A DNA stretch of 64,000 bases from an uncultured Chloroflexia bacterium (GTDB taxonomy: Bacteria > Chloroflexota > Limnocylindria > Limnocylindrales > CSP1-4). Below are positions 1 through 64,000 of the stretch, piece by piece. The notes under the pieces were generated by a model. That model was not told where the DNA came from. It saw only the letters and a list, made by a program, of their open reading frames with translations, and made no database searches. Location of the stretch: positions 1,344,001-1,408,000 of the forward strand of contig CAWEZH010000002.1 of NCBI GenBank assembly GCA_963813535.1. The letters are read 5' to 3'. A program made the translations under genes and the position numbers. Numbering within the stretch: the first letter of the stretch is position 1; each line of letters opens with the position of its first letter.

Positions 1-191
1 CCCTCCAGCCCGCCGACCAGCTCGCCGACCTCGGCATCGGTCAACAACCCGGCCCGCCCCAGGGCGTGGACATGGGCGATCGATCCCGCGATGTCGTCGA
101 CCGCGAGCTCACGGTCGAGATCGACCGAACGGGTGAAATCGGCCACTCGTCGGTCGTTCTCTTCCGAGAACCGGCCACCCCACAGGCGCAT
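1..191 (-). CDS. argH: Argininosuccinate lyase, 5' part (runs off window start)
   Basis: Manual translation MRLWGGRFSEENDRRVADFTRSVDLDRELAVDDIAGSIAHV matches the ArgH N-terminal LWGGRF motif; AAGGAGG RBS upstream; absent from the ORF track because it is truncated. Confidence 0.85.
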   Translation of the reverse strand, partial: MRLWGGRFSEENDRRVADFTRSVDLDRELAVDDIAGSIAHVHALGRAGLLTDAEVGELVGGLE

Positions 192-225
192 GCACCCCTC
201 CTTGGCGTCCCGTCATGCTAGCGGC

Positions 226-1866
226 ATGACCCACCCCACTCCCTGGTGGCGCGACGCCGTGGTGTACCAGCTGTACATCCGCAGCTTCGCCGACGGGGAC
301 GGCGACGGCATCGGCGACATCGCCGGCATGCGCGCCCGGCTTCCCTACCTGAGCGATCTCGGCGTCGATGCGATCTGGATCAACCCCTGGTTTCCGTCGC
401 CGATGATCGACGGCGGCTATGACGTGGTCGACTACCGCGATGTCGACCCGCTGTTCGGCACGCTCGACGATGCCGTGGAGTTCATCGACGACACGCACCG
501 GCACGGCATCAAGGTCCTGCTCGACATCGTGCCCAACCACACGTCGGACCAGCACCCATGGTTCCAGGCCGCGCTCGCCGCCGGCCCGGGCAGTCGTGAG
601 CGCGACCGCTACGTGTTCCGCGACGGCAAGGGCCGCGCCGGCAGCCGGCCACCGACCGACTGGCCGAGCGTGTTCGGCGGGCCGGCGTGGACGCGCATCA
701 CCGAGCCGGACGGGCGCCCAGGGCAGTGGTATCTGCACCTGTTCGCCCCCGAGCAGCCCGACCTCGACTGGACGGCGCCGGAGGTCGCTGCGGAATTCGA
801 ATCGATCCTGCGCTTCTGGTACGAGCGAGGTGCCGACGGGTTCCGCATCGATGTCGCGCACGGCCTGGTGAAGGACCCGGCGTTCCCCGACCTGCGCGGT
901 CGGTCGCCGAAGTCGGCGACCAAGCCCGGGCCGTACTGGGACCAGGACGGCGTGCACGATGTCTACCGGCGCTGGCGGGCCGTGGCCGATGCGTACGGCG
1001 ACCGCCCGTTCGTCGCGGAGGTGTTCGTGTCGACGCCCGACCGGCTGGCGCGCTACGTGCGCCCCGACGAGCTGCACACGGCCTTCGACTTCCGCTTCCT
1101 CCAAGCCGGCTGGGACGCGACCGCGCTGCGGTCGGCGATCGACGACAGCCTCCACGTCCTCGGGCCGGTGGGTGCGCCGGCGACGTGGGTCCTGTCGAAC
1201 CATGACCAGGTCAGACACGTGACGCGACTCGGTCGCCCCGCTTCGCGGGGGAGCGGGGCGGTCGGAGCTGCCGGCGCCGGTGTCGCGACGCCGGACACGC
1301 CCGATCTGCAGCTGGGACGGCGTCGGGCACGTGCCGCGCTGCTCCTGATGCTGGCGCTCCCCGGTTGCGTCTACCTGTACCAGGGGGAGGAGCTCGGTCT
1401 CGAGGAGGTCGATGACCTGCCCGAGGACCTGCTCCAGGACCCGACGTGGCTGCGTTCCGGGCATACGATCCGGGGCCGCGACGGTTGTCGTGTGCCGCTG
1501 CCCTGGTCCGGGGCCGCGCCGCCATTCGGCTTCGGCCCGGCTGGTTCGACGCCGTGGCTGCCCCAGCCGGCGAGCTGGCGCGAGCGGACGGTCGCGACCC
1601 AGACAGGCGACCCCGGATCGTTCCTCGAGCTGTATCGGACCGCGCTGCGGCTGCGCCACCAGCACCTCGGTTTCCGGGGGACCGGGATGGCCTGGCTGGC
1701 CGCGCCAGCGTCCGTGCTCCGATTCGATCGGCCGGGTGGGCTCGAGTCGATCGTCAACCTCGGCACGACGCCGATCGAGCTGCCGGCCGGCCGGCCAGTC
1801 CTCCTGGCAAGCGGCCCGGTCGCCGACGGGGCCTTGCCCCCGGATACCGCCGTCTGGCTGGTGTGA
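226..1866 (+). CDS. Alpha-glucosidase, GH13 family
   Basis: WWRDAVVYQLYIRSFADGDGDGIGD, DIVPNHTSD, GFRIDVAH, SNHD, YQGEELG and RDGCRVPLPW motifs; start trimmed to ATG 226. Confidence 0.9.
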   Translation: MTHPTPWWRDAVVYQLYIRSFADGDGDGIGDIAGMRARLPYLSDLGVDAIWINPWFPSPMIDGGYDVVDYRDVDPLFGTLDDAVEFIDDTHRHGIKVLLDIVPNHTSDQHPWFQAALAAGPGSRERDRYVFRDGKGRAGSRPPTDWPSVFGGPAWTRITEPDGRPGQWYLHLFAPEQPDLDWTAPEVAAEFESILRFWYERGADGFRIDVAHGLVKDPAFPDLRGRSPKSATKPGPYWDQDGVHDVYRRWRAVADAYGDRPFVAEVFVSTPDRLARYVRPDELHTAFDFRFLQAGWDATALRSAIDDSLHVLGPVGAPATWVLSNHDQVRHVTRLGRPASRGSGAVGAAGAGVATPDTPDLQLGRRRARAALLLMLALPGCVYLYQGEELGLEEVDDLPEDLLQDPTWLRSGHTIRGRDGCRVPLPWSGAAPPFGFGPAGSTPWLPQPASWRERTVATQTGDPGSFLELYRTALRLRHQHLGFRGTGMAWLAAPASVLRFDRPGGLESIVNLGTTPIELPAGRPVLLASGPVADGALPPDTAVWLV

Positions 1867-1910
1867 GTCCCGGACGCTGACGCGCCCGACGCGCGGTCTG
1901 CGGCCCCGTT

Positions 1911-3002
1911 CTACCCGCTCGCGGGAACCGACACGGTCGGCACGCGCGCGGCGAGGGCTGCTCGCAGACGCTCGGCGGCGTCCTCCGGCGTGATGTCCCG
2001 CTGGGTCTCGGCCAGCAGTTCGTAGCCGACCATGAACTTGCGCAGGCCCGCATTCAAGAGCGGCGGGTAGAAGTGTGCGTGGAGCTGCCAGGCCTCCTGG
2101 AGCGCGACGTCCTCCGCACCGAACGGCGCCTGGTGCCAGCCCATGGAATACGGGAAGGGTCGGCGATGGAGTCCGTCGTAGGCACCGAGCACGTGCTGCA
2201 GGGCGACGACGAGATCGTCCCTCCCGGGCACATCGACCGCGGTCAGACGGGCGGCGGGACGCTTCGGGATGACCAGGACCTCGAATGGCCAGGTCGCCCA
2301 GAACGGCACGACCGACAGCCAGTCCTTCGACTCGTGGACGACCCGCGGCCCGCCGGATTCCTGGGCGACGTAATCGAGCAGCAGTCGGCGACCGGTGGCG
2401 ACCAGGTGCGCCTGCTGCGTCGCGGCTTCGCGAGCGGCCATCACGGGCAGGGCAGTCCCGGCCCAGATCTGCCCGTGTGGATGCGGGTTCGATGCGCCCA
2501 TCGCAGAGCCACGGTTCTCGAAGACCTGTACCCAGCGGTAGCGAGTCGCCAGTTCGTCGGTCTGCTCGGCCCACAGGTCGACGACGCTGCGAACGTCGGC
2601 GGCCGGCATGGCCGCAAGGGTCAGGTCGTGGCGCGGCGAGAAGCACACGACGCGACACTCACCGCGCTCGCCCTCGGCACGCAGGAGGCCATCGGCAAAC
2701 CTGGCCGTCGAGGTCTCGCCGCGCAGTGCGCTGAAGTCGTTCACGAACACGAAGGTCGATCCGTACGCCGGGTTCACGTCGCCGTTGGCACGCGTGTTGC
2801 CCGGACACAGGTAGCACGCCGGCTCGTACGCTCGACGTTCGACGGTGGCGTCCGTCTCCTCGGCGCCGAGCCAGGGCCGGCGGGTCCGGCCCGATGACAC
2901 GAGGACCCATTCGTCGTGGAGCGGGTTGTACCGACGGTGCGGATCCTGGGCGAGCTCCTCGGGAAAGACCCCGTCCGTCGGCGGAACGTCAGCTGGCCGC
3001 AT
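1911..3002 (-). CDS. galT: Galactose-1-phosphate uridylyltransferase
   Basis: HRRYNPL, CYLCPGN, FENRGSAMGASNPHPHGQ (HPH catalytic motif), KFMVGYELLAE; start placed at ATG 3002, overlapping the DeoR gene end. Confidence 0.92.
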   Translation of the reverse strand: MRPADVPPTDGVFPEELAQDPHRRYNPLHDEWVLVSSGRTRRPWLGAEETDATVERRAYEPACYLCPGNTRANGDVNPAYGSTFVFVNDFSALRGETSTARFADGLLRAEGERGECRVVCFSPRHDLTLAAMPAADVRSVVDLWAEQTDELATRYRWVQVFENRGSAMGASNPHPHGQIWAGTALPVMAAREAATQQAHLVATGRRLLLDYVAQESGGPRVVHESKDWLSVVPFWATWPFEVLVIPKRPAARLTAVDVPGRDDLVVALQHVLGAYDGLHRRPFPYSMGWHQAPFGAEDVALQEAWQLHAHFYPPLLNAGLRKFMVGYELLAETQRDITPEDAAERLRAALAARVPTVSVPASG

Positions 3003-3795
3003 CGACCGGCGCGTCTTCGGAGACCGGGTCCACCACGACCAGCCGGCGCACTTCACGCTGGAGCACCGCGCGCGCGTCGGGCTGGAGGCCCCCGTCGGTG
3101 ACGAGGACGTCGGCCTGATCCAGCCGCGCGATCGAGCTGATCCCGATGACGCCCCACTTGGTGTGGTCGGCGACGACGACCAGGTGGCGGGCGGCTTCGA
3201 TGAGCGCGCGGTCGGTCTCGGCTTCGGACAGGTTGGGGCAGGTGAAGCCGGAGTGTGGATCCATGCCATGCACCCCGACGAAGACGAGATCGACGTGGAC
3301 GGTCCGCAACGCGGCCACGGCGAACGGACCGACCAGTGCCTCCGATCGCGTTCGCACCCCGCCCGTCAGGATGATGGTCTGATCGGCACGCCCGCCGTGA
3401 TGGAGCACGTCGGTCACGCGGATCGAGTTCGTGACCACCGTGATCCTCGGGATATCGACCAGCCGCTGGGCTAACGCGTATGTGGTGGTCCCGGCCGACA
3501 GGGCGATCGCCATGCCCGGCTCGACAAGGCCGGCCGCCGAGACAGCGATCGCATCCTTTTCTGACTGCTGGAGGCTGGACTTCGTGGCGAATGTCGGCTC
3601 GAACAGGGCACTGCCCTCGACCGACGTCGCACCACCGTGCACCTTCTCGACGAGGCCACGATCATCGAGGATCTCGAGATCGCGCCGCACGGTCATGTCG
3701 GAGACACCCAGCTCGCGCACGAGATCGGCGACGCGGACGGCGCCGTCCTCCCGCACGCGCTCGAGGATCCTCGCCTGGCGCTGTCGCGCCAGCAT
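2989..3795 (-). CDS. DeoR/GlpR-family transcriptional regulator
   Basis: N-terminal HTH (VSDMTVRRDL...VHGGA) plus sugar-binding domain (AGTTT, TNS, ADHTKW). Confidence 0.92.
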   Translation of the reverse strand: MLARQRQARILERVREDGAVRVADLVRELGVSDMTVRRDLEILDDRGLVEKVHGGATSVEGSALFEPTFATKSSLQQSEKDAIAVSAAGLVEPGMAIALSAGTTTYALAQRLVDIPRITVVTNSIRVTDVLHHGGRADQTIILTGGVRTRSEALVGPFAVAALRTVHVDLVFVGVHGMDPHSGFTCPNLSEAETDRALIEAARHLVVVADHTKWGVIGISSIARLDQADVLVTDGGLQPDARAVLQREVRRLVVVDPVSEDAPVDAAS

Positions 3796-3938
3796 CACAC
3801 GGTTCTCGTCGGACCCCACACTCGGTCGCTCCGTACTGGGCCTGTACCTTGATCGGCTCTACACATCAGATTGCCGTGGATTCGAACGAAAGTCAACGTA
3901 ACACAAGGTATCACCAACCTCCGGTTGTCCGATAACGG

Positions 3939-3968
3939 TTGACATCGCGTCGTTAACGGGACCACAAT
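3939..3968 (+). promoter_or_regulatory. Sigma70-type promoter for the sugar ABC operon
   Basis: TTGACA (3939-3944), 18 bp spacer, CACAAT (3963-3968); GGAGGAG RBS before ATG 4017. Confidence 0.6.
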
Positions 3969-4016
3969 CTGGCGGAACCTGTTGGAATCTGTCGCAGGTC
4001 ATGTGGAGGAGCATCC

Positions 4017-5372
4017 ATGGCAGACCCAGTCGACCCGCGTCACCGATCGATCAGGTCGCTCGCCGGGCTCTCTGCGATCGCGGTCCTGGTATTCGCCTGC
4101 ACATCGTCGGGCGGCGCCACCACGGCCCCCAGCGCGGCACCGTCGAGTGGAGCGTCCGGTGCGGTCAGTGAGGCGCCGAGCACCGCGGCGTTGGGCGAGA
4201 CGACGCTCGGCTCGAACGAGAGCGACGAATCCCCGAAGGCCGCCGTCCAGGCGATCGTCGACTTCTGCGAGGGGTCGACCGGCGCCACCGTCAAGGTCAA
4301 CGTCAACGACCACAACACGTTCCAGAACCAGATCAGCTCGTACCTGCAGGGAACGCCGGACGACGTCGTCAAGTGGTTCGCCGGGAACCGCGTCCGGTTC
4401 TTCGCCGCGCAGGGCCTCCTGTCGCCCATCGACGACGTCTGGGCGGAGATCGAAGCGAACATGACGCCGGGCCTGAAGGCCGCGTCCCTGGGCACCGATG
4501 GGAAGGCCTATTTCGTGCCCGTCTACAACTACCCGTGGGTCGTGCTCTACCGCAAGAGCGTCTTCGAGGAGAAGGGCTACACGATCCCCAAGACGATCGA
4601 CGAATTCAAGGCGCTTGGCGACAAGATGAAGTCCGATGGCCTCGTGCCGCTCGCCTTCGGCGACCAGGACGGCTGGCCGGCGATGGGCACCTTCGACATC
4701 CTGAACATGCGCCTCAACGGCTACCAGTTCCACGTCGGTCTCATGGACGGGACGGAGAAGTGGAGCGACCCGAAGGTCAAGGCCGTGTTCGAGTACTGGC
4801 GAGACCTGCTGCCCTACTTCCAGGAGGGCGCTCCGGGTCGGACCTGGCAGGATGCCGCGAAGGCCGCCCTCGTCGATTCGACGGCCGGGATGTACTTCCT
4901 GGGCACGTTCGCGGTCGAGCAGGCCGGTGAGAACGGCGCCGACGTCGGCTTCTTCCCCTTCCCGTTGCTCGGGACCGAGTTCGACGGGGAGAACGCGATC
5001 GACGCGCCGATCGACGGCTTCATGCTCAGCGCGAACCCGAAGAACCCCGATGCGGCCAAGGCATTCCTCAAGTGCGTCGGCTCGCCGGAAGCCCAGGTCG
5101 CCTACGTGACCAGCCAGGGCATCGGCAGCGTGGCTGTCTCGCCGACGGCCGACACCAGCGCCTACACCGACGTCCAGAAGGCGTCGGCTGAGGTCCTCAA
5201 GTCTGCCGGCAACATCGCCCAGTTCCTCGACCGCGACGCGCGGGCCGACTTCGCCGGTCCGTCCGGGATGCAGGGCTTCCTGCTCAGCTTCCTGAACGAT
5301 CCGGACCAGGACCTCGACAAGTTCCTCGGTGAGATCCAGGCTTACTACGACACGCTGCCTCCGCAGCAGTAA
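4017..5372 (+). CDS. Carbohydrate ABC transporter substrate-binding lipoprotein
   Basis: Lipobox LVFAC, Ser/Ala/Pro linker, SBP_bac_1-like sequence; followed by two permeases. Confidence 0.9.
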   Translation: MADPVDPRHRSIRSLAGLSAIAVLVFACTSSGGATTAPSAAPSSGASGAVSEAPSTAALGETTLGSNESDESPKAAVQAIVDFCEGSTGATVKVNVNDHNTFQNQISSYLQGTPDDVVKWFAGNRVRFFAAQGLLSPIDDVWAEIEANMTPGLKAASLGTDGKAYFVPVYNYPWVVLYRKSVFEEKGYTIPKTIDEFKALGDKMKSDGLVPLAFGDQDGWPAMGTFDILNMRLNGYQFHVGLMDGTEKWSDPKVKAVFEYWRDLLPYFQEGAPGRTWQDAAKAALVDSTAGMYFLGTFAVEQAGENGADVGFFPFPLLGTEFDGENAIDAPIDGFMLSANPKNPDAAKAFLKCVGSPEAQVAYVTSQGIGSVAVSPTADTSAYTDVQKASAEVLKSAGNIAQFLDRDARADFAGPSGMQGFLLSFLNDPDQDLDKFLGEIQAYYDTLPPQQ

Positions 5373-5393
5373 CCACACGAAGGCACCGCCAAC

Positions 5394-6374
5394 GTGCAAG
5401 AACCGATCACCCGATCGGCGACCGTCATCCCGTCGGCCCAGGTCGGCGGGATGACCACATCACGTCGCGGACGGCGGCAGCGGCGCTTCAATCCCCTCTC
5501 GCGCAGTGATCGGCTGACCCTCGCGGTCATGGTCGCGATCCCGACCCTGCTCGTCGTCGTGTTCGTCATCATCCCGACGATCGCCTCGGTCGTCCTCTCG
5601 TTCACGAGCTGGAACGGGATCGGCGGCCTGGACGCCATCAAGTTCATCGGGCTGAAGAACTACACCGACCTCGTCACCATCTACAAGCCGTTCTGGCCGG
5701 CGATCGCGCACAACGTCATCTGGCTGGTCTTCTTCCTCGTCATCGCCACGCCGCTCGGGATGTTCCTCGCCGTCCTCCTCGACAAGAACATCCGCGGAAC
5801 CCGCATCTACCAGAGCGCCATCTACATGCCGGTCGTGCTGTCGCTGGCGATCGTGGGCTTCATCTGGCAGCTCATCTACGCGCCGGAGCAGGGCCTGCTC
5901 AACAACCTGCTCGGACGCACCGCGCAGGGCAACCAGATCTCCTGGCTCGGCGACCCCGACATCAACCTGTGGGCCGTGCTGATCGCCGCGAGCTGGCGCC
6001 AGGTCGGCTACGTGATGATCCTCTACCTGGCCGGTCTCAAGGCCGTCGACCCGGCGCTGCGAGAGGCCGCCGCGATCGACGGAGCCAGTGAACGCCAGAC
6101 CTTCTTCCGCGTCGTCTTCCCGGTGATGCGCCCCATCAACATCGTGATCCTGGTGATCACCGTCATCGAGTCGCTCCGAGCGTTCGACCTTGCGTTCATC
6201 GTCAACAAGGGCCTCAACGGCCTCGAGCTCCTGTCGACGCTGGTGACCAACAACATCATCGGCGAGACCAGCCGGATCGGCTTCGGATCGGCGATCGCCG
6301 TCGTCCTCCTTGTCGTCTCTGTCGGGCCGATCATCGTGTTCCTGGCCCGCGCCCTTCGGGGGGAGTCCGCGTGA
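5394..6374 (+). CDS. Carbohydrate ABC transporter permease (MalF/UgpA type)
   Basis: About 6 TM segments; EAA motif REAAAIDGA. Confidence 0.9.
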   Translation: MQEPITRSATVIPSAQVGGMTTSRRGRRQRRFNPLSRSDRLTLAVMVAIPTLLVVVFVIIPTIASVVLSFTSWNGIGGLDAIKFIGLKNYTDLVTIYKPFWPAIAHNVIWLVFFLVIATPLGMFLAVLLDKNIRGTRIYQSAIYMPVVLSLAIVGFIWQLIYAPEQGLLNNLLGRTAQGNQISWLGDPDINLWAVLIAASWRQVGYVMILYLAGLKAVDPALREAAAIDGASERQTFFRVVFPVMRPINIVILVITVIESLRAFDLAFIVNKGLNGLELLSTLVTNNIIGETSRIGFGSAIAVVLLVVSVGPIIVFLARALRGESA

Positions 6375-7285
6375 CCGAGATCGCGGCCACGGCCCGCGTC
6401 GAGACGTACGACGGGACGGCCACCCGCCGTCGCAAGCGACTGCGTCGGGCGGGGCTCCACGTGTTCCTCATCGTCGTGAGCCTGATCTGGCTGGCGCCGC
6501 TCGCGTGGGCCATCTACACGTCGTTGCGACCGTACGAGGAGACGAGTCGCCTGGGGTACGTGTCCTTCGGTGGCGAGTACAACCTCGATAACTACATCGA
6601 CTCGTGGACCAAGGGCGAGATCTTCAAGTACTTCATCAATACGGCGATCATCCTGGTCCCGGCCGTCCTGCTGGTGCTCCTGCTGGCCTCGATGATGGCG
6701 TTCGCCGTGTCGCGTTACAGCTGGCGGTTCAACCTCGCCCTGCTGATGCTGTTCACCGCGGCGAACCTGCTCCCGCCGCAGGTCATCATCACGCCGCTCT
6801 TCCGGATGTTCCTGGTCCTCCCGCTGCCGCCGATCCTGAGCGGCAACGGCGTCTTCTACGACCAGTACTTCGGGATCATGGTGATCCATGTCGCCTTCCA
6901 GCTCGGGTTCTGCACGTTCGTCCTGAGCAACTACATGAAGACCCTGCCGCGCGAGCTGAACGAAGCGGCGATCGTCGACGGGGCGGGTGTCTGGCGGACG
7001 TTCTGGAGCGTCATCCTGCCCCTCACGCGACCGGCCATCGCGGCCCTCGCGACGCTGCAGGTGACCTGGATCTACAACGACTTCTTCTGGGCATTGATCC
7101 TGATGTTCACCGGCGACAAGCGCCCGATCACGTCGGCGCTGAACCAGCTGAAGGGCCAGTTCTTCACGGACAACAACCTGGTCGCGGCGGGCGCGTTGTT
7201 GGTCGCCCTGCCGACGCTCGTCGTGTTCTTCGTGCTCCAGAAGCAATTCGTCCGCGGACTCACCCTCGGCTCGACCAAGGGCTGA
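6371..7285 (+). CDS. Carbohydrate ABC transporter permease (MalG/UgpE type)
   Basis: EAAIVDGA motif, YNDFFW, C-terminal QKQFVRGLTLGSTKG. Confidence 0.9.
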   Translation: MTEIAATARVETYDGTATRRRKRLRRAGLHVFLIVVSLIWLAPLAWAIYTSLRPYEETSRLGYVSFGGEYNLDNYIDSWTKGEIFKYFINTAIILVPAVLLVLLLASMMAFAVSRYSWRFNLALLMLFTAANLLPPQVIITPLFRMFLVLPLPPILSGNGVFYDQYFGIMVIHVAFQLGFCTFVLSNYMKTLPRELNEAAIVDGAGVWRTFWSVILPLTRPAIAALATLQVTWIYNDFFWALILMFTGDKRPITSALNQLKGQFFTDNNLVAAGALLVALPTLVVFFVLQKQFVRGLTLGSTKG

Positions 7286-7309
7286 TCGGGGCGTCCTCCT
7301 CCCGCCCCG

Positions 7310-7338
7310 CTGGGGCCGGCCTTCATGGTCGGCCCCAG
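7310..7338. terminator. GC-rich hairpin between convergent genes
   Basis: CTGGGGCCGGCC-TTCAT-GGTCGGCCCCAG inverted repeat between the permease stop and the alpha-galactosidase stop. Confidence 0.6.
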
Positions 7339-7352
7339 TCCGTTCCCTCGAG

Positions 7353-9578
7353 TCAGGTCCGCTCGAGGACGAACAGGCGGGACCAGAAGTCCCCGAGTCG
7401 GGCAGCGAGGTGACGCTCGGCGTGGAGGTCGAGCCCGACGGCCATGAGCTCGGCGCCCGTCCGGACCCCGAGATTGGGTCGGACGATCGGATCGTCCGGG
7501 CGCTCGGGCCATGCCGTCACCCTGTACTCGGCACCCGCATCGAGCCCGCGCAATCGCAGTCGGGCCGCCTCCGGCGTCGGCCGATTGAGGGTCGCATAGA
7601 CACCGACGAGGGCGACTCCGCCGTCCATGGCCACCGACATCCACGAGACGCGATCGCGACGACCATCGGCGAACGGGCTCAGCAGCCGATGGAAGCGGCC
7701 ATGTTGCAGGGTCGCGCGATGCGCCCGGTAGAAGGCGACCTGGTCGCGCACCTGAGCCTGCTCGACGGCTGTGAGCGTCGTCGGATCCAGCTCGTAGCCG
7801 AGGACGCCGAAGAAGGCGACCGCGGCGCGCGTCTCAAGGGGCGTGACGCGTCCCGTCTGGTGGTTGGGCACCGCGGAGACGTGGGCGCCCATCGAGCTCG
7901 GCGGATAGACCAGCGACGTCCCCCACTGGATCGCCAGCCGCTCGATGGCGTCGGTGTCGTCACTGGTCCAGGTCTGGGGCGCGAAGGCCAGCATCCCGGG
8001 GTCGAACCGACCGCCGCCGCTCGCGCACGACTCGAACAGGATCTCCGGGAAGCGTGTCGTCAGGCGCTCGTACAGGTCGTACACGCCAAGGATGTAGCGG
8101 TGGAAGAACTCGCCCTGACGGTCTGCCGGGAGTGTCGACCCGTATGGCTCCGTGATGCTCCGGTTCATGTCCCACTTGACGTAGCTCACGGGTGCGCTCG
8201 CGAGGACACTGCCGAGCGACTCGGCGAGGTGGTCGACCACATCGGGCCGGGTCATGTCGAGGACGAGCTGCTGCCGGCTCTCCGTCCGCGGGCGACCGGG
8301 GATGCCGATCGCCCAGTCCGGGTGCGCCCGGTACAGATCGCTGTCCACGCTGACCATCTCCGGTTCGATCCAGATCCCGAACCCCATGCCGAGCTCGGCG
8401 ATCCGCCGGCCGAGCCCATCCAGTCCGTCGGGCAGCTTTCGCAGATCCGGGACCCAGTCGCCCAGCGAGCTGTCGTCGGCGTCGCGGTGCCCGAACCAAC
8501 CATCGTCGAGCACGAACAGCTCGATCCCCAGGTCGCGAGCGGCTCGCGCGATCTCGACGAGGCGGTCGGCGTCGAAGTCGAAGTACGTGCCCTCCCAGTT
8601 GTTGAGCAGGACCGGCCGCGGTCGATCCCGCCAGGTGCCGCGAGCCAGCCTGGACCGGTACAGGTCATGGAAGGCCTGGCTCATCCCGTTGAGGCCCTGG
8701 TCCGTCCAGACGACCACCGCCTCCGGCGTGGTGAACGCCTCGCCCGGCTCCAGCCGCCAGGCGAACGTCTCGGGCTCGATCCCCAGTCGGATCCTGGTCG
8801 TCCCGAACGCCTCGACCTCAGCCTCGGCCAGGAAGTTGCCGGAGTACACGAGGCTGCAGCCGATCGCCTCGCCGACTGCCTCGTCCGTTGACGTCCGCCG
8901 GAGGGCCAGGAACGGGTTGTGCTCGGCGCCGGATGCCCCGCGCCGGCTCGACAGCGCGACGCGGCCAGGCTGGAGGGTCCCCTCGACGACGTGTGCCTCC
9001 CGCGCCCAGGCGCCGCTCAACGAGACGGCCACCCAGTCGTGGTCGGGCAGGTCGAGCGAGAGGCTCATCGCCGTGCGGAGGACGATCGGGTCGCGCGTGG
9101 CACGCAGCGTGGCGCTCCGGGCGACGATCGGGAGATCGGCGAACAGCGTGAACCGGAGATCGACCGTCAGCCCCGTGTGCTCGTCCACGAGCTCGACCGT
9201 AAGCGTGTCCGCCTCCTCATCGGATTCGACATAGGTCGACGGCAATGGGGCGATCGATGGCTTGCCCGGCGCGATCGCGTGGCCCGCGTACCGGAGCACT
9301 GCCGTCCCCGATCCATCGGGGCCGCTGGCGACGAGCGCGGGCACTCGGAGGTCACCGGTGCCGGATGTCGGGTAGACGAACGGGATCGGATCGCCGACCC
9401 GATTCCCGAAGCCCTCGAACGGGTCCGGTCCGAGGTGCCGGTATGACCGGCCCGGCGCGAGCGGCGCACCGAGATGAAGACCGCCCAGGGAGCCGTCCTC
9501 GTAGACCCGGAGGATCATGCTGACGCGGTCGTTGTGCAGGTGGAACTGACGATCGTCGGGCCGCCACTCGATCGTCAT
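7353..9578 (-). CDS. Alpha-galactosidase, GH36
   Basis: LLNNWEGTYF, FVLDDGWFG, IWIEPEMV, YVKWDMNR, ESCASGGGRFD, WTSDDTD; ATGA overlap with the upstream GH2 gene. Confidence 0.93.
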   Translation of the reverse strand: MTIEWRPDDRQFHLHNDRVSMILRVYEDGSLGGLHLGAPLAPGRSYRHLGPDPFEGFGNRVGDPIPFVYPTSGTGDLRVPALVASGPDGSGTAVLRYAGHAIAPGKPSIAPLPSTYVESDEEADTLTVELVDEHTGLTVDLRFTLFADLPIVARSATLRATRDPIVLRTAMSLSLDLPDHDWVAVSLSGAWAREAHVVEGTLQPGRVALSSRRGASGAEHNPFLALRRTSTDEAVGEAIGCSLVYSGNFLAEAEVEAFGTTRIRLGIEPETFAWRLEPGEAFTTPEAVVVWTDQGLNGMSQAFHDLYRSRLARGTWRDRPRPVLLNNWEGTYFDFDADRLVEIARAARDLGIELFVLDDGWFGHRDADDSSLGDWVPDLRKLPDGLDGLGRRIAELGMGFGIWIEPEMVSVDSDLYRAHPDWAIGIPGRPRTESRQQLVLDMTRPDVVDHLAESLGSVLASAPVSYVKWDMNRSITEPYGSTLPADRQGEFFHRYILGVYDLYERLTTRFPEILFESCASGGGRFDPGMLAFAPQTWTSDDTDAIERLAIQWGTSLVYPPSSMGAHVSAVPNHQTGRVTPLETRAAVAFFGVLGYELDPTTLTAVEQAQVRDQVAFYRAHRATLQHGRFHRLLSPFADGRRDRVSWMSVAMDGGVALVGVYATLNRPTPEAARLRLRGLDAGAEYRVTAWPERPDDPIVRPNLGVRTGAELMAVGLDLHAERHLAARLGDFWSRLFVLERT

Positions 9579-12500
9579 GCCCGCATCGTCCAGGACCAGC
9601 GGTAGGTGCCGGGCCCGACCAGGTACGCCGGCAACGTGTCGGGTCCGCACGAGGCGGTGCCCAGGCCGCGGTGGGCCACGTCGATATGGACGATGGTCGC
9701 GTCGGCGCTCACCAACTCCTCGTGATGCGTCGCCGCCGCGAGCGCCGTGGCGCGGTGGTGCGTCGCCGAGACCTGCATCGGGCGGTCGAAGCTGAGCCGC
9801 AGGGTCTGCCCGGTGTCGTCCGCCAGCTCGAGCCAGCGGACGTCAGCGTGACCCCCGTTCTCCTGCGGGCGGATGTACGGCACGGTCTGCTCGCGCACCG
9901 TCGAGCGCCAGCGACCGATCAGCGCGCCGCGCTTCCGGTCGGGATACGACTCGTGGGGCCCGCGCCCGAACCAGTCCAACGTCTCGAAGCCAGGCAGGAC
10001 CTCGAGCTCGATGCCGACCCGCGCGACATCGACGAGCTCGTCCGGCACGATGACAGTCTCGTCGATCCGGATATCGCCCGATCCGACGTCCGTCACCGAA
10101 CGCTCGTGGCGGATGACCGCGCCACAGCCCGTCGTGACCGCGTCGACTGTCGTGACACGACCGTCCGCGGCGCGATCGAGGGACAGCAGCCGGCGTTCGA
10201 GCCGGTCGAGGCCGAGCGCCGACCAGACCGCGGCGAACCCGCCGATGCGGTCGTTGTCGGTCGGCGCTCGCCACAGGGACAGTCTTGGCGAGACGGCGAT
10301 GAGCGGGTGACGGAGGTCGCCGCGATCATCGACGTGCAGCTTCTGCGCGCTGCTCCCGGACGGGCGAGCCGCGTCAGTGGCGACCTCCGCCGGCTCGGAC
10401 AGCGATGTCGGCAGCGGCACCTGGAGCGCGCACACCTCGAAGCCTTCGGGCGCCCACGGGACGGGCCGACCGAGGGCCCAGCGGGTGGTCAGCCAGACCT
10501 CGCGGGCGCTCGGGAGCGGATCGGGAAGGCCCGCGAGTCCAAGGTGTCCGGTCGCCCCAGGCGCGATCGCCGGCACGCTCGCACGGCCGCTCGCCGCGAC
10601 CTCGCCATCGACGGTGACCTCCCACGCCATGCGTAGATCGCCAAGGTCGGTGAAGTCGCGACGATTGGCGATGGCCAGCTCTGTCCCCGTCCAGGCGATC
10701 GCCAGGGGTGCGGCGAGAGCCCGATGCTCCCAGAGCGCCGGCTTCGGCGCCCCGTCGGGCCAGGTCAGGCCGTCCGCGCAGAAATTCCCGTCATTGGGCA
10801 CGTCACCGAAGTCGCCTCCGTACGCCCAGCGCACGGCGCCGCCCGGCAGCGACTGGAGGAGACCGTGGTCGCGCCACTCCCAGATGAAGCCACCCTGCAG
10901 ACCCGGCGTCCCCTCGATGGCGTCCCAGTGCTCGGCGAGCGTCCCGTTCGAGTTGCCCATGGCGTGCGAGTACTCGCACATGATCAGCGGGTGCCGCTGG
11001 AGACCGGAGCGCGCGTGCTCGACGATCGCCTCGAGCTCCGGGTACATGGGACACGTCAGGTCCGAGATGGCCTGGTCGCTCGTCCAATCCCAGCGGATGG
11101 CGCCCTCGTAGTGCAACGGTCGCGACGGATCGAAGCGCCGCAGCCAGGCGGCCGCGGCATCGTGATTGGCACCGTGGCCAGACTCGTTGCCGAGCGACCA
11201 GGCGATGATCGATGGGTGGTTTCGGTCGCGGATCGCCATCCGGGCCACTCGACTCACCCACTGCGCGAGGTAGCGCGGGTCGTCGCACAGCGTGCTCTGG
11301 AACGCATGCGATTCGATGTCGGCTTCGTCGATCACGTACAGCCCGAGCTCGTCGCACAGATCGAGGAAGACCGGGTCGTTCGGGTAGTGGGACGTGCGCA
11401 CCGCGTTGAAGCCGAAGCGCTTCATCGCGACGACGTCGTCCCGCATCGACGCTTCCGAGACGACGCGCCCGGTCCGTTGGTCGAAGTCGTGTCGATTCAC
11501 GCCACGGATGAGGACGCGGCGCCCGTTGATGAGCAGGTCGACGCCCGAGACCTCGACGCGGCGGAACCCGACCTGCACCGTGGCCCGCTCCACGATCCGG
11601 CCGTCCGGTGCTAGGAGGTCGACGTCCAGGTCATACCGCCGCGGGTCCTCTGCCGACCACGGCTCGACCGCGGGAAGCCGGAGGTCGAAGGTGACCCGCC
11701 CGCCGAGCGGCGGCACCAGGTGCGGTTCGAGCTCAGCCCAGTCGGCAGCGCGCTCGGCGACCGCCGGCGGACCGCCGACGGCATGTCGCCGCATCAGATC
11801 CATCGATCCCGGATCCTGGGGGTGCTCTGGACGCGCTTGGAGAGGCACCGAAGCACGCAGCGGCGCCAGCAAGCCGGGGATCGACGCCTCGACGGCCCAG
11901 CCCGGCTCGGGATCGGCGCCGAGGGTTGCCACGTCCACCGTGAGCTGCAGCGTCCCCGTCCCAAGGTCGGGCTCGAGGCCGGCGATGGCACCGATGTCGG
12001 CGAGATACGTGCGGTCGGTCGCGTACAGGAAGATCGATCGGGTGATCCCGCCGTGCCACCACTGGTCCTGGTCCTCGACATACGTGGCGTCGGACCACTT
12101 GACGACCGTCAGACGGATCTCGTTGGCGCCGGGCTGCACGACGGCGGTGAGGTCGAACTCGGCGGCGAGGTGCGAGTCCTTGCTCATCCCGATGTCGGTG
12201 CCATTGACGCGCAGGAGCAGGACGCTCTCAGCAGCCCCGACGTGGAGCACGATCCGGCGTGACGCCCAGTCGGCGGGAACGTCGACGGTCCGCTCATAGA
12301 TACCCGTCGGGTTCACCGCCGGCAGGTGCGGTGGGACCCCGGGGAACGGCATCTGGACGTTCGTGTACTGCGGCACATCCCAGGTGTCCTGGCGGGTCCA
12401 GCAGCCCGGGACGGCGATGTCCCGCCACGCGTCCGCCTCGAGATCCGCCGTCGGGGTCTCGAGCAGCTGGAAGCGCCACGTGCCATCGAGCGACAATCGC

Positions 12501-12583
12501 TCGTGATGCCTGACGGCGTGCATCGGAAGACGACCGAGCGACACGAGCTCGGGACTGGTCCAGGGATGGCTCACGACCGGCAT
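9575..12583 (-). CDS. lacZ: Beta-galactosidase, GH2 (LacZ type)
   Basis: GVNRHD, NAVRTSHYP, WSLGNESG, CEYSHAMGNSNG, GGFIWEW, YGGDFGD, RPQENG. Confidence 0.9.
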   Translation of the reverse strand: MPVVSHPWTSPELVSLGRLPMHAVRHHERLSLDGTWRFQLLETPTADLEADAWRDIAVPGCWTRQDTWDVPQYTNVQMPFPGVPPHLPAVNPTGIYERTVDVPADWASRRIVLHVGAAESVLLLRVNGTDIGMSKDSHLAAEFDLTAVVQPGANEIRLTVVKWSDATYVEDQDQWWHGGITRSIFLYATDRTYLADIGAIAGLEPDLGTGTLQLTVDVATLGADPEPGWAVEASIPGLLAPLRASVPLQARPEHPQDPGSMDLMRRHAVGGPPAVAERAADWAELEPHLVPPLGGRVTFDLRLPAVEPWSAEDPRRYDLDVDLLAPDGRIVERATVQVGFRRVEVSGVDLLINGRRVLIRGVNRHDFDQRTGRVVSEASMRDDVVAMKRFGFNAVRTSHYPNDPVFLDLCDELGLYVIDEADIESHAFQSTLCDDPRYLAQWVSRVARMAIRDRNHPSIIAWSLGNESGHGANHDAAAAWLRRFDPSRPLHYEGAIRWDWTSDQAISDLTCPMYPELEAIVEHARSGLQRHPLIMCEYSHAMGNSNGTLAEHWDAIEGTPGLQGGFIWEWRDHGLLQSLPGGAVRWAYGGDFGDVPNDGNFCADGLTWPDGAPKPALWEHRALAAPLAIAWTGTELAIANRRDFTDLGDLRMAWEVTVDGEVAASGRASVPAIAPGATGHLGLAGLPDPLPSAREVWLTTRWALGRPVPWAPEGFEVCALQVPLPTSLSEPAEVATDAARPSGSSAQKLHVDDRGDLRHPLIAVSPRLSLWRAPTDNDRIGGFAAVWSALGLDRLERRLLSLDRAADGRVTTVDAVTTGCGAVIRHERSVTDVGSGDIRIDETVIVPDELVDVARVGIELEVLPGFETLDWFGRGPHESYPDRKRGALIGRWRSTVREQTVPYIRPQENGGHADVRWLELADDTGQTLRLSFDRPMQVSATHHRATALAAATHHEELVSADATIVHIDVAHRGLGTASCGPDTLPAYLVGPGTYRWSWTMRA

Positions 12584-12711
12584 TGTCCCATCCGCTCGGG
12601 GGCGTCAGCGGGCGGGCGGCGACTCGGTGCGGCGAGCGGCCGACCACGCAACGGTCGTACGTTTCTCGGAGTTCCAAACGGTGTGATCAGCCGCCGCCCC
12701 GCGTACCGGAT

Positions 12712-12747
12712 GTTGGCCTATCGATGTAGGCCAACCACGACTATGAT
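12712..12747 (+). promoter_or_regulatory. Inverted repeat (candidate operator) and -10 box of the EamA gene
   Basis: GTTGGCCTA-N6-TAGGCCAAC (12712-12735); TATGAT (12742-12747) 6 nt before ATG 12754. Confidence 0.5.
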
Positions 12748-12753
12748 GCCGCG

Positions 12754-13674
12754 ATGACGGACCGCTCCTCGCAGCTCGACTGGGTGATCTTTCTCCTGCT
12801 CGGGTTCATCTGGGGGTCGAGCTACCTGTTCATCAAGCTCGCCGTCGACGACTTCGGGACGTTCACGCTGGTCGCCCTGCGCCTCATCGTGGGCGGGATC
12901 CTGCTCTGGATCGTCATCCGCGTCGCCGGCCAGGAGCTGCCGCGCGACCGGCGCATCTACGGCCACTTGATCGTCATGGCGATCATCAACATCACGATCC
13001 CGTTCCTGCTCATCACGTGGGCGGAACAGTCAGTGGAGTCGTCGCTCGCCGCGATCCTCACGTCACCCGTGCCGCTCTTCGCGATCGTGCTCTCGGCGCT
13101 GTTCCTGCCGGATGAGCCGATGCGCGTGAACGGGCTGATCGGTCTCATCGTCGGGTTCATCGGCGTGGTGATCATCACCAGTCGCGGGCTGACCGGCGCC
13201 GGATCGTCGCTCATCGGTGAGATCGCGCTGCTCGGGGCGGCCCTCAGCTATGCCGCCGGGGCTGTCTACTCGCGGCGCAATGTCCGGGGCGTCCCGCCGA
13301 TGATCCCGGCTGTCTTCCAGGTGACCTTCGCCGCGATCATCGTGGGCGTCCCGGCCATCATCCTCGAGCGACCGTGGGAGGCCCGCCCAGACGCGCAGGC
13401 CGTGTTCTCCATCCTGTGGCTCGGCATCCTCGGGTCCGGCATCGCCTATCTGTTCGTCTTCAGACTGTTCGCCCATTGGGGTGCGACACGCACCACGCTG
13501 GTGGCCTATCTGCTGCCGGTCGTCGGGATCGTCCTCGGCTACATCGTCCTTGCCGAGCCGGTCGATGCGCGCCTCATCGTCGGGACCGGGCTCGTGATCG
13601 CGGGCGTGGCCCTCGTGAACAGTCGGTTCGGGCGTCGGCGACTCTTCGGGCGGGGGGCGCCGGCAGCCGCCTAA
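12754..13674 (+). CDS. EamA/DMT-family transporter
   Basis: About 10 TM segments in two EamA repeats; IWGSSYLFIK start motif. Confidence 0.9.
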   Translation: MTDRSSQLDWVIFLLLGFIWGSSYLFIKLAVDDFGTFTLVALRLIVGGILLWIVIRVAGQELPRDRRIYGHLIVMAIINITIPFLLITWAEQSVESSLAAILTSPVPLFAIVLSALFLPDEPMRVNGLIGLIVGFIGVVIITSRGLTGAGSSLIGEIALLGAALSYAAGAVYSRRNVRGVPPMIPAVFQVTFAAIIVGVPAIILERPWEARPDAQAVFSILWLGILGSGIAYLFVFRLFAHWGATRTTLVAYLLPVVGIVLGYIVLAEPVDARLIVGTGLVIAGVALVNSRFGRRRLFGRGAPAAA

Positions 13675-13686
13675 GGCCGCCGTCCC

Positions 13687-14574
13687 TCAGCTCGGTGTCG
13701 CGCCGAGCGCCAGGAGCAGTGCTCCACCGACGATCAGCGTCGACGCACCCACCCGCCGGACGATGTCGCCGCGGTCCGCCGCCTCGCCCAGCCGGACCGA
13801 GCCCCAGGCGGCGGCGAATACCGCGGCAGACTCGCGCAACGGCGCTACGCCCGCCAGCGGCGCGATGCTGAGCGCCCACAGGATCAACAGGTATGCGGCC
13901 AGGGTCAGCCAGCCCCCGATCGCCGCATAACGGATCTGTTCCGGCCCGCCCGCGAAGACCCGGCCGCCCGCTACCAACTTCACCCAGAGCACGAGCACGA
14001 TGTCCGTCGTGACCCACAGGATCGCGGCGTACGTGAGCGGGTCGATCAGGCGCGCCCCGACCCGGTCGATCGCGGTGTACGTCGCGATCGTGACGCCGAT
14101 GGCCAGCGCGAACGCGATCGAGGGATCGAACGAGCTCTTGCCGCGCAGTACGACCCATGGCCGCTGGAGGATGAGGACTCCGGCCAGGAGCGCTGCGACG
14201 CCGATCGATCCGGCGAGCCCCAGCCGCTCGCCAAGGACGAACACGCCGACCGCGACCGCGAGGAGCGGCGCCGTCCCGCGCGCGATCGGATAGATGACCG
14301 ACAGGTCACCTCGTCTGTACGCCGCCGACAACAGGATGAAGTAACCCGCCTCGATGACGCCTGACAGCACTCCCAGGGCGACACCTTCGATCGGGAGCGC
14401 CGGCCGGCCCGACGCCGACCAGGCGATGAAGCCCGCCGGGACGATCCCGAGCGTCGCCGCGAGCATGCCCACCGTCGCCGCGCGGAGCGGGTCGCCGGCC
14501 GTCTTGAGCCGGACGTTCCAGGCGACATGCAGGCCGGCGCTGACGAGGACCAGCGCGATGACGAATGGGTCCAT
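13687..14574 (-). CDS. EamA/DMT-family transporter
   Basis: HVAWN, AYRRGDLSVIYPIARG and APLRES motifs; about 10 TM segments. Confidence 0.88.
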   Translation of the reverse strand: MDPFVIALVLVSAGLHVAWNVRLKTAGDPLRAATVGMLAATLGIVPAGFIAWSASGRPALPIEGVALGVLSGVIEAGYFILLSAAYRRGDLSVIYPIARGTAPLLAVAVGVFVLGERLGLAGSIGVAALLAGVLILQRPWVVLRGKSSFDPSIAFALAIGVTIATYTAIDRVGARLIDPLTYAAILWVTTDIVLVLWVKLVAGGRVFAGGPEQIRYAAIGGWLTLAAYLLILWALSIAPLAGVAPLRESAAVFAAAWGSVRLGEAADRGDIVRRVGASTLIVGGALLLALGATPS

Positions 14575-14583
14575 GCCGCGACG

Positions 14584-16257
14584 TTAGCGGCCCACGTCCC
14601 TCCGCTGCATGCCCCACGCGCCCACCAGCAGCCCGCCGATCGCCAGTATCGCCGCGACGGCGATGCCCACGATGTCGTACGTGCCGGCCATCGGTTGACC
14701 GAGGTGCTTATAGATCGAGAGGTCGAGGATCACGTCCGGCAGGTCGAGCGCGGCACCCAGCGTGTCGAGGACGAACGTGCCGATCACGGCGGCCGCTGCG
14801 ACGGGAGCCGCGAGCGACGAGCGGACGAGCCCACCGGCCGCGAAGCCGATGCCTGCGAACCCGGCGGCGGCGAGTCCGAGGATGGCCGCGCCGGCCACGG
14901 GAGCGCCGATGTCGCCGCCCTGGGAGGCGACCGCCGCGATCACGAACGCCCCGAGGACGATGACGAAGACGCCGATCCCGGCCATCACCCCGAGCCCGCT
15001 GCGCAGGGCCCAGCCTGCCCGTGACACGGGGGTCGAGAGCACGAGGTCGAGTCGTCGCTCACCCTCGTCGCTCGCCCACGCCGCGAGGAACGTGGCGCCC
15101 GCCAGGCCGGCCATGAGCGAGGCGAAGGCGAAGAACGCAAGTTGAAGGATGCCCGATGGCTGGCTCAGGTCGAGGTCCGGGTAGATGATCCGGATGTAAT
15201 CCGTCAACCCCGGCGTCTGGTTCAGGACGTCCGTCAGCGCCTGCGCCGACGACGCGATCAGCGCGGCATACAGGCCGACACCGCCGCCCCACCCGAGTGC
15301 GGCCGGCGTCAGGTCGGACAGGAGGCGAGTGAACGGGTTGCGGGTCCCGCGCGGCAGCCCCGGGATGCGCAGCCAGCGCAGGGGCGCGACCGCGCCGATG
15401 TCCCGCCGTTCGAAGACGGCGACGCCGATGGCAAGCAGGACGACGACGACGACGGCAAGCAGACCGACCGAGGGCCAGTCGGTGACGCCGGCGATCGGGC
15501 GGTGACCCGAGGTCCACGCGTACCAGGACAGGGGCCCGAGCGCCTCGAGCGTCGGTGACAGCGTCGAGAAGGACGAGACGAGGTACATCCCGAACAGGGC
15601 GAGCAGCCCCACGCCGGCCGCTCGCGACCGACCCACGACCGGCGCGACCGCGAACGCGATCGACCCGGCCGCGAGCATCAGCAGCCCATAGAGAGTGACC
15701 TGCCCGAGCGCTGCATCCAGCGGGATCTCGTCGCCCGGCAGCGTCGCGAAGACCTGTCCGGCGACGTACAGGAGCAGTGCCGCTATGAGCATCGCCACGA
15801 CCAGTGCTGTGATGTGGCCGGCAAGCTTCTGGAGCGCGATGGACCGGCGGCTGTGCGGCGTCGACACGAGCAGATCGAGGCTGCCCTTGGCGGCCTCACC
15901 GGCGAGCGTGCCTGAGAGGGCCAGCACCGACCACAGCCCGAGCAGGACGGGCAGGATGTTGCCTACCCGCCAGGAGATGAAGCCGCCAAGCGTCTCGATG
16001 TTGATCGGCTCCCCGAGCAGGCCCCGGAAGACCGCAGGCAGCGCCGTCATCGAGGTGACCAGGACCTGACGTTTCTGCAGCGTGTCGAACTCGGCGGCGA
16101 TGGGCGCGGCGGTCGCGAGCATGAACAGCCCGCCCATCAGGCCGACGACGAGCGCCGCGCGACGGCTGTCTCGGAGCGTCTTGGCGTAGGTCGATGTCAG
16201 GCCCATCACCCGCGACCACGGTCGCGGACGAGAAAGGACGGCGGTGCTAGCGGCCAT
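14584..16257 (-). CDS. ABC-2-type exporter permease (duplicated domain)
   Basis: Two repeats (GEAAKGSLDLLVSTP and DEGERRLDLVLSTP), each ending RRD; downstream of an ABC ATPase; start trimmed. Confidence 0.85.
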   Translation of the reverse strand: MAASTAVLSRPRPWSRVMGLTSTYAKTLRDSRRAALVVGLMGGLFMLATAAPIAAEFDTLQKRQVLVTSMTALPAVFRGLLGEPINIETLGGFISWRVGNILPVLLGLWSVLALSGTLAGEAAKGSLDLLVSTPHSRRSIALQKLAGHITALVVAMLIAALLLYVAGQVFATLPGDEIPLDAALGQVTLYGLLMLAAGSIAFAVAPVVGRSRAAGVGLLALFGMYLVSSFSTLSPTLEALGPLSWYAWTSGHRPIAGVTDWPSVGLLAVVVVVLLAIGVAVFERRDIGAVAPLRWLRIPGLPRGTRNPFTRLLSDLTPAALGWGGGVGLYAALIASSAQALTDVLNQTPGLTDYIRIIYPDLDLSQPSGILQLAFFAFASLMAGLAGATFLAAWASDEGERRLDLVLSTPVSRAGWALRSGLGVMAGIGVFVIVLGAFVIAAVASQGGDIGAPVAGAAILGLAAAGFAGIGFAAGGLVRSSLAAPVAAAAVIGTFVLDTLGAALDLPDVILDLSIYKHLGQPMAGTYDIVGIAVAAILAIGGLLVGAWGMQRRDVGR

Positions 16258-17173
16258 CGGGACCGACCCCGGCCGGGACCGAGCTCTCGTGGCTGCCGTA
16301 CTGGGCCAGGAACACGTCCTCGAGGTTGGGTTCGCGGCTGACGACATCGGTGAGCCCATGAGCGGCGGACATGGCGATGACCTTGCCGATCGGCCCATTC
16401 ACGCGCATGCGGACCACGTTCCCGTCGACCTCGAGGTCGCTCACGCCGTCGATGGCCGTGAACACCGCGGCCGGGATGGGGCGCTCGAACGTGAGCTCGA
16501 CGTGATGGAAGGCGAGCTGTCGGATGTTCTCGATCCGGTCGACCTGGACGAGACGACCCTCGCGGATGATCGCAACGCGATCGCACGTCCGGTCGACCTC
16601 GTCGATGACGTGCGACGACAGGAAGATCGTCCGGCCCTCGGCCTTGGCCTCGCTCACCATCTCGAAGAATGCCTGCTGGATGAGCGGATCGAGGCCCGCT
16701 GTGGGCTCGTCGAGGATCAGCAGGTCGGGCTTGTGCTGGAGCGCGACCACGAGGCCGACCTTCTGCTTGTTGCCCTTCGAGTACTCCTTGTAGCGGCGTG
16801 TCGGATCGAGGTCCAGCCGCTCGACGAGCTCGGCCACGTAGCCCGGGTCGACGCCTCCGCGCAGGTTCGCGAAGTAGGTGATCGTGTCGGCGCCGGTAAG
16901 GCGGTCGTACAGATCGAACTCACCGGGCAGGTAGCCCACGCGTCGGTGGATCGACACGGGGTCCTTGGTGGTCTCGATCCCGAATACCTCGGCACGACCC
17001 GATGTCGGGCGGATGAGGTCGAGCAGGACGCGCATCGTCGTGGTCTTGCCTGCGCCGTTGGGGCCCAGGAAGCCGAAGATCTCGCCCGCTTCGACGTCGA
17101 GGTCGACCTCGGTGATCCCGCGGTGGATGCCATAGGTCTTGGTGAGCTGCTCGGTATGGATGACCGAAGTCAT
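16247..17173 (-). CDS. ABC exporter ATP-binding protein
   Basis: Walker A GPNGAGKTT, signature YSKGNKQK, Walker B LLILDEP. Confidence 0.93.
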   Translation of the reverse strand: MTSVIHTEQLTKTYGIHRGITEVDLDVEAGEIFGFLGPNGAGKTTTMRVLLDLIRPTSGRAEVFGIETTKDPVSIHRRVGYLPGEFDLYDRLTGADTITYFANLRGGVDPGYVAELVERLDLDPTRRYKEYSKGNKQKVGLVVALQHKPDLLILDEPTAGLDPLIQQAFFEMVSEAKAEGRTIFLSSHVIDEVDRTCDRVAIIREGRLVQVDRIENIRQLAFHHVELTFERPIPAAVFTAIDGVSDLEVDGNVVRMRVNGPIGKVIAMSAAHGLTDVVSREPNLEDVFLAQYGSHESSVPAGVGPDGR

Positions 17174-17664
17174 GCTGATTCCTTCCTGCCGGTCGGTCCG
17201 GCACGCTCTCGCAGGAAGCGGTCGACCACGGTCGGGACCTCCTGTTCGACGAACGCAAAGACGTCCCGCAATTCCTCGAGGCGGCGGCGTGATGCCGGCG
17301 GCCGGTCGGCGATGGCCTCGAGGCCGCGTTCCGCGAGCTCCCGGAACGTGCGGTAGATGCGACCCGCGTTCTCGAGGAACGAATCGAGGGCTTCGGGCGG
17401 GGCGCTGAAGTACTCACGCCGGTCGCCACGTCGCGTCGAGCGCCGGATCATGCCGGCGCTCGCCAGGATGCGCGCGGTGCCGCTGATGGCCCCACGGCTC
17501 GCCTGCAGCGCCTCGGCCAGGTCGGCCGCCGTCTGCTCGGGCGGCTCGCAGATGAGCAGCCAGCCCCACATGCGGCCGGCCATCGGCGTCATGCCATATG
17601 ACGCGAGGACCCGACCCATCTCCTCGACGAAGGCGCTTTCGCCCTCGGTCATGCGCGATCGCAT
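17170..17664 (-). CDS. GbsR/MarR-family transcriptional regulator
   Basis: FVEEMG...GMTPMAGRMWGWLLI...LQASRGAIS...GDRREYF; start uncertain (17652, 17664 or 17694). Confidence 0.85.
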   Translation of the reverse strand: MRSRMTEGESAFVEEMGRVLASYGMTPMAGRMWGWLLICEPPEQTAADLAEALQASRGAISGTARILASAGMIRRSTRRGDRREYFSAPPEALDSFLENAGRIYRTFRELAERGLEAIADRPPASRRRLEELRDVFAFVEQEVPTVVDRFLRERAGPTGRKESA

Positions 17665-17696
17665 CGGTTCATGCGCCGACGCTACGCCGTTCACTC

Positions 17697-17716
17697 CGTT
17701 CAGTCAATACTGAACG
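17697..17716. promoter_or_regulatory. Palindromic operator upstream of the GbsR/MarR-ABC operon
   Basis: CGTTCAGT-CAAT-ACTGAACG perfect 8-bp arms directly upstream of the regulator. Confidence 0.6.
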
Positions 17717-17731
17717 TTCCGAATTGAGCGG

Positions 17732-18268
17732 CTATTGAGCGCTTCGGCGGCTTGCCGCTGGGGCCGAGGGGTGCTCCCCGCGCTCGGCTCGTTCCTTGAG
17801 CGCCCGCAAATGGGCCTCGACACGAGCCTCGAGGGACCGGCGACCGAGACGCACGAGGATGTCCGTCCAGCGGTCGATCAGCTCGAACGTCGCGCCGTGG
17901 ATCACGCGGGTCCCGCCGGCGATGGGCTCGAGCCGCCAGGACCACTCGCTCTCGAACCCGGAACCGGTCACGCGGAGCCGGAAGACCGACTCCGGGCGGG
18001 CCTCCAGGCTCTCGACCCGGGCCATCTCGCGGAGCAGCCCGAGTCGCGTTCGGGCGGTACGTGTCGCTGCGGCGGCCGGCCACGAGGGGGCGGCCGGTCC
18101 GAGCCGCAACTCGGGGAACAACGTCGACGATGCGGTCGGATCGTGGAGGGCGGCCCACACCGCGCGCGGTGTCGCCTGGACGAACACCCGGCGCTCGACG
18201 AGTCGATCGTCGCGCAGGTGGTCGCCGGCACGACGGTAGCCGACCTCTGGATCGGGACGGACAGCCAT
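17732..18268 (-). CDS. SRPBCC/START-domain protein
   Basis: VFVQATPRAVWAALHD...W.LEP..GGTRV...L..LKERAE pattern. Confidence 0.7.
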   Translation of the reverse strand: MAVRPDPEVGYRRAGDHLRDDRLVERRVFVQATPRAVWAALHDPTASSTLFPELRLGPAAPSWPAAAATRTARTRLGLLREMARVESLEARPESVFRLRVTGSGFESEWSWRLEPIAGGTRVIHGATFELIDRWTDILVRLGRRSLEARVEAHLRALKERAERGEHPSAPAASRRSAQ

Positions 18269-18273
18269 CTCGC

Positions 18274-19227
18274 TCAGACCCCGATCGGGTGCCAGACCGT
18301 CTTCATCTCGAGGAAGACGGCGATCCACTCGGGGCGCTCCGATGCTCGGTCGTCGAGCCAGTCGAACCGCGCATCGCTGACGCGCGCGGGTCGGCGAGAG
18401 ACGCGCTTGATGTCGTCGGCGGCCAGCTGTTCGGTCTCGACCCGCATGTCGTCGGGCACCCCCCAGACGTCGAGCGCGTCGACGTCGACGTGACCGGCGA
18501 GCACCGGGACGAGCTCCTTCTTGCGGCCGGTGAGGATGTTGACGACGCCACCAGGGACGTCGGATGTCGCCAGTACCTCGCTCAGCGTGATGGCCGGCAG
18601 CGGACGCGTTTCCGAGGCGAGCAGCACGACCGTGTTACCTGAGACGAGCGGCGGAGCGAGCCGGCTGACCAACCCGAGCAGCGACGACGTTTCGGGCGCG
18701 ACCACGCCGACGATCCCCGTCGGCTCCGGGATCGTGAAGTTGAAGTAGGGAGCGGCAACGGGGTTGGCCGATCCCAGGATCTGGGTGATCTTGTCGGCCC
18801 AGCCGGCGTACCAGACCCAGCGATCGATGGCCCGGTCGACGATCTCGCCCGCGCGCGCGTCGCGCAACCCTTCGGCGCTGGCCACCTCGGCGACGAACTG
18901 GTCGCGCCGGCCCTCCATCAGCTCGGCGACGCGGTACAGGACCTGGCCCCGGTTCATCGCCGTCTTGGCGGCCCAGCCCGAGACCGCACCATGCGCGGCG
19001 CGGACCGCATCGCGCACGTCCTTGCGCGACGCCCGGACCGCGTTGGCCAGCGGAGTGCCGTCACTGGCCGACACGAGGTACGAACGCCCACTCTCGCTGC
19101 GCGGGAACGCCCCGCCGATGTACAGCTTGTACGTCTTGCGGACGCCGATCCGGGGCACCGCCCCGTCGCGCGACGTCCCGTTGCGCGACGACCCGTTCCG
19201 CGATGCAGCCCCTCGGCCCGTGGCCAT
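18274..19227 (-). CDS. Aldehyde dehydrogenase family protein, short form (NAD-binding part only)
   Basis: KTYKLYIGGAFPRSESGR, YAGWADK, GGVVNILTG, KTVWHPIG; no ELGG or catalytic Cys segment. Confidence 0.85.
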   Translation of the reverse strand: MATGRGAASRNGSSRNGTSRDGAVPRIGVRKTYKLYIGGAFPRSESGRSYLVSASDGTPLANAVRASRKDVRDAVRAAHGAVSGWAAKTAMNRGQVLYRVAELMEGRRDQFVAEVASAEGLRDARAGEIVDRAIDRWVWYAGWADKITQILGSANPVAAPYFNFTIPEPTGIVGVVAPETSSLLGLVSRLAPPLVSGNTVVLLASETRPLPAITLSEVLATSDVPGGVVNILTGRKKELVPVLAGHVDVDALDVWGVPDDMRVETEQLAADDIKRVSRRPARVSDARFDWLDDRASERPEWIAVFLEMKTVWHPIGV

Positions 19228-20750
19228 CAGCGGTGCTCGAGACGGACGTAGGCGTGCAGCCCATGCATACCGCCCTCGCGGCCGAACCCGGACTCCTTGT
19301 AGCCCCCGAATGGCGAGGTCGGGTCGAACTTGTTGAACGTATTAGCCCACACCACGCCGGCCTGCAGCCGCGACACCATCTCGAGGATCCGCGAGCCCTT
19401 GTCGGTCCAGACGCCGGCCGACAGCCCATAGCGGGTGTTGTTCGCTTTCTCGACCGCCTCATCAGGCGTCCGGAAGGTCAGGACCGACAGCACCGGCCCG
19501 AAGATCTCCTCGCGGGCGATCCGGTGGCTCTGGGCGACGTTCGTGAAGAGCGTGGGGCGGAAGAAGTAGCCGCGCTCTGGCAGGTCGCACGCGGGCTGGT
19601 AGAGATCGGCGCCCTCGGCAACGCCAGAGGCGACGAGCTCCGTGATCTTCTCGAGCTGCGCCTTGGAGTTGATCGCGCCGACGTCCGTGTTCTTGTCGAG
19701 CGGGTCACCGACACGGATCGTGGAGAGGCGGTCCTTGAGCTTGTCGACGAGCGTATCGGCGATCGACTCCTGCACCAGCAGCCGCGACCCCGCGCAGCAC
19801 ACCTCACCCTGGTTGAAGTAGATCCCGTTGACGATGCCCTCGATGGCCTGGTCCAGCGGGGCGTCGTCGAACACGATGTTGGCGGCCTTGCCGCCGAGCT
19901 CGAGCGTCAGGGCCTTGTCCGAACCCGCCACCCCGCGGCCGATCTTCTTGCCGATCTCAGTCGAGCCGGTGAAGGCGACCTTGTCGACATCGGGGTGGGT
20001 CGCGAGGTGCATCCCGATCTCGCCCGGGCCGGTGACGATGTTGACGGTGCCCGGTGGCAGGTCGGCCTGCCGGACGACCTCGGCGAACAGCATCGCGGAG
20101 AGCGGCGTGGTCGACGCGGGCTTGAGCACGACCGTGTTCCCGGCTGCCAGCGCGGGGGCGATCTTCCACGCCAGCATCAGCAGCGGGAAGTTCCACGGGA
20201 TGATCTGGGCCGCCACACCTAGGGGCTTGGCGACCCGGCCAGGGAAGGCGTAGTCGAGCTTGTCGGCCCAGCCGGCGTAGTACCAAAAGTGGTTGGCAGC
20301 AAGCGGGACGTCGACGTCCCGGCTCTCCTTGATCGGCTTGCCGGAGTCCATCGACTCGAGGACGGCGAACTCGCGAGCGCGTTCCTGGAGGATCCGCGAG
20401 ATCCGGAAGAGGTACTTCGCACGCTCCCGGCCGGACAGCTGGCCCCATGACCGGCGCTGGGCACGCCGTGCGGCCCGCACCGCCTTGTCGACGTCCCCGG
20501 CGGTTGCCTTGGCGACCTTGGCGAGCGGTAGCTCCGTTGACGGGTCGATCGAGACGAACGTGCCGCCGCCGGTGGCGGCCACGGACCGCCCGTTGATGAA
20601 CAGCCCGTACTGCTCCTGGAGCGTGACGATGTCACGCGCCTCGGGCGCCGGGGCGTACTCCCACGGGATCGCCTGACCGTCCCCGAAACCCCAGCTGTTC
20701 GGCCGCTGGTCCGAGGTGACGACGACACTCGTGCTGGTGCGGTCCGCCAT
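19227..20750 (-). CDS. Aldehyde dehydrogenase
   Basis: IIPWNFP, FTGSTE, LELGGK, NQGEVCCAGSR (catalytic Cys), EEIFGPV, PFGGYKESG. Confidence 0.93.
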   Translation of the reverse strand: MADRTSTSVVVTSDQRPNSWGFGDGQAIPWEYAPAPEARDIVTLQEQYGLFINGRSVAATGGGTFVSIDPSTELPLAKVAKATAGDVDKAVRAARRAQRRSWGQLSGRERAKYLFRISRILQERAREFAVLESMDSGKPIKESRDVDVPLAANHFWYYAGWADKLDYAFPGRVAKPLGVAAQIIPWNFPLLMLAWKIAPALAAGNTVVLKPASTTPLSAMLFAEVVRQADLPPGTVNIVTGPGEIGMHLATHPDVDKVAFTGSTEIGKKIGRGVAGSDKALTLELGGKAANIVFDDAPLDQAIEGIVNGIYFNQGEVCCAGSRLLVQESIADTLVDKLKDRLSTIRVGDPLDKNTDVGAINSKAQLEKITELVASGVAEGADLYQPACDLPERGYFFRPTLFTNVAQSHRIAREEIFGPVLSVLTFRTPDEAVEKANNTRYGLSAGVWTDKGSRILEMVSRLQAGVVWANTFNKFDPTSPFGGYKESGFGREGGMHGLHAYVRLEHR

Positions 20751-20789
20751 GGTCGGCATTATGTCACCGCCTTCGTGCGGGGCTCCTTC

Positions 20790-21752
20790 TCAGCAGTCGT
20801 AGGCGGCGAGCGGGTATGACCGTTCGCAGAACCCCACGTGGACATGATCGTCGTGGCCGGTGTACCAGCGCGTCAGGCCTTCGCGGATGAGCACCGGATC
20901 ATTGAAGTAGATGACCTTGATGTGCCCCGGGGCGGCGGCCCGGATGGCACGAACCAGATCGCGCGTGGCCGCGCGGTCGTACGACGACATCCGAAAGCTC
21001 CCGCCCAACTGGCATTGGCGCTCGTCCCGACGCATCGTGCGGATGTCGACATCGAGACCGCGCGCGTGGCTTTCGTGGCCGGGGATGTCACCGCCATGCT
21101 CGAGGCCGATGTCACCGATGGCGATCGGACCGTGGCCGCGCTGCACGACGGTGACCGCGGCAGCCCGGACCTGGCCGATCGCCGCGCCCGTGCCCCAGTC
21201 GGCAGGCCCGTTGCCCACCTGGTAGTCGCACATCCAGCGACCGAAGACCGGCCGCTCGAAATGGCCGATCAGCTGACGCCAGGTCGCGCTGTCGACGACA
21301 CCCGTTGCGGGCAGTGCCGCATGGCGCTGGAACGTGCGCACGGCCGCGACGGTCGCCGGGCCCAGGGTGCCGTGGACGGTGAGACCCGCCCGTCGCTTGT
21401 CGTTCAGCTGCCGCTGGACCACCTTGACCGCCTCGCCCCTTGCCCATGGCTCGAGTCGGACGACCAACCGGACCCACGTCGAGGCATCGACCATGCCGGT
21501 CACCGGCAAGGCCTTGGCTGACTGGAAAGCACGGACCGCGCCGATCGTCGGCGTGTCGTACACGCCCGAGATGGCGAGGCCGGTCGCACCGTGATACCGC
21601 AGCAGGCCCTGCAGGGCTCGCACGTTCGAGCCGCGGTTGCCGACACTCTGGTGCGGATAGATCGGCGCGCCTGCAGACGCGACCCCGGAGACGGCGACGG
21701 TCAGCAGGGCGACGGACAGCGCGATGAAGGTCAGGCGAACCCGGCGGGACAT
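20790..21752 (-). CDS. Secreted peptidoglycan-binding protein with MepA-like (LAS-type) murein endopeptidase domain
   Basis: Signal peptide; two PG_binding_1-like repeats (VRALQ...AVRAFQ...G.VD..TW); [12 protein letters not shown] and HDDHVHV zinc motifs. Confidence 0.75.
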
Positions 21753-21865
21753 GGCGGAGAGGCTACAGGCATCGGCCGATCCGCTGCATCACACGATGGG
21801 ACTAGGCGAGCCGACGTCTGCCTCCTTCCGGAAACGATGCCCTCGCAGCGTCGTAGGCTGCGCGC

Positions 21866-22579
21866 ATGGACCGACTGGCGGGGGTCGAGGAGCTGCTCGA
21901 CGGTCCGCTCCACGATCGCGCTGCGCTGGTCGGCAACCTGCGCGATCTCGCGCGGGTGAATCGACGACTCGGCGGCGTCGACCTCAGCGCCCGCGCGATC
22001 GATGCGCTGGCGCCCGGCACGGCCGAGCTCCGGATCCTCGACGTGGGCACCGGCGGCGCCGACATCCCGCTCGGGCTGATCGATCGTGGCCGGGCGACCG
22101 GTCGGCTGGTGCGGGTCACCGGCGTCGACAGCCGACCCGAGGTGCTGGCAGCCGCCGCGCTCGCCGATCCGCGGGTCACGGCGACCGGGGAGCTGGCGCT
22201 GCACGTAGCCGACGGCCGGTCCCTGCCATTCGCCGACGGTTCGTTCGAAGTCGTCCATGCCTCGCTCGTCGTCCACCATCTCGAGCCCGACACGGCACGG
22301 TCGTTGCTTGCCGAGATGGGCCGGGTCGCCCGCTTGGGCGTGGTCCTCAATGACCTCGTCCGCAGCCGACCGGCGTGGCTCGGCGCCTGGTTGCTGAGCC
22401 ATCTCGCGACGCGGAACCGCCTGACGCGCTACGACGCCCCCATGTCGGTCCGGCGGGCGTACTCGGTCGCGGAACTGACGGCGCTGATGGCTGCGGCCGG
22501 TCTTCGCGTCGAGCGACGCTACGACGGGTTCATGGGGCATCGGATCGCGCTCGCCGCGCGACACGACGGCGTGCGGTGA
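21866..22579 (+). CDS. SAM-dependent methyltransferase
   Basis: ILDVGTGGAD motif I, LPFADGSFEVV, HHL, NDL; N-terminal EELLD...DLARVNRRLGG. Confidence 0.85.
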   Translation: MDRLAGVEELLDGPLHDRAALVGNLRDLARVNRRLGGVDLSARAIDALAPGTAELRILDVGTGGADIPLGLIDRGRATGRLVRVTGVDSRPEVLAAAALADPRVTATGELALHVADGRSLPFADGSFEVVHASLVVHHLEPDTARSLLAEMGRVARLGVVLNDLVRSRPAWLGAWLLSHLATRNRLTRYDAPMSVRRAYSVAELTALMAAAGLRVERRYDGFMGHRIALAARHDGVR

Positions 22580-23799
22580 GCAGCGGCAGGACCGTGGACG
22601 TCGCGATCGTCGGTGCCGGGCCGGCCGGGACCGCGCTGGCGGCGGCGCTCGCGAGGCGAGGTCTGGACGTCGTGGTGTTGGAGCGTGCGGCGGCGTGGCA
22701 GTGGCGGGCCGGTGGCGTCTTCACGTCACCCGCGGCCGTCGCCGCGCTCACCCGGGTCGGGCTGGGGTCCGCCGTCATCGGTGACGTCACCACGCCGATC
22801 GCGGCGATGCGGCTCGAGACACCGGGTGGTTCGACCGTGCGGCTGACGTACGGGGCGGATCAGGGCGGGCCACCGGCGGTCGGGTTCGACCGCTCGCGGC
22901 TCGATCCTGCTCTGGAGCAGCTCGCGCGCGACGCCGGTGCGACCGTCCGCCGCGGCGTGAACGTCCGGGCGGTGACCCTCGGCGGACCCGGGCCAGCCAT
23001 CCTGGACCTCGGGGGTGAACACGTCGCCACCCGCATGGTGGTCGGCGCCGACGGCACCCACTCGATCGTCGCGCGAGACGCGGCCGTCGCACGACCGCCT
23101 CGACTGCCGCCGCGCGTCGGACTGACCTGGCATGTCGTCGATCCACGTCCCGAGCCGGCAACGCCGATCGATGCCCGGCTGGTCGTCGTTCGCGATGCGT
23201 ATGTCGGGCTTGCGCCGGTGCCCGGCGCGCGCCTGAACATCGGTATCGTGCTCGGGCGTTCCTGGCACACATCGCTCGCCCGCGACGGAGCGGCAACGAC
23301 CGTCCGCCGCGTCCTCGATCTCGTCCCGATCGCTGGCGACGACCCGGTCGCCTGGGCGGACGCGACGCCGTGCGATCGGATCGCCGGCGCCTCACCTCTG
23401 GGCGTGCGCGTGACGCGGCGTGCCGGCAACGGGTGGTTCCTGGTAGGTGACGCCGCCGGCTTCCTCGACCCGTTCACCGGCGAGGGTCTCCATCGCGCAC
23501 TGGTCTCGACGGAGCTCGCGGCTCGCGCCATCCCAGCGGCACTCAGCGGGGGCTCGGGAGCCCGGGAACGTGCGGCCGCCGCGTATGACCGCTCGATGCG
23601 TCGGCGTTTCGGCTCGAAGGATGCGGTCTCCTTCCTGGTCCAGTCGTTCCTGGCCCGGCCGGGGCTGTTCGAGTACGCCGCGCGACGGCTCGCCGAACGG
23701 CCCGGCGTCCGTGCGACGATGGGCCTCGTGATGGGTGACCTGGTTCCCGCGTCGCGTGCGCTGGATCCCCGCTTCCTCGCGGCGCTACTGGCGCCGTGA
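22576..23799 (+). CDS. FAD-dependent oxidoreductase (geranylgeranyl reductase/monooxygenase-like)
   Basis: GAGPAG, VGADG, LVGDAAGFLDPFTGEG; GTGA overlap with the methyltransferase. Confidence 0.85.
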   Translation: MSSGRTVDVAIVGAGPAGTALAAALARRGLDVVVLERAAAWQWRAGGVFTSPAAVAALTRVGLGSAVIGDVTTPIAAMRLETPGGSTVRLTYGADQGGPPAVGFDRSRLDPALEQLARDAGATVRRGVNVRAVTLGGPGPAILDLGGEHVATRMVVGADGTHSIVARDAAVARPPRLPPRVGLTWHVVDPRPEPATPIDARLVVVRDAYVGLAPVPGARLNIGIVLGRSWHTSLARDGAATTVRRVLDLVPIAGDDPVAWADATPCDRIAGASPLGVRVTRRAGNGWFLVGDAAGFLDPFTGEGLHRALVSTELAARAIPAALSGGSGARERAAAAYDRSMRRRFGSKDAVSFLVQSFLARPGLFEYAARRLAERPGVRATMGLVMGDLVPASRALDPRFLAALLAP

Positions 23800-23815
23800 C
23801 CACGGGCGTGAGCCG

Positions 23816-24247
23816 GTGAGCGAGGATCGCGTCCGCGTCGCGGCGTACGCGATCGTTCGTGATGAGCAGGACCGGGTGCTGTTGTGCCACATCCACCCGT
23901 CGGTCGGGGTCGGCGACGTCTGGACGCTGCCCGGTGGCGGGCTCGAATTCGGCGAGTCGCCGGCGCGGGCCGTCGTCCGCGAGATGCAGGAGGAGACGGG
24001 GTTCCTCGGCGAGATCGAGCGGCTCGTGGAGGTCGACGACCGACTGTTCAGCAACGGCGACGACGGCGACCGGATGCACGCGATCCGGATCGTCTACGAC
24101 GTGCGGATCGTCGGTGGCGCTCTGCGCGACGAGGCCGACGGCTCGACCGACACGTGCCGCTGGGTCGCCCCCGAGGAGGCGCTCCAGATGCGTCTCGGCG
24201 AGCTGGCGCGACATGCCGTCGAGCGGCTCGCCGCCGTCGATGCATAG
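23816..24247 (+). CDS. NUDIX hydrolase
   Basis: Nudix box PGGGLEFGESPARAVVREMQEETG. Confidence 0.88.
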   Translation: MSEDRVRVAAYAIVRDEQDRVLLCHIHPSVGVGDVWTLPGGGLEFGESPARAVVREMQEETGFLGEIERLVEVDDRLFSNGDDGDRMHAIRIVYDVRIVGGALRDEADGSTDTCRWVAPEEALQMRLGELARHAVERLAAVDA

Positions 24248-24743
24248 CCAGATCGCGATCGACATCGACGCGCCCGCGGCGCTGGTGTTCGCCCTCGCGC
24301 GAGACGTGGAGCGGTGGGCGACGCTCCTCCCTCACTACGTTCGTTCCGGCGTCCTCGGCCGCGATCCCAGTGGGCGTCAGCTCGTCGAGTTCGTCGCTCG
24401 CCGCCCGTTCGTCCCGGTGCTCGGACTCGGTCTCCCGGTCGTCTGGCGATCGCGGACATGGAACGAGCCCGACGCACGACGCCTTCGTTTCGAGCACGTC
24501 GCCGGGGCGACCCGCGGCATGGACGTGACGTGGGACATCGTTCCGCGCCCCGATGGCATGGGCTGTCGCGTCACCATCAGCCACGAGTTCGCCCCTCCGG
24601 TGCCCGGCTTCGCCACGTTCGTGGACCGATTCTTCACGCGCGCGATCGCCGGCCGCACCCTCGGCACGTTCAAGGCACTGGCCGAGACGCTGGACCGCGC
24701 CGATAGGTCCGATCCCGCACCGCCGCCGAATCCCTCGACATGA
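24240..24743 (+). CDS. SRPBCC polyketide cyclase/aromatase-like protein
   Basis: IDIDAPAALVFALARDVERW..LLPHY...GMDVTW...VTISHEF...IAGRTL..FK; overlaps both neighbours. Confidence 0.75.
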   Translation: MHSQIAIDIDAPAALVFALARDVERWATLLPHYVRSGVLGRDPSGRQLVEFVARRPFVPVLGLGLPVVWRSRTWNEPDARRLRFEHVAGATRGMDVTWDIVPRPDGMGCRVTISHEFAPPVPGFATFVDRFFTRAIAGRTLGTFKALAETLDRADRSDPAPPPNPST

Positions 24744-26002
24744 GCGAGCGACGACGGATCTGGATCACCGGCCTCGGGATCGTCACGCCCATCGGGACGG
24801 GCGTCGAGGCGTTCCGAGCCGGCCTCCGTCGTGCCGAGTCACCGGTCAAGCGCATCGACCGCTTCGATCCGTCGCCCTTCCGCAGCCAGGTGGCGGCCCA
24901 GGTCGACGACTTCGACCCGTTGTCGTGGATGCCACCCAAGACGGCCCGCCAACTCGATCGGTTCAGCCAGTTCGGGATGGTCGCCGGCCGCCTGGCTCTC
25001 GACGATGCGGGGATGCGACCCGGCGAGGCCGGTGCCCCGGACCCGGAACGCGTCGGGATCTACCTCGGGTCGGCGCTCGGCGGCATCGCGTTCGCGGAGG
25101 AGCAGCACGAACGGTTCATGGAGAAGGGCATCCGCCAGGTCGCCCCGACGCTCGCCCTTGCCGTCTTCGGCGGCGCCGCGCCGGCCAACCTCGGGATCGA
25201 GCTCGACGTCCGCGGCCCCATCCTCTCGACCGCCAATTCCTGCGCATCGGGTGGTGTCGCCCTGGGTGAGGCGATGGGCGACCTGCGCGAGGGACGGGTC
25301 GATGCGGCGATCGCCGGCGGCTGCGAGATCCCTCTGTCGCCGCTCGCGTTCGGAGCGTTCGACATCATCCGGGCCCTCTCCGCGGGACACAACGACGACC
25401 CAAGCCACGCCGCACGACCCTTCGACAGCGAGCGCGATGGATTCGTCATGGGTGAGGGCGCGACCCTGCTCGTGCTCGAGGAGGCCGGGGCGGCCGCCCG
25501 GCGGGGCGCGACTCCGTATGCCGAGCTGCTCGGCTACGGCGCGACGTCCGACGCGCACCACATGGTCCAGCCGCGCGCCGACGGTCGCGAGGCGGCGCGA
25601 GCGACGACCATCGCGCTCGACGATGCCGCGGTCGACGCAGGCGAGATCGAGTACGTCAACGCGCACGCGTCGTCGACGCCGATCGGCGACATCGCCGAGG
25701 CGCGCGCCATCACGATCGCCCTCGGCGAGCGCGCCGCGACGGTGCCGGTCAGCGGGACCAAGGCCCTCTATGGGCATCCCCTCGGTGCGTCGGGTGCCAT
25801 CGAGGCGGCCATCTGTGCGCTGGCCATCCACGACGGGTGGGCGCCGGCGTCGGTCAACCTCGAGTCGCCCGAGCCGGAGCTCGACGGGCTGCTGCCAGGC
25901 CTCCTGCGCGAGGGCCGCGACGGGACCTACCGGCGGGTGCTGAGCACCTCGTTCGGGTTCGGCGGGCTGAACGCCGCGTTGGTGTTCGGCGCCGTCGACT
26001 GA
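24740..26002 (+). CDS. Beta-ketoacyl synthase, FabF/KS-alpha-like
   Basis: ITGLGIVTPIG, catalytic ANSCASG, NAHASST, KALYGHPLGASG, SFGFGG; Cys-His-His triad intact. Confidence 0.9.
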   Translation: MSERRRIWITGLGIVTPIGTGVEAFRAGLRRAESPVKRIDRFDPSPFRSQVAAQVDDFDPLSWMPPKTARQLDRFSQFGMVAGRLALDDAGMRPGEAGAPDPERVGIYLGSALGGIAFAEEQHERFMEKGIRQVAPTLALAVFGGAAPANLGIELDVRGPILSTANSCASGGVALGEAMGDLREGRVDAAIAGGCEIPLSPLAFGAFDIIRALSAGHNDDPSHAARPFDSERDGFVMGEGATLLVLEEAGAAARRGATPYAELLGYGATSDAHHMVQPRADGREAARATTIALDDAAVDAGEIEYVNAHASSTPIGDIAEARAITIALGERAATVPVSGTKALYGHPLGASGAIEAAICALAIHDGWAPASVNLESPEPELDGLLPGLLREGRDGTYRRVLSTSFGFGGLNAALVFGAVD

Positions 26003-27309
26003 AGCACGGCCTCTGCCGGGACCGTCTCGGCCGCGCGTGCCGTGACCGCCAGGTCGCGGGCGCCGATCCGTCGATACCAGACGAGCGCCCCGACCCCGCA
26101 TACGAGCGAGAGGACGCCACCGATGGCGACGGCCTGGAGGATCCCGATCGTCGACGCGACCGCGCCCATGAGGAGGCCGCCGATCGGCATCGACGCCGAG
26201 AAGACCGTGGTGTAGACGCTCATCACTCGCCCGCGCAGCCCATCGGGCACGGCCAGCTGGATCGTGGCGTTGGCGGTGGCGGCCATGATGATGCCGCCGG
26301 CCCCGATCGGAACCATCAGCAGCAGCGACAGCGGGAACGACGTCGAGGCCGCCAGGGCGACCGTCGCGATGCCGAGCGCGACCGCGCCGAGGGCGATGCG
26401 GATCGGGCGAGGTCGACCGGCGATCACCAGCACGACCGCCGATACCAGCGCACCGATACCTGACGCGGTCATCAGGAAGCCGTAGCCCGAGGCGTCGCTA
26501 CCGAGCACGTCCTGAGCGAGCGGCGGGATGAGCACCTGGAAGTTCATGCCGAACGTGGCGACCAGCCCCACCGTCGTCACGGCCATCAATACGATGGGCG
26601 TGTGGCGGACGAAGGCGAGGCCCTCGCGCAGGGTCTCGACGACAGCACCGACCGACCGCGGTCGGGGCACCAGACGCGGCAGGTGCAACTCGTCGTCGCG
26701 CATGGCCGCCAAGGCGATGATCACCGCGAGGAAGCTGACGGCGTTGATCGCGAATGCCGGGGCGATCCCGAATGCGGCGATCGTCAGCCCAGCCATGGCC
26801 GGCCCGACGACGCGGGCACCGTTGAACATCGCCGAGTTGATGGCCACCGCGTTGCCGATATCACGGGGACCGACCATCTCGATCGCGAACGACTGGCGGA
26901 CGGGCATGTCGACGGCGCTCGCGCACCCCAGGAGCAGGGCCAGCACGACGATCATCCAGACCTCGACCAACCCGGTCGCGGTGAGGATCGTCAGGATGAT
27001 GGCGAGCACCATCATCACGACCTGGGCGGCCAGCAAGGTCTGGCGCTTGGGCAGCACGTCCGCGAGGATGCCGGCGAAGAGGCCAAGGACCATGACCGGC
27101 AGGAACTGCGCGGTGGCAACCACGCCGAGCCAGAAGGGGTCGCCGGTGAGCGTCAACACCAGCCAACCCTGGGCGACCTGCTGCATCCAGGTGCCGATGA
27201 GCGACACCGCTTGGCCGAAGAAGAACAGCCGGTAGTTGCGGTGGCCGAAGGCCTTGCCGGCCTTGCTCCGAGCGAGCCGTCGTGGGGCGAGGACAGACAC
27301 ACCGGTCAT
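25927..27309 (-). CDS. MFS transporter (MFS_3/H+ antiporter type)
   Basis: RNYRLFFFGQAVSLIGTWMQ, DMPVRQSF, LRGRVMS; about 12 TM segments. Confidence 0.9.
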   Translation of the reverse strand: MTGVSVLAPRRLARSKAGKAFGHRNYRLFFFGQAVSLIGTWMQQVAQGWLVLTLTGDPFWLGVVATAQFLPVMVLGLFAGILADVLPKRQTLLAAQVVMMVLAIILTILTATGLVEVWMIVVLALLLGCASAVDMPVRQSFAIEMVGPRDIGNAVAINSAMFNGARVVGPAMAGLTIAAFGIAPAFAINAVSFLAVIIALAAMRDDELHLPRLVPRPRSVGAVVETLREGLAFVRHTPIVLMAVTTVGLVATFGMNFQVLIPPLAQDVLGSDASGYGFLMTASGIGALVSAVVLVIAGRPRPIRIALGAVALGIATVALAASTSFPLSLLLMVPIGAGGIIMAATANATIQLAVPDGLRGRVMSVYTTVFSASMPIGGLLMGAVASTIGILQAVAIGGVLSLVCGVGALVWYRRIGARDLAVTARAAETVPAEAVLQSTAPNTNAAFSPPNPNEVLSTRR

Positions 27310-27806
27310 GACCGCGCGTCCCGCTCGGGATGGGGCGTCGGGCCGCCATCGATCTCCGAGAGATGGGCCTCCAGGTGGACCCGTCGCTCGCGGGCGGCGT
27401 CGATCATGGACCGAAGACGGAGGGCCTTGGCTTCGAGGGTCGCGATCTGGCGGTCGACGCGGGTGCGGGCGTCCTCGAGGATCGCCCGCCGCTCGGCCGG
27501 GTCCTGCGTGGCGCGGAAGCGTTCGCGGTTGCGCTCGCGCGCCGCCTCGTCCTCGAGCAATTGGCCGATCTGGGCGAGCGAGAACCCGGCCTCGTCGCGG
27601 AGCTCCTTGATGTGCCGCAGCCGGTCAAGGTCCGAGTCGTCGTACAGCCGGTAGGCACCACCGGAGCGACCGGCCGGCTCGAGCAGACCGACCTCCTCGT
27701 AATAGCGGATGGCGCGGGATGTCAGACCGGTCTCGGCGGCGACCTCCTGGATCTTGAGCAGCGGGGGGTCTGCGGCGGGCGCGGCCGTCGTTGGTCTGGT
27801 GGGCAT
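27306..27806 (-). CDS. MerR-family transcriptional regulator
   Basis: KIQEVAAETGLTSRAIRYYEEVGLL...YRLYD HTH plus coiled coil; no metal-binding Cys. Confidence 0.9.
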   Translation of the reverse strand: MPTRPTTAAPAADPPLLKIQEVAAETGLTSRAIRYYEEVGLLEPAGRSGGAYRLYDDSDLDRLRHIKELRDEAGFSLAQIGQLLEDEAARERNRERFRATQDPAERRAILEDARTRVDRQIATLEAKALRLRSMIDAARERRVHLEAHLSEIDGGPTPHPERDARS

Positions 27807-27824
27807 CGCACGCAGTCTATCACA

Positions 27825-27846
27825 ACCTTAACGTTCACGTGAAGGT
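27825..27846. promoter_or_regulatory. MerR-type dyad operator
   Basis: ACCTTAACGT-TC-ACGTGAAGGT (9/10 arm match) just upstream of the TAGACT -10 box of merR. Confidence 0.65.
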
Positions 27847-27936
27847 CCGGATGAGCCATTCGGGAACGATTCCTCCCGACGACCCGCCAATACACTCCAG
27901 ACGCGACCAGACCGGCCGTGCGGATCCGAGGGCGAC

Positions 27937-28494
27937 GTGGAGCGAGACCTCGTGGAGCGAGCGCGGAAGGGCGATCATGACGCCTTCGCTGTGCTGGCAG
28001 GCGCCACGATCGGTCGGCTTGACGCCGCGGCTCGGCTCATCCTGAGGGACTCGTACCGAGCGGAGGACGCCGTCCAGGAGACGCTCGTCCGATGCTGGCG
28101 GGACCTGCCCACCCTGCGCGATCCCGATCGCTTCGATGCCTGGCTTCACCGGATCTTTCTCAACGCCTGCCGCGATCAGCTCCGGGTCGCCAAGCGCAGG
28201 AGCATCGAGGTCGAGCTTCCCGAGATCCATCCCCTCTCGGTGCCTGACTCCCAATCGGCCACCGCCGACCGGGACCTCATCGAGCGTGGCGTTCGTCACC
28301 TCGATACCGACCAGCGCACCGTGATCGTCCTTCACTACTACCTTGGCCTGCCGCTGCCCGATGCCGCCTCAGCGATGGGGATCCCGCTCGGGACCGCGAA
28401 GTCACGCCTCCATCGGGCGACCCAGGCACTCCGAGCCGCTCTCGACTCGGATGCGCGAGGAGCCCCGCAGATGGCGGAGGGTCGGTCCAGATGA
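27937..28494 (+). CDS. ECF RNA polymerase sigma factor
   Basis: Region 2 AEDAVQE...FDAWLHRI and region 4 GIPLGTAKSRLHRA. Confidence 0.9.
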   Translation: MERDLVERARKGDHDAFAVLAGATIGRLDAAARLILRDSYRAEDAVQETLVRCWRDLPTLRDPDRFDAWLHRIFLNACRDQLRVAKRRSIEVELPEIHPLSVPDSQSATADRDLIERGVRHLDTDQRTVIVLHYYLGLPLPDAASAMGIPLGTAKSRLHRATQALRAALDSDARGAPQMAEGRSR

Positions 28495-29920
28495 CATATC
28501 GCGACGATCTCGACCGGCTCCTCTCCGCGTGGCTCGACGACCCGTATACGCCACCCGCTCCGCACTACCTCGGTCGTGTCCTGGAGCGGACCCGGCAGAC
28601 ACGACAGCGACCGGCCTGGGCCAGCCTCGAAAGGTGGCTTCCCATGGCTGACAAGGTTCTCCAACCGGCCACGTCACCGCCGCTGCGTGTGGCCTGGCTC
28701 CTGATCATCGCGGTGCTGTCTGGTGGCCCTCGTGGCCGGAGTGGCGATCGTGGGGTCGCGACCTCCTCACAGCCGAGTCCTGTCATCCCCCAGGGGCGCG
28801 TGCCGCGGTCTTCGCCTTCAGCTCGATCGTCGGTGGAGCCGACGGCGACATCTATCTCGCGCGAGCGGACGGCACCGATGTGCGCCAGCTCACCAGCGGG
28901 CCCGGGCATCGGCTGACGTCTCCCGCCTGGTCGCCGGATGGCACCCGCATCGCCTACCGCGTCTGGGAGGGCGGAAACGACTCCCTTGTCGTCATCGACG
29001 CGGGCGGCGGCAACGCGACGACACTGGCCACGATGGCCTCGAGCGCGGCGTATTGCGCACGGGGCGGCCCGGTCTGGTCACCGAGACGGGAATGACTCTC
29101 GTCTTCCCAAGCACCCGGTGTGCGCGAGTCGGTTTGACCTCTTCATCGTGCCCGGCGGACGGGTCGTCACCCGCGACGAGGCTGCTGGCCCCGGGCATGG
29201 AGGGTCAGGCCGCCGACTGGTCGCCCGACGGCGAAACAGATCGCCTTCCTGGGCAGGGACGCGACCGGCAGCGTCGGCTTCTATGTGGTCGATGCAAAAC
29301 CGGCGATGGCGCTGAGGCGGCGGGCTCCAGAGCACGTCAGCATCCTGGCCTTTGACAGCCTTGATTTCGCGAACGCCACTGGAGGAGCATGGTATCCTGC
29401 CGATGGTCACCCGACGGGACCGAGCTCGCGGTCGTCTCTGACGTGGTTGCGACCGGCGCTAGCGCCTCGGAACAAGGAACATCGTCGTGGTCAAACCCGA
29501 TGGCTCCGAGCCGAGGGTCGTCGCGAAGGCGGCCTTCAACCCCGCCTGGTCACCCGACGGCGAAGCGCATCGCCTTCCACCGCCAAGTCGACCCCTCGGA
29601 GTACTTCGACGGATCGACCGTGTACCTGCGCGGACTTGGGTCGATCGAATGCGGACGGCACCAACGAACGTCGACTCGATCCGTTGGTGGAGGGTTGCGC
29701 CCCTGCGCCGGAGTGGTCGCCCGACGGGACCCGCCTTGCGGGGGTGCTGATCGTGCCGACACCGGATGACCCCAAGCTCGGGTTCCACTACGGGGTGATG
29801 ACGGTGGACGGTGACGATCCACAGGTCGCCCTCCTTGATGGTGGGGCCGGATCCTGGCAGCCCGTCGTCGCGCCGATCCCACCGGCGCCATCGTTCGGGG
29901 TGAGCTCGCCAGCCCCTTGA
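28491..29920 (+). pseudogene. Membrane-anchored putative anti-sigma factor with PD40/TolB-like beta-propeller; multiply frameshifted (pseudogene or assembly indels)
   Basis: ATGA-coupled to the sigma gene; N-terminal DLDRLLSAWL...RQRPAW, TM helix, then WSPDG repeats spread over all three frames. Confidence 0.7.
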
Positions 29921-29938
29921 TCCGACCCTCGCGCAGTT

Positions 29939-29968
29939 CGGTGACCCCGGCTCCGGCCGGGGTCACCG
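29939..29968. terminator. Hairpin between convergent genes
   Basis: CGGTGACCCCGGC-TCCG-GCCGGGGTCACCG perfect 13-bp stem. Confidence 0.7.
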
Positions 29969-29972
29969 CGAT

Positions 29973-30965
29973 TTAGTCGATCGTGAAGGCGTCGGGGTCC
30001 TGGTAGCGGCCGGTCCGCTGGAACTCGATCTGCATCAGCACGTCGTTGAGCAATGAGGACGCCCCGAAGCGGAACCAATCCGGGCTCATCCAGCGCGGCC
30101 CGAGCGTCTCGTACAGGATCACGAGGTACTGGATGGCTTCCTTGGCCGTCTTGATCCCACCGGCCGGCTTCATGCCGACCTGCCGTCCGGTCGCCCGCTC
30201 GAAGTCGCGGATCGCCTCGAGCATCACGAGCGTCACCGGCATCGTTGCGGCGGGCGTGACCTTGCCGGTCGACGTCTTGATGAAGTCGGCCCCGGCGGCC
30301 ATCGCCAGGATCGACGCGCGGCGGACGTTGTCGTACGTCTCGAGCTCGCCCGTCTCGAGGATGACCTTCAGGTGGGCGTCGCCGGCGGCCTCCTTGACCT
30401 CGACGATCTCCTCGAACACGGCGGCGAAGTCACCCGACAGGAAGGCGCCACGGTCGATGACCATGTCGACCTCGTCGGCGCCCGCCTCGACCGCGGCGCG
30501 CGTCTCGGCCAGCTTGATGTCACGGAACGTCTGGCCGCTGGGGAACCCGGTCGCGACGCTGGCGACCTTGACGTCGCTCCCCTTCAGCGCCTCCTTGGCG
30601 TCAGCGACCATCGCCGGGTAGACGCAGATCGCCGCGACGGACGGGATCGTCGGGTCGCCAGGCTTGGGGTGCATGGCCTTGACGCACAGGGCGCGGACCT
30701 TGCCGGGCGTGTCCTTCCCCTCGAGGGTCGTCAGATCCATCATCCGGATGGCCAGGTCGAGGGCCCAGAGCTTCGATGCCTTCTTGATCGACCGCCGTTT
30801 GAGCGCGTCGACGCGCGCCTCGACGCCCACCTGGTCGACGGTCGACACGCGCCCCAGCAGGCTGCCGAGCGGGTCACCGAGTGAGCGCGTTCGACCGTCC
30901 CACGCGCGGATGAGCTCGTTGGCGCGCTGACGCGCGAGGGTGTCGGGTGGCTTGGTCGCGGTCAT
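29973..30965 (-). CDS. deoC: Deoxyribose-phosphate aldolase
   Basis: MDLTTLEG, VATGFPSG, GADEVDMV, LKVILETGEL, DFIKTSTGK, KPAGGI, RFGASSLL. Confidence 0.93.
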   Translation of the reverse strand: MTATKPPDTLARQRANELIRAWDGRTRSLGDPLGSLLGRVSTVDQVGVEARVDALKRRSIKKASKLWALDLAIRMMDLTTLEGKDTPGKVRALCVKAMHPKPGDPTIPSVAAICVYPAMVADAKEALKGSDVKVASVATGFPSGQTFRDIKLAETRAAVEAGADEVDMVIDRGAFLSGDFAAVFEEIVEVKEAAGDAHLKVILETGELETYDNVRRASILAMAAGADFIKTSTGKVTPAATMPVTLVMLEAIRDFERATGRQVGMKPAGGIKTAKEAIQYLVILYETLGPRWMSPDWFRFGASSLLNDVLMQIEFQRTGRYQDPDAFTID

Positions 30966-31073
30966 GGGACGGAGAGGATACCGCTAGGATCGAGCAGCGC
31001 CCACCGGGAAACCGCGCCGGCCCGGTTCGGCGTAGCGTCCGGCATACGAGGTGGTGACGAAGGAGGGCCCTGG

Positions 31074-31544
31074 ATGGATCGACGACGGCTCGTGGCGCTG
31101 GCAGGTGGATCGGCGCTCGTGATCGTGATCGGTGCCGGGACGGCGCTGGCCGCTGATCGGTCCGTCGCGATCTCCGGTTTCACCTTCTCGCCACGGACGG
31201 TGACCGTGAACGTCGGCGACACCGTCACCTGGACCAACAGCGACGCCCAGGCCCACACGGCGACGTCCGGGAGTGCCTGGAGCACGGGAGACATCGGCAA
31301 CGGCGAGTCGGCGTCGATCACGTTCTCGACGGCGGGTACGTTCGACTACATCTGCGCCATCCACCCGACCATGACCGGCACGGTCGTGGTCAGTGCCGGA
31401 GGCGCACCGCCGACCGATACCCTGGCCGCCTCCGGACAGGACGCCGGCACACCCTTGCCCACCACCCTGGCGCTGCTCGGTCTGGTGACGCTCGTCGCGG
31501 CCCTCGTTGCCGGCCACCATCTGCGGGGTCGGGCGACCGACTGA
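31074..31544 (+). CDS. Plastocyanin/amicyanin-like blue copper protein with C-terminal membrane anchor
   Basis: Signal peptide; FSP..VTV.VGDTVTWTN, AHT, YICAIHPTM (His/Cys/His/Met type-1 Cu site); C-terminal PPTDT + TM + basic residues. Confidence 0.85.
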   Translation: MDRRRLVALAGGSALVIVIGAGTALAADRSVAISGFTFSPRTVTVNVGDTVTWTNSDAQAHTATSGSAWSTGDIGNGESASITFSTAGTFDYICAIHPTMTGTVVVSAGGAPPTDTLAASGQDAGTPLPTTLALLGLVTLVAALVAGHHLRGRATD

Positions 31545-31554
31545 CGTGACCTCG

Positions 31555-33675
31555 TCAGCGGCCTCCGCGCACCTTCGGCAGCGGCGGCATCGTGTGCTTG
31601 CCGTCGACCAGGAAGTGGCGGAACCAGTCGAGGACGATCCGCAGGTTCTCGATCCGTCGGAACGGGGTACCGGAACGGGTCAGCTCGTGGGTCTCCTCGG
31701 GCACACGCAGCAAACGGACCGGGCGTCGCAGCGAGCGCAGCACGGTAAAGAGGGCCTCGGCCTGTCCGACGGTCGTCCTGATATCGCGTTCGGAGTGCTG
31801 GATCAGCAACGGGGTGTGGATGCGGTGCGCGTACGACACCGGTGAGATCTCCCGGAAATAGGCCGGGTCACTCCAGGGCGTTGCGTCGAACTCGAGCATC
31901 GCCCAGTCGCCGCCACTGATGTCGCCCGTCAGGAACAGCATCGACATGTCGCTGACCGAGCGACAGGTCATCGCGGCGCGAAAGCGATCGTCGTGGGCGA
32001 TGATCCAGTTGGTCAGGTAACCGCCATACGACCCACCGGTCAGCCCGAGGCGGTCCGGATCCGCCAGGCCCTCGGTCACGAGCGCATCGACGCCTGCGAG
32101 GACGTCGCGCATCGGCCCCTCGCCCCAATCCCGGTGGTTCCCGTCGTTGAAGTCCTGTCCGTAGCCCTCCGAGCCGCGCGGGTTGCAAAAGAAGACGCCG
32201 ATGCCCGCCGCCGCGAGGACCTGGAACTCCCAGAGCGGCGACCAGCCATACAGCGAATGCGGGCCGCCATGGATCTGGGTGACGAGCGGACCGGGTTTGC
32301 CACCACCCGCGACGAACCAGCCCTGGATGGATCGGCCTTCGACCTCGGATCGGCGTTCGACAGGTTCGATCAGCGTCAGCTCGTCGAGCACCTCGCGGTT
32401 GAACGCCGTCAGGCGACGAGGCGTGCCATCGCCATCGTTGAGCCATAGCTCCGGAGGCTCGGTCGGCGTCGAGCGGAGATAGGCGTACCGCGTCCGCCGG
32501 CCCTTCGCCACTGAATCGAATGACGAGATGTGGTGGCGATCGGTCGTCAGCCGGCGGACCGCCCCGTCGGCGGTGGAGATGCGCCACAACTCATAGCTGC
32601 CGTCGATCGGCGCGGTGAAGTCGATGCTTCGCCCGTCGGGCGATGGCCGAAGTCGGGCGATCTCGCCACGAACGATGTCGCTCGCGACGCCCGCGCCGGG
32701 CATCAAGTCGTGTCGACCCGAGATGTCACGACCACCGTCCGCGTGCGCCTCCGAGCCGTCGGCCGGGAACAGCCAGACGTCGTACCGGCTTCCGCCGCGC
32801 CCCTCGAGCTTGTTGCCGAGCGTCGCGATCGTCTTCCCGTCGGGAAGCCACGTCGGGGTGCCGAACATCGATCGCGGTCCAGCCGTGACGGCATGGACCG
32901 CGCGCGTGCTGACATCGACCACGTGGATGGCCGGCCGCAGGGTCAGGTCGTGGTCGCGATGACGCTCGGACACGAACGCGATGCGCGTGCCGTCCGGCGA
33001 CCACGCTGGCTCCGTGTCCGATACGGGGCCATCGGTGAGGCGTGTCGCGGCGCCCGTCGCCACGTCGACCAGCCAGAGGTGGCGGATGCGGTCGTACTGG
33101 AAGCCCGGGCCGTTGAGCATGTAGTTGAGCCGATCGATGAAGCGATAGTCCGATTCGGGCGGCTCGTCGGGCCTCGGCTTGCGTCCCGTCCCGCGCTGAC
33201 GCGCGTCCTCGTCGTGGGTCGCGCCGTGGGATGTCGATACGACCACAAGCCGCCGGCTGTCGGGTGACCATTCGAAGGCCTCCACACCGCGCGGCAGGTC
33301 GGTCAGCCGGCGCGCCTCGCCCGGTCCGTCGAGCGGCAGCACATGGACCTGGTCCTTGTCCTCGCGATCCTTGCTCTCCTTGGGTCGCGACGGTTCCTGC
33401 TCGGCCTGCAGCCGCCGGTCGGAGATGAACGCGAGCGAACGGCCGTCAGGCGAGAACCGGGGATGGTGGTCGTTGCGTGTGCCGATGGTCAGCTGACGAG
33501 GCGGGCCGTCGGCGGCCTGGTCGGTCGGGATGAGCCATACGGCCTGTCGGTAGCCGTCGAACGTCGGGGCGACGCTCTGGAGCGTCACGACCGCCCATCG
33601 GCCTTCCGATGAGAGGCGGGGTTCGGTCGCGACGCGCAGCCGATAAAGGTCATCCGGTCGAGGGGCTCTGGGCAC
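31555..33675 (-). CDS. S9-family peptidase (dipeptidyl/acylaminoacyl peptidase)
   Basis: WSPD propeller repeats; IHGGPH, NPRGSEGYG, GGSYGG, HSERD, ETHEL catalytic motifs. Confidence 0.92.
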   Translation of the reverse strand: MPRAPRPDDLYRLRVATEPRLSSEGRWAVVTLQSVAPTFDGYRQAVWLIPTDQAADGPPRQLTIGTRNDHHPRFSPDGRSLAFISDRRLQAEQEPSRPKESKDREDKDQVHVLPLDGPGEARRLTDLPRGVEAFEWSPDSRRLVVVSTSHGATHDEDARQRGTGRKPRPDEPPESDYRFIDRLNYMLNGPGFQYDRIRHLWLVDVATGAATRLTDGPVSDTEPAWSPDGTRIAFVSERHRDHDLTLRPAIHVVDVSTRAVHAVTAGPRSMFGTPTWLPDGKTIATLGNKLEGRGGSRYDVWLFPADGSEAHADGGRDISGRHDLMPGAGVASDIVRGEIARLRPSPDGRSIDFTAPIDGSYELWRISTADGAVRRLTTDRHHISSFDSVAKGRRTRYAYLRSTPTEPPELWLNDGDGTPRRLTAFNREVLDELTLIEPVERRSEVEGRSIQGWFVAGGGKPGPLVTQIHGGPHSLYGWSPLWEFQVLAAAGIGVFFCNPRGSEGYGQDFNDGNHRDWGEGPMRDVLAGVDALVTEGLADPDRLGLTGGSYGGYLTNWIIAHDDRFRAAMTCRSVSDMSMLFLTGDISGGDWAMLEFDATPWSDPAYFREISPVSYAHRIHTPLLIQHSERDIRTTVGQAEALFTVLRSLRRPVRLLRVPEETHELTRSGTPFRRIENLRIVLDWFRHFLVDGKHTMPPLPKVRGGR

Positions 33676-33796
33676 GGGCAGAGTCTATCGGCCCCGACTG
33701 ACGTGGCGGGAAGGCGGCTCCGAGCGGGACGCACGCCGCCCCGACCGATGGTCGAGGTGATCCGGCTGGCTGGGCGGGTCTACCATCGGCGGGACG

Positions 33797-34543
33797 ATGA
33801 CGCACCAGCTCGCCCTGCCACTCGACGCCACGGCGGATCGATTGCCCGATCTCCCGGAGCTGCGGCCGATGCTCGCGCGGCCCCTGCTGGACGCGTTCGA
33901 TTCCGATGAGCACCTGTTCGAGCCGTGGTGGGGCGGGACGCGGGCCCTGGTGTCGATCGGACCGTCGGAGCACCCGGGCGTCGGCGATGTCCGCGTGATC
34001 GATGCCGACGGCATCGATCGGACCGCAGTGCTCCCCGAGCTGGCTGGTACGGCCGTTCGCGTCGCGGCGCGCTCGGCGATCCTCGACGGCGAACTGGTCG
34101 TGGTCGATGCCGAGGGTCGCGCCGACGAGACCGCCCTCGCGCGTCGCCTCGATGGGAAGGCCGGTCGGCCCGTGGCGTTCCTCGCCTTCGACCTGCTCCA
34201 CATCGACGGGAAGTCGCTGATCGGTCAGCCGTTGATCAAGCGCCGCGAGATCCTGCGTCGCGTCCTGCGGCCCGGGGATGAGGTGGTCGCGGTGCCCGCG
34301 ATCGCGACCGAGGGCCGCGCCCTCTTCGATGCCATCGTCGCCCAGGGCCTGGCCGGGATGATGGCCCGCCAACGCCTGGGGCCGTACCTCCCCGGGATCC
34401 GGAGTCGGCTGTGGCGGTTCATCCCCGCCATCGAAGGCTCGGTGCCGGCCGCGGAGCTGGCGGAGGCGCCTGAAGAGCCGACCTCCGCGACCGCGCCTGT
34501 GCTGGCGATGCTCAGTCGGCTGCCGCTCGAGGACGAGGCCTAG
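33797..34543 (+). CDS. ATP-dependent DNA ligase adenylation-domain homologue, catalytically degenerate
   Basis: PMLA, ILDGELVV, AFDLL.IDG, PL..RR and Y.PG.RS..W are retained, but motif I reads EPWWGG instead of E.K.DG. Confidence 0.75.
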   Translation: MTHQLALPLDATADRLPDLPELRPMLARPLLDAFDSDEHLFEPWWGGTRALVSIGPSEHPGVGDVRVIDADGIDRTAVLPELAGTAVRVAARSAILDGELVVVDAEGRADETALARRLDGKAGRPVAFLAFDLLHIDGKSLIGQPLIKRREILRRVLRPGDEVVAVPAIATEGRALFDAIVAQGLAGMMARQRLGPYLPGIRSRLWRFIPAIEGSVPAAELAEAPEEPTSATAPVLAMLSRLPLEDEA

Positions 34544-35862
34544 GAGCCCGTTCGACGTGCGGCGGCGATGAAGCCCCGCAGACCCGGGCGCTGACCGTAG
34601 AGCAGCACACCGGTCGCGTAGATCCTGACCGTGACGACCGACACGAGCGCGATGGTCACGAGGAGGATCGTCACCGACAGGGCGACCTCCCACGGCTGGA
34701 CGTCGCTGACCATCAGCCGGGCGAGCATCGCGAACGGGCTGAACGGCGGGATGAACGATGCGAGCCGTCCCAGCACGCCTCCGCCCCCGAGCAGCACCAC
34801 GAGGGCCGAGAGATAGCCGGCCATCGCCACGAGGCTGAGCGGCAGCGACAGCGTCTGGAGATCGTCCGGACGGCTGACGAACGATCCGACCGCCGCGTAG
34901 ATCAGGGCGAACAGCGCGAAGCCGAGCAGGAAGAACACGCCGTACGCGCCGAGCAGGCCGATCGTGAGCCCGCCGGTCGGCAACCCGGCACCGCCAGGCC
35001 CGAGGAGCGCGCGAGCGATGTCGTCCTGGAACGCCAGGACGAGCACAGCCGGCGTCGCGATGGCGACGTACTGCGTCAGCCCGGCACCGCCGATGCCAAG
35101 GACCTTGCCGACGAGCAGCTGGCGCGGCGACGCCGCGCTGATCATCAGCTCCATGACCCGGCTGCTCTTCTCGGTGGCGACTCCCGTCGCCACCCACATC
35201 CCGTAGATCAGGATCGTGATGAACATGAGGATGAGGAAGACCGTCCCGAGGAAGCCACGACTGGCGATGACCACGGCATCGACCTGGCGGCCGCCCTCGG
35301 TCGGTCCGCCGAGCGGCGCCGTGTTGAAGGTCGGCGTTCGGAACGTGCCATCCGTCGAGCCCGGCGGCAACGAGCTCGTCCAGTCGAGGATGGCCACGGA
35401 CAGTGCCGTGAACCCGGCGAGCTGGCTTCGAACACCGTCAGGCGGTCCGGCTGTGTGGTAGGTGACGTCGAGGCTGTCATCGTCAAGCCGCACGACCTCG
35501 ATGATCCCGTCCAGCCGGCCGGCGGCGAGCTGCTGGATCGCCAGGTCACGATCAGTCGCCCGCTCGATCCGGTACGGGGGTGTCCACTCCCCGGCGGCGA
35601 CGCCGGGCGGTGGCACGTTCATGATCCCGTCCGCCGCTGCGATGGTCCCGACGGCGAGTCGCTCCTCGTCGGCGATGATCGCGATCCGGTCGACCGTCGA
35701 GCGGTCGAGGTAGCGGATGACGATCGGGGTGAGTGCCACGCCGACGGCGAGGGCCATCAGGACCAGGGTCGAGATCCGGAACAGCGGACTTCGGACGCGG
35801 TCGACGTATTCGCGCCGCGCGACGATGCCCGCGTTCGGCAGGAGCGGCTCGTCACGGGCCAT
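34540..35862 (-). CDS. ABC-2 exporter permease (NatB/YhaP-like)
   Basis: ARREYVDRVRS, VATEKSSRVMELMISA, GKVLG, PPFSPFAM motifs. Confidence 0.88.
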   Translation of the reverse strand: MARDEPLLPNAGIVARREYVDRVRSPLFRISTLVLMALAVGVALTPIVIRYLDRSTVDRIAIIADEERLAVGTIAAADGIMNVPPPGVAAGEWTPPYRIERATDRDLAIQQLAAGRLDGIIEVVRLDDDSLDVTYHTAGPPDGVRSQLAGFTALSVAILDWTSSLPPGSTDGTFRTPTFNTAPLGGPTEGGRQVDAVVIASRGFLGTVFLILMFITILIYGMWVATGVATEKSSRVMELMISAASPRQLLVGKVLGIGGAGLTQYVAIATPAVLVLAFQDDIARALLGPGGAGLPTGGLTIGLLGAYGVFFLLGFALFALIYAAVGSFVSRPDDLQTLSLPLSLVAMAGYLSALVVLLGGGGVLGRLASFIPPFSPFAMLARLMVSDVQPWEVALSVTILLVTIALVSVVTVRIYATGVLLYGQRPGLRGFIAAARRTGS

Positions 35863-36809
35863 CAGGCCGCGTCCTCCTCGTCCACGATCGGCTCTTCGTC
35901 CTCGTCGGACGGTCGACCGACCAGCTCGATGAAGATCGCCTCGAGCGACGGCTCGGCGACCTCGAAGCGCGTCACGTTCGCACCACGCTGGAGCGCAGCC
36001 GCGAGCACGTCGCGGGGCTCCACGCTCGCCCGAAGCTCGAGCTCGGCGAAGCCGGCCCCGGGTCGGATCGCGGCGACGCCGTCGATCGTGCCGAGCCATG
36101 TCGGCAGGATCTCGCCCTCGATGCCCAGGCGGACCGTGCGGGCGCGCGAGCCTCGTTTCAGCTCGCCCAGCGTTCCGCCGGCGACGAGCCGGCCGTGGTC
36201 GACGATGACGAGCGACTCACAGAGCGCCTCGGCGACCTCCATCTGGTGGGTCGAGAAGACGATCGTCCGGCCCTCGTCGCGGAGCTCGACGAACGCATCG
36301 CGCAACAGGGACAGGTTGACCGGGTCGAGTCCGGTGAACGGCTCGTCCATGAGGAGGACCTCGGGGCCATGCAGGATCGCGGCGATGAACTGGACCTTCT
36401 GCTGGTTGCCCTTGCTGAGCTCCTCGGCGCGTCGATCCGCGAGGTCCGTGATCCGGAAGCGCTCGAGCCAGTACTCGGCCTTGGCCATCGCCCGGTCGGA
36501 TCGCTCGCCGTACAGGCGCGCGAAATACACGAGCTGCTCGATCACCGTCAGACGCGGATAGAGCCCACGCTCTTCGGGCAGATAGCCGAACGTGCGTCGC
36601 GGCAGGTCCGGGGCCAGCGTGCCATCCCAGCGGACCTCGCCCTGGTCGGCACGCAGGATCCCAAGGCAGATGCGCATCGTCGTGGTCTTCCCGGCGCCGT
36701 TGGCGCCGAGGAAACCGAAGATGCGCCCCTTCGGCACGCTGAACGCGAGCTGATCGAGCGCGACGGTCTGTCCGAACCTCTTGGTGACGCGGTCGATCTC
36801 GAGGGTCAT
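35862..36809 (-). CDS. ABC exporter ATP-binding protein (NatA/YhaQ-like)
   Basis: GANGAGKTT, GYLPEERGLYP, LSKGNQQK, LLMDEPF, C-terminal EPSLEAIF. Confidence 0.92.
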   Translation of the reverse strand: MTLEIDRVTKRFGQTVALDQLAFSVPKGRIFGFLGANGAGKTTTMRICLGILRADQGEVRWDGTLAPDLPRRTFGYLPEERGLYPRLTVIEQLVYFARLYGERSDRAMAKAEYWLERFRITDLADRRAEELSKGNQQKVQFIAAILHGPEVLLMDEPFTGLDPVNLSLLRDAFVELRDEGRTIVFSTHQMEVAEALCESLVIVDHGRLVAGGTLGELKRGSRARTVRLGIEGEILPTWLGTIDGVAAIRPGAGFAELELRASVEPRDVLAAALQRGANVTRFEVAEPSLEAIFIELVGRPSDEDEEPIVDEEDAA

Positions 36810-36949
36810 CGCGCCGGAGGATAGTCCCGGCCGCGTTGGTACGCCGCTGGGCCGATGGTCCGGGTGGGGTCCGGTGTGGTCCGGGGCGGACGACGCCACC
36901 GGATCGGGACTCGCAGGTCCGCGCATCGGGGTGCGACAATCGCAGCCTG

Positions 36950-37315
36950 ATGACGGACACCGCAGGACCCGCAGCACCGCCGTCGGCGAGCGCCACCACG
37001 CCGACGCGCATCCACGCGGACAGGGCGGCCGGCACGCTCGAGATCGAGTGGGCCGATGGGCACATCACCATCTACGCATTCGAACCGCTGCGCTGGCTGT
37101 GCCCGTGCGCCTACTGCCGCGGCGAGGCGGGGATGCCCGGCTGGCTCGACAGCGCGCCGACGCTCTCCCCGGAGCAGATCCGCCTGACGGACCTCCATCT
37201 CGTCGGCAACTACGCGGTATCCCCGCATTGGGCCGACGGCCACAAGACGGGCTACTACCCGTTCCGCCTCCTCCGGGATCGATGCCCGTGCCCGCGAGTG
37301 CACTGCGCGACGTGA
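36950..37315 (+). CDS. DUF971 / gamma-butyrobetaine hydroxylase N-terminal-like protein (probable 1-nt indel near 37293; true end likely 37382)
   Basis: LEIEWADGH, LRWLCPCAYC, VGNYAV...WADGHKTGYY. Confidence 0.8.
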   Translation: MTDTAGPAAPPSASATTPTRIHADRAAGTLEIEWADGHITIYAFEPLRWLCPCAYCRGEAGMPGWLDSAPTLSPEQIRLTDLHLVGNYAVSPHWADGHKTGYYPFRLLRDRCPCPRVHCAT

Positions 37316-37378
37316 ACGAGGAGAAGCGACCGCTGGTAGCGCCCGTCCTGCGGCAGCCGGCACCCACGAGGAGCATCG

Positions 37379-37735
37379 ATGATCGTCGTCACCACGCCAT
37401 ATCTCCCCGGCCATCGCATCACCGAGAGCAAGGGGATGGTCTTCGGACTCGTCGTCCGCAGCCGCGGGCTCGGCGGCAACCTGATGGCGGCCCTCCGCTC
37501 GCTCGGCGGCGGCGAGATCCACGAGTACACGAGCCTGCTGGAGGACACGCGCCGGCAGGCGCTCGACCGCCTCGTCCGCAATGCGACGGTCGCCGGTGCC
37601 AACGCGATCGTCTCGATGCGCTTCGACTCGTCGGAGCTGTCCGGGACGATGTCCGAGATCGTCGCGTACGGGACGGCCGTCATCGTCGAAGCCGACGCCG
37701 GCGCCACGGTGTCCTCGTCCACGGTGGTCGACTAG
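37379..37735 (+). CDS. YbjQ/UPF0145 family protein
   Basis: MIVVTT...GGEIHEYT..LE..R..AL...GANAIVSMRFD...AYGTAV. Confidence 0.9.
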   Translation: MIVVTTPYLPGHRITESKGMVFGLVVRSRGLGGNLMAALRSLGGGEIHEYTSLLEDTRRQALDRLVRNATVAGANAIVSMRFDSSELSGTMSEIVAYGTAVIVEADAGATVSSSTVVD

Positions 37736-38080
37736 ATGGGCGCCGACCTGACCCGCCTCCTCGTCCTTGGCATCGGCCTGGTCCTCACCGTCCTCGGGCT
37801 GTCGCTCGTGGGCTCGCAGCAGAGCACCGGCCTGTACCCGCTGTTCATCGGCCTGGCGCTGATCGTGGCGGCCGTGATCGAGCGGGTGCGCTACCGCTCG
37901 AGCGAGGCCGAGCTCAGCGCGGAACGACCGGGGCCGGGTGGCGGGGAACCGCCGGGTGTCTCCCTGGATCCACGCTTCCAGCCCACCGAGGAGCGTTTCG
38001 AGGATCCGACCACCGGCGTCAGGATGCGCGTCTGGCTCGACCCGGCCGCCGGCGAACGGCGGTACGTCGCCGAGGAATGA
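37736..38080 (+). CDS. Hypothetical membrane protein
   Basis: Two TM helices, then FQPTEERFEDPTTG..MRVWLDP..GERRYV; abuts the YbjQ stop. Confidence 0.7.
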   Translation: MGADLTRLLVLGIGLVLTVLGLSLVGSQQSTGLYPLFIGLALIVAAVIERVRYRSSEAELSAERPGPGGGEPPGVSLDPRFQPTEERFEDPTTGVRMRVWLDPAAGERRYVAEE

Positions 38081-38162
38081 CCCTTTCGGCCCATCGGGAG
38101 GGTTCATCGGGCCGTGCTATCCTCGCCGGCCAGCCCGCAGCGTAGGAGCCGCCCACTTCGAG

Positions 38163-40343
38163 ATGGCCGCTGTCGATCCCGGAGCGCCAGCCCCGACCGC
38201 GGCACAGGCACGCCCCCGTCGCGTCCCGAAGCGAGAGCCCTCCCCGCTCCCCTATCTGAATCGCGAGCTGTCCTGGCTCGAGTTCAACGCGCGCGTCCTG
38301 TACGAAGCCCGTGACGCGCGGAACCCGCTCCTCGAACGGGCCAAATTCGCGGCCATCTTCGCGGGCAATCTCGACGAATTCTTCCAGGTCCGCATCGCCG
38401 GGCTGCGCCAGCAGGTCGAGGCTGGCGCCGTCACCCGGGCGCCCGATGGCCGCACGCCGGCCGAGCAGCTCGCCGCCGCACGCGAGCGCGTCCTTGAGCT
38501 CGTGGCCGACCTGTCCTCGACCTTTGCGGAGCTCCGTCGGGCGCTCGCCGCCGAAGGCGTCTCGATCCTCGACTACACCGAGGTCCCGGAGCATCACGAG
38601 GCGCTCCGGCAGCGGTTCCTCGATGAGATCTTCCCGGTCCTGACGCCGCTCGCGGTCGATCCGGGTCATCCGTTCCCGTACATCTCGAGCCTGAGCATGT
38701 CGATCGCCGTCGGTCTGCGCGACCCCGAAACGAACGAACGGGTCTTCGCGCGCGTGAAGGTCCCGCAGATCCTGCCGCGGCTGCTCGAGGTCGAGACGCA
38801 CAAGTTCATCCCCATCGACCAGGTCATCGAGGCCAATCTCCAGGACCTCTTCACCGGCATGGAGGTCGTCGACTCGCACCTCTTCCGGGTCACCCGCAAC
38901 GCCGACTTCACTGTCGAGGAGGACGAAGCCGACGACCTCCTGATGGCGATCGAGGAGGAGCTGCGTCGACGTCGGTTCGGCGAGGCGGTGCGCCTCGAGG
39001 TCGAGCGGACGATGCCCGCCGCGACGAGGAACCTGCTGCTACGCGGCCTCGGGCTGGAGGCCGAGGATGCCTACGAGATCACCGGCATGCTCGACCTGAC
39101 TGCGCTCTTCCGGATCGCCGAGCTGGATATCCCGGAATTGCGAGCCGCGCCGTGGACGCCGGTGACGCCGCCCAGGTTGACCCCTCCCGACGAGGATGAG
39201 CCGGCAGACGTGTTCGCCGCGATCAGGGCCGGCGACATCCTCGTCCACCATCCCTACGAGTCGTTCGCGTCATCGGTCGAGCGGTTCATCGGACAGGCCG
39301 CCGACGATCCGGACGTCCTGACGATCAAGATGACCCTGTACCGGACGTCGGGCGACTCACCGATCGTGCAATCGCTGATCCGCGCCGCCGAACGCGGCAA
39401 GCAGATCGTCGTCCTCGTCGAGATCAAGGCGCGCTTCGACGAGGAAGCCAACATCATCTGGGCCCGCAAGCTCGAGCGGGCGGGTGCCCACGTGGTCTAC
39501 GGCCTGGTCGGTCTGAAGACCCACTCCAAGACCGCGCTGGTCGTGCGACGAGAGGGTTCCGGGCTGCGACGCTACGTCCACATCGGGACGGGCAACTACA
39601 ACGCGAAGACGGCTCGCCTGTACGTGGATCTCGGGCTGCTGACGGCCCGCCCGGAGATCGGCGCCGACGTCACGGACCTCTTCAACGTGCTGACCGGTCT
39701 GTCCCGTCAGCGCACGTTCCGCCGGCTGCTGGTCGCCCCCCACAGCATGCGGTCCGGGTTCATCGACCTCGTCGAGCGCGAGATCGCCCATGCCGCCGCC
39801 GGACGACCCGCGCGCATCGTGCTGAAGCTCAACGCGATCGTGGATGTGCCCGTGATCGAGGCGCTGTACCGCGCTGCGAGCGCCGGCGTCGACATCGACC
39901 TCATCGTCCGAGGCGCGTCGTCGATCCAACCCGGTCTGCCCGGGATCTCGGAGCGCATCCGGGTGCGGTCGATCGTCGGCGAGTTCCTGGAGCATTCGCG
40001 GATCTGGGGATTCGCCAATGGCGGCGACCAGGAGTGGTACATCGGCTCGGCGGACCTGATGGATCGCAACCTGGATCGCCGCGTCGAAGCCGTCGTCCCC
40101 GTCGAGGACGGTGAGGCCAAGGCCCGGATCGAAGAGATCATCGACGTCATGCTCCGGGATGACCGCCGGTCGTGGCAGCTCCAGTCGGACGCACGCTGGG
40201 TCCGGACGGAGACGCTCGAGGGCCGACCGGGCACGATCGACACCTTCGAGGCGATGAAGGAACTGGCACTCGAGTCGGGGCACACGGCGTCCGCGCCGCG
40301 GCGGCCCGGCTCCGGTTCGGGGTCGCTGGACCCGCGAGCATGA
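38163..40343 (+). CDS. ppk1: Polyphosphate kinase 1
   Basis: NRELSWLEFNARV, NLDEFF, DPGHPFP, HHPYESF, TLYRTSGDSP, KARFDE, KTHSK, GTGNYN, FLEHSRI, SADLMDRNLDRRVE. Confidence 0.96.
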   Translation: MAAVDPGAPAPTAAQARPRRVPKREPSPLPYLNRELSWLEFNARVLYEARDARNPLLERAKFAAIFAGNLDEFFQVRIAGLRQQVEAGAVTRAPDGRTPAEQLAAARERVLELVADLSSTFAELRRALAAEGVSILDYTEVPEHHEALRQRFLDEIFPVLTPLAVDPGHPFPYISSLSMSIAVGLRDPETNERVFARVKVPQILPRLLEVETHKFIPIDQVIEANLQDLFTGMEVVDSHLFRVTRNADFTVEEDEADDLLMAIEEELRRRRFGEAVRLEVERTMPAATRNLLLRGLGLEAEDAYEITGMLDLTALFRIAELDIPELRAAPWTPVTPPRLTPPDEDEPADVFAAIRAGDILVHHPYESFASSVERFIGQAADDPDVLTIKMTLYRTSGDSPIVQSLIRAAERGKQIVVLVEIKARFDEEANIIWARKLERAGAHVVYGLVGLKTHSKTALVVRREGSGLRRYVHIGTGNYNAKTARLYVDLGLLTARPEIGADVTDLFNVLTGLSRQRTFRRLLVAPHSMRSGFIDLVEREIAHAAAGRPARIVLKLNAIVDVPVIEALYRAASAGVDIDLIVRGASSIQPGLPGISERIRVRSIVGEFLEHSRIWGFANGGDQEWYIGSADLMDRNLDRRVEAVVPVEDGEAKARIEEIIDVMLRDDRRSWQLQSDARWVRTETLEGRPGTIDTFEAMKELALESGHTASAPRRPGSGSGSLDPRA

Positions 40344-42016
40344 TGGAGGTCGAGCTCAAGTACCGCGTCGGCGACATGGCCGCGGCCGAGCGTGTCCTCG
40401 CCGCGGAACGCCTCGGGCCATTCACCGGCGCGTCCGGCGGTGCACGTGCGACACAGCTCGAGGACCGCTATGTCGATACGGCGGACGGTGCACTGGCGCG
40501 TGCCGGTTTCGCTGTCCGGCTCCGGCAGGGTGGTGGCGACACGATCGTAACGGTCAAGTCGGTCGCCCACGCGGATGGACCGGGCGGTAGCTTCTCCCGC
40601 GAGGAGCTGGAAGGGCCGGCTGACCGTGTCGCTCCCCCGATCGATTGGCCGGCCTCGGATGCCCGCGCGCTGGTCATGGAGCACGCGGGCGACGCGCCCC
40701 TCGTGGAACGCGTGACGATCCGCCAGCTGCGCCGGGTGCGACAGCTCAAGTCGGCGGCGACGCGCGTAGAGCTGAGCCTGGACGAAGTCGATGTCGTGAC
40801 TCGCGGTCGCGTCGTCGATCGATTCGTCGAGCTCGAGGCGGAGCTCAAGAAGGGCGACCAGGGCGACCTGGCGGCCCTTGGCGAGGCCATCGACTCCGAG
40901 AGCGGCCTCGAGCGGGCGACGATCAGCAAGCTCGACGCGGCGCTCGCCGCCATGGAGTTCGCGGCGAACGGAGATGTCGAGCCGATAGACCCGGGTGCGC
41001 GCACGACGCCTGTGACCCGAGTGGAACCCGTCGACGGCGACGAACCGCCGTCCACGCCCGGGGCGAGCGGTCCGCGCCTCGTCGTCGGGAAGACCGCGGG
41101 CGTGCTCGCGGACGACACGGTGGCGGAGGCGGGACGAAAGGTCATGCGCTTCCACCTCGCCCGCATGCTCGACAAGGAGCAGGCCGTCCGCGGGGGTGAC
41201 GACTCGGAGGACATCCACAAGATGCGCGTCGCGACTCGTCGCCAGCGTGCTGCGTGGCGCATCTTCGGAGAGGCCTACAGGCAGGGCCGGACGAAGGCCT
41301 ATCGCCGCGGCCTGCGCGACACCGCGCGACGCCTGGGCGCGGTGCGCGACCTGGACGTCCAGCTCGAGGGGATCGACGCGTATCGGGCCGACAGGCCGGT
41401 CACGGAGCAGCGGGCGCTCGAGCCGCTGGTCGCGTCGTGGCGACAGCACCGCGACGACGCCAAGACCCTCCTTCGCCGCGAGCTCGAGTCGCCGGGCTAC
41501 GCCCGGTTCGTCGATGACTACCTCGATTTCGTGCGGACCGAGGGCGCCGCCGCGGTGGCCGTGCGTGCAGGCGAGCCACATCTCATCCGCGATACCGCGC
41601 CGTCGCGCATCTGGGCAGCCTACGAGCAGGTGCGCGGCTACGAGCCGATCCTGCGCTGGGCCGACGTGCCGACGTTGCACGAGCTGCGCATCGCCGGGAA
41701 ATGGCTGCGGTACTCGCTCGAGTTCGTCCAGGAACCCCTGGGCAACGGGGCGCTGCCCCTGATCGCCCGTGTCACCGCCTTGCAGGATCACCTCGGACTC
41801 ATGAACGATGCCAGCGTGTCGGCATCGCTGGCGCGGACGTTCCTCGTCGAGCACGCCGCCTCGCTGAGTGCGCTCGAGAGTGCCGCGATCGGCCGTTACC
41901 TCGTCGATCGCGAGCGCGAGGTCGCCAGGCTGCGACGGACGATCGGCGGCACGTGGCGGGGGATCGCTGGTCTGGGTTATCGGCGCTCGCTCGGGCGGGT
42001 CGTCGCGGGCGTCTAG
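40340..42016 (+). CDS. CYTH + CHAD domain protein (polyphosphate-binding)
   Basis: N-terminal EVELKY and ELEAELK (CYTH); IHKMRVATRR, LGAVRDLDV, LHELRIAGKWLRY, LQDHLG.MND (CHAD); ATGA-coupled to ppk1. Confidence 0.9.
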   Translation: MMEVELKYRVGDMAAAERVLAAERLGPFTGASGGARATQLEDRYVDTADGALARAGFAVRLRQGGGDTIVTVKSVAHADGPGGSFSREELEGPADRVAPPIDWPASDARALVMEHAGDAPLVERVTIRQLRRVRQLKSAATRVELSLDEVDVVTRGRVVDRFVELEAELKKGDQGDLAALGEAIDSESGLERATISKLDAALAAMEFAANGDVEPIDPGARTTPVTRVEPVDGDEPPSTPGASGPRLVVGKTAGVLADDTVAEAGRKVMRFHLARMLDKEQAVRGGDDSEDIHKMRVATRRQRAAWRIFGEAYRQGRTKAYRRGLRDTARRLGAVRDLDVQLEGIDAYRADRPVTEQRALEPLVASWRQHRDDAKTLLRRELESPGYARFVDDYLDFVRTEGAAAVAVRAGEPHLIRDTAPSRIWAAYEQVRGYEPILRWADVPTLHELRIAGKWLRYSLEFVQEPLGNGALPLIARVTALQDHLGLMNDASVSASLARTFLVEHAASLSALESAAIGRYLVDREREVARLRRTIGGTWRGIAGLGYRRSLGRVVAGV

Positions 42017-42999
42017 CCCGACTCGCCGTCCGCCCGCGGGCGGCGCTCACCGGGGACTCGCCACCCGTGCGCGAGCGCCGGGAGCCGGTCGCGCCAGGCT
42101 CGGCCGGCATGCTCGGCGACCAGAACGGCACCCTCACGGATGCCCGCCTCCGAGACGCGCACCCGATCGACGCCGTAGTGCCGCATCAGCGCCTCGACGA
42201 TGACTGCACCGGCGGCCAGCATCGGACCCCGCTTCGGGTTGATGAAGAACCGCTCCGTCAACGCCGCGGCCGGCATGGACATCAGCATGTCGAGGACGCC
42301 CGAGACGGTCTGCCGGGTGAGTTCCTGCATCTCGATGCCACCGGGCGTGACCTTGAGGAGGTTGGACGCGGTGCCACCGACGGCGACGAGATCGACCGGG
42401 GATGCCGGGAGGGCGCCGCCCATGATGTCGCCGGCACTGACGCGCATCGCGTCGACCGCCTCGGGCGTCGGTGGATCCGACGTCACGAAGCGGTTCGACA
42501 ACCGCCCGGAGCCGAGCCGAAGACCCGCCGCCCGCGGCGCTCCTTCGCGGGTCACGACGCAGAACTCCGAACTGCCACCGCCGATGTCGACGACGAGCGT
42601 TTCGTGCTCGACGGGCCAGCCACCGGTGACGCCGACGACCGTCAGGTAGGCCTCCTCTTCGTGCGACAGGACATGAAGCGGCACGGCGGTGCGCCCCTCC
42701 ACGTCACCGACGATGCGTCCCGCATCGGCCGCGCGCCGGAGCGGCTCGGTCCCGAGGAACGTGACATGCGCTGCGCCGAGCGTTCGAGCGCGATCCGCAT
42801 ACCGCGCAAGGGCGGTCGTCAGCTCGTCGCGGGCGGGTCGACCAAGGTGGGCACGAGCGTCGACCGCGGCACCAAGCCCGAGGAAGACCGACTCGTCGGC
42901 GAGCGGTCGGAGGCGGTGACCGTCGATCGCGGCGACGAGGAGATGGACCGAATTGGACCCGAGGTCGACGGCCGCTCCGACCGACGGCCCGTCGGTCAC
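42013..42999 (-). CDS. ppx: Ppx/GppA exopolyphosphatase (short form, no HD domain)
   Basis: AVDLGSNSVH, EEEA, DIGGGSSE, GGT, GIREG. Confidence 0.85.
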   Translation of the reverse strand: MTDGPSVGAAVDLGSNSVHLLVAAIDGHRLRPLADESVFLGLGAAVDARAHLGRPARDELTTALARYADRARTLGAAHVTFLGTEPLRRAADAGRIVGDVEGRTAVPLHVLSHEEEAYLTVVGVTGGWPVEHETLVVDIGGGSSEFCVVTREGAPRAAGLRLGSGRLSNRFVTSDPPTPEAVDAMRVSAGDIMGGALPASPVDLVAVGGTASNLLKVTPGGIEMQELTRQTVSGVLDMLMSMPAAALTERFFINPKRGPMLAAGAVIVEALMRHYGVDRVRVSEAGIREGAVLVAEHAGRAWRDRLPALAHGWRVPGERRPRADGESG

Positions 43000-43658
43000 G
43001 GGCTCGGCGCGGACTTTCGTGGCGTCGGCTTGCGCGGAGTCGGCGTCGCCTTGGCGGCGGGAGGCGACGCCGCCTTGCGTGCGACTGCCACGGGAGCCGA
43101 TCCGTCGGTCGCCGCCGCCAGCGTGGCCGGCGTCGTCGAGGTGGACGGCTTCGCGGAGGTGGCCGGCTTCCGACGTCTGGTCGGACTTGTCGGCTTCCGG
43201 CGCGAGGTCGGCTTCGAGGTCCTCCGAGCGGATGTCCGGCCCGTGCGAGGCTTTGGCGGCGGCGTCGCGCGAACCGGCGTCCCGGTCGAGGCCGGCTTGG
43301 CCGGTGGCGTGGCGGCCGCCTTGGATCCCCCCGACGCGGCGCTGCTCGCCTTGTCGCGGATCCGCCCGATGATGGCGGCCATCTCGACCGCGGCCGCGGC
43401 GGCCTGGCGCTCGCGCTTGTCCAGCTTCAACTGCGCCTTGTGCGCCTGGCGAAGGCGCTTCGCCTCGGTCAAGCGAGCGCCATCCAGCTCCTTGGCGAGC
43501 TTGCGGATCTTGCGTTGCGCCTTCTTCGGCACGCGTGCCGCCGACGACCGCGATGCCGTGACGACATCCTCGGCCGCCGCGAGGAGATCAGACGGCACGG
43601 CCGATGACGGCCCCGTCCCATTCGTCGCTGCGTCCATGCCCTTGCGTTTATCGACCAT
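42996..43658 (-). CDS. Basic coiled-coil protein with Lys/Ala/Pro/Thr-rich histone-like tail
   Basis: GGGAGGG RBS before ATG 43658; KKAQRKIRKLAKEL...QLKLDKRERQ helix followed by PAKP/RKPT/RKSA repeats; GTGA overlap with ppx. Confidence 0.65.
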   Translation of the reverse strand: MVDKRKGMDAATNGTGPSSAVPSDLLAAAEDVVTASRSSAARVPKKAQRKIRKLAKELDGARLTEAKRLRQAHKAQLKLDKRERQAAAAAVEMAAIIGRIRDKASSAASGGSKAAATPPAKPASTGTPVRATPPPKPRTGRTSARRTSKPTSRRKPTSPTRRRKPATSAKPSTSTTPATLAAATDGSAPVAVARKAASPPAAKATPTPRKPTPRKSAPSP

Positions 43659-43759
43659 CCCAGCCCTCCCGGTACGAGCTCTTCCGTTGGATAGCGGCTC
43701 GGAACGGTACCACCCGAAGATCAACGCGGCGGCCCGCGAACGGACTCGGGCAGCCGAAT

Positions 43760-43798
43760 GCGAACAGGACGTTAACGACCCGTCGACGGGTCGTTATC
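43760..43798. promoter_or_regulatory. PHO-box-like 11-bp repeats containing a perfect 24-bp palindrome
   Basis: GTTAAC 43771, GTCGAC 43782, GTTATC 43793; TAACGACCCGTC|GACGGGTCGTTA at 43773-43796; lies between divergent genes. Confidence 0.6.
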
Positions 43799-43820
43799 CG
43801 CGAGGGGTCAACGTCGCGTC

Positions 43821-44513
43821 ATGGCCGCGCCATCCTTCCCCACCTGGCTCGCCCTGGCAGATGGCGGCCCGGTCGCCGATCTGGCGGCGATCGTCGGCCC
43901 GCGAACGATCGAATCGACGACAGATCCCGCCGTGTTCGCGCAACTCTTGCGATCTGCTCGGCCACGGATCGCGATCGTCGAAACGCCGCCAGGTGGACCG
44001 AACGACCTCGATCTTGCGCTCGAGGAGCGACGCCGCCGCCCCGGTCTACGGGTCGTCGCGATCAGCCCACCAGGCGCCATCGCAGAGCGGTTGGAAGCCC
44101 TCCGGGCCGGCGCTGATGAAGCACACGCAGACACGATCGATGCGACCGAACTCGGCGCTCGCCTGGCACTGCTCGACGAGCGTTCGCGCTCGCGACCAGC
44201 ATCGCTGCTGATGGTCGCCGACGACACGCACCTCGACCTCGCGGCGCACGAGGTCCGCCGAGCCGGAATGCTCGTCCACCTGCGGCCGAAGGAGTTCCAG
44301 CTGCTGACCGTCCTGGCCTCGCACCCCGGGCGCGCCTACAGCCGACGACAGCTGCTCGATCGGGTGTGGGGACCGGCCCATCACGGGGATCCGCGCACCG
44401 TCGACGTCCATGTGCGCTGGCTGCGCAGCAAGATCGAGCCTCGTCCGGAGGCGCCCGTGCACCTCGTCACGGTCCGTGGCGTCGGCTACCGCCTCGATCC
44501 CGACGGTCGTTGA
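43821..44513 (+). CDS. OmpR/PhoB-family regulator with degenerate (pseudo-)receiver domain
   Basis: C-terminal winged helix LRPKEFQLL...RTVDVHVRWLRSKIE...TVRGVGY; receiver lacks the acidic pocket, phospho-Asp (AIVE) and KP lysine. Confidence 0.8.
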   Translation: MAAPSFPTWLALADGGPVADLAAIVGPRTIESTTDPAVFAQLLRSARPRIAIVETPPGGPNDLDLALEERRRRPGLRVVAISPPGAIAERLEALRAGADEAHADTIDATELGARLALLDERSRSRPASLLMVADDTHLDLAAHEVRRAGMLVHLRPKEFQLLTVLASHPGRAYSRRQLLDRVWGPAHHGDPRTVDVHVRWLRSKIEPRPEAPVHLVTVRGVGYRLDPDGR

Positions 44514-44580
44514 TCCCGTGCGCGGGGGCTCGACATGCCGTCGGTCGTACCCCTCGCGGCGATCGGGGCTGGGCGCGCAC

Positions 44581-44619
44581 GTTAACCGTCCCTTAACCCA
44601 TCGAAAAGCAGCCGTTGAC
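44581..44619 (+). promoter_or_regulatory. PHO-box-like direct repeats upstream of pstS
   Basis: GTTAAC 44581, CTTAAC 44592, GTTGAC 44614, all in 11-bp register. Confidence 0.65.
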
Positions 44620-44711
44620 GGCGTCTTCCGAAGGTCGGGGTGTCACACAGGGAAGACAGATCCGAGACCGGCCGCCTCCCTGCCGGCCGACCAAGGAGGA
44701 ATCATCGGGTG

Positions 44712-45728
44712 ATGATCACGACCACGAAGCGCATCGGCGCCCTGGCCCTCATGGCCGCGTTCGCCCTGGGCGCCTGTTCGAGCGGTAGCGGCGGGTCGGC
44801 AGCGCCGAGCGCCGCCGCCCCCAGCGAAGGAGCTCCGAGCATCGCGCCCGAGAGCTCGGCACCGGCCGTCTCGGGAACGGTCACTATCGACGGCTCCAGC
44901 ACGGTCTATCCCATCACGGAGGCCGTCGCCGAGGAGTTCCAGCTCGCGAACAGCGGCGTGCAGGTCCCGACCGCATTCTCCGGCACCGGCGGTGGCTTCA
45001 AGAAGTTCTGCGCAGGCGAGACCGATATCAACGACGCCTCACGACCCATCAAGGCGGACGACGAGGGTGAGGGCAAGGCCTGCACGGCCAACGGCATCGA
45101 GTTCGTCGAGCTGCAGGTCGCGATCGACGGCCTGACCGTCGCCGTGAACCCGGCCAACACGTTCGCAAGCTGCCTGACGGTCGAAGAGCTCGCCAAGATC
45201 TACGGACCGGACTCGCCCGAGAACCTGACGTGGAAGGACGTCCGCGCCGAGTTCCCGGCTGAGGCCGTCAACCGGTTCATGCCGGGCGCCGACTCGGGCA
45301 CCTTCGACTACTTCACCGAGGAGATCAACGGCGAGGTCGACGCGGCCACGCAGTTCGCCACCCAGTCCGAGGACGACAACGTCCTGGTGACCGGTGTGAG
45401 CGGCGACCCGAACGCGATCGCCTTCTTCGGCTACGCGTACTTCGTCGAGAACCAGGACAAGCTCAAGGCCCTCGAGGTCGATGGCGGCAGCGGCTGCGTC
45501 GGTCCGACCGAGGCGACCATCAACGACGGCAGCTATGCCCCGCTCAGCCGCCCGCTGTTCATCTATCCCGACATCGGCAAGGCCAAGGAGCGTCCCGAGC
45601 TGAAGGCCTTCGTGGACTTCTACCTCGCTAATGCCGAGATGTTGGCAGCCGAAGTCGGCTACATCCCGGTCCCGGCGGACGTCAAGACCGCCGAGACCAC
45701 GGAGTGGACCACCGCCGTCGGCGGCTGA
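44712..45728 (+). CDS. pstS: Phosphate ABC transporter substrate-binding lipoprotein
   Basis: Lipobox LGAC; [47 protein letters not shown]; AAGGAGG RBS. Confidence 0.95.
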
Positions 45729-45749
45729 TCACGAACGCTCCTCCTCCCC

Positions 45750-45784
45750 CGGATGCCGGCCCTGCTCGGATGGGCCGGCATCCG
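45750..45784 (+). terminator. Hairpin after pstS (terminator or mRNA stabiliser)
   Basis: CGGATGCCGGCCC...GGGCCGGCATCCG 13-bp stem. Confidence 0.65.
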
Positions 45785-45853
45785 TGCCTCTCGCATCCTG
45801 CGGCGACGGTGCCGTAGGCTATTGAACCGCCGACTCGAGGAGCCCCTCATCGC

Positions 45854-46765
45854 ATGACCGGTCAGGCAGTCCCGATGGTGCTGACGCGTCAGCGGACGCG
45901 CAGCGAACGCGTGATCGAGCCGCTGCTGTTCCTGGCGGCCGCCCTCAGCGTCCTCACGACGATCGGCATCATCCTGGTGCTGGCATACGAGACGATCGAG
46001 TTCTTCCTCGAGGTCAGCCCGATCGAGTTCTTCACCGGGACCCATTGGTCGGCCTCGATCAAGCCGCAGGCCTGGGGCGTCCTGGCCCTCGTGTCGGGGA
46101 CCCTCCTCGTCGCCGGCATCGCGATGCTGGTTGCCGTGCCGCTCGGCCTCCTGGCGGCCGTCCTCCTCGCCGAATACGCGTCGAACCGGATCCGCAACAT
46201 CGTCAAGCCGATGCTCGAGACCATCGCCGGCATCCCGACGATCGTCCTCGGGTTCTTCGCCATCAACTTCCTGGCGCCGCGGATCCTGCAACCACTCTTC
46301 GGTGTGGGGATCTTCTCGGCCCTGTCGGCAGGCCTCGTGGTGGGGCTCCTGATCACGCCACTGATCGCGTCCATCTCCGAGGACGCGATGCGCGCCGTTC
46401 CTCGCGGCATGCGCGAGGGTGCCTACGCGATGGGCGCCACCCGGTTCGAGACGATCCGCAAGGTCGTGTTCCCCGCCGCGCTGTCGGGGATCATGGCGGC
46501 CATCATCCTGGCCCTGAGCCGCGCCATCGGCGAGACGATGGCCGTGCTCATCGCCGGCGGCACGAAGCCGCAATTCACGTTGGATCCGCGCGAGAGCGTG
46601 CAGACGATGACCGGCTTCATCGCCCAGATCAGCATCGGCGAGACCGCCCAGGGCTCGATCGAGTTCAAGTCCCTCTTCGCCGTCGGCGCGACCCTGTTCG
46701 CCATCACCCTGGTCCTGAACCTGCTCAGCGCCTGGTTCGTGCGTCGATTCCGGACGGTGTACTGA
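45854..46765 (+). CDS. pstC: Phosphate ABC transporter permease PstC
   Basis: AGIPTIVLG, SEDAMRAVP, SRAIGETM. Confidence 0.93.
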   Translation: MTGQAVPMVLTRQRTRSERVIEPLLFLAAALSVLTTIGIILVLAYETIEFFLEVSPIEFFTGTHWSASIKPQAWGVLALVSGTLLVAGIAMLVAVPLGLLAAVLLAEYASNRIRNIVKPMLETIAGIPTIVLGFFAINFLAPRILQPLFGVGIFSALSAGLVVGLLITPLIASISEDAMRAVPRGMREGAYAMGATRFETIRKVVFPAALSGIMAAIILALSRAIGETMAVLIAGGTKPQFTLDPRESVQTMTGFIAQISIGETAQGSIEFKSLFAVGATLFAITLVLNLLSAWFVRRFRTVY

Positions 46766-46766
46766 G

Positions 46767-47663
46767 ATGACCGCAGCGACCGCTCCCGTCGCCCGTCCGC
46801 GGTTCGAGCCGGCGCTCCAACGCCGGCGGGTCACGGGCACGATCTTCTACGGAGCGTGCATCGCTGCCATCGGCATCCTGCTGCTCGCCCTGCTGATGCT
46901 GCTGTACGACATCCTGGTCCGGGGATTGCCGTGGCTCGATATCGATTTCCTGACGGGCGTGCCGTCGAGACGGCCGGAGCGGGCCGGCATCCTGCCGGCC
47001 ATCGTGGGGTCGATCGAGATCGCCCTTATCGTCGCCATCACGGCCTTCCCGGTCGGCGTCTCGGCCGCCATCTACCTTGCCGAGTACGCCAAACCCGGAG
47101 TGCTGAGCCGCATCCTCGAGACGAACATCAGCAACCTCGCCGGCGTCCCATCGATCATCTACGGCATCCTCGGGCTGGCCGTGTTCGTCCGGATCCTGGG
47201 CATGGGTCCCACGATCCTGGCCGGCGGCCTGACGCTCTCCCTGCTGATCCTGCCGGTCGTCATCATCGCGTCGATCGAAGCGATCAAGGCCGTGCCGCAG
47301 GCCCAGCGTGAAGGGGCGTATGCCCTCGGCGCGACGCGCTGGCAGATGGTCCGCGGCGCGGTCCTGCCGGCTGCGGCGCCGGGCATCATGACCGGCATCA
47401 TCCTCGCCATGGCGCGCGCGATCGGTGAGGCCGCTCCATTGCTGCTGATCGGCGCGTTCACGTTCGTGACGTTCCTGCCGAACCCCATCGCGGGCGGGTA
47501 CACGGTCCTGCCGCTCCAGGTGTTCGGCTGGATCAGCCGTCCGCAGGCCGACTTCCAGGGCATCGCCGCGGCGACGATCATCGTGATCCTCGCGCTGATG
47601 CTGATCCTGAACTTGCTCGCGCTCGTCATCCGGGCGCGCCTCTCGAGACTCATCCAGTGGTAG
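46767..47663 (+). CDS. pstA: Phosphate ABC transporter permease PstA
   Basis: [30 protein letters not shown]. Confidence 0.93.
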
Positions 47664-48562
47664 AGGACGACCCTGTGCAAGCATCACCAGACGCCCCCGT
47701 GCTGGACCAGCCGACCGACGGCGTCGCCCAGACCGGCCCATCGATCCGGATCGCCACGGCACCCCGTGCGGACGCGGCACCGGCCGCGGAGACGGCGGAC
47801 GATACCGTCATCCACCTCCAGGACCTCTCCTGCTACTACGGCGAGTTCCGGGCGGTCCGCAACGTCGAGGTCGCGATCCAGAAGCAGCGCATCACGGCCC
47901 TCATCGGGCCGTCAGGCTGCGGCAAGTCGACCGTGCTCCGAACGATCAACCGCATGAACGACCTCGTGCCGACATTCCGCATCGAGGGGAAGATCCTGCT
48001 CGACGGGCAGGATCTCTACGGCCGTGGCGTCGACCCTGTCGCCGTCCGACGCCGGGTCGGGATGGTGTTCCAGAAGCCGAACCCGTTCCCCAAGACGATC
48101 TGGGAGAACGTCGCGTTCGGCGCACGCGTCAACGGCTACAAGGGCGATCTGAACGAGCTTGTCGAACGCAGCCTCAGGCGCGCCGCCCTATGGGACGACG
48201 TCAAGGACAAGCTCAAGCAATCGGGCATGGCGCTCTCGGGCGGCCAACAGCAGCGACTTTGTATCGCCCGCACCATCGCCATCGAGCCCGAAGTCATCCT
48301 GATGGACGAACCATGTTCGGCACTCGACCCGAGGAGCACCCTCCAGATCGAGGACCTCATGGCCGAGCTCAAGGAGGATTACACGATCGTCATCGTCACC
48401 CACAACATGCAGCAGGCGGCTCGCGCCTCGGACACGACGGTGTTCCTGACGATGGGTGACGATCGAGCCGGCTTCGTCGTGGAGCAAGCGCCGACGGTCG
48501 AGATCTTCACCAACCCGAAGAACCAGCTGACCGAGGACTACGTGTCCGGCCGGTTCGGATGA
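47657..48562 (+). CDS. pstB: Phosphate ABC transporter ATPase PstB
   Basis: [51 protein letters not shown]; alternative start GTG 47675. Confidence 0.95.
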
Positions 48563-48578
48563 TGTCCGGGGGCGAAAC

Positions 48579-49334
48579 ATGACCGAGCGAACAGACGCCA
48601 CGAACGCACCGACCGTCGATCAACAGGTGGACCAGCTGCTTGCCGACAACGAGTCCGAGGCGTCGAGCGAGGGACCAGCCCGTCGAGACCCACTCGACAT
48701 CCAGGAGCAGGAGATCAAGGACGCCGTCCTGCGGATGGGTGCGCTCGTCGAGGAGGCGATCCGCGAAGCATCGCGATCGCTGGTCACGCATGATGCCGAA
48801 CTGGCTCGAGACGTGATCAAGGCGGACACCCGTATCAACGACGCACAGCGCGAGGTCTCGCGGCAGATCAGTGTCGCGATCGCGACCCAGCAGCCGGTTG
48901 CTCGAGACCTGCGGTACCTGCTGACCCTCGACCACGTGACCTACGAGCTCGAGCGGATCGGCGATCACGCCTCGTCACTCGCCAAGCAGGTCGTGAAGCT
49001 CGCGCCTCAGCCACCGCTGGCGGACTACGTTCGGCTCCCCGAGATGGCCGAGCGGGCAGCCGTCCTCGTCCATGGGGTCCTCCGCGCGCTCGTCGATGCG
49101 GACGCCGTCGCGGCCCGCGAAGTGGCCGTCATGGACGACGAGATCGATCGGCTGTACCACGCGACCTTCGATGAGGTCGTGGAGTTGATGCGGGCCGACC
49201 CGGCCAACGTCGAGCGTGGCACGCGCATCGTCATCGCATCGCATTACATCGAGCGGATCGGCGACCGCTCGACGAATATCGCCGAGGACATCGTGTACCT
49301 GGTGACCGGCGACGTCGAGGACCTCAACCCATGA
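48579..49334 (+). CDS. phoU: Phosphate signalling protein PhoU
   Basis: QQPVARDLR, ELERIGDH, DDEID, IERIGD..TNIAE. Confidence 0.94.
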   Translation: MTERTDATNAPTVDQQVDQLLADNESEASSEGPARRDPLDIQEQEIKDAVLRMGALVEEAIREASRSLVTHDAELARDVIKADTRINDAQREVSRQISVAIATQQPVARDLRYLLTLDHVTYELERIGDHASSLAKQVVKLAPQPPLADYVRLPEMAERAAVLVHGVLRALVDADAVAAREVAVMDDEIDRLYHATFDEVVELMRADPANVERGTRIVIASHYIERIGDRSTNIAEDIVYLVTGDVEDLNP

Positions 49335-49350
49335 GCGAGGTGGCAGCCCG

Positions 49351-49794
49351 TTGACTCGGCCGATCCGGGTCCTGTTCGTCTGCACCGGCAACTCGGCACG
49401 CAGCATCATGGCCGAGGCGCTTCTGCGACGGCACGGCGATCGCTTCGAGGTGCACAGCGCGGGCACGGAGCCCCGCGGCGTGAACCCGCTGACGTTGCGC
49501 GTCCTCGCCGACGCCGGCATCGACGCGTCATGGGCACGCTCGAAATCCGTGGCCGAGTTTCGTGACCATACGTTCGACTATGTCGTGACCGTCTGCGACC
49601 AGGCCCGTCAGGTGTGCCCGGTGTTCCCGGGCGTGCACGAAACGCTGCACTGGGGGTACGAGGATCCCGCGGATGCGACCGGCACCGAGGAGGAACGGCT
49701 TGTCGTGTTCCGACGCGTGTTCGTGGCGCTCGGCGAGCGTGTCCAGCAGTTCGCGACCGTGATCTCGCGCGCGGCGAGCGTTCAGCCCGCCTGA
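49351..49794 (+). CDS. arsC: Arsenate reductase ArsC (thioredoxin-coupled, LMW-PTP fold)
   Basis: CTGNSARS P-loop, TVCD...CPVFPG redox cysteines, HW..EDP. Confidence 0.8.
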   Translation: MTRPIRVLFVCTGNSARSIMAEALLRRHGDRFEVHSAGTEPRGVNPLTLRVLADAGIDASWARSKSVAEFRDHTFDYVVTVCDQARQVCPVFPGVHETLHWGYEDPADATGTEEERLVVFRRVFVALGERVQQFATVISRAASVQPA

Positions 49795-50270
49795 TGCTCC
49801 TCCACCTGCTCCGTCATGCCGACGCCGGCGATCCGGAGGCGTGGGAGGGTCCGGACGCAGCCCGCCCGATCAGCGATAAGGGGCGCAAGCAGTCGAAGCG
49901 GCTCGGGGAGCACCTCGCGCGCATCGGTTGGCAGGCCGATGTGTTCATCACATCGCCGAAGCTCCGTGCCGCCGAGACCGCCGAGCTCGTCGCTGCGCAC
50001 GTGAAGGCGAAGGTGTCCGTGGATGCCCGATTGGCCGGGCCGTTCGAGATCGACGACCTCGAGGCCATGCTCAGGGATGCGGGCGACCCGGAGCGAGCGG
50101 TCTTCGTCGGCCATGATCCCGACTTCAGCGACGCCCTCTCCGGCATGTGTGGGTCGCGGCTGACGATGCGAAAGGGTGCGTTGGCGCGGGTCGAGATCGA
50201 GCGACCGCTGCGGTCCGGTGCCGGTGAGCTGCGCTGGCTGATCCCGCCGGACGCCCTCAAGGAGCGCTGA
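49794..50270 (+). CDS. SixA-like histidine phosphatase
   Basis: LLRHADA, TSPKLRAAETA, VGHDPD, KG motif. Confidence 0.85.
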   Translation: MLLHLLRHADAGDPEAWEGPDAARPISDKGRKQSKRLGEHLARIGWQADVFITSPKLRAAETAELVAAHVKAKVSVDARLAGPFEIDDLEAMLRDAGDPERAVFVGHDPDFSDALSGMCGSRLTMRKGALARVEIERPLRSGAGELRWLIPPDALKER

Positions 50271-50283
50271 CCAGGGGACGCTG

Positions 50284-50655
50284 TCAGGCCGGCAGGGTCT
50301 CGCGCGCTGGGGATAGACGGCCGGATCGCCCTGCGACGAGGTCCGCAGCCGAGATGAGCCCACCGGGGACGAGCTCGCGGGCGATCGAGCCCAGGCGCTC
50401 GGCGACGTCGGGCGCCAGCCGATAGAAGATCCACTGCCCCCGGCGTTCGGAGATCACCGCGCCTGCATCGCGCAGGACCTTGAGGTGGTGCGACACCGTC
50501 GGCTGGCCCACGTCGCAGCACGACGTGAAGTCGCACGCACACGTCTCGCTCTCCGCGGCGAGCTGGCGGACGATCGCGAGCCGGGTCGGATCGGCCAGAG
50601 CGGCGAGGAGTCGGATCTCCGGATCGAGTGGTGTCGTCCGGGCGGTGCGTGCCAT
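50284..50655 (-). CDS. arsR: ArsR-family metalloregulator
   Basis: ALADPTRLAI, ETCACDFTSCC, QPTVSHHLKVLRDAG; divergent from arsM. Confidence 0.88.
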   Translation of the reverse strand: MARTARTTPLDPEIRLLAALADPTRLAIVRQLAAESETCACDFTSCCDVGQPTVSHHLKVLRDAGAVISERRGQWIFYRLAPDVAERLGSIARELVPGGLISAADLVAGRSGRLSPARETLPA

Positions 50656-50665
50656 AGCCGGCAAT

Positions 50666-50736
50666 ATATCGGTCAGATTCGATATTGACAACTATCGAAA
50701 TATCAGCCATCGTCGCTGTATCGAGCGTCATCGATA
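50666..50736. promoter_or_regulatory. Divergent arsR/arsM promoter with ArsR-type dyads
   Basis: AT-rich stretch; ATATCG-N8-CGATAT (50666-50685) and TATCGA-N6-TCGATA (50719-50736); TTGACA at 50685. Confidence 0.6.
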
Positions 50737-50756
50737 TCCCAGGCAGGAGGAGCGAC

Positions 50757-51638
50757 GTGCCGGAGCAAACCATCGCGTGGGTACCCTCAGAGTCGGTCAC
50801 CGACGACGTCCGCGACCGGTATGCCGCGACCGCGCGGGCGCTCCTGGCGCGGCAGGATGTCCCGGAGGACGTCAGCGGGTGCTGCGGCCCGACCGGCGAG
50901 ACGGCCTGGGGTGAGGCCCTGTACGACGCCACTGATCGGGCCGCACTCCCTGAGGCTGCTGTCCTCGCGAGCCTGGGCTGCGGCAACCCGACGGCCGTCG
51001 CCGAGCTCCGCCCGGGCGAGATCGTCCTCGACCTCGGGTCCGGAGGCGGCATCGACGTGCTGCTGTCGGCGGTCCGCGTCGGACCGACTGGCTTCGCCTA
51101 TGGCCTGGACATGACGGACGAGATGTTGGAGCTCGCACGCAAGAATGCTGGCGAAGCGGGCGCCACGAATGTCGAGTTCCGCAAGGGCCGCATCGAGTCG
51201 ATCCCGCTCGGCGACGCGGCGGTCGACGTCGTGATCAGCAACTGCGTCATCAACCTGTCGGCCGACAAGTCGGCCGTGCTGTCCGAGATCGCCCGTGTCC
51301 TCCGTCCGGGTGGGCGGCTCGGCATCAGCGACGTGGTCGCGGACGACTCGCTCACCCCGGCCGACCGCGCGGAGCGCGGCTCGTTCGTGGGCTGCATCGC
51401 GGGTGCGCTGTCATTCGCCGAGTACCGGGCCGGCCTCGAGGCGGTCGGCCTGTCCGACATTTCCGTGACCGCGACCCATGAGGTCGCGGACGGGCTACAT
51501 GGCGCCATCGTCAAGGCGGCCAAGCCGATCGGCTGGACGCCGGCAGACGTGCGTAGCGTGGACCTGCCACTGCCGTCGGCCAGGTCGCTGCCGGTCACCT
51601 CGGGCGAGGCGTGCTGCGGGAGCGGCTGCTGCTCCTGA
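50757..51638 (+). CDS. arsM: Arsenite S-adenosylmethionine methyltransferase
   Basis: [42 protein letters not shown], Cys-rich tail CCGSGCC; AGGAGG RBS. Confidence 0.9.
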
Positions 51639-51644
51639 CCCGGA

Positions 51645-52850
51645 TCAGTCGGTGACGACGGCCGGGTACGGCAAGGCGATCGGGTCGGCCGAAAGGCGGC
51701 TCCGGCCATCGGCGTCGAACCGGTCGAGCCCGAGGTCAGAAACGTCGATGAGCTCGGTGGCCCCGCGGACCGCCAGGTCCGCTGCGACCCGGGCCACGCC
51801 CGGGCCCCACATCATCCCGTGACCCGCCGCTGACGCGATCCACGCTCCCGCGATCACCGACCCGTCGGGTCGCACGGCCGGTCCGAGGATCGGCAGGTGG
51901 TCCGGGGTGTAGTCGATGGTCGCGGCCCAGATCTTGCGCAGCCCGAGGTCACGAGTGATCGGTACGAAGTCCGCCAGACGGCGTCGGTAGCGCTCATAGG
52001 CCGTCCAGTCGATCGCCCGCGCCTCGCCCGGCTGCTCGTCCGGGTCACTCCAGCCGAAGAGCAGGCCGCCCTCCTCCAGCCGCCAGTACAGACCGGCGCC
52101 GATGTCGAACACCATCGGCATCCGCTCGACCGCGAACGCCTCGTGCGGCTCGAGGACCGCGACCGTGTGGCGCGCGGCGCCAGCCGGGATGCGGACGCCG
52201 AACGTCGCGCCGACCGCCCGCAGCGACGGCCCGCCCGTCAGGAGGACGCGCTCGGTCTCGATCGGACCGGCGCTCGTCTCGACACCGATGACGCGCGAGC
52301 CGTCATCGGTCATGCGGAGGCCGGTGAACGCCGTCCGCTCGCGCAACTCGATCCCGGCCGCCTGCATGGCGAGCGAGTAGGCCCGCACGTTGCGCGGCGG
52401 GTCGACATAGCCGTCGCCCTCGCGATAGGTGCCGCCGCGATGACCGAAGGGCGACAGCGTCCCGGCGAGGGCGGCAGCCTCATCCGCCGTCAGCCAGCGG
52501 ACATCCGACAGCCCAGCGGACTGCTGCATCGCGACGCGCTCGCGCCCGGCGCGCTCGTCGTCATCGGTGACGGCCAGGATCAGGTAGCCGAGCTCGTGGA
52601 ACCCGGAATCGGTTCCGAAGGCTGCCTGCTGCCCGCGATAGAAATCGATCGACCAGCGGCCGAGGGCGACGGTCGCCGGCGTGCCGCCCTGGGCGCGCAC
52701 GATCCCGGCCGCGCGTGACGAGGCGCCCGCACCGGCCAGGCCGCGCTCGAGGACCACCACGCGCCCCACGCCGTCGCTCGCGGCGAAGACCGACGCCCAG
52801 CCACCGATCGTGCCCGCCCCGACGACGACCAGGTCCGCGCGATCCGTCAC
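51645..52850 (-). CDS. FAD-dependent amine oxidase (DadA/sarcosine oxidase beta-like)
   Basis: [42 protein letters not shown]. Confidence 0.85.
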
Positions 52851-52875
52851 GACTCGCCTCCTCCGGCATCGCGGC

Positions 52876-53529
52876 TCAGCCGTCGAGCGCTGCGGCCTCC
52901 ACGCACGCCGCGATCACCCCGAGCCGTTGCAGGCGACCGTACGTCGTCCGGCGGCGCACCGTCCAGGCCGCGACATCGAGCCCGGCGGCTCGGACGGCCG
53001 CGAGGGACCCCGGCGCGATCGCATGGAAGTCGACCGAGATCACCCGGCACTCGAGGTCGACGGCCCGGCGGATCGTCGTCGGCGACAAGTCCCACGTGTT
53101 CAGCCAGCGCGGCCAGGCGGGGGCCAGGCCCGCCACCCGCTCGAGGGTCTCGGGGATGAACGATGAGACGACCCCGTTCACCAACCCGGGCCCGCGTCCG
53201 GCGGCGAGGATCTCCACCACGGCCCGGTCGTGGAGACCCTTGAGATCGACGTTGATGATCGCCTTGTGGGGGATCACCGCGAGGGCATCGGCGAGCGACG
53301 GGATGCCGAGGTCCTCGAGCTCGCGGGCTCGCAAGCTGTCGACGCGTCCGGGGCGACCCTGGACCCGGTCGAGCGACTCGTCGTGGCTGAGCACCGGGAC
53401 GCCATCGGCCGACAGCCCGACGTCGAATTCGACGCCGTCGCAGCCGGGAACGGCCAGCGCCGTCGCGAGGGCGGCGATGCTGTTCTCCGGCGCGTGTCGC
53501 CAGTCGCCGCGGTGTGCGAGTCGCAGCAC
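52876..53529 (-). CDS. Glycerophosphodiester phosphodiesterase
   Basis: AHRG, PENS, VEFDV.LSADGVPVLSHD, AWTV. Confidence 0.88.
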   Translation of the reverse strand: MLRLAHRGDWRHAPENSIAALATALAVPGCDGVEFDVGLSADGVPVLSHDESLDRVQGRPGRVDSLRARELEDLGIPSLADALAVIPHKAIINVDLKGLHDRAVVEILAAGRGPGLVNGVVSSFIPETLERVAGLAPAWPRWLNTWDLSPTTIRRAVDLECRVISVDFHAIAPGSLAAVRAAGLDVAAWTVRRRTTYGRLQRLGVIAACVEAAALDG

Positions 53530-53532
53530 GCT

Positions 53533-54294
53533 TCAGCCGACCTCGAGGCGCGCCGCGATCCCAACGTGGTCGCTCGGGTAGAGCGTCGCGTCCACCGGAT
53601 CCGGGCGATCGAAGACGAGGCGGGCATCGACGACGCGGATCGCGCCGCGGAGCCAGATGAAATCGAGGCAGCGCGGGTCGCCATCCGTGTCCATCGCCGG
53701 CGCCTGTAGCCCCGATGGCCATGTGACCGGCGGCTCCGTGCCGTTGGCCTCGAGGAACGCCGATCGGTAGCCTGCTGCGCCCATCCGAGCGTATGTCGGC
53801 TCGGCGGGATCGGCGTTGAAATCGCCCATCACGACGATGGCGTCGGTCGACGGTCCTGACGCCACCCAATCGATCAACGCGGCCGCCTGCTCGTCCCGCG
53901 AGGCCGCGTCGGCGGGGATGTGGTGGAGGTGGGTGACGGCGACCAGGACCGAGGCACCGCCGGTCAACTCGACGACGGCGCGATGCGCCGCACGCTGGAG
54001 GCCGAGATCGATCCGGTCGACATCACGGACCACCAACGGCTCGCGCGCCAGCAGGCTGTTGCCGTACTCGGGGCGGCCGGCCCAGCCACGGATGGCGGTG
54101 TAGTGCCCCTCCCCCGCCGCTCCGATGAGGCGGTCCTGCTGCATGACGTACACGACCTCCTGGAGCCCGAGGAGGTCGGGCTGCAGCGCCGCCATCTCGG
54201 CGAGGATCAGCGGCAGCCGCTCCGGCCAGCGGTCCGCCAGGTTGAGGATGTTGAAGGTGGCCACGTGCAGGGCCACGGGCCGGCGGTCGGTCAC
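53533..54294 (-). CDS. Endonuclease/exonuclease/phosphatase (EEP) family protein
   Basis: ATFNI, GLQEV, THL, MGDFNA, LDFIW, PSDH. Confidence 0.88.
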   Translation of the reverse strand: MTDRRPVALHVATFNILNLADRWPERLPLILAEMAALQPDLLGLQEVVYVMQQDRLIGAAGEGHYTAIRGWAGRPEYGNSLLAREPLVVRDVDRIDLGLQRAAHRAVVELTGGASVLVAVTHLHHIPADAASRDEQAAALIDWVASGPSTDAIVVMGDFNADPAEPTYARMGAAGYRSAFLEANGTEPPVTWPSGLQAPAMDTDGDPRCLDFIWLRGAIRVVDARLVFDRPDPVDATLYPSDHVGIAARLEVG

Positions 54295-55508
54295 GCGCCG
54301 GTCGCCGGTCGTGCGCCACCCGCCACGGGCAGGGCGAACGAGAAGGTCGAACCAGTCCCTTCCTCCGACTCGACCCAGATGCGTCCACCGTGCTGCTCGA
54401 CCACGTGGCGCGCGATCGCCAGCCCCAGCCCGGTGCCACCGCCCGCCTCGGCACGCAGTCGCGCCCGATCGACCTTGTAGAAGCGCTCGAAGATCCGGTC
54501 CTTGGCACCACGCGGGATACCGATCCCGTGGTCCTCGACCGACGTCACCACCCGTCCGTCATCGACGGCGGTCCGGATCGTGACCTCGCCCCCATCCGGA
54601 CTGAACTTGACCGCATTGTGGACGAGGTTCACCACGACCTGGCCGAGCCGCGCGGCGTCGCCACGGACGGGCGGCAGCCCCGTCGGGGTGTCGATGTGGA
54701 ACGTGACGCCCTGCCGTTCGCCGAACAGCCGCAGCCGCTCGGCCGAGTCGGCAGCCAGCCGGCTCATGTCGACGCCGTCGGCCAGCTGCAGCGTGCCACC
54801 ACCCTCGATCCGGCTGAGGTCGAGCAGCTCGTTCACCATCTGGACCAGGTGACCGGTCTCCACCTCGATCTTGGCGATCCGGTCGCGCATCTTCGGGGGG
54901 ATCGCATCGCCGACACCCTCAGCCTCGCGCTCCAACGTCTCCGCGAGGAGGCTGACCGTCGTGAGGGGCGTCCGCAGCTCGTGCGAGAGGTTGTCGATGA
55001 ACTCCGTCCTGATGCGCTGGAGCCGGCGCAGCTCGGATACGTCCTCGAGCACGAGCCAGGTGCCACCACCGGCACTGGCCTGCGCGCGGACGGTCAGGAC
55101 CGGTCCGTCCGGTCCGGCGGAGCGGATCTCCGCGCTCGCCGAGCCCGAGCGCGACTTGGCGGCTCGAGCGGCCAGGCCCTCGACCGACGGGTCCATGAAC
55201 GCTTCCATCAGCGAGCGCCCCGGCAGACCGTCGGGGCGATGACCGAGCAGCTCGTGGGCGCGTGCGTTGGCCTCGACGACGCGCTGCGACGCGTCGATAC
55301 GCACGACCCCGATGTCCAGGGCCTGCCGAAGGGCCTCGTCATCGGCTGTGCGATCGGCCAGCTCGCGGACCCGGGCATCGTCCTCGCCACGCGACCGCTC
55401 AAGGGCTGCGGTCACGCGGTCGATCTCGTATCCGCGCCGGATGAAGGCGATGGTGGCACCAAGCGTGGTCAACGCCAGCAGGACAGCCACGAGGACGCTC
55501 GGTTCCAC
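54291..55508 (-). CDS. Sensor histidine kinase, PhoR/SenX3-like (TM-PAS-HisKA-HATPase)
   Basis: FIDNLSHELRTPL, NLVHNAVKFS, DHGIGIP, IFERFYKVDRAR, GGTGLGLAI; start estimated. Confidence 0.9.
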   Translation of the reverse strand: MEPSVLVAVLLALTTLGATIAFIRRGYEIDRVTAALERSRGEDDARVRELADRTADDEALRQALDIGVVRIDASQRVVEANARAHELLGHRPDGLPGRSLMEAFMDPSVEGLAARAAKSRSGSASAEIRSAGPDGPVLTVRAQASAGGGTWLVLEDVSELRRLQRIRTEFIDNLSHELRTPLTTVSLLAETLEREAEGVGDAIPPKMRDRIAKIEVETGHLVQMVNELLDLSRIEGGGTLQLADGVDMSRLAADSAERLRLFGERQGVTFHIDTPTGLPPVRGDAARLGQVVVNLVHNAVKFSPDGGEVTIRTAVDDGRVVTSVEDHGIGIPRGAKDRIFERFYKVDRARLRAEAGGGTGLGLAIARHVVEQHGGRIWVESEEGTGSTFSFALPVAGGARPATGA

Positions 55509-55548
55509 ACCGCGAGCATCGCATACCCGAGCGTCACCGGACCGGCCG

Positions 55549-56601
55549 TCATCGACCTCGGATGCGCCCGCCGTATGGCCCGACCCGCTCGACCAGACCG
55601 CCGAGCCACGGGGCCGCATGACGATCGAACGCCCGCAACGGGAACGCGTGTCGCAGCACGAGCAGATGCGCGATCCGTGCCGCCGCTCGGCGAGCCCCGG
55701 TGACGGTCCGGATACCGCGCGTGTCGGTGTGGGTGAGCGCGCGGTCGACGGCATCGATGGCGTCGGCTGCGGCGAGCTCGCTCGACACGCGCAGCACGTC
55801 GTCCTCCTCGGGTGACGTCGCGTCCGGCCACGGTGGATCCCCCAGCCGTTCGAGCGTGCCGGTCGCGGCGAGCTGCCGGAGCTCATCCGCCGACAGGCCG
55901 CCCAACCGGTCGAGCAACGTCCCGATCGCCGTGGTGGCCGGACCGTAGCGCGGCTGGCCGACCGCCGAATCCCAGCCGCGGGTCAGGCGCTCGCGAGCCC
56001 ACGAGCTCGCCGGGTCACCAAGGATCTGTTCGAGGAGGTCGCTCAGCAGGATGTCGGCGAGCCGGCCGACCACGGCGTCGCGGATCTGCGCCGAGCGACG
56101 CGCGGCGGGCGGGAGACGCGCCATCGCCGAATGCTCGGCATCGTCGAGGGTCCCCTCGAGTTCGGGCGGGACGAACTGCCGCAACGTGGCGAGGAAGGCG
56201 ATGGGTGCGGGTTCGGCCAGTGCCAGCCGGTCGAGCTCGTCGACGGTCAGCCGGCCGACGCGGTCGACGATCGAGGCGACGAGCTCGGCCGTGGTCGGCG
56301 GCCGACGGACGGTCCGGCGGACCGGGGCAGCCCAGTCGGTGCCGGCACGCGGCGGACGTCCGGCACGGACACCGATCGATCGCTCGCGGTCGTACCGACG
56401 GCGAAGGTCGGGATCGCTGAGCCAGTCGTGGGCGACGTTGATCCGCTTGGCGAGCTCGAGGCCGTTCGCTCCGGCCACGTCGGGATGGTGCTGGCGCAGC
56501 AGCGCCCGCCAGGCAAGCTCGATGGCCTCCGGGCTCGCGTCGCGGGGCACGCCGAGCCGGGCGTACAGGTCGTCGTTCGGCAGCGATTGGCGAACCGGCA
56601 T
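55549..56601 (-). CDS. J-domain (DnaJ-like) protein with unknown C-terminal region
   Basis: DLYARLGV...AWRALLRQHHPDV...INVAHDWLSDPDLRRRYD. Confidence 0.8.
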   Translation of the reverse strand: MPVRQSLPNDDLYARLGVPRDASPEAIELAWRALLRQHHPDVAGANGLELAKRINVAHDWLSDPDLRRRYDRERSIGVRAGRPPRAGTDWAAPVRRTVRRPPTTAELVASIVDRVGRLTVDELDRLALAEPAPIAFLATLRQFVPPELEGTLDDAEHSAMARLPPAARRSAQIRDAVVGRLADILLSDLLEQILGDPASSWARERLTRGWDSAVGQPRYGPATTAIGTLLDRLGGLSADELRQLAATGTLERLGDPPWPDATSPEEDDVLRVSSELAAADAIDAVDRALTHTDTRGIRTVTGARRAAARIAHLLVLRHAFPLRAFDRHAAPWLGGLVERVGPYGGRIRGR

Positions 56602-56691
56602 AGGTGGTCGAAGGGTACTGGCGCAGCCGGTCCTGGTCGTTATCCTGCTGCAGTCCGGCGGGATGTCGCCGGGGCCGAGAGGGATTGGTCG

Positions 56692-57195
56692 ATGAGTTTC
56701 ATCAAGCGGGCCCAGGAGGCCGCGGCACAGGCGGCGGCGATGGCGAATCGCACGGCGAGCGACCCAGCCACACAGGAGGCCGTCAACCGCAGTGCTCGCG
56801 AGGCAGTCGGTATGGCCCGCCGCGGCGTCACGACCGTGATCGAGAAGATCGACCCAGGCACGCTCGCAGAACTGATCGTGCGCGCGACGGCGCTCCAGGA
56901 GATGACGAATGCGTCGCTGCGCCAGAAGGGTTCGCCCTATCGGATCGCGGAGATCTCGATCTCCGCGTCGATCCCGCCGGCCGTCAGCTTCGCGATCAGC
57001 AGGCTGGGCGATGAGACCGAAGAGGTCGTCGGCGAGGTGGTCTCGTCGGCCGAGCTGGTCGAGCAGGCCGAGGACGCCGGTGAGCTCGTCATCGCCCTTG
57101 ACGGGACGACGGTCGACGACTCGGCGATCGCGCCGACGGTCGATCATGACGGCGACGGCGTGGCGATGCCGCCGAGCTCGATCTCGAGCGGCTAG
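56692..57195 (+). CDS. Hypothetical protein
   Basis: GAGAGGG RBS; MSFIKRAQEAAAQ amphipathic start and acidic C-terminus; fills the gap between the J-protein and proS. Confidence 0.6.
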   Translation: MSFIKRAQEAAAQAAAMANRTASDPATQEAVNRSAREAVGMARRGVTTVIEKIDPGTLAELIVRATALQEMTNASLRQKGSPYRIAEISISASIPPAVSFAISRLGDETEEVVGEVVSSAELVEQAEDAGELVIALDGTTVDDSAIAPTVDHDGDGVAMPPSSISSG

Positions 57196-57196
57196 A

Positions 57197-58927
57197 TCAG
57201 CCGGTCGTCGCGGAAACTGACGGGAATCCGTTCACGAGGAAGCCCTCGACCTCATCGATCGGGCGCGTCGATCGTTCGCCGGTCGCGCGCTCCGTGACCT
57301 CGATGCCGCCAGCTGCCAGTGACCTTGGCGACACCGTGAGGATCCACGGCATGCCCAGCAGCTCGGCGTCGTTGAACTTGACCCCGGGCGATTCGTCGCG
57401 GTCGTCCCATAGGATCTCGCGCCGCGGCCCTGCTTCGGCTGCCAGGGCGTGAAGTCGCTCGGCGATCACGAGCACCTGCGGCTCCTTGGCTCCGCCGATC
57501 GACACGAGGTGCGCGGCATACGGCGCGACCTCGGCCGGCCAGACGATGCCCTTGTCGTCGTGGTGCTCCTCGACGATGCAGGCGACGCTCCGCCCGACAC
57601 CGATCCCGTACGAGCCCATCACGATCGGGTGCTCCTTGCCGTCCTCGCCGAGATACGTGGCACCGAACGCGTCGCTGTACTTCGTCCCGAGCTTGAAGAT
57701 GTTGCCGACCTCGATCCCGTTCCGGAGGACGAGCGGCTGGCCGCACGTCGGACACGGGTCGCCCGCCTGCGCGTTGGTGATGTCGGCGGTGACGTCGGGT
57801 GTGAAGTCCCGGCCCACGTTGACGTTGCGGTAGTGGAACCCCTCGCGGTTGGCCCCTGCGACGAGATTTGGCGACCGAGCGACGAGATCGTCGACGACCA
57901 CCACGGTCCCCCGCGCGCCGATCGGTGAGCCGTACCCGGGCTCCATGCCGGCCGCCCGGATCTCCTCGACCGTAGCGGGCCGGATCCCGCCGGTCGCACT
58001 CACTGCGTTCACGAGCTTGGTCTCATTGACGTCGTGATCGCCGCGGACGATGGCCGTGACGACCCGGCCGTCGCCCGTCACGAAGAACGCCGCCTTGGCG
58101 GCCCGGTCCTCGCCGACCCCGAGAAACGCGGCAAGCTTCGCGATCGTCGTCGTGCCGGGGGTCGCGACCTCCTCGAGGGGAGCAGGTTCCTCGGCGGGCG
58201 GCTCCGGTTTGGCCACGACCGCGACCTGGCGGTTCGCGGCGAAATCGCAGTTCTCGCACAGGACGAGGACGTCCTCACCGGCTGGGTTGAGGACCATGAA
58301 CTCGTGCGCTTGGCTGCCACCCATCATCCCGACATCGGAGCTGACAGCGATCGTGTCGAGACCCATACGCTCGAAGGTCCGGACGTAGGCGCCGTGCTGG
58401 TCCCAATAGCTCGTGTCGAGCCCGGCGTCGTCGCGGTCGACGCTGTAGGCGTCCTTCATCACGAACTCGCGCACCCTGATGAGCCCGCCCCTGGCTCGCG
58501 GCTCGTCGCGCCACTTGGTCTGGAAGTGGTAGACCTGCATCGGGAGCTGGCGGTACGACTTCACGATATCGGCGAGCAGCAGCCCGACGACCTCCTCGTG
58601 GGTCATCGCCAGCACCATGTCCCGTCCGTTGCGGTCCTTGAACCGGCCAAGTTCGGGTCCGATCGCGTCGTAGCGACCGCTCGCGCGCCAGATGTCGGCC
58701 GGATGCACGACCGGCATCTCCATCTCCTGGGCGCCGATGCGGTCCTGTTCCTCGCGGATGATCTGCTCGACACGGGCATCGACCCGCTTGCCGAGCGGCA
58801 ATAGCGAGTAGATCCCCGAACCGAGCTGGCGGACATAGCCGGCCCGCTGCAGGAGCCGGTGTGATGGCATCTCGGCGTCGGCCGGGTCGTCCCGGAGGGT
58901 CGTGAAGAACAGGTGGGACAGTCGCAT
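57197..58927 (-). CDS. proS: Proline--tRNA ligase
   Basis: MRLSHLF, SHRLLQRAG, THEE, KWRDEPRARGGLIRVREF, IEVGNIFKLGTKYS, MGSYGIG. Confidence 0.96.
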   Translation of the reverse strand: MRLSHLFFTTLRDDPADAEMPSHRLLQRAGYVRQLGSGIYSLLPLGKRVDARVEQIIREEQDRIGAQEMEMPVVHPADIWRASGRYDAIGPELGRFKDRNGRDMVLAMTHEEVVGLLLADIVKSYRQLPMQVYHFQTKWRDEPRARGGLIRVREFVMKDAYSVDRDDAGLDTSYWDQHGAYVRTFERMGLDTIAVSSDVGMMGGSQAHEFMVLNPAGEDVLVLCENCDFAANRQVAVVAKPEPPAEEPAPLEEVATPGTTTIAKLAAFLGVGEDRAAKAAFFVTGDGRVVTAIVRGDHDVNETKLVNAVSATGGIRPATVEEIRAAGMEPGYGSPIGARGTVVVVDDLVARSPNLVAGANREGFHYRNVNVGRDFTPDVTADITNAQAGDPCPTCGQPLVLRNGIEVGNIFKLGTKYSDAFGATYLGEDGKEHPIVMGSYGIGVGRSVACIVEEHHDDKGIVWPAEVAPYAAHLVSIGGAKEPQVLVIAERLHALAAEAGPRREILWDDRDESPGVKFNDAELLGMPWILTVSPRSLAAGGIEVTERATGERSTRPIDEVEGFLVNGFPSVSATTG

Positions 58928-58989
58928 GGAGCGGTAAGGATAGCGGCGAGGGCACGCCGCGACTGCGCACGCCGGTTGCCGCCGGCGGC

Positions 58990-59011
58990 GTTCACCCACC
59001 GTTAACATCTT
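58990..59011 (+). promoter_or_regulatory. PHO-box-like direct repeat upstream of pit
   Basis: GTTCACCCACC GTTAACATCTT (11-bp units). Confidence 0.7.
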
Positions 59012-59041
59012 GCCGACTTCCCGCTGCGAGGTACCGATCGC

Positions 59042-60046
59042 TTGATCGATGGCGCGCTGTTCTCCCTGTTCGTCGTCATCGTGCTGGCGGTCGTCTTCGA
59101 CTACATCAACGGCTTCCACGACACGGCCAACGCGATCGCGACATCCGTTGCGACGCGTGCGCTCAGCCCGCGCACCGCCGTGCTCATGGCCGCCGCCTTC
59201 AACTTCATCGGAGCGTTCGCAGGCACGGCGGTGGCCAAGACGATCGGTGCCGGCCTGGTCAACGAGGAGACGACGACCCAGATCATCGTGATGGCCGCGC
59301 TCATCGGAGCGATCGCCTGGGACCTCATCACATGGTGGTACGCCGTCCCGAGTTCGAGCTCGCAGGCGCTCGTCGGTGGCCTGCTTGGTGCGACGATCAT
59401 CGCGGCGGGCGTCGGGGCGTTGAACCTCGACGGGATCGTCAGCAAGGTGCTCATCCCGAGCCTGACGTCGCCGCTCATCGGTTTCGTCGGCGCCTTCCTG
59501 CTGATGCTGTCGCTGTACTGGATCTTTCGGAACGCCAAGCGCAAGCCGATGGCCCGGGTCTTCCGGCGCCTGCAGGTGATCTCGGCCGGATACATGGCGT
59601 TCGCGCACGGCTCGAACGACGCCCAGAAGACCATGGGCATCATCACGCTGGCGCTTTTCTCCGCCGGTGTCATCCCGACCATCGAAGTCCCGACGTGGGT
59701 CATCATCGTCTCGGCCACCGCGCTGTCGCTTGGGACGGCCGTCGGCGGCTGGCGGATCATGCACACGATGGGGCACCGCGTGGTCGAGCTCGAGCCCGTT
59801 CATGGGTTCGCGGCCGAGACGACCGCCGCCACCGTCCTCATCGGGACGGCTCAGCTGGGCATGCCCGTTTCGACGACGCACGTGATCTCCAGCGCGATCA
59901 TGGGCGTCGGCTCGGCACGCGGACCCAAGGGCGTGCGCTGGGGCGTCGCGCGACGCATCCTGCTCGCCTGGGTCATCACCATCCCGGCCGCCGCGATCAT
60001 GGCTGCAGCGGCATGGTTCATCCTGCACACCATCGGCTTCGGCTGA
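59042..60046 (+). CDS. pit: Inorganic phosphate transporter, PiT family
   Basis: NGFHDTANAIAT, PSSSS, AHGSNDAQKTMG, PVSTTH. Confidence 0.93.
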   Translation: MIDGALFSLFVVIVLAVVFDYINGFHDTANAIATSVATRALSPRTAVLMAAAFNFIGAFAGTAVAKTIGAGLVNEETTTQIIVMAALIGAIAWDLITWWYAVPSSSSQALVGGLLGATIIAAGVGALNLDGIVSKVLIPSLTSPLIGFVGAFLLMLSLYWIFRNAKRKPMARVFRRLQVISAGYMAFAHGSNDAQKTMGIITLALFSAGVIPTIEVPTWVIIVSATALSLGTAVGGWRIMHTMGHRVVELEPVHGFAAETTAATVLIGTAQLGMPVSTTHVISSAIMGVGSARGPKGVRWGVARRILLAWVITIPAAAIMAAAAWFILHTIGFG

Positions 60047-60063
60047 GGAAAGGGAATGCCTCG

Positions 60064-60681
60064 ATGACGTTCCGGCTGCTCCCCAAGGACGTCAAGTTCT
60101 TCGACCTGTTCGTCGCCGACGGCGAGAACCTCCAGGCGGCGGCGGCGAGGCTGCGCGACATGGTCGACGAATTCGACAACCTGGAGGCCCGGGTCGCCGA
60201 GATCCAGCTCCTCGAGAAGCGCGGCGACGACATCGACCGCGAGATCAACCAGCGACTCGAGGACGCCTTCGTCACGCCATTCGATCGCGAGGACATCCAC
60301 GATCTGACCGTGCGGCTCGACGACGTCGTCGACGGTATCCAGGCGACTGCTGAGACCTTCGTGATCTACGGCATCGACCGCCCCACTGAGGAGGCGCGAC
60401 AGCTCGCCCACATCCTGGCCGAGCAATCAGATTCGCTTCTGTCGGCACTCCGCAAGCTCGACGGCTTGAAGGATCTCGACGCGGACCTCAGGAAGGTGCA
60501 TGACCTCGAGCACCAGGCCGACACGCTCTCGCGGGCAGCGGTCGCCCGATTGTTCCGAGATGGTTCCGATCCGCTCGAGGTCATCAAGTGGCGCGACCTC
60601 TATCGCGAGCTCGAGAATGCGATCGACGCGGCCGAGGACGCCGCGGAGGCGATCGAGCGGATGTTCCACAAGGCGACCTGA
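60064..60681 (+). CDS. DUF47 / PhoU-like Pit accessory protein
   Basis: LEKRGD, FVTPFDREDI, DDVVD, EHQAD, IKWRDLY..LE.AID. Confidence 0.9.
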   Translation: MTFRLLPKDVKFFDLFVADGENLQAAAARLRDMVDEFDNLEARVAEIQLLEKRGDDIDREINQRLEDAFVTPFDREDIHDLTVRLDDVVDGIQATAETFVIYGIDRPTEEARQLAHILAEQSDSLLSALRKLDGLKDLDADLRKVHDLEHQADTLSRAAVARLFRDGSDPLEVIKWRDLYRELENAIDAAEDAAEAIERMFHKAT

Positions 60682-60695
60682 CCGGCCGCCTGGGG

Positions 60696-61154
60696 TCAGC
60701 TGAGGAGCGTCTGCCAGGACGGCCCGGTGGCGCCGTCGCGGAGCTCCAACCAGCGGAGCGCATACGCGAGGCGGATGGGGGCTGGGTCGGCGTGATCGCC
60801 CCGCGGCGGTGCCAGGTGGAAGGCCTCGCGACCGTATGACGCGGCAAGCGTCCGGCGCGTGCGCACCGGCGCCAGATGGCGGCGGATCTGTTCGACCTCC
60901 TCCGCGAACCCTGGCCGGGCCCAGTGCGTCGGGCGCCGCGACGGATCGCGCAGGAGCCGGGCGAGGCGGAGGGCATCCAGCGCCAGCGCCCTGGCGGGCG
61001 CCGGCACCGGTGCCGGGAGGGTCGGAGTCCACGGGGAGAGGAGGAGCCCGGGACTCTCGGATATGCCGTCGTCGGCGCCGCCGAGACGCGGAACCTCGAC
61101 GTGGCGCGACGTCATCGGGTCGGTGGTCGCGGGCTGGCGATGTCGGATCGGCAT
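60696..61154 (-). CDS. Hypothetical protein
   Basis: ORF filling the gap after the response regulator; PHO-like boxes upstream; start uncertain. Confidence 0.45.
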   Translation of the reverse strand: MPIRHRQPATTDPMTSRHVEVPRLGGADDGISESPGLLLSPWTPTLPAPVPAPARALALDALRLARLLRDPSRRPTHWARPGFAEEVEQIRRHLAPVRTRRTLAASYGREAFHLAPPRGDHADPAPIRLAYALRWLELRDGATGPSWQTLLS

Positions 61155-61176
61155 GGCTGCAGATTCGAGCAGCGGT

Positions 61177-61204
61177 GTGAACGTGTCATCAGCGCGACGT
61201 CAAC
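61177..61204 (-). promoter_or_regulatory. PHO-box-like repeats upstream of the hypothetical gene
   Basis: Minus strand GTTGAC (61204), GCTGAT (61193), GTTCAC (61182) in 11-bp register. Confidence 0.45.
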
Positions 61205-61226
61205 ATCGGCCCCGATCGGAACGGCC

Positions 61227-61922
61227 TCAAGTCGGCCGCCGGAAGACATAGCCGACGCCACGGACCGTATGGATGAACGCCGGCTGGCCCGGATCCTCCT
61301 CGATCTGGCTGCGCAGCCAATGTACGTGGACATCGACCGTGCGCGTCTCGCCGGCATAGTCGTACCCCCACACCTTCTCGAGCAGCTGATCGCGCGTGAA
61401 GACCTGGCCCGGGTTCCGGATCAGGAACGCGAGCAGCTCGAAGGCCTTCGGCTTGATCGGCAGGACCTCGCCGTCACGGAGCAGGCGATGGCCGCCGAGA
61501 TCGGCCTGGACGCGGCCGAGGTCGATGATGGTCGGGGCGGTGCCGGTGGCGACTCCCGCCTCTGCGCGGCGGAACAAGGCCCGGATGCGGGCAGTCAGCT
61601 CGCGGAGCGAGAACGGCTTGGTGACGTAGTCGTCCGCCCCGAGCTCCAGGCCGACGACCTTGTCGAGCTCGGAGTCCTTGGCCGTGAGCATCACGATCGG
61701 CACGCCGGATTCGGCACGGATGATGCGGGTGACCTCGATGCCCGACAGTTCCGGGAGCATCAGGTCGAGGAGCACGAGGTCCGGGCGCTCCCCCCGAAAA
61801 CGGGTCAGGGCCTCGCGCCCATCGGCCGCGGCGATGACCCTGAATCCCTCCGATTCGAGCGCGTCGACGATGGTCTCGCGCAGCGTCGGTTCGTCTTCGA
61901 CGACCAGGATCGTTCGTGCCAT
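61227..61922 (-). CDS. PhoB/RegX3-like response regulator
   Basis: VVEDE, LLDLMLP, MLTAK, GADDYVTKPF, RTVDVHVHWLRSQIE, TVRGVGY. Confidence 0.92.
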   Translation of the reverse strand: MARTILVVEDEPTLRETIVDALESEGFRVIAAADGREALTRFRGERPDLVLLDLMLPELSGIEVTRIIRAESGVPIVMLTAKDSELDKVVGLELGADDYVTKPFSLRELTARIRALFRRAEAGVATGTAPTIIDLGRVQADLGGHRLLRDGEVLPIKPKAFELLAFLIRNPGQVFTRDQLLEKVWGYDYAGETRTVDVHVHWLRSQIEEDPGQPAFIHTVRGVGYVFRRPT

Positions 61923-61946
61923 CCAGCGCCGAGCATAGCGAAGCGT

Positions 61947-61974
61947 GTTAACGACTCGTTCACGGGACGTCAGC
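61947..61974. promoter_or_regulatory. PHO-box-like repeats between the regulator and yibE/F
   Basis: GTTAAC 61947, GTTCAC 61958, GTCAGC 61969; adjacent to the TATGCT -10 box of the regulator. Confidence 0.65.
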
Positions 61975-62043
61975 ATCGCAACATCGGCGATCTGGGTCGC
62001 CCATTCGCGAGATCGGCCGGAGAGCTGGGCCGCGGCCTAGGAT

Positions 62044-63255
62044 GTGATCCATGGGTACTCGTTCGCAGTGACGAACACCCCTGATCGAGCGGCCACACCC
62101 TTCTCCGGGCTGCGCCGCCATGCGCGGGCGCTCGCCATCGGGTTCGGTCTGGTCGTGGCGATCCTCCTTCTCGTCCCGGACGTGACGCCCCGGCCACCCA
62201 GCGTCGAGTCCGTGAAGCTCGTCCACGGTCGCATCCTCAGGATCGACCCGGGCAGCACGCCGTCACAGCCCAACGCCCGGGTCGAGGTCGTCGACGGCCT
62301 GCCTGGGGGGCCAGCCGCCGGCGACATCGTCGAGGGCTTCGTGCAGGGAACGACCGAATCGGCGCCCGACTACCGGGTGGGCGACGAGGTGATCGTCGAG
62401 ATCCTGGATGACCCGGAGGTCGGTTTCGTCGCGATCGCGGACCGCTATCGAGCCCCGACATTGGCGCTCTTGCTCGGGCTGTTCGCGGCGGCGGTGGTGA
62501 TCGTCGGAGGGTGGCGTGGCGTCCGCTCGCTCATCGCCCTGGCGCTGACGCTGGCCGTCGTGTTCCGGATCGTCGTGCCGCTCATCCTCGCTGGCTGGGA
62601 TCCCGCCTGGATCGCGATCCTCGCGGCGACCGGAGTCACCATCGTGACCTTCCTGCTCACCGAAGGGCTGCGCCGCTCCACGATCGCCGCCGCGGCGGGC
62701 ACGGGTGTCGCGCTCGTGCTCGTTGCCGTCCTGGCGTCAGCGTTCGATGCGATCCTCCGCTTCACGCCCCTTCGCGGCTCGGAGGACAACGCGTACCTCA
62801 TCTCGCTCGGTGGCACGAGCATCGATCTCGGCGGCGTCGTGCTTGCCGCGATCATCTTCGGAGCACTCGGCGTGCTGGACGACGTGACCGTCACCCAGGC
62901 GGCGACGGTCCAGGAGCTGCACGCGGCGGATCCCGTCGCTCGCCGGGCGACCCTGGCCGGCCGAGCGATGAATGTCGGCCGCTCGCACATCGCCGCGACC
63001 GTGAACACATTGGTCCTGGCCTATGTCGGCGCGTCTCTGCCCTTGATCATCCTGTTCGTGGCCGGCGGGCAGGATCCATCGCTGATCGCGTCAGAAGAGG
63101 TCGTCGCGGTCGAGGTCGTCCGAGCCCTGACCGGGAGCATCGGGATCGTGGCTGCGGTGCCGATCACCACGGCGATCGCCGTGGGACTGGTCGGGCGCCG
63201 GTCGCCGTTCCTTCCCAACGAGCGACAGACGCAGCGCGCGCCGGGTTGGGACTAG
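62044..63255 (+). CDS. YibE/F-family membrane protein
   Basis: GWRGVRSL, GALGVLDDVTVTQA, GRSHIAATVNTLVLAYVGASLP; start may be GTG 62068. Confidence 0.88.
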   Translation: MIHGYSFAVTNTPDRAATPFSGLRRHARALAIGFGLVVAILLLVPDVTPRPPSVESVKLVHGRILRIDPGSTPSQPNARVEVVDGLPGGPAAGDIVEGFVQGTTESAPDYRVGDEVIVEILDDPEVGFVAIADRYRAPTLALLLGLFAAAVVIVGGWRGVRSLIALALTLAVVFRIVVPLILAGWDPAWIAILAATGVTIVTFLLTEGLRRSTIAAAAGTGVALVLVAVLASAFDAILRFTPLRGSEDNAYLISLGGTSIDLGGVVLAAIIFGALGVLDDVTVTQAATVQELHAADPVARRATLAGRAMNVGRSHIAATVNTLVLAYVGASLPLIILFVAGGQDPSLIASEEVVAVEVVRALTGSIGIVAAVPITTAIAVGLVGRRSPFLPNERQTQRAPGWD

Positions 63256-63662
63256 TCCTGGCGGCGGTCGTCGGGCCGCTCCACGAAGGACTCGGTGAAC
63301 GCGCGGCATCGACCGTCGTCGCCGAACTCGAGCAGATAGACGTTGTCCCAGACGTTCGTGACCGTCGATCTCGTCGCGTCCGTGTAGTACCGACTCCAGC
63401 CCACGGCCACCGCCCGATCGCCGTCGACTGCGAACGGCTCGTAGTGCGCCTCCCAGGTACCGGGCTCGTCGCGAGTGCTTGCGTCGCCCGACGGTTCCAG
63501 CCAGGCCCGGACGATGGCCTCGCGCCCGACGAAGCCCTCGTCCGAAGGGTGGTAGCGATAGCGGGCGGCCTCCGAGAAGAGGTCGCCGATGGCCGCAGCG
63601 TCGTCTGCCGCCCAGGCGGCGATGTACCTGTCGAGCCAGGCCTGGACATCGTCACGGGTCAT
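63252..63662 (-). CDS. SnoaL-like / NTF2-family protein
   Basis: WLDRYIAAW...LFSEAARY...GREAI..AW...GRCRAFTE. Confidence 0.8.
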   Translation of the reverse strand: MTRDDVQAWLDRYIAAWAADDAAAIGDLFSEAARYRYHPSDEGFVGREAIVRAWLEPSGDASTRDEPGTWEAHYEPFAVDGDRAVAVGWSRYYTDATRSTVTNVWDNVYLLEFGDDGRCRAFTESFVERPDDRRQD

Positions 63663-64000
63663 GAGCCGAGCACCGCCAGTGCCCGATCGAGGCGGGCAAG
63701 GACGCGCTCGCGGCCAAGCGCGACGAGGGTGTCGAACAGCGGAGGCGTCGCGGTCCGGCCGGTCACGGCCACGCGGATCGCCATGAACAGGTCGCCCACC
63801 TTCCAGCCACGCTCCTCGGCCAGCGCACGGAGGGGCGGCTCCAGCTCATCGGCCTCGAACGACACGTCGCCGACCGCCTCGATCGTGTCGCGCGCCGCGC
63901 CCAGCCCATCTCGCGCCGTCGCGACGTCCCAGCGCTTGGGGACCAGCATCTCCGGCTCGAGGTCCACGTCGGTGACCCACAGGAAGCCGACGAGATCGCC
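63659..64000 (-). CDS. gltX: Glutamate--tRNA ligase, 3' end (truncated by window)
   Basis: Anticodon-binding domain LFMAIRVAVTGRTATPPLF..LVALGRERVLARL. Confidence 0.88.
   Translation of the reverse strand, partial: GDLVGFLWVTDVDLEPEMLVPKRWDVATARDGLGAARDTIEAVGDVSFEADELEPPLRALAEERGWKVGDLFMAIRVAVTGRTATPPLFDTLVALGRERVLARLDRALAVLGS

Follow-up and report, generated by a model that had tools for sequence, protein, structure and literature searches.

A DNA ligase homologue of Chloroflexota without the catalytic lysine: a candidate non-enzymatic accessory protein of Ku-dependent end joining

The locus and its ligase homologue

The stretch of DNA analysed here, called the window below, comprises 64,000 nucleotides from the genome of an uncultured soil bacterium of the Chloroflexota. 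A single open reading frame, whose product is referred to as P0001, was followed up, together with the sequence elements within and immediately before it. These features are given below with their window coordinates and strand.

33780..33787, +: -10-like (TAnnnT) box CTACCATC, 9 nt 5' of the ATG, kept in most of 30 orthologous loci
33797..34543, +: whole open reading frame, non-catalytic ligase homologue (248 aa plus stop)
33806..33823, +: N-terminal putative docking peptide QLALPL, residues 4-9; consensus [DE]-Q-L-x-[LFM]-x-[LFIV] in 30 of 30 orthologues
33827..33865, +: Pro/Asp-rich N-terminal linker, residues 11-23, ending in LP..LRPM; indels of 0-4 residues among orthologues, pLDDT 81
33866..34426, +: nucleotidyltransferase (adenylation) domain without catalytic residues, residues 24-210, delimited by PF01068, the alignment to Mycobacterium tuberculosis LigD, pLDDT values of 95-98 and Foldseek matches to 6nhx and 1vs0
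33926..33943, +: motif I remnant (KxDGxR), WWGGTR at residues 44-49; nucleophile Lys and Asp gone, Arg retained
34346..34369, +: motif IV remnant (EGxxAK), GLAGMMAR at residues 184-191; E replaced by A and K by R
34409..34426, +: motif V remnant (W.K.K), LWRFIP at residues 205-210; both lysines gone, R207 retained
34427..34492, +: low-complexity Ala/Glu/Pro linker, residues 211-232, predicted to be disordered; about 20 to about 75 residues long among orthologues
34493..34528, +: second putative docking peptide APVLAMLSRLPL, residues 233-244, recognized by its conservation and followed by the acidic tail EDEA

The gene is flanked by an S9 peptidase gene in divergent orientation and by an ABC-2 transporter gene in convergent orientation; one or both of these neighbours were present at 29 of the 30 orthologous loci, and both at 20. 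The box CTACCATC occurs only once in the window and 37 times in the genome, and 21 of these copies are situated 4-12 nt 5' of a start codon that opens a reading frame of at least 80 aa. Its position immediately before the ATG supports the annotated start and suggests a leaderless mRNA or one with a very short leader. A scan of positions 33500-34750 for consensus sigma-70 promoters and terminators found neither. PADLOC gave no defence-system match for P0001, for its Ku-linked relative, or for a second lysine-less paralogue. Among longer proteins, six singletons with fused forms were retrieved at E<=1e-30, and no fusion recurred. One of these singletons carried cupredoxin domains and was set aside as a probable case of run-through gene calling, because Pfam finds the same domains on another gene of the window, some 2 kb upstream.

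P0001 matched the ATP-dependent DNA ligase family PF01068 (Pfam) with an E value of 1.9e-18 and 67 bits, compared with a cut-off of 26. The only other Pfam signal, to the related nucleotidyltransferase family of mRNA capping enzymes (PF01331), was below cut-off, and the score against the NHEJ ligase model TIGR02779 (NCBIfam) was 102.6 bits, well below its cut-off of 227.75. The closest solved structures by sequence were those of the M. tuberculosis LigD ligase domain (6nhx and 1vs0, E ~1e-15). An AlphaFold2 model showed a single confident domain, with pLDDT values of 95-98 across approximately residues 21-210, and its best Foldseek match was again 6nhx (E 6.6e-15, rmsd 2.3 A over 198 columns), with 1vs0 also among the top matches. 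Proteins of this kind are automatically annotated as "bifunctional non-homologous end joining protein LigD" or "ATP-dependent DNA ligase", and a protein atlas query returned only clusters named "ATP dependent DNA ligase domain", all of them from Chloroflexota.

When aligned to M. tuberculosis LigD, P0001 retained PMLA, LDGELVV, AFDLL, and Y.PG.RS..W, and the catalytic motifs were substituted. FEGKWDGYR of motif I corresponded to FEPWWGGTR, so that K was replaced by W and D by G; RLRSRSG corresponded to RVIDADG, the SR pair reading DA; EGVIAK of motif IV corresponded to AGMMAR; and LWRFIP stood in the W..K.K context of motif V. The OB domain (PF04679) gave no match in P0001, in which only 38 residues, disordered in the model, follow motif V and leave no space for such a domain. 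OB-bearing relatives without the lysine do exist. The intact 248-aa frame, the retained scaffold, the substituted motifs, and the missing OB domain had all been read from the DNA in the original prediction, and all agreed with the present results.

That prediction would have been weakened by close homologues with an intact KxDG motif. The motif I lysine was absent from all 120 close database homologues, which had W (102), S (17), or L (1) at this position, and A, T, V, I, H, and R also occurred there among wider orthologues. No lysine-conserved column was found in the alignment of 30 orthologues, where the best one, at position 148, was 53% K/R/T, and no column exceeded 30% K in 58 rows that included the diverged subfamily described below. 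Lacking the Lys and Asp of motif I, the lysines of motifs IV and V, and the OB domain, P0001 cannot be a ligase. Judging from these alignments, it is very probably a pseudo-enzyme, that is, a folded nucleotidyltransferase domain of the LigD/LigC type with no catalytic activity.

Loss of catalytic residues and of the OB domain is also what would be expected of a decaying ligase pseudogene without function. The frame, however, was intact at 30 of 30 orthologous loci, with identities down to 49%, and dN/dS in 36 within-genus pairs ranged from 0.07 to 0.21 with a median of 0.12, indicating that the family is under purifying selection. The ratio was below 0.2 in every region except the last four residues. 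These intact orthologous frames and low ratios refute the pseudogene reading, which is also contradicted by the confidently predicted fold and by the retention of both terminal peptides across homologues; we consider it practically impossible. The earlier view of the gene as a selected pseudo-enzyme rather than a decaying one, for which a dN/dS below one had been anticipated, is thus upheld.

Relationship to Ku-linked ligases

No Ku gene is present in the window, the only Ku match of the genome being on contig C1, and the gene adjoins neither ku nor ligD there. The original prediction had stated that no Ku gene was nearby, which is correct for the window but misleading for the family, since diverged dead members still adjoin Ku and LigD. 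These members form a subfamily that is 39% identical to P0001 from end to end (E 4e-31) and was found in 58 of 61 genomes of family f4. In all 15 genomes in which the coordinates of both genes were visible, the diverged member lay directly behind Ku on the same strand. The order Ku, dead ligase, LigD was found in G197, a genus that belongs to the same family as the source of the window. In other families, Ku was followed by a lysine-less, OB-bearing homologue at two loci, and by a lysine-less homologue and then an active ligase at two more. Lysine-less ligase homologues encoded with Ku are widespread in the phylum, occurring in at least four families. Active relatives were located behind Ku as well, at 23 of 23 loci in one set and at 77 of 80 in another.

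The phylogenetic tree placed 30 lysine-less rows, comprising the window's type and the Ku-adjacent type, in one clade with an SH-aLRT value of 98, and the deep nodes joining this clade to the active Ku ligases were weakly supported (82-89). By tree and gene order, the family belongs to an ancient clade without the lysine that descends from the stand-alone ligase located directly behind Ku in Chloroflexota (Limnocylindria and Dormibacteria). No synteny was found between the window's gene and its diverged or active relatives. Because the gene is away from Ku in this genome and in most of its family, the link is one of descent and co-occurrence. Ku was present in 44 of 44 own-family genomes that carry the gene (E<1e-45, G000 included), a count in which related genomes are not independent, and the gene was present in none of the four own-family genomes that lack Ku.

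We also considered whether dead versions occur only alongside a multidomain LigD or a PrimPol. This idea was dropped because there was no contrast to be drawn: PF21686 was detected in 193 of the 201 genomes available for the class, f2 being the only family without it. In five Dormibacteria genomes that carry the active type, no weak, short PF01068 match was found, and so no dead paralogue was seen in them. In comparison with its closest relative, the LigD gene of the window's genome has a 1-nt frameshift that splits it; if this frameshift is real, the presumed partner enzyme of P0001 is broken in this organism.

Conserved peptides at the two termini

The hexapeptide QLALPL, which the original prediction had picked out at residues 4-9 and expected to be conserved, is indeed kept across the family. 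The pattern [DE]QLxLx-hydrophobic was found in all 30 orthologues and in 119 of 120 close database homologues. Its Q was invariant among the orthologues, position 3 varied (S/T/A/V/L/F/N), and so did position 5 (P/R/H/Q/A/S/G/D). Q4 and L5 were at least 95% conserved over the 58 rows; among the 28 diverged Ku-linked members, 27 had the EQLxL core, and 5 had a non-hydrophobic sixth position (QLPLPE/A/G). The dN/dS of the peptide was 0.05-0.12. Residues 1-10 had no secondary structure in the model and a pLDDT of 61, and are predicted to be flexible and exposed. Loss of the lysine and presence of the QL motif had been expected to go together. Each held across the family, but a strict coupling did not, since active-looking relatives with KWDGLR and an OB domain also begin with DQLQIEL or QLSIEL.

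QLALPL fits the consensus of beta-clamp-binding motifs (QL[S/D]LF or QLxLxL). In the available text of PMC12309361, QLSLPL is given as the tight-binding clamp motif of Hda and QL[S/D]LF as the consensus. The same genome encodes a single-copy, canonical DnaN and clamp-type motifs in DinB (QLELF), an ImuB-like protein (QLPLF), and DnaE1 (QTSLF). As a check on chance, the 18,319 stop-to-stop frames of the genome were searched for a start codon with QLx[LFM]x[LF] within eight codons and at least 150 aa open, and 10 frames qualified. By eye, several of the other frames among these 10 were internal positions of longer frames, such as aconitase-like and DnaB-like ones. The decisive point in favour of more than chance is the conservation of the peptide across orthologues. 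From this likeness and conservation, binding of the N-terminal peptide to the beta clamp is a serious possibility, if not quite a probable one. In active Ku-operon ligases of family f3, the corresponding segment reads [HQ]PTL[IL][DE]V and does not resemble a clamp motif; the ancestral role of the N-terminal element may differ from clamp binding, with docking on Ku or LigD as one example. Four of five Ku proteins examined had no clamp-motif-like peptide. QAILKL in the fifth (G016, family f3) lies within a helical stretch, YKDEYKQAILKLVEAK, and was taken for a chance occurrence.

A second conserved peptide, overlooked in the original prediction, is found near the C-terminus behind the disordered linker. 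The pLDDT drops from 80 to 52 along this linker, which also had the highest dN/dS of all regions (0.13-0.19). The C-terminal peptide has the consensus APVLAxxxRLPL and was present in 116 of 120 close homologues; L242 and P243 were invariant in the 30 orthologues, and P234 was at least 95% conserved over the 58 rows. Its dN/dS was only 0.04-0.06. The model placed a low-confidence helix at residues 234-241, with pLDDT values of 59-49 over residues 221-248. A related [IL]x[RK]L[PG][LF] was found in all 28 diverged Ku-linked members, and active Ku-operon ligases end in the related sequences RPRLxVLxSLPF, L.RFPF, and LPQLPF. When the corresponding regular expression was applied to other protein ends of the genome, eight matches were obtained, none of them seemingly related.

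Possible role and comparison with known systems

The retained fold, the loss of the catalytic residues, and the putative docking peptide at each end make a non-enzymatic helper in DNA break repair the most likely role of P0001. An accessory function in end joining is probable. On balance, we lean towards a scaffold or regulator of Ku/LigD end joining that consists of a dead domain and two peptide-bearing tails, the partner of the N-terminal peptide being most probably the clamp. The nucleotidyltransferase domain has lost the ability to form the lysyl-AMP intermediate, and on either side of it there is a flexible tail with a conserved short peptide at its end. Docking on Ku, LigD, or the DNA end would be the task of the dead domain together with the C-terminal peptide, a peptide common to all Ku-operon ligases. 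The [DE]QLxLx-hydrophobic peptide would bring in a second partner, most probably the beta sliding clamp through its hydrophobic cleft. Against the accessory role, a nucleotidyltransferase domain on its own may be a poor DNA binder.

Both peptides could instead be docking sites specific to end joining, directed at Ku or LigD, with the clamp uninvolved and the likeness to its motif coincidental. Ku-operon ligases carry the two peptides as a pair, whether they are active or dead, and f3 has the non-clamp-like HPTLIDV at the same N-terminal place; our literature search, moreover, found nothing that ties end joining by Ku and LigD in bacteria to the beta clamp. On the other side, a Q-L pair at positions 1-2, hydrophobic residues at 4 and 6, and free choice at 3 and 5 reproduce the hexapeptide clamp pattern exactly, with Q in 30 of 30 orthologues, and we know of no bacterial Ku-binding peptide. 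The contacts published in the part of PMC13717202 at hand run from the C-terminal arm of Ku to LigD domains and also count against such docking. According to the available portion of PMC5124664, stand-alone ligases lack the polymerase domain by which Ku recruits LigD, which leaves room for docking peptides and favours this reading as well as the accessory role preferred above; we regard docking on Ku or LigD without the clamp as possible but rather unlikely.

The original prediction had proposed a clamp-bound scaffold or nick sensor in replication or general repair, similar to Hda or ImuB and without a tie to end joining. The peptide does match the Hda motif in N-terminal position and sequence, and the gene is monocistronic, away from Ku, and preceded by a generic -10 box of the housekeeping type; ImuB, as far as its published description was available, is an earlier example of an adaptor on the clamp that is a catalytically dead enzyme. 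Descent from Ku-operon ligases, the Ku-adjacent sister subfamily, and the co-occurrence with Ku all argue against this role, which also leaves unexplained why a C-terminal peptide common to Ku-operon ligases is conserved, and we consider it improbable. Less probable still is a protein that has some other ligand-binding or catalytic activity, for example in sensing ATP, AMP, or NAD, in recognizing DNA ends that carry a 5'-phosphate or are 5'-adenylated, or in catalysis through a nucleophile other than lysine. Adenosine-holding residues are retained in P0001 (Arg49 of motif I, D97-G98-E99 of motif III, and F131-D132 of motif IIIa), and motifs IV and V have Arg for Lys (R191 and R207). The diverged Ku-linked subfamily, however, has lost the Glu of motif III (LDGTLLVLD) and has a Pro in motif I (WWPG), indicating that the nucleotide pocket is not conserved across the clade, and the residue at the motif I Lys position drifts freely.

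The scaffold or regulator of end joining that we favour would change the view of a pathway that, in bacteria, is taught as a two-protein system of Ku and LigD. If it is correct, the pathway would gain a third, non-enzymatic member in a conserved dead ligase paralogue that is encoded with Ku and bears two docking peptides. Should the N-terminal peptide bind DnaN, Ku-dependent repair in bacteria would for the first time be tied to the sliding clamp. The annotation of these proteins as ligases or LigD misstates their activity and inflates ligase counts in soil metagenomes. More speculatively, end joining in Chloroflexota might be a three-part system in which the dead paralogue is a two-handed adaptor, holding Ku, LigD, or the DNA end with its domain and one tail and reaching into the beta clamp with the other. 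Such an adaptor would couple break repair to the clamp, its polymerases, and its ligase. It would represent the first accessory factor of end joining in bacteria as well as the first scaffold formed by a pseudo-ligase.

P0001 shares its nucleotidyltransferase fold and scaffold motifs with LigC and the ligase domain of LigD (PDB 1vs0, 6nhx, and 6nhz), and its lineage with the stand-alone ligases behind Ku. It differs from LigD and LigC in lacking the motif I Lys and Asp, the lysines of motifs IV and V, and the OB domain, and it carries the two terminal peptides, which are absent from the genome's own Ku-unlinked LigC-like proteins. In our literature search, which included the available parts of PMC10140301 and PMC7719229, no lysine-less, Ku-linked ligase homologue was found; Supplementary 18 of PMC10140301, which deals with divergent LigC-type clusters, might list some. 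Hda, a DnaA-related AAA+ protein with an N-terminal QLSLPL, has a hexapeptide of the same consensus as that of P0001, which likewise lies a few residues from the N-terminus. P0001 has no DnaA-like AAA+ domain (Pfam) and no homology to Hda, and the likeness is confined to the motif. ImuB, the dead Y-family polymerase that is the clamp adaptor of the ImuA-ImuB-DnaE2 mutasome, appears from the portion of its literature consulted to follow the same logic, namely, a dead fold under selection combined with a clamp-type peptide. P0001 differs from it in having a ligase rather than a polymerase fold, a Ku/LigD rather than a DnaE2 context, and two peptides rather than one, and the window's genome has an ImuB-like gene of its own.

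Our literature search gave no instance of a beta-clamp motif in an ATP-dependent ligase of bacteria or in a homologue of one. Elsewhere, ATP-dependent ligases have repeatedly gained short clamp-docking peptides outside the catalytic core, as reported in the accessible text of PMC6212786. The PIP boxes of Lig1 and archaeal ligases and the gp45-binding loop of T4 ligase bind PCNA or gp45 and, unlike the peptides of P0001, are located on active replicative ligases. A ligase body that aids end joining by binding rather than sealing is known from DNA ligase IV (PMC10858965 and PMC9638927, in the parts available). Eukaryotic Lig4 is structural component and enzyme in one molecule, whereas P0001 would be a separate, permanently dead paralogue, and its peptides are not homologous to the eukaryotic ones. 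The proposed role, if correct, would have eukaryotic counterparts both in this structural function of Lig4 and in the end-joining scaffolds that bear peptides. Among the latter, XLF, PAXX, and APLF carry their Ku-binding peptides on disordered tails.

Fold and catalytic motifs of the pseudo-ligase

The features considered here are the pseudo-ligase gene and the promoter-like boxes ahead of it and of its divergent neighbour.

33797-34543, + strand: pseudo-ligase gene, an intact ORF with an ATG start encoding 248 aa
33780-33787, + strand: -10-like box CTACCATC, 9 nt ahead of the ATG, kept in most orthologous loci
33682-33687, minus strand: -10-like box TAGACT, a few bases before the start of the divergent S9 peptidase gene

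The single Pfam domain in the protein was PF01068 (ATP-dependent DNA ligase adenylation domain; residues 32-206, E 1.9e-18), and the Pfam scan found no OB domain. The NCBIfam NHEJ-ligase model scored 102.6 bits, far below its cut-off of 227.75. The nearest solved structures were those of the M. tuberculosis LigD ligase domain (6nhx, 6nhz, and 1vs0; E ~1e-15). Alignment to these bore out each catalytic-motif substitution of the original prediction: motif I KWDGYR reads WWGGTR, SR reads DA, motif IV EGVIAK reads AGMMAR, and motif V W.K.K reads LWRFIP, while the scaffold motifs PMLA, LDGELVV, AFDLL, and Y.PG.RS..W are retained. The predicted QLALPL peptide was likewise present at residues 4-9. 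Judged by these residues, canonical lysyl-AMP ligase chemistry should be excluded for this protein.

One AlphaFold2 model, built from a 70-row alignment (mean pLDDT 89, pTM 0.83), contained one confident domain at approximately residues 21-210 (pLDDT 95-98), low-confidence ends (pLDDT 61 at residues 1-10 and 59-49 at residues 221-248), and a low-confidence helix at 234-241. Its top Foldseek matches were 6nhx and 1vs0 (E 6.6e-15, rmsd 2.3 A over 198 columns). Motif V is followed by an Ala/Glu/Pro/Gly-rich stretch of ~20 to ~75 residues among orthologues, a second conserved peptide, APVLA[LM]x[RS]RLP[LF], and then acidic residues. L242 and P243 were invariant in 30 orthologues; P234, L242, and P243 were at least 95% conserved in 58 rows. 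Given the variable linker, the second conserved peptide, and the low-confidence ends, the protein is predicted to consist of a folded, catalytically dead domain with a flexible tail on either side, each tail carrying a conserved peptide at its end.

Conservation, selection, and start site

Names given by sources to near-identical proteins place the organism in Candidatus Limnocylindrales (Chloroflexota). Two sets were compared: the top 120 homologues in the database, at 76-93% identity to the window's protein, and 30 orthologous loci of 49-100% identity drawn from genomes in the window's class. All 120 close homologues had FEPxWGGxR, in which the place of the lysine was taken by W in 102 sequences, S in 17, and L in 1. 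QLx[LFM]x[LFYM] lay near the start in 119 (exact QLxLPL in 117), and the C-terminal peptide was present in 116. The reading frame was open in 30/30 orthologous loci, all of which encoded an N-terminal [DEH]QLx[LFM]x[LF], with the start codon 1-3 codons ahead in 27. Their motif I lysine position held W, S, A, T, V, I, or H. Lys exceeded 30% in a single column of the 30, position 148 (53%, K/R/T), and every column was at or below 30% in 58 rows including a diverged subfamily. Pairwise within-genus dN/dS (9 sequences, 36 pairs) was 0.07-0.21 for the whole gene, with a median of 0.12.

Table. Regional dN/dS of the pseudo-ligase gene (4 non-overlapping pairs and all 36 pairs)
N-terminal motif: 0.05-0.12
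Nucleotidyltransferase domain: 0.11-0.14
C-terminal linker: 0.13-0.19
C-terminal motif: 0.04-0.06

Among these close homologues and orthologues, the expectations that the lysine loss and the QLxLPL-type peptide would be shared, and that dN/dS would lie below 1, held; across the wider family the two features are not strictly coupled. A decaying gene, already doubted in the original prediction, is excluded by the open orthologous frames and the low dN/dS.

CTACCATC occurs in 37 copies genome-wide, 21 of which sit 4-12 nt ahead of the start codon of a long ORF; it therefore resembles a general-purpose promoter element for genes whose mRNAs have a short leader or none. Such a promoter supports the annotated start, and hence a truly terminal QL peptide. 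TAGACT and CTACCATC stand back to back, the former a few bases before the start of the S9 peptidase gene and the latter a few bases before that of the pseudo-ligase gene. The CTACCATC counts also suggest widespread leaderless or short-leader transcription in this genome.

On one side lies the S9 peptidase gene, divergently oriented, and on the other an ABC-2 permease and an ATPase, oriented convergently; these orientations make the pseudo-ligase gene monocistronic. Farther off are deoC, a cupredoxin gene, ybjQ, and ppk1. The peptidase and/or the permease adjoined the gene in 29/30 orthologous loci (both in 20/30). This conserved neighbourhood is plain vertical synteny.

Relatives and linkage to Ku

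Representatives at 50% identity formed a graded family from Lys-less to active-looking members. OB-bearing Lys-less relatives (350-374 aa) have S, N, R, or D for the motif I lysine. Active-looking Dormibacteria relatives have KWDGLR, EGVVAK, WLKVK, and an OB domain, and their termini read DQLQIEL (N-terminal) and ..DLTRFPF (C-terminal). A diverged dead subfamily in the window's own class (~225-235 aa; matching the window's protein over its full length at 39% identity, E 4e-31) has FEPWWPGxR as motif I, has also lost the motif III Glu, and carries N-terminal [ED]QLxLx[IV] and C-terminal P.LALIxRLPL. It was present in 58/61 genomes of one family, f4.

Adjacency was counted in genomes whose coordinates could be seen. 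The diverged dead ligase lay directly behind a same-strand Ku gene in all 15 genomes with both coordinates visible, and G197, whose genus belongs to the window's own family, has the array Ku, dead ligase, LigD (ligase + OB + PrimPol). Active relatives lay directly behind Ku in 23/23 loci of families f3 and f5 and in 77/80 Dormibacteria loci. Other families of the phylum showed Ku followed by an active ligase (3 loci, plus 1 locus without Ku in the stretch fetched), by a Lys-less OB-bearing homologue (2 loci), or by a Lys-less homologue and then an active ligase (2 loci). These Lys-less arrangements are seen at loci L257 (G265), L258 (G327); L255 (G399), L256 (G243), which carry Ku, a Lys-less OB-bearing homologue (FEVRWDGLR), and an active 540-640 aa ligase, or Ku followed by a homologue without the lysine (FEVAWGGVR / FEVAWDGVR). 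Ku-encoded ligase homologues of this Lys-less kind are therefore a widely recurring feature of the phylum.

At three f3/f5 loci (L088, L093, and L091) the active Ku-operon ligase was followed by a same-strand CTP synthase gene (pyrG) in 3/3, with an ~820-aa PrimPol protein ~4.5 kb off in several of these genomes. Most f4 genomes (e.g., G009, G063, G018, and G102) have two Ku paralogues; the one beside the dead ligase matches Pfam Ku profile positions 2-176 to 2-188 (E ~1e-39 to 1e-42), and the other positions 1-190 (E ~1e-52 to 1e-56).

Trees were quick maximum-likelihood searches with midpoint rooting only. In the main tree (65 rows), the window's type, the Ku-adjacent type, and three OB-bearing Lys-less proteins formed one clade of 30 Lys-less rows (SH-aLRT 98), and the nodes tying it to active Ku-operon ligases were weaker (82-89). 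An earlier tree recovered the same clade as 28 rows (support 95). Ku was found in 187/201 genomes of the class. Within the window's own family, 44/44 holders of its type (E<1e-45), its own genome included, also have Ku, and 0/4 Ku-less genomes hold it, one of these being a genus-mate of two genomes with both genes; because these genomes are kin, no statistical test is claimed. The tallies of the window's type, Ku, f4, other families, and PrimPol include some genomes flagged unpublished; sequence-level statements rest on others.

The window's genome has one Ku gene, on contig C1, with a multidomain LigD 3 kb away; it also has one Lig1-like ligase, as well as two LigC-like ligases that lack terminal peptides. 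Its LigD (phosphoesterase + ligase + OB + PrimPol; C1 ~87.98-90.78 kb, L094:3984-6781, minus strand) is broken into two overlapping frames. Against its nearest relative, with which it shares 94% nt identity, it lacks one base in the stretch from ligase motif III to motif IIIa; the gene is either truly a pseudogene or misassembled here. The genome also encodes a second, distinct Lys-less, OB-less PF01068 family (~245 aa; contig C3 ~619.25-619.99 kb, L007:1087-1824, + strand), with motif I EPAWPGLR here and FEPAWRGER in f4 genomes; this protein has neither a QL peptide nor a PADLOC match. On C3 at ~250-259 kb, a DnaE2-type polymerase gene and an ImuB-like gene with QLPLF and a weak IMS domain stand ~4.5 kb apart and are likely a mutasome cassette. 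All three of these loci lie outside the window.

Possible partners of the terminal peptides and proposed role

The C-terminal peptide is common to all Ku-operon members, active or dead (RPRLxVLxSLPF, L.RFPF, LPQLPF, and xRLPL), and absent from the LigC-like and LigD proteins of the window's genome. The polymerase domain by which Ku recruits LigD is likewise missing from stand-alone ligases (PMC5124664). Docking to Ku or LigD would therefore be the likeliest job of this peptide.

For the N-terminal peptide, the beta sliding clamp is a credible though tentative partner. The peptide fits the hexapeptide clamp motif wherever that motif is constrained: Q and L never vary, hydrophobic residues fill positions 4 and 6, and 3 and 5 are free. 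QLSLPL is the tight-binding Hda motif, the consensus being QL[S/D]LF (PMC12309361). The window's genome encodes one canonical DnaN, DnaE1, DinB, and an ImuB-like protein with DnaE2, and its own polymerases carry the clamp-type motifs QLELF, QLPLF, and QTSLF. In eukaryotes, archaea, and phage T4, ATP-dependent ligases have gained clamp-docking peptides repeatedly (PMC6212786). However, active f3 ligases carry [HQ]PTL[IL][DE]V at the matching place, the sixth hydrophobic residue is missing in 5/28 diverged dead members, and our literature search found nothing linking the beta clamp with bacterial Ku/LigD end joining. Ku or LigD would be a less probable partner of this peptide, and some other protein, or an intramolecular contact, takes what likelihood is left.

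Public annotation names near-identical proteins LigD or ATP-dependent DNA ligase. In the article text reached by our literature search, there was no account of Lys-less, Ku-encoded ligase homologues and no beta-clamp motif described on a bacterial ATP-dependent ligase. We rate the window's protein as a probable pseudo-enzyme adaptor derived from an end-joining ligase. It would act as a non-catalytic accessory subunit (scaffold or regulator) of Ku/LigD end joining, in which the retained ligase body and the Ku-lineage C-terminal peptide would dock it at the break and the N-terminal peptide would recruit another partner, for which the sliding clamp is the most probable candidate.

The C-terminal arm of M. 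tuberculosis Ku contacts the LigD ligase domain (PMC13717202), so a ligase-fold decoy or co-receptor is plausible by analogy. In its logic the proposed adaptor resembles two known systems. One is ImuB, in which a polymerase that has lost its activity serves as a clamp adaptor. The other is DNA ligase IV, which makes a structural, non-catalytic contribution to end synapsis (PMC10858965), and the likeness would lie in a ligase body that helps end synapsis without catalysis.
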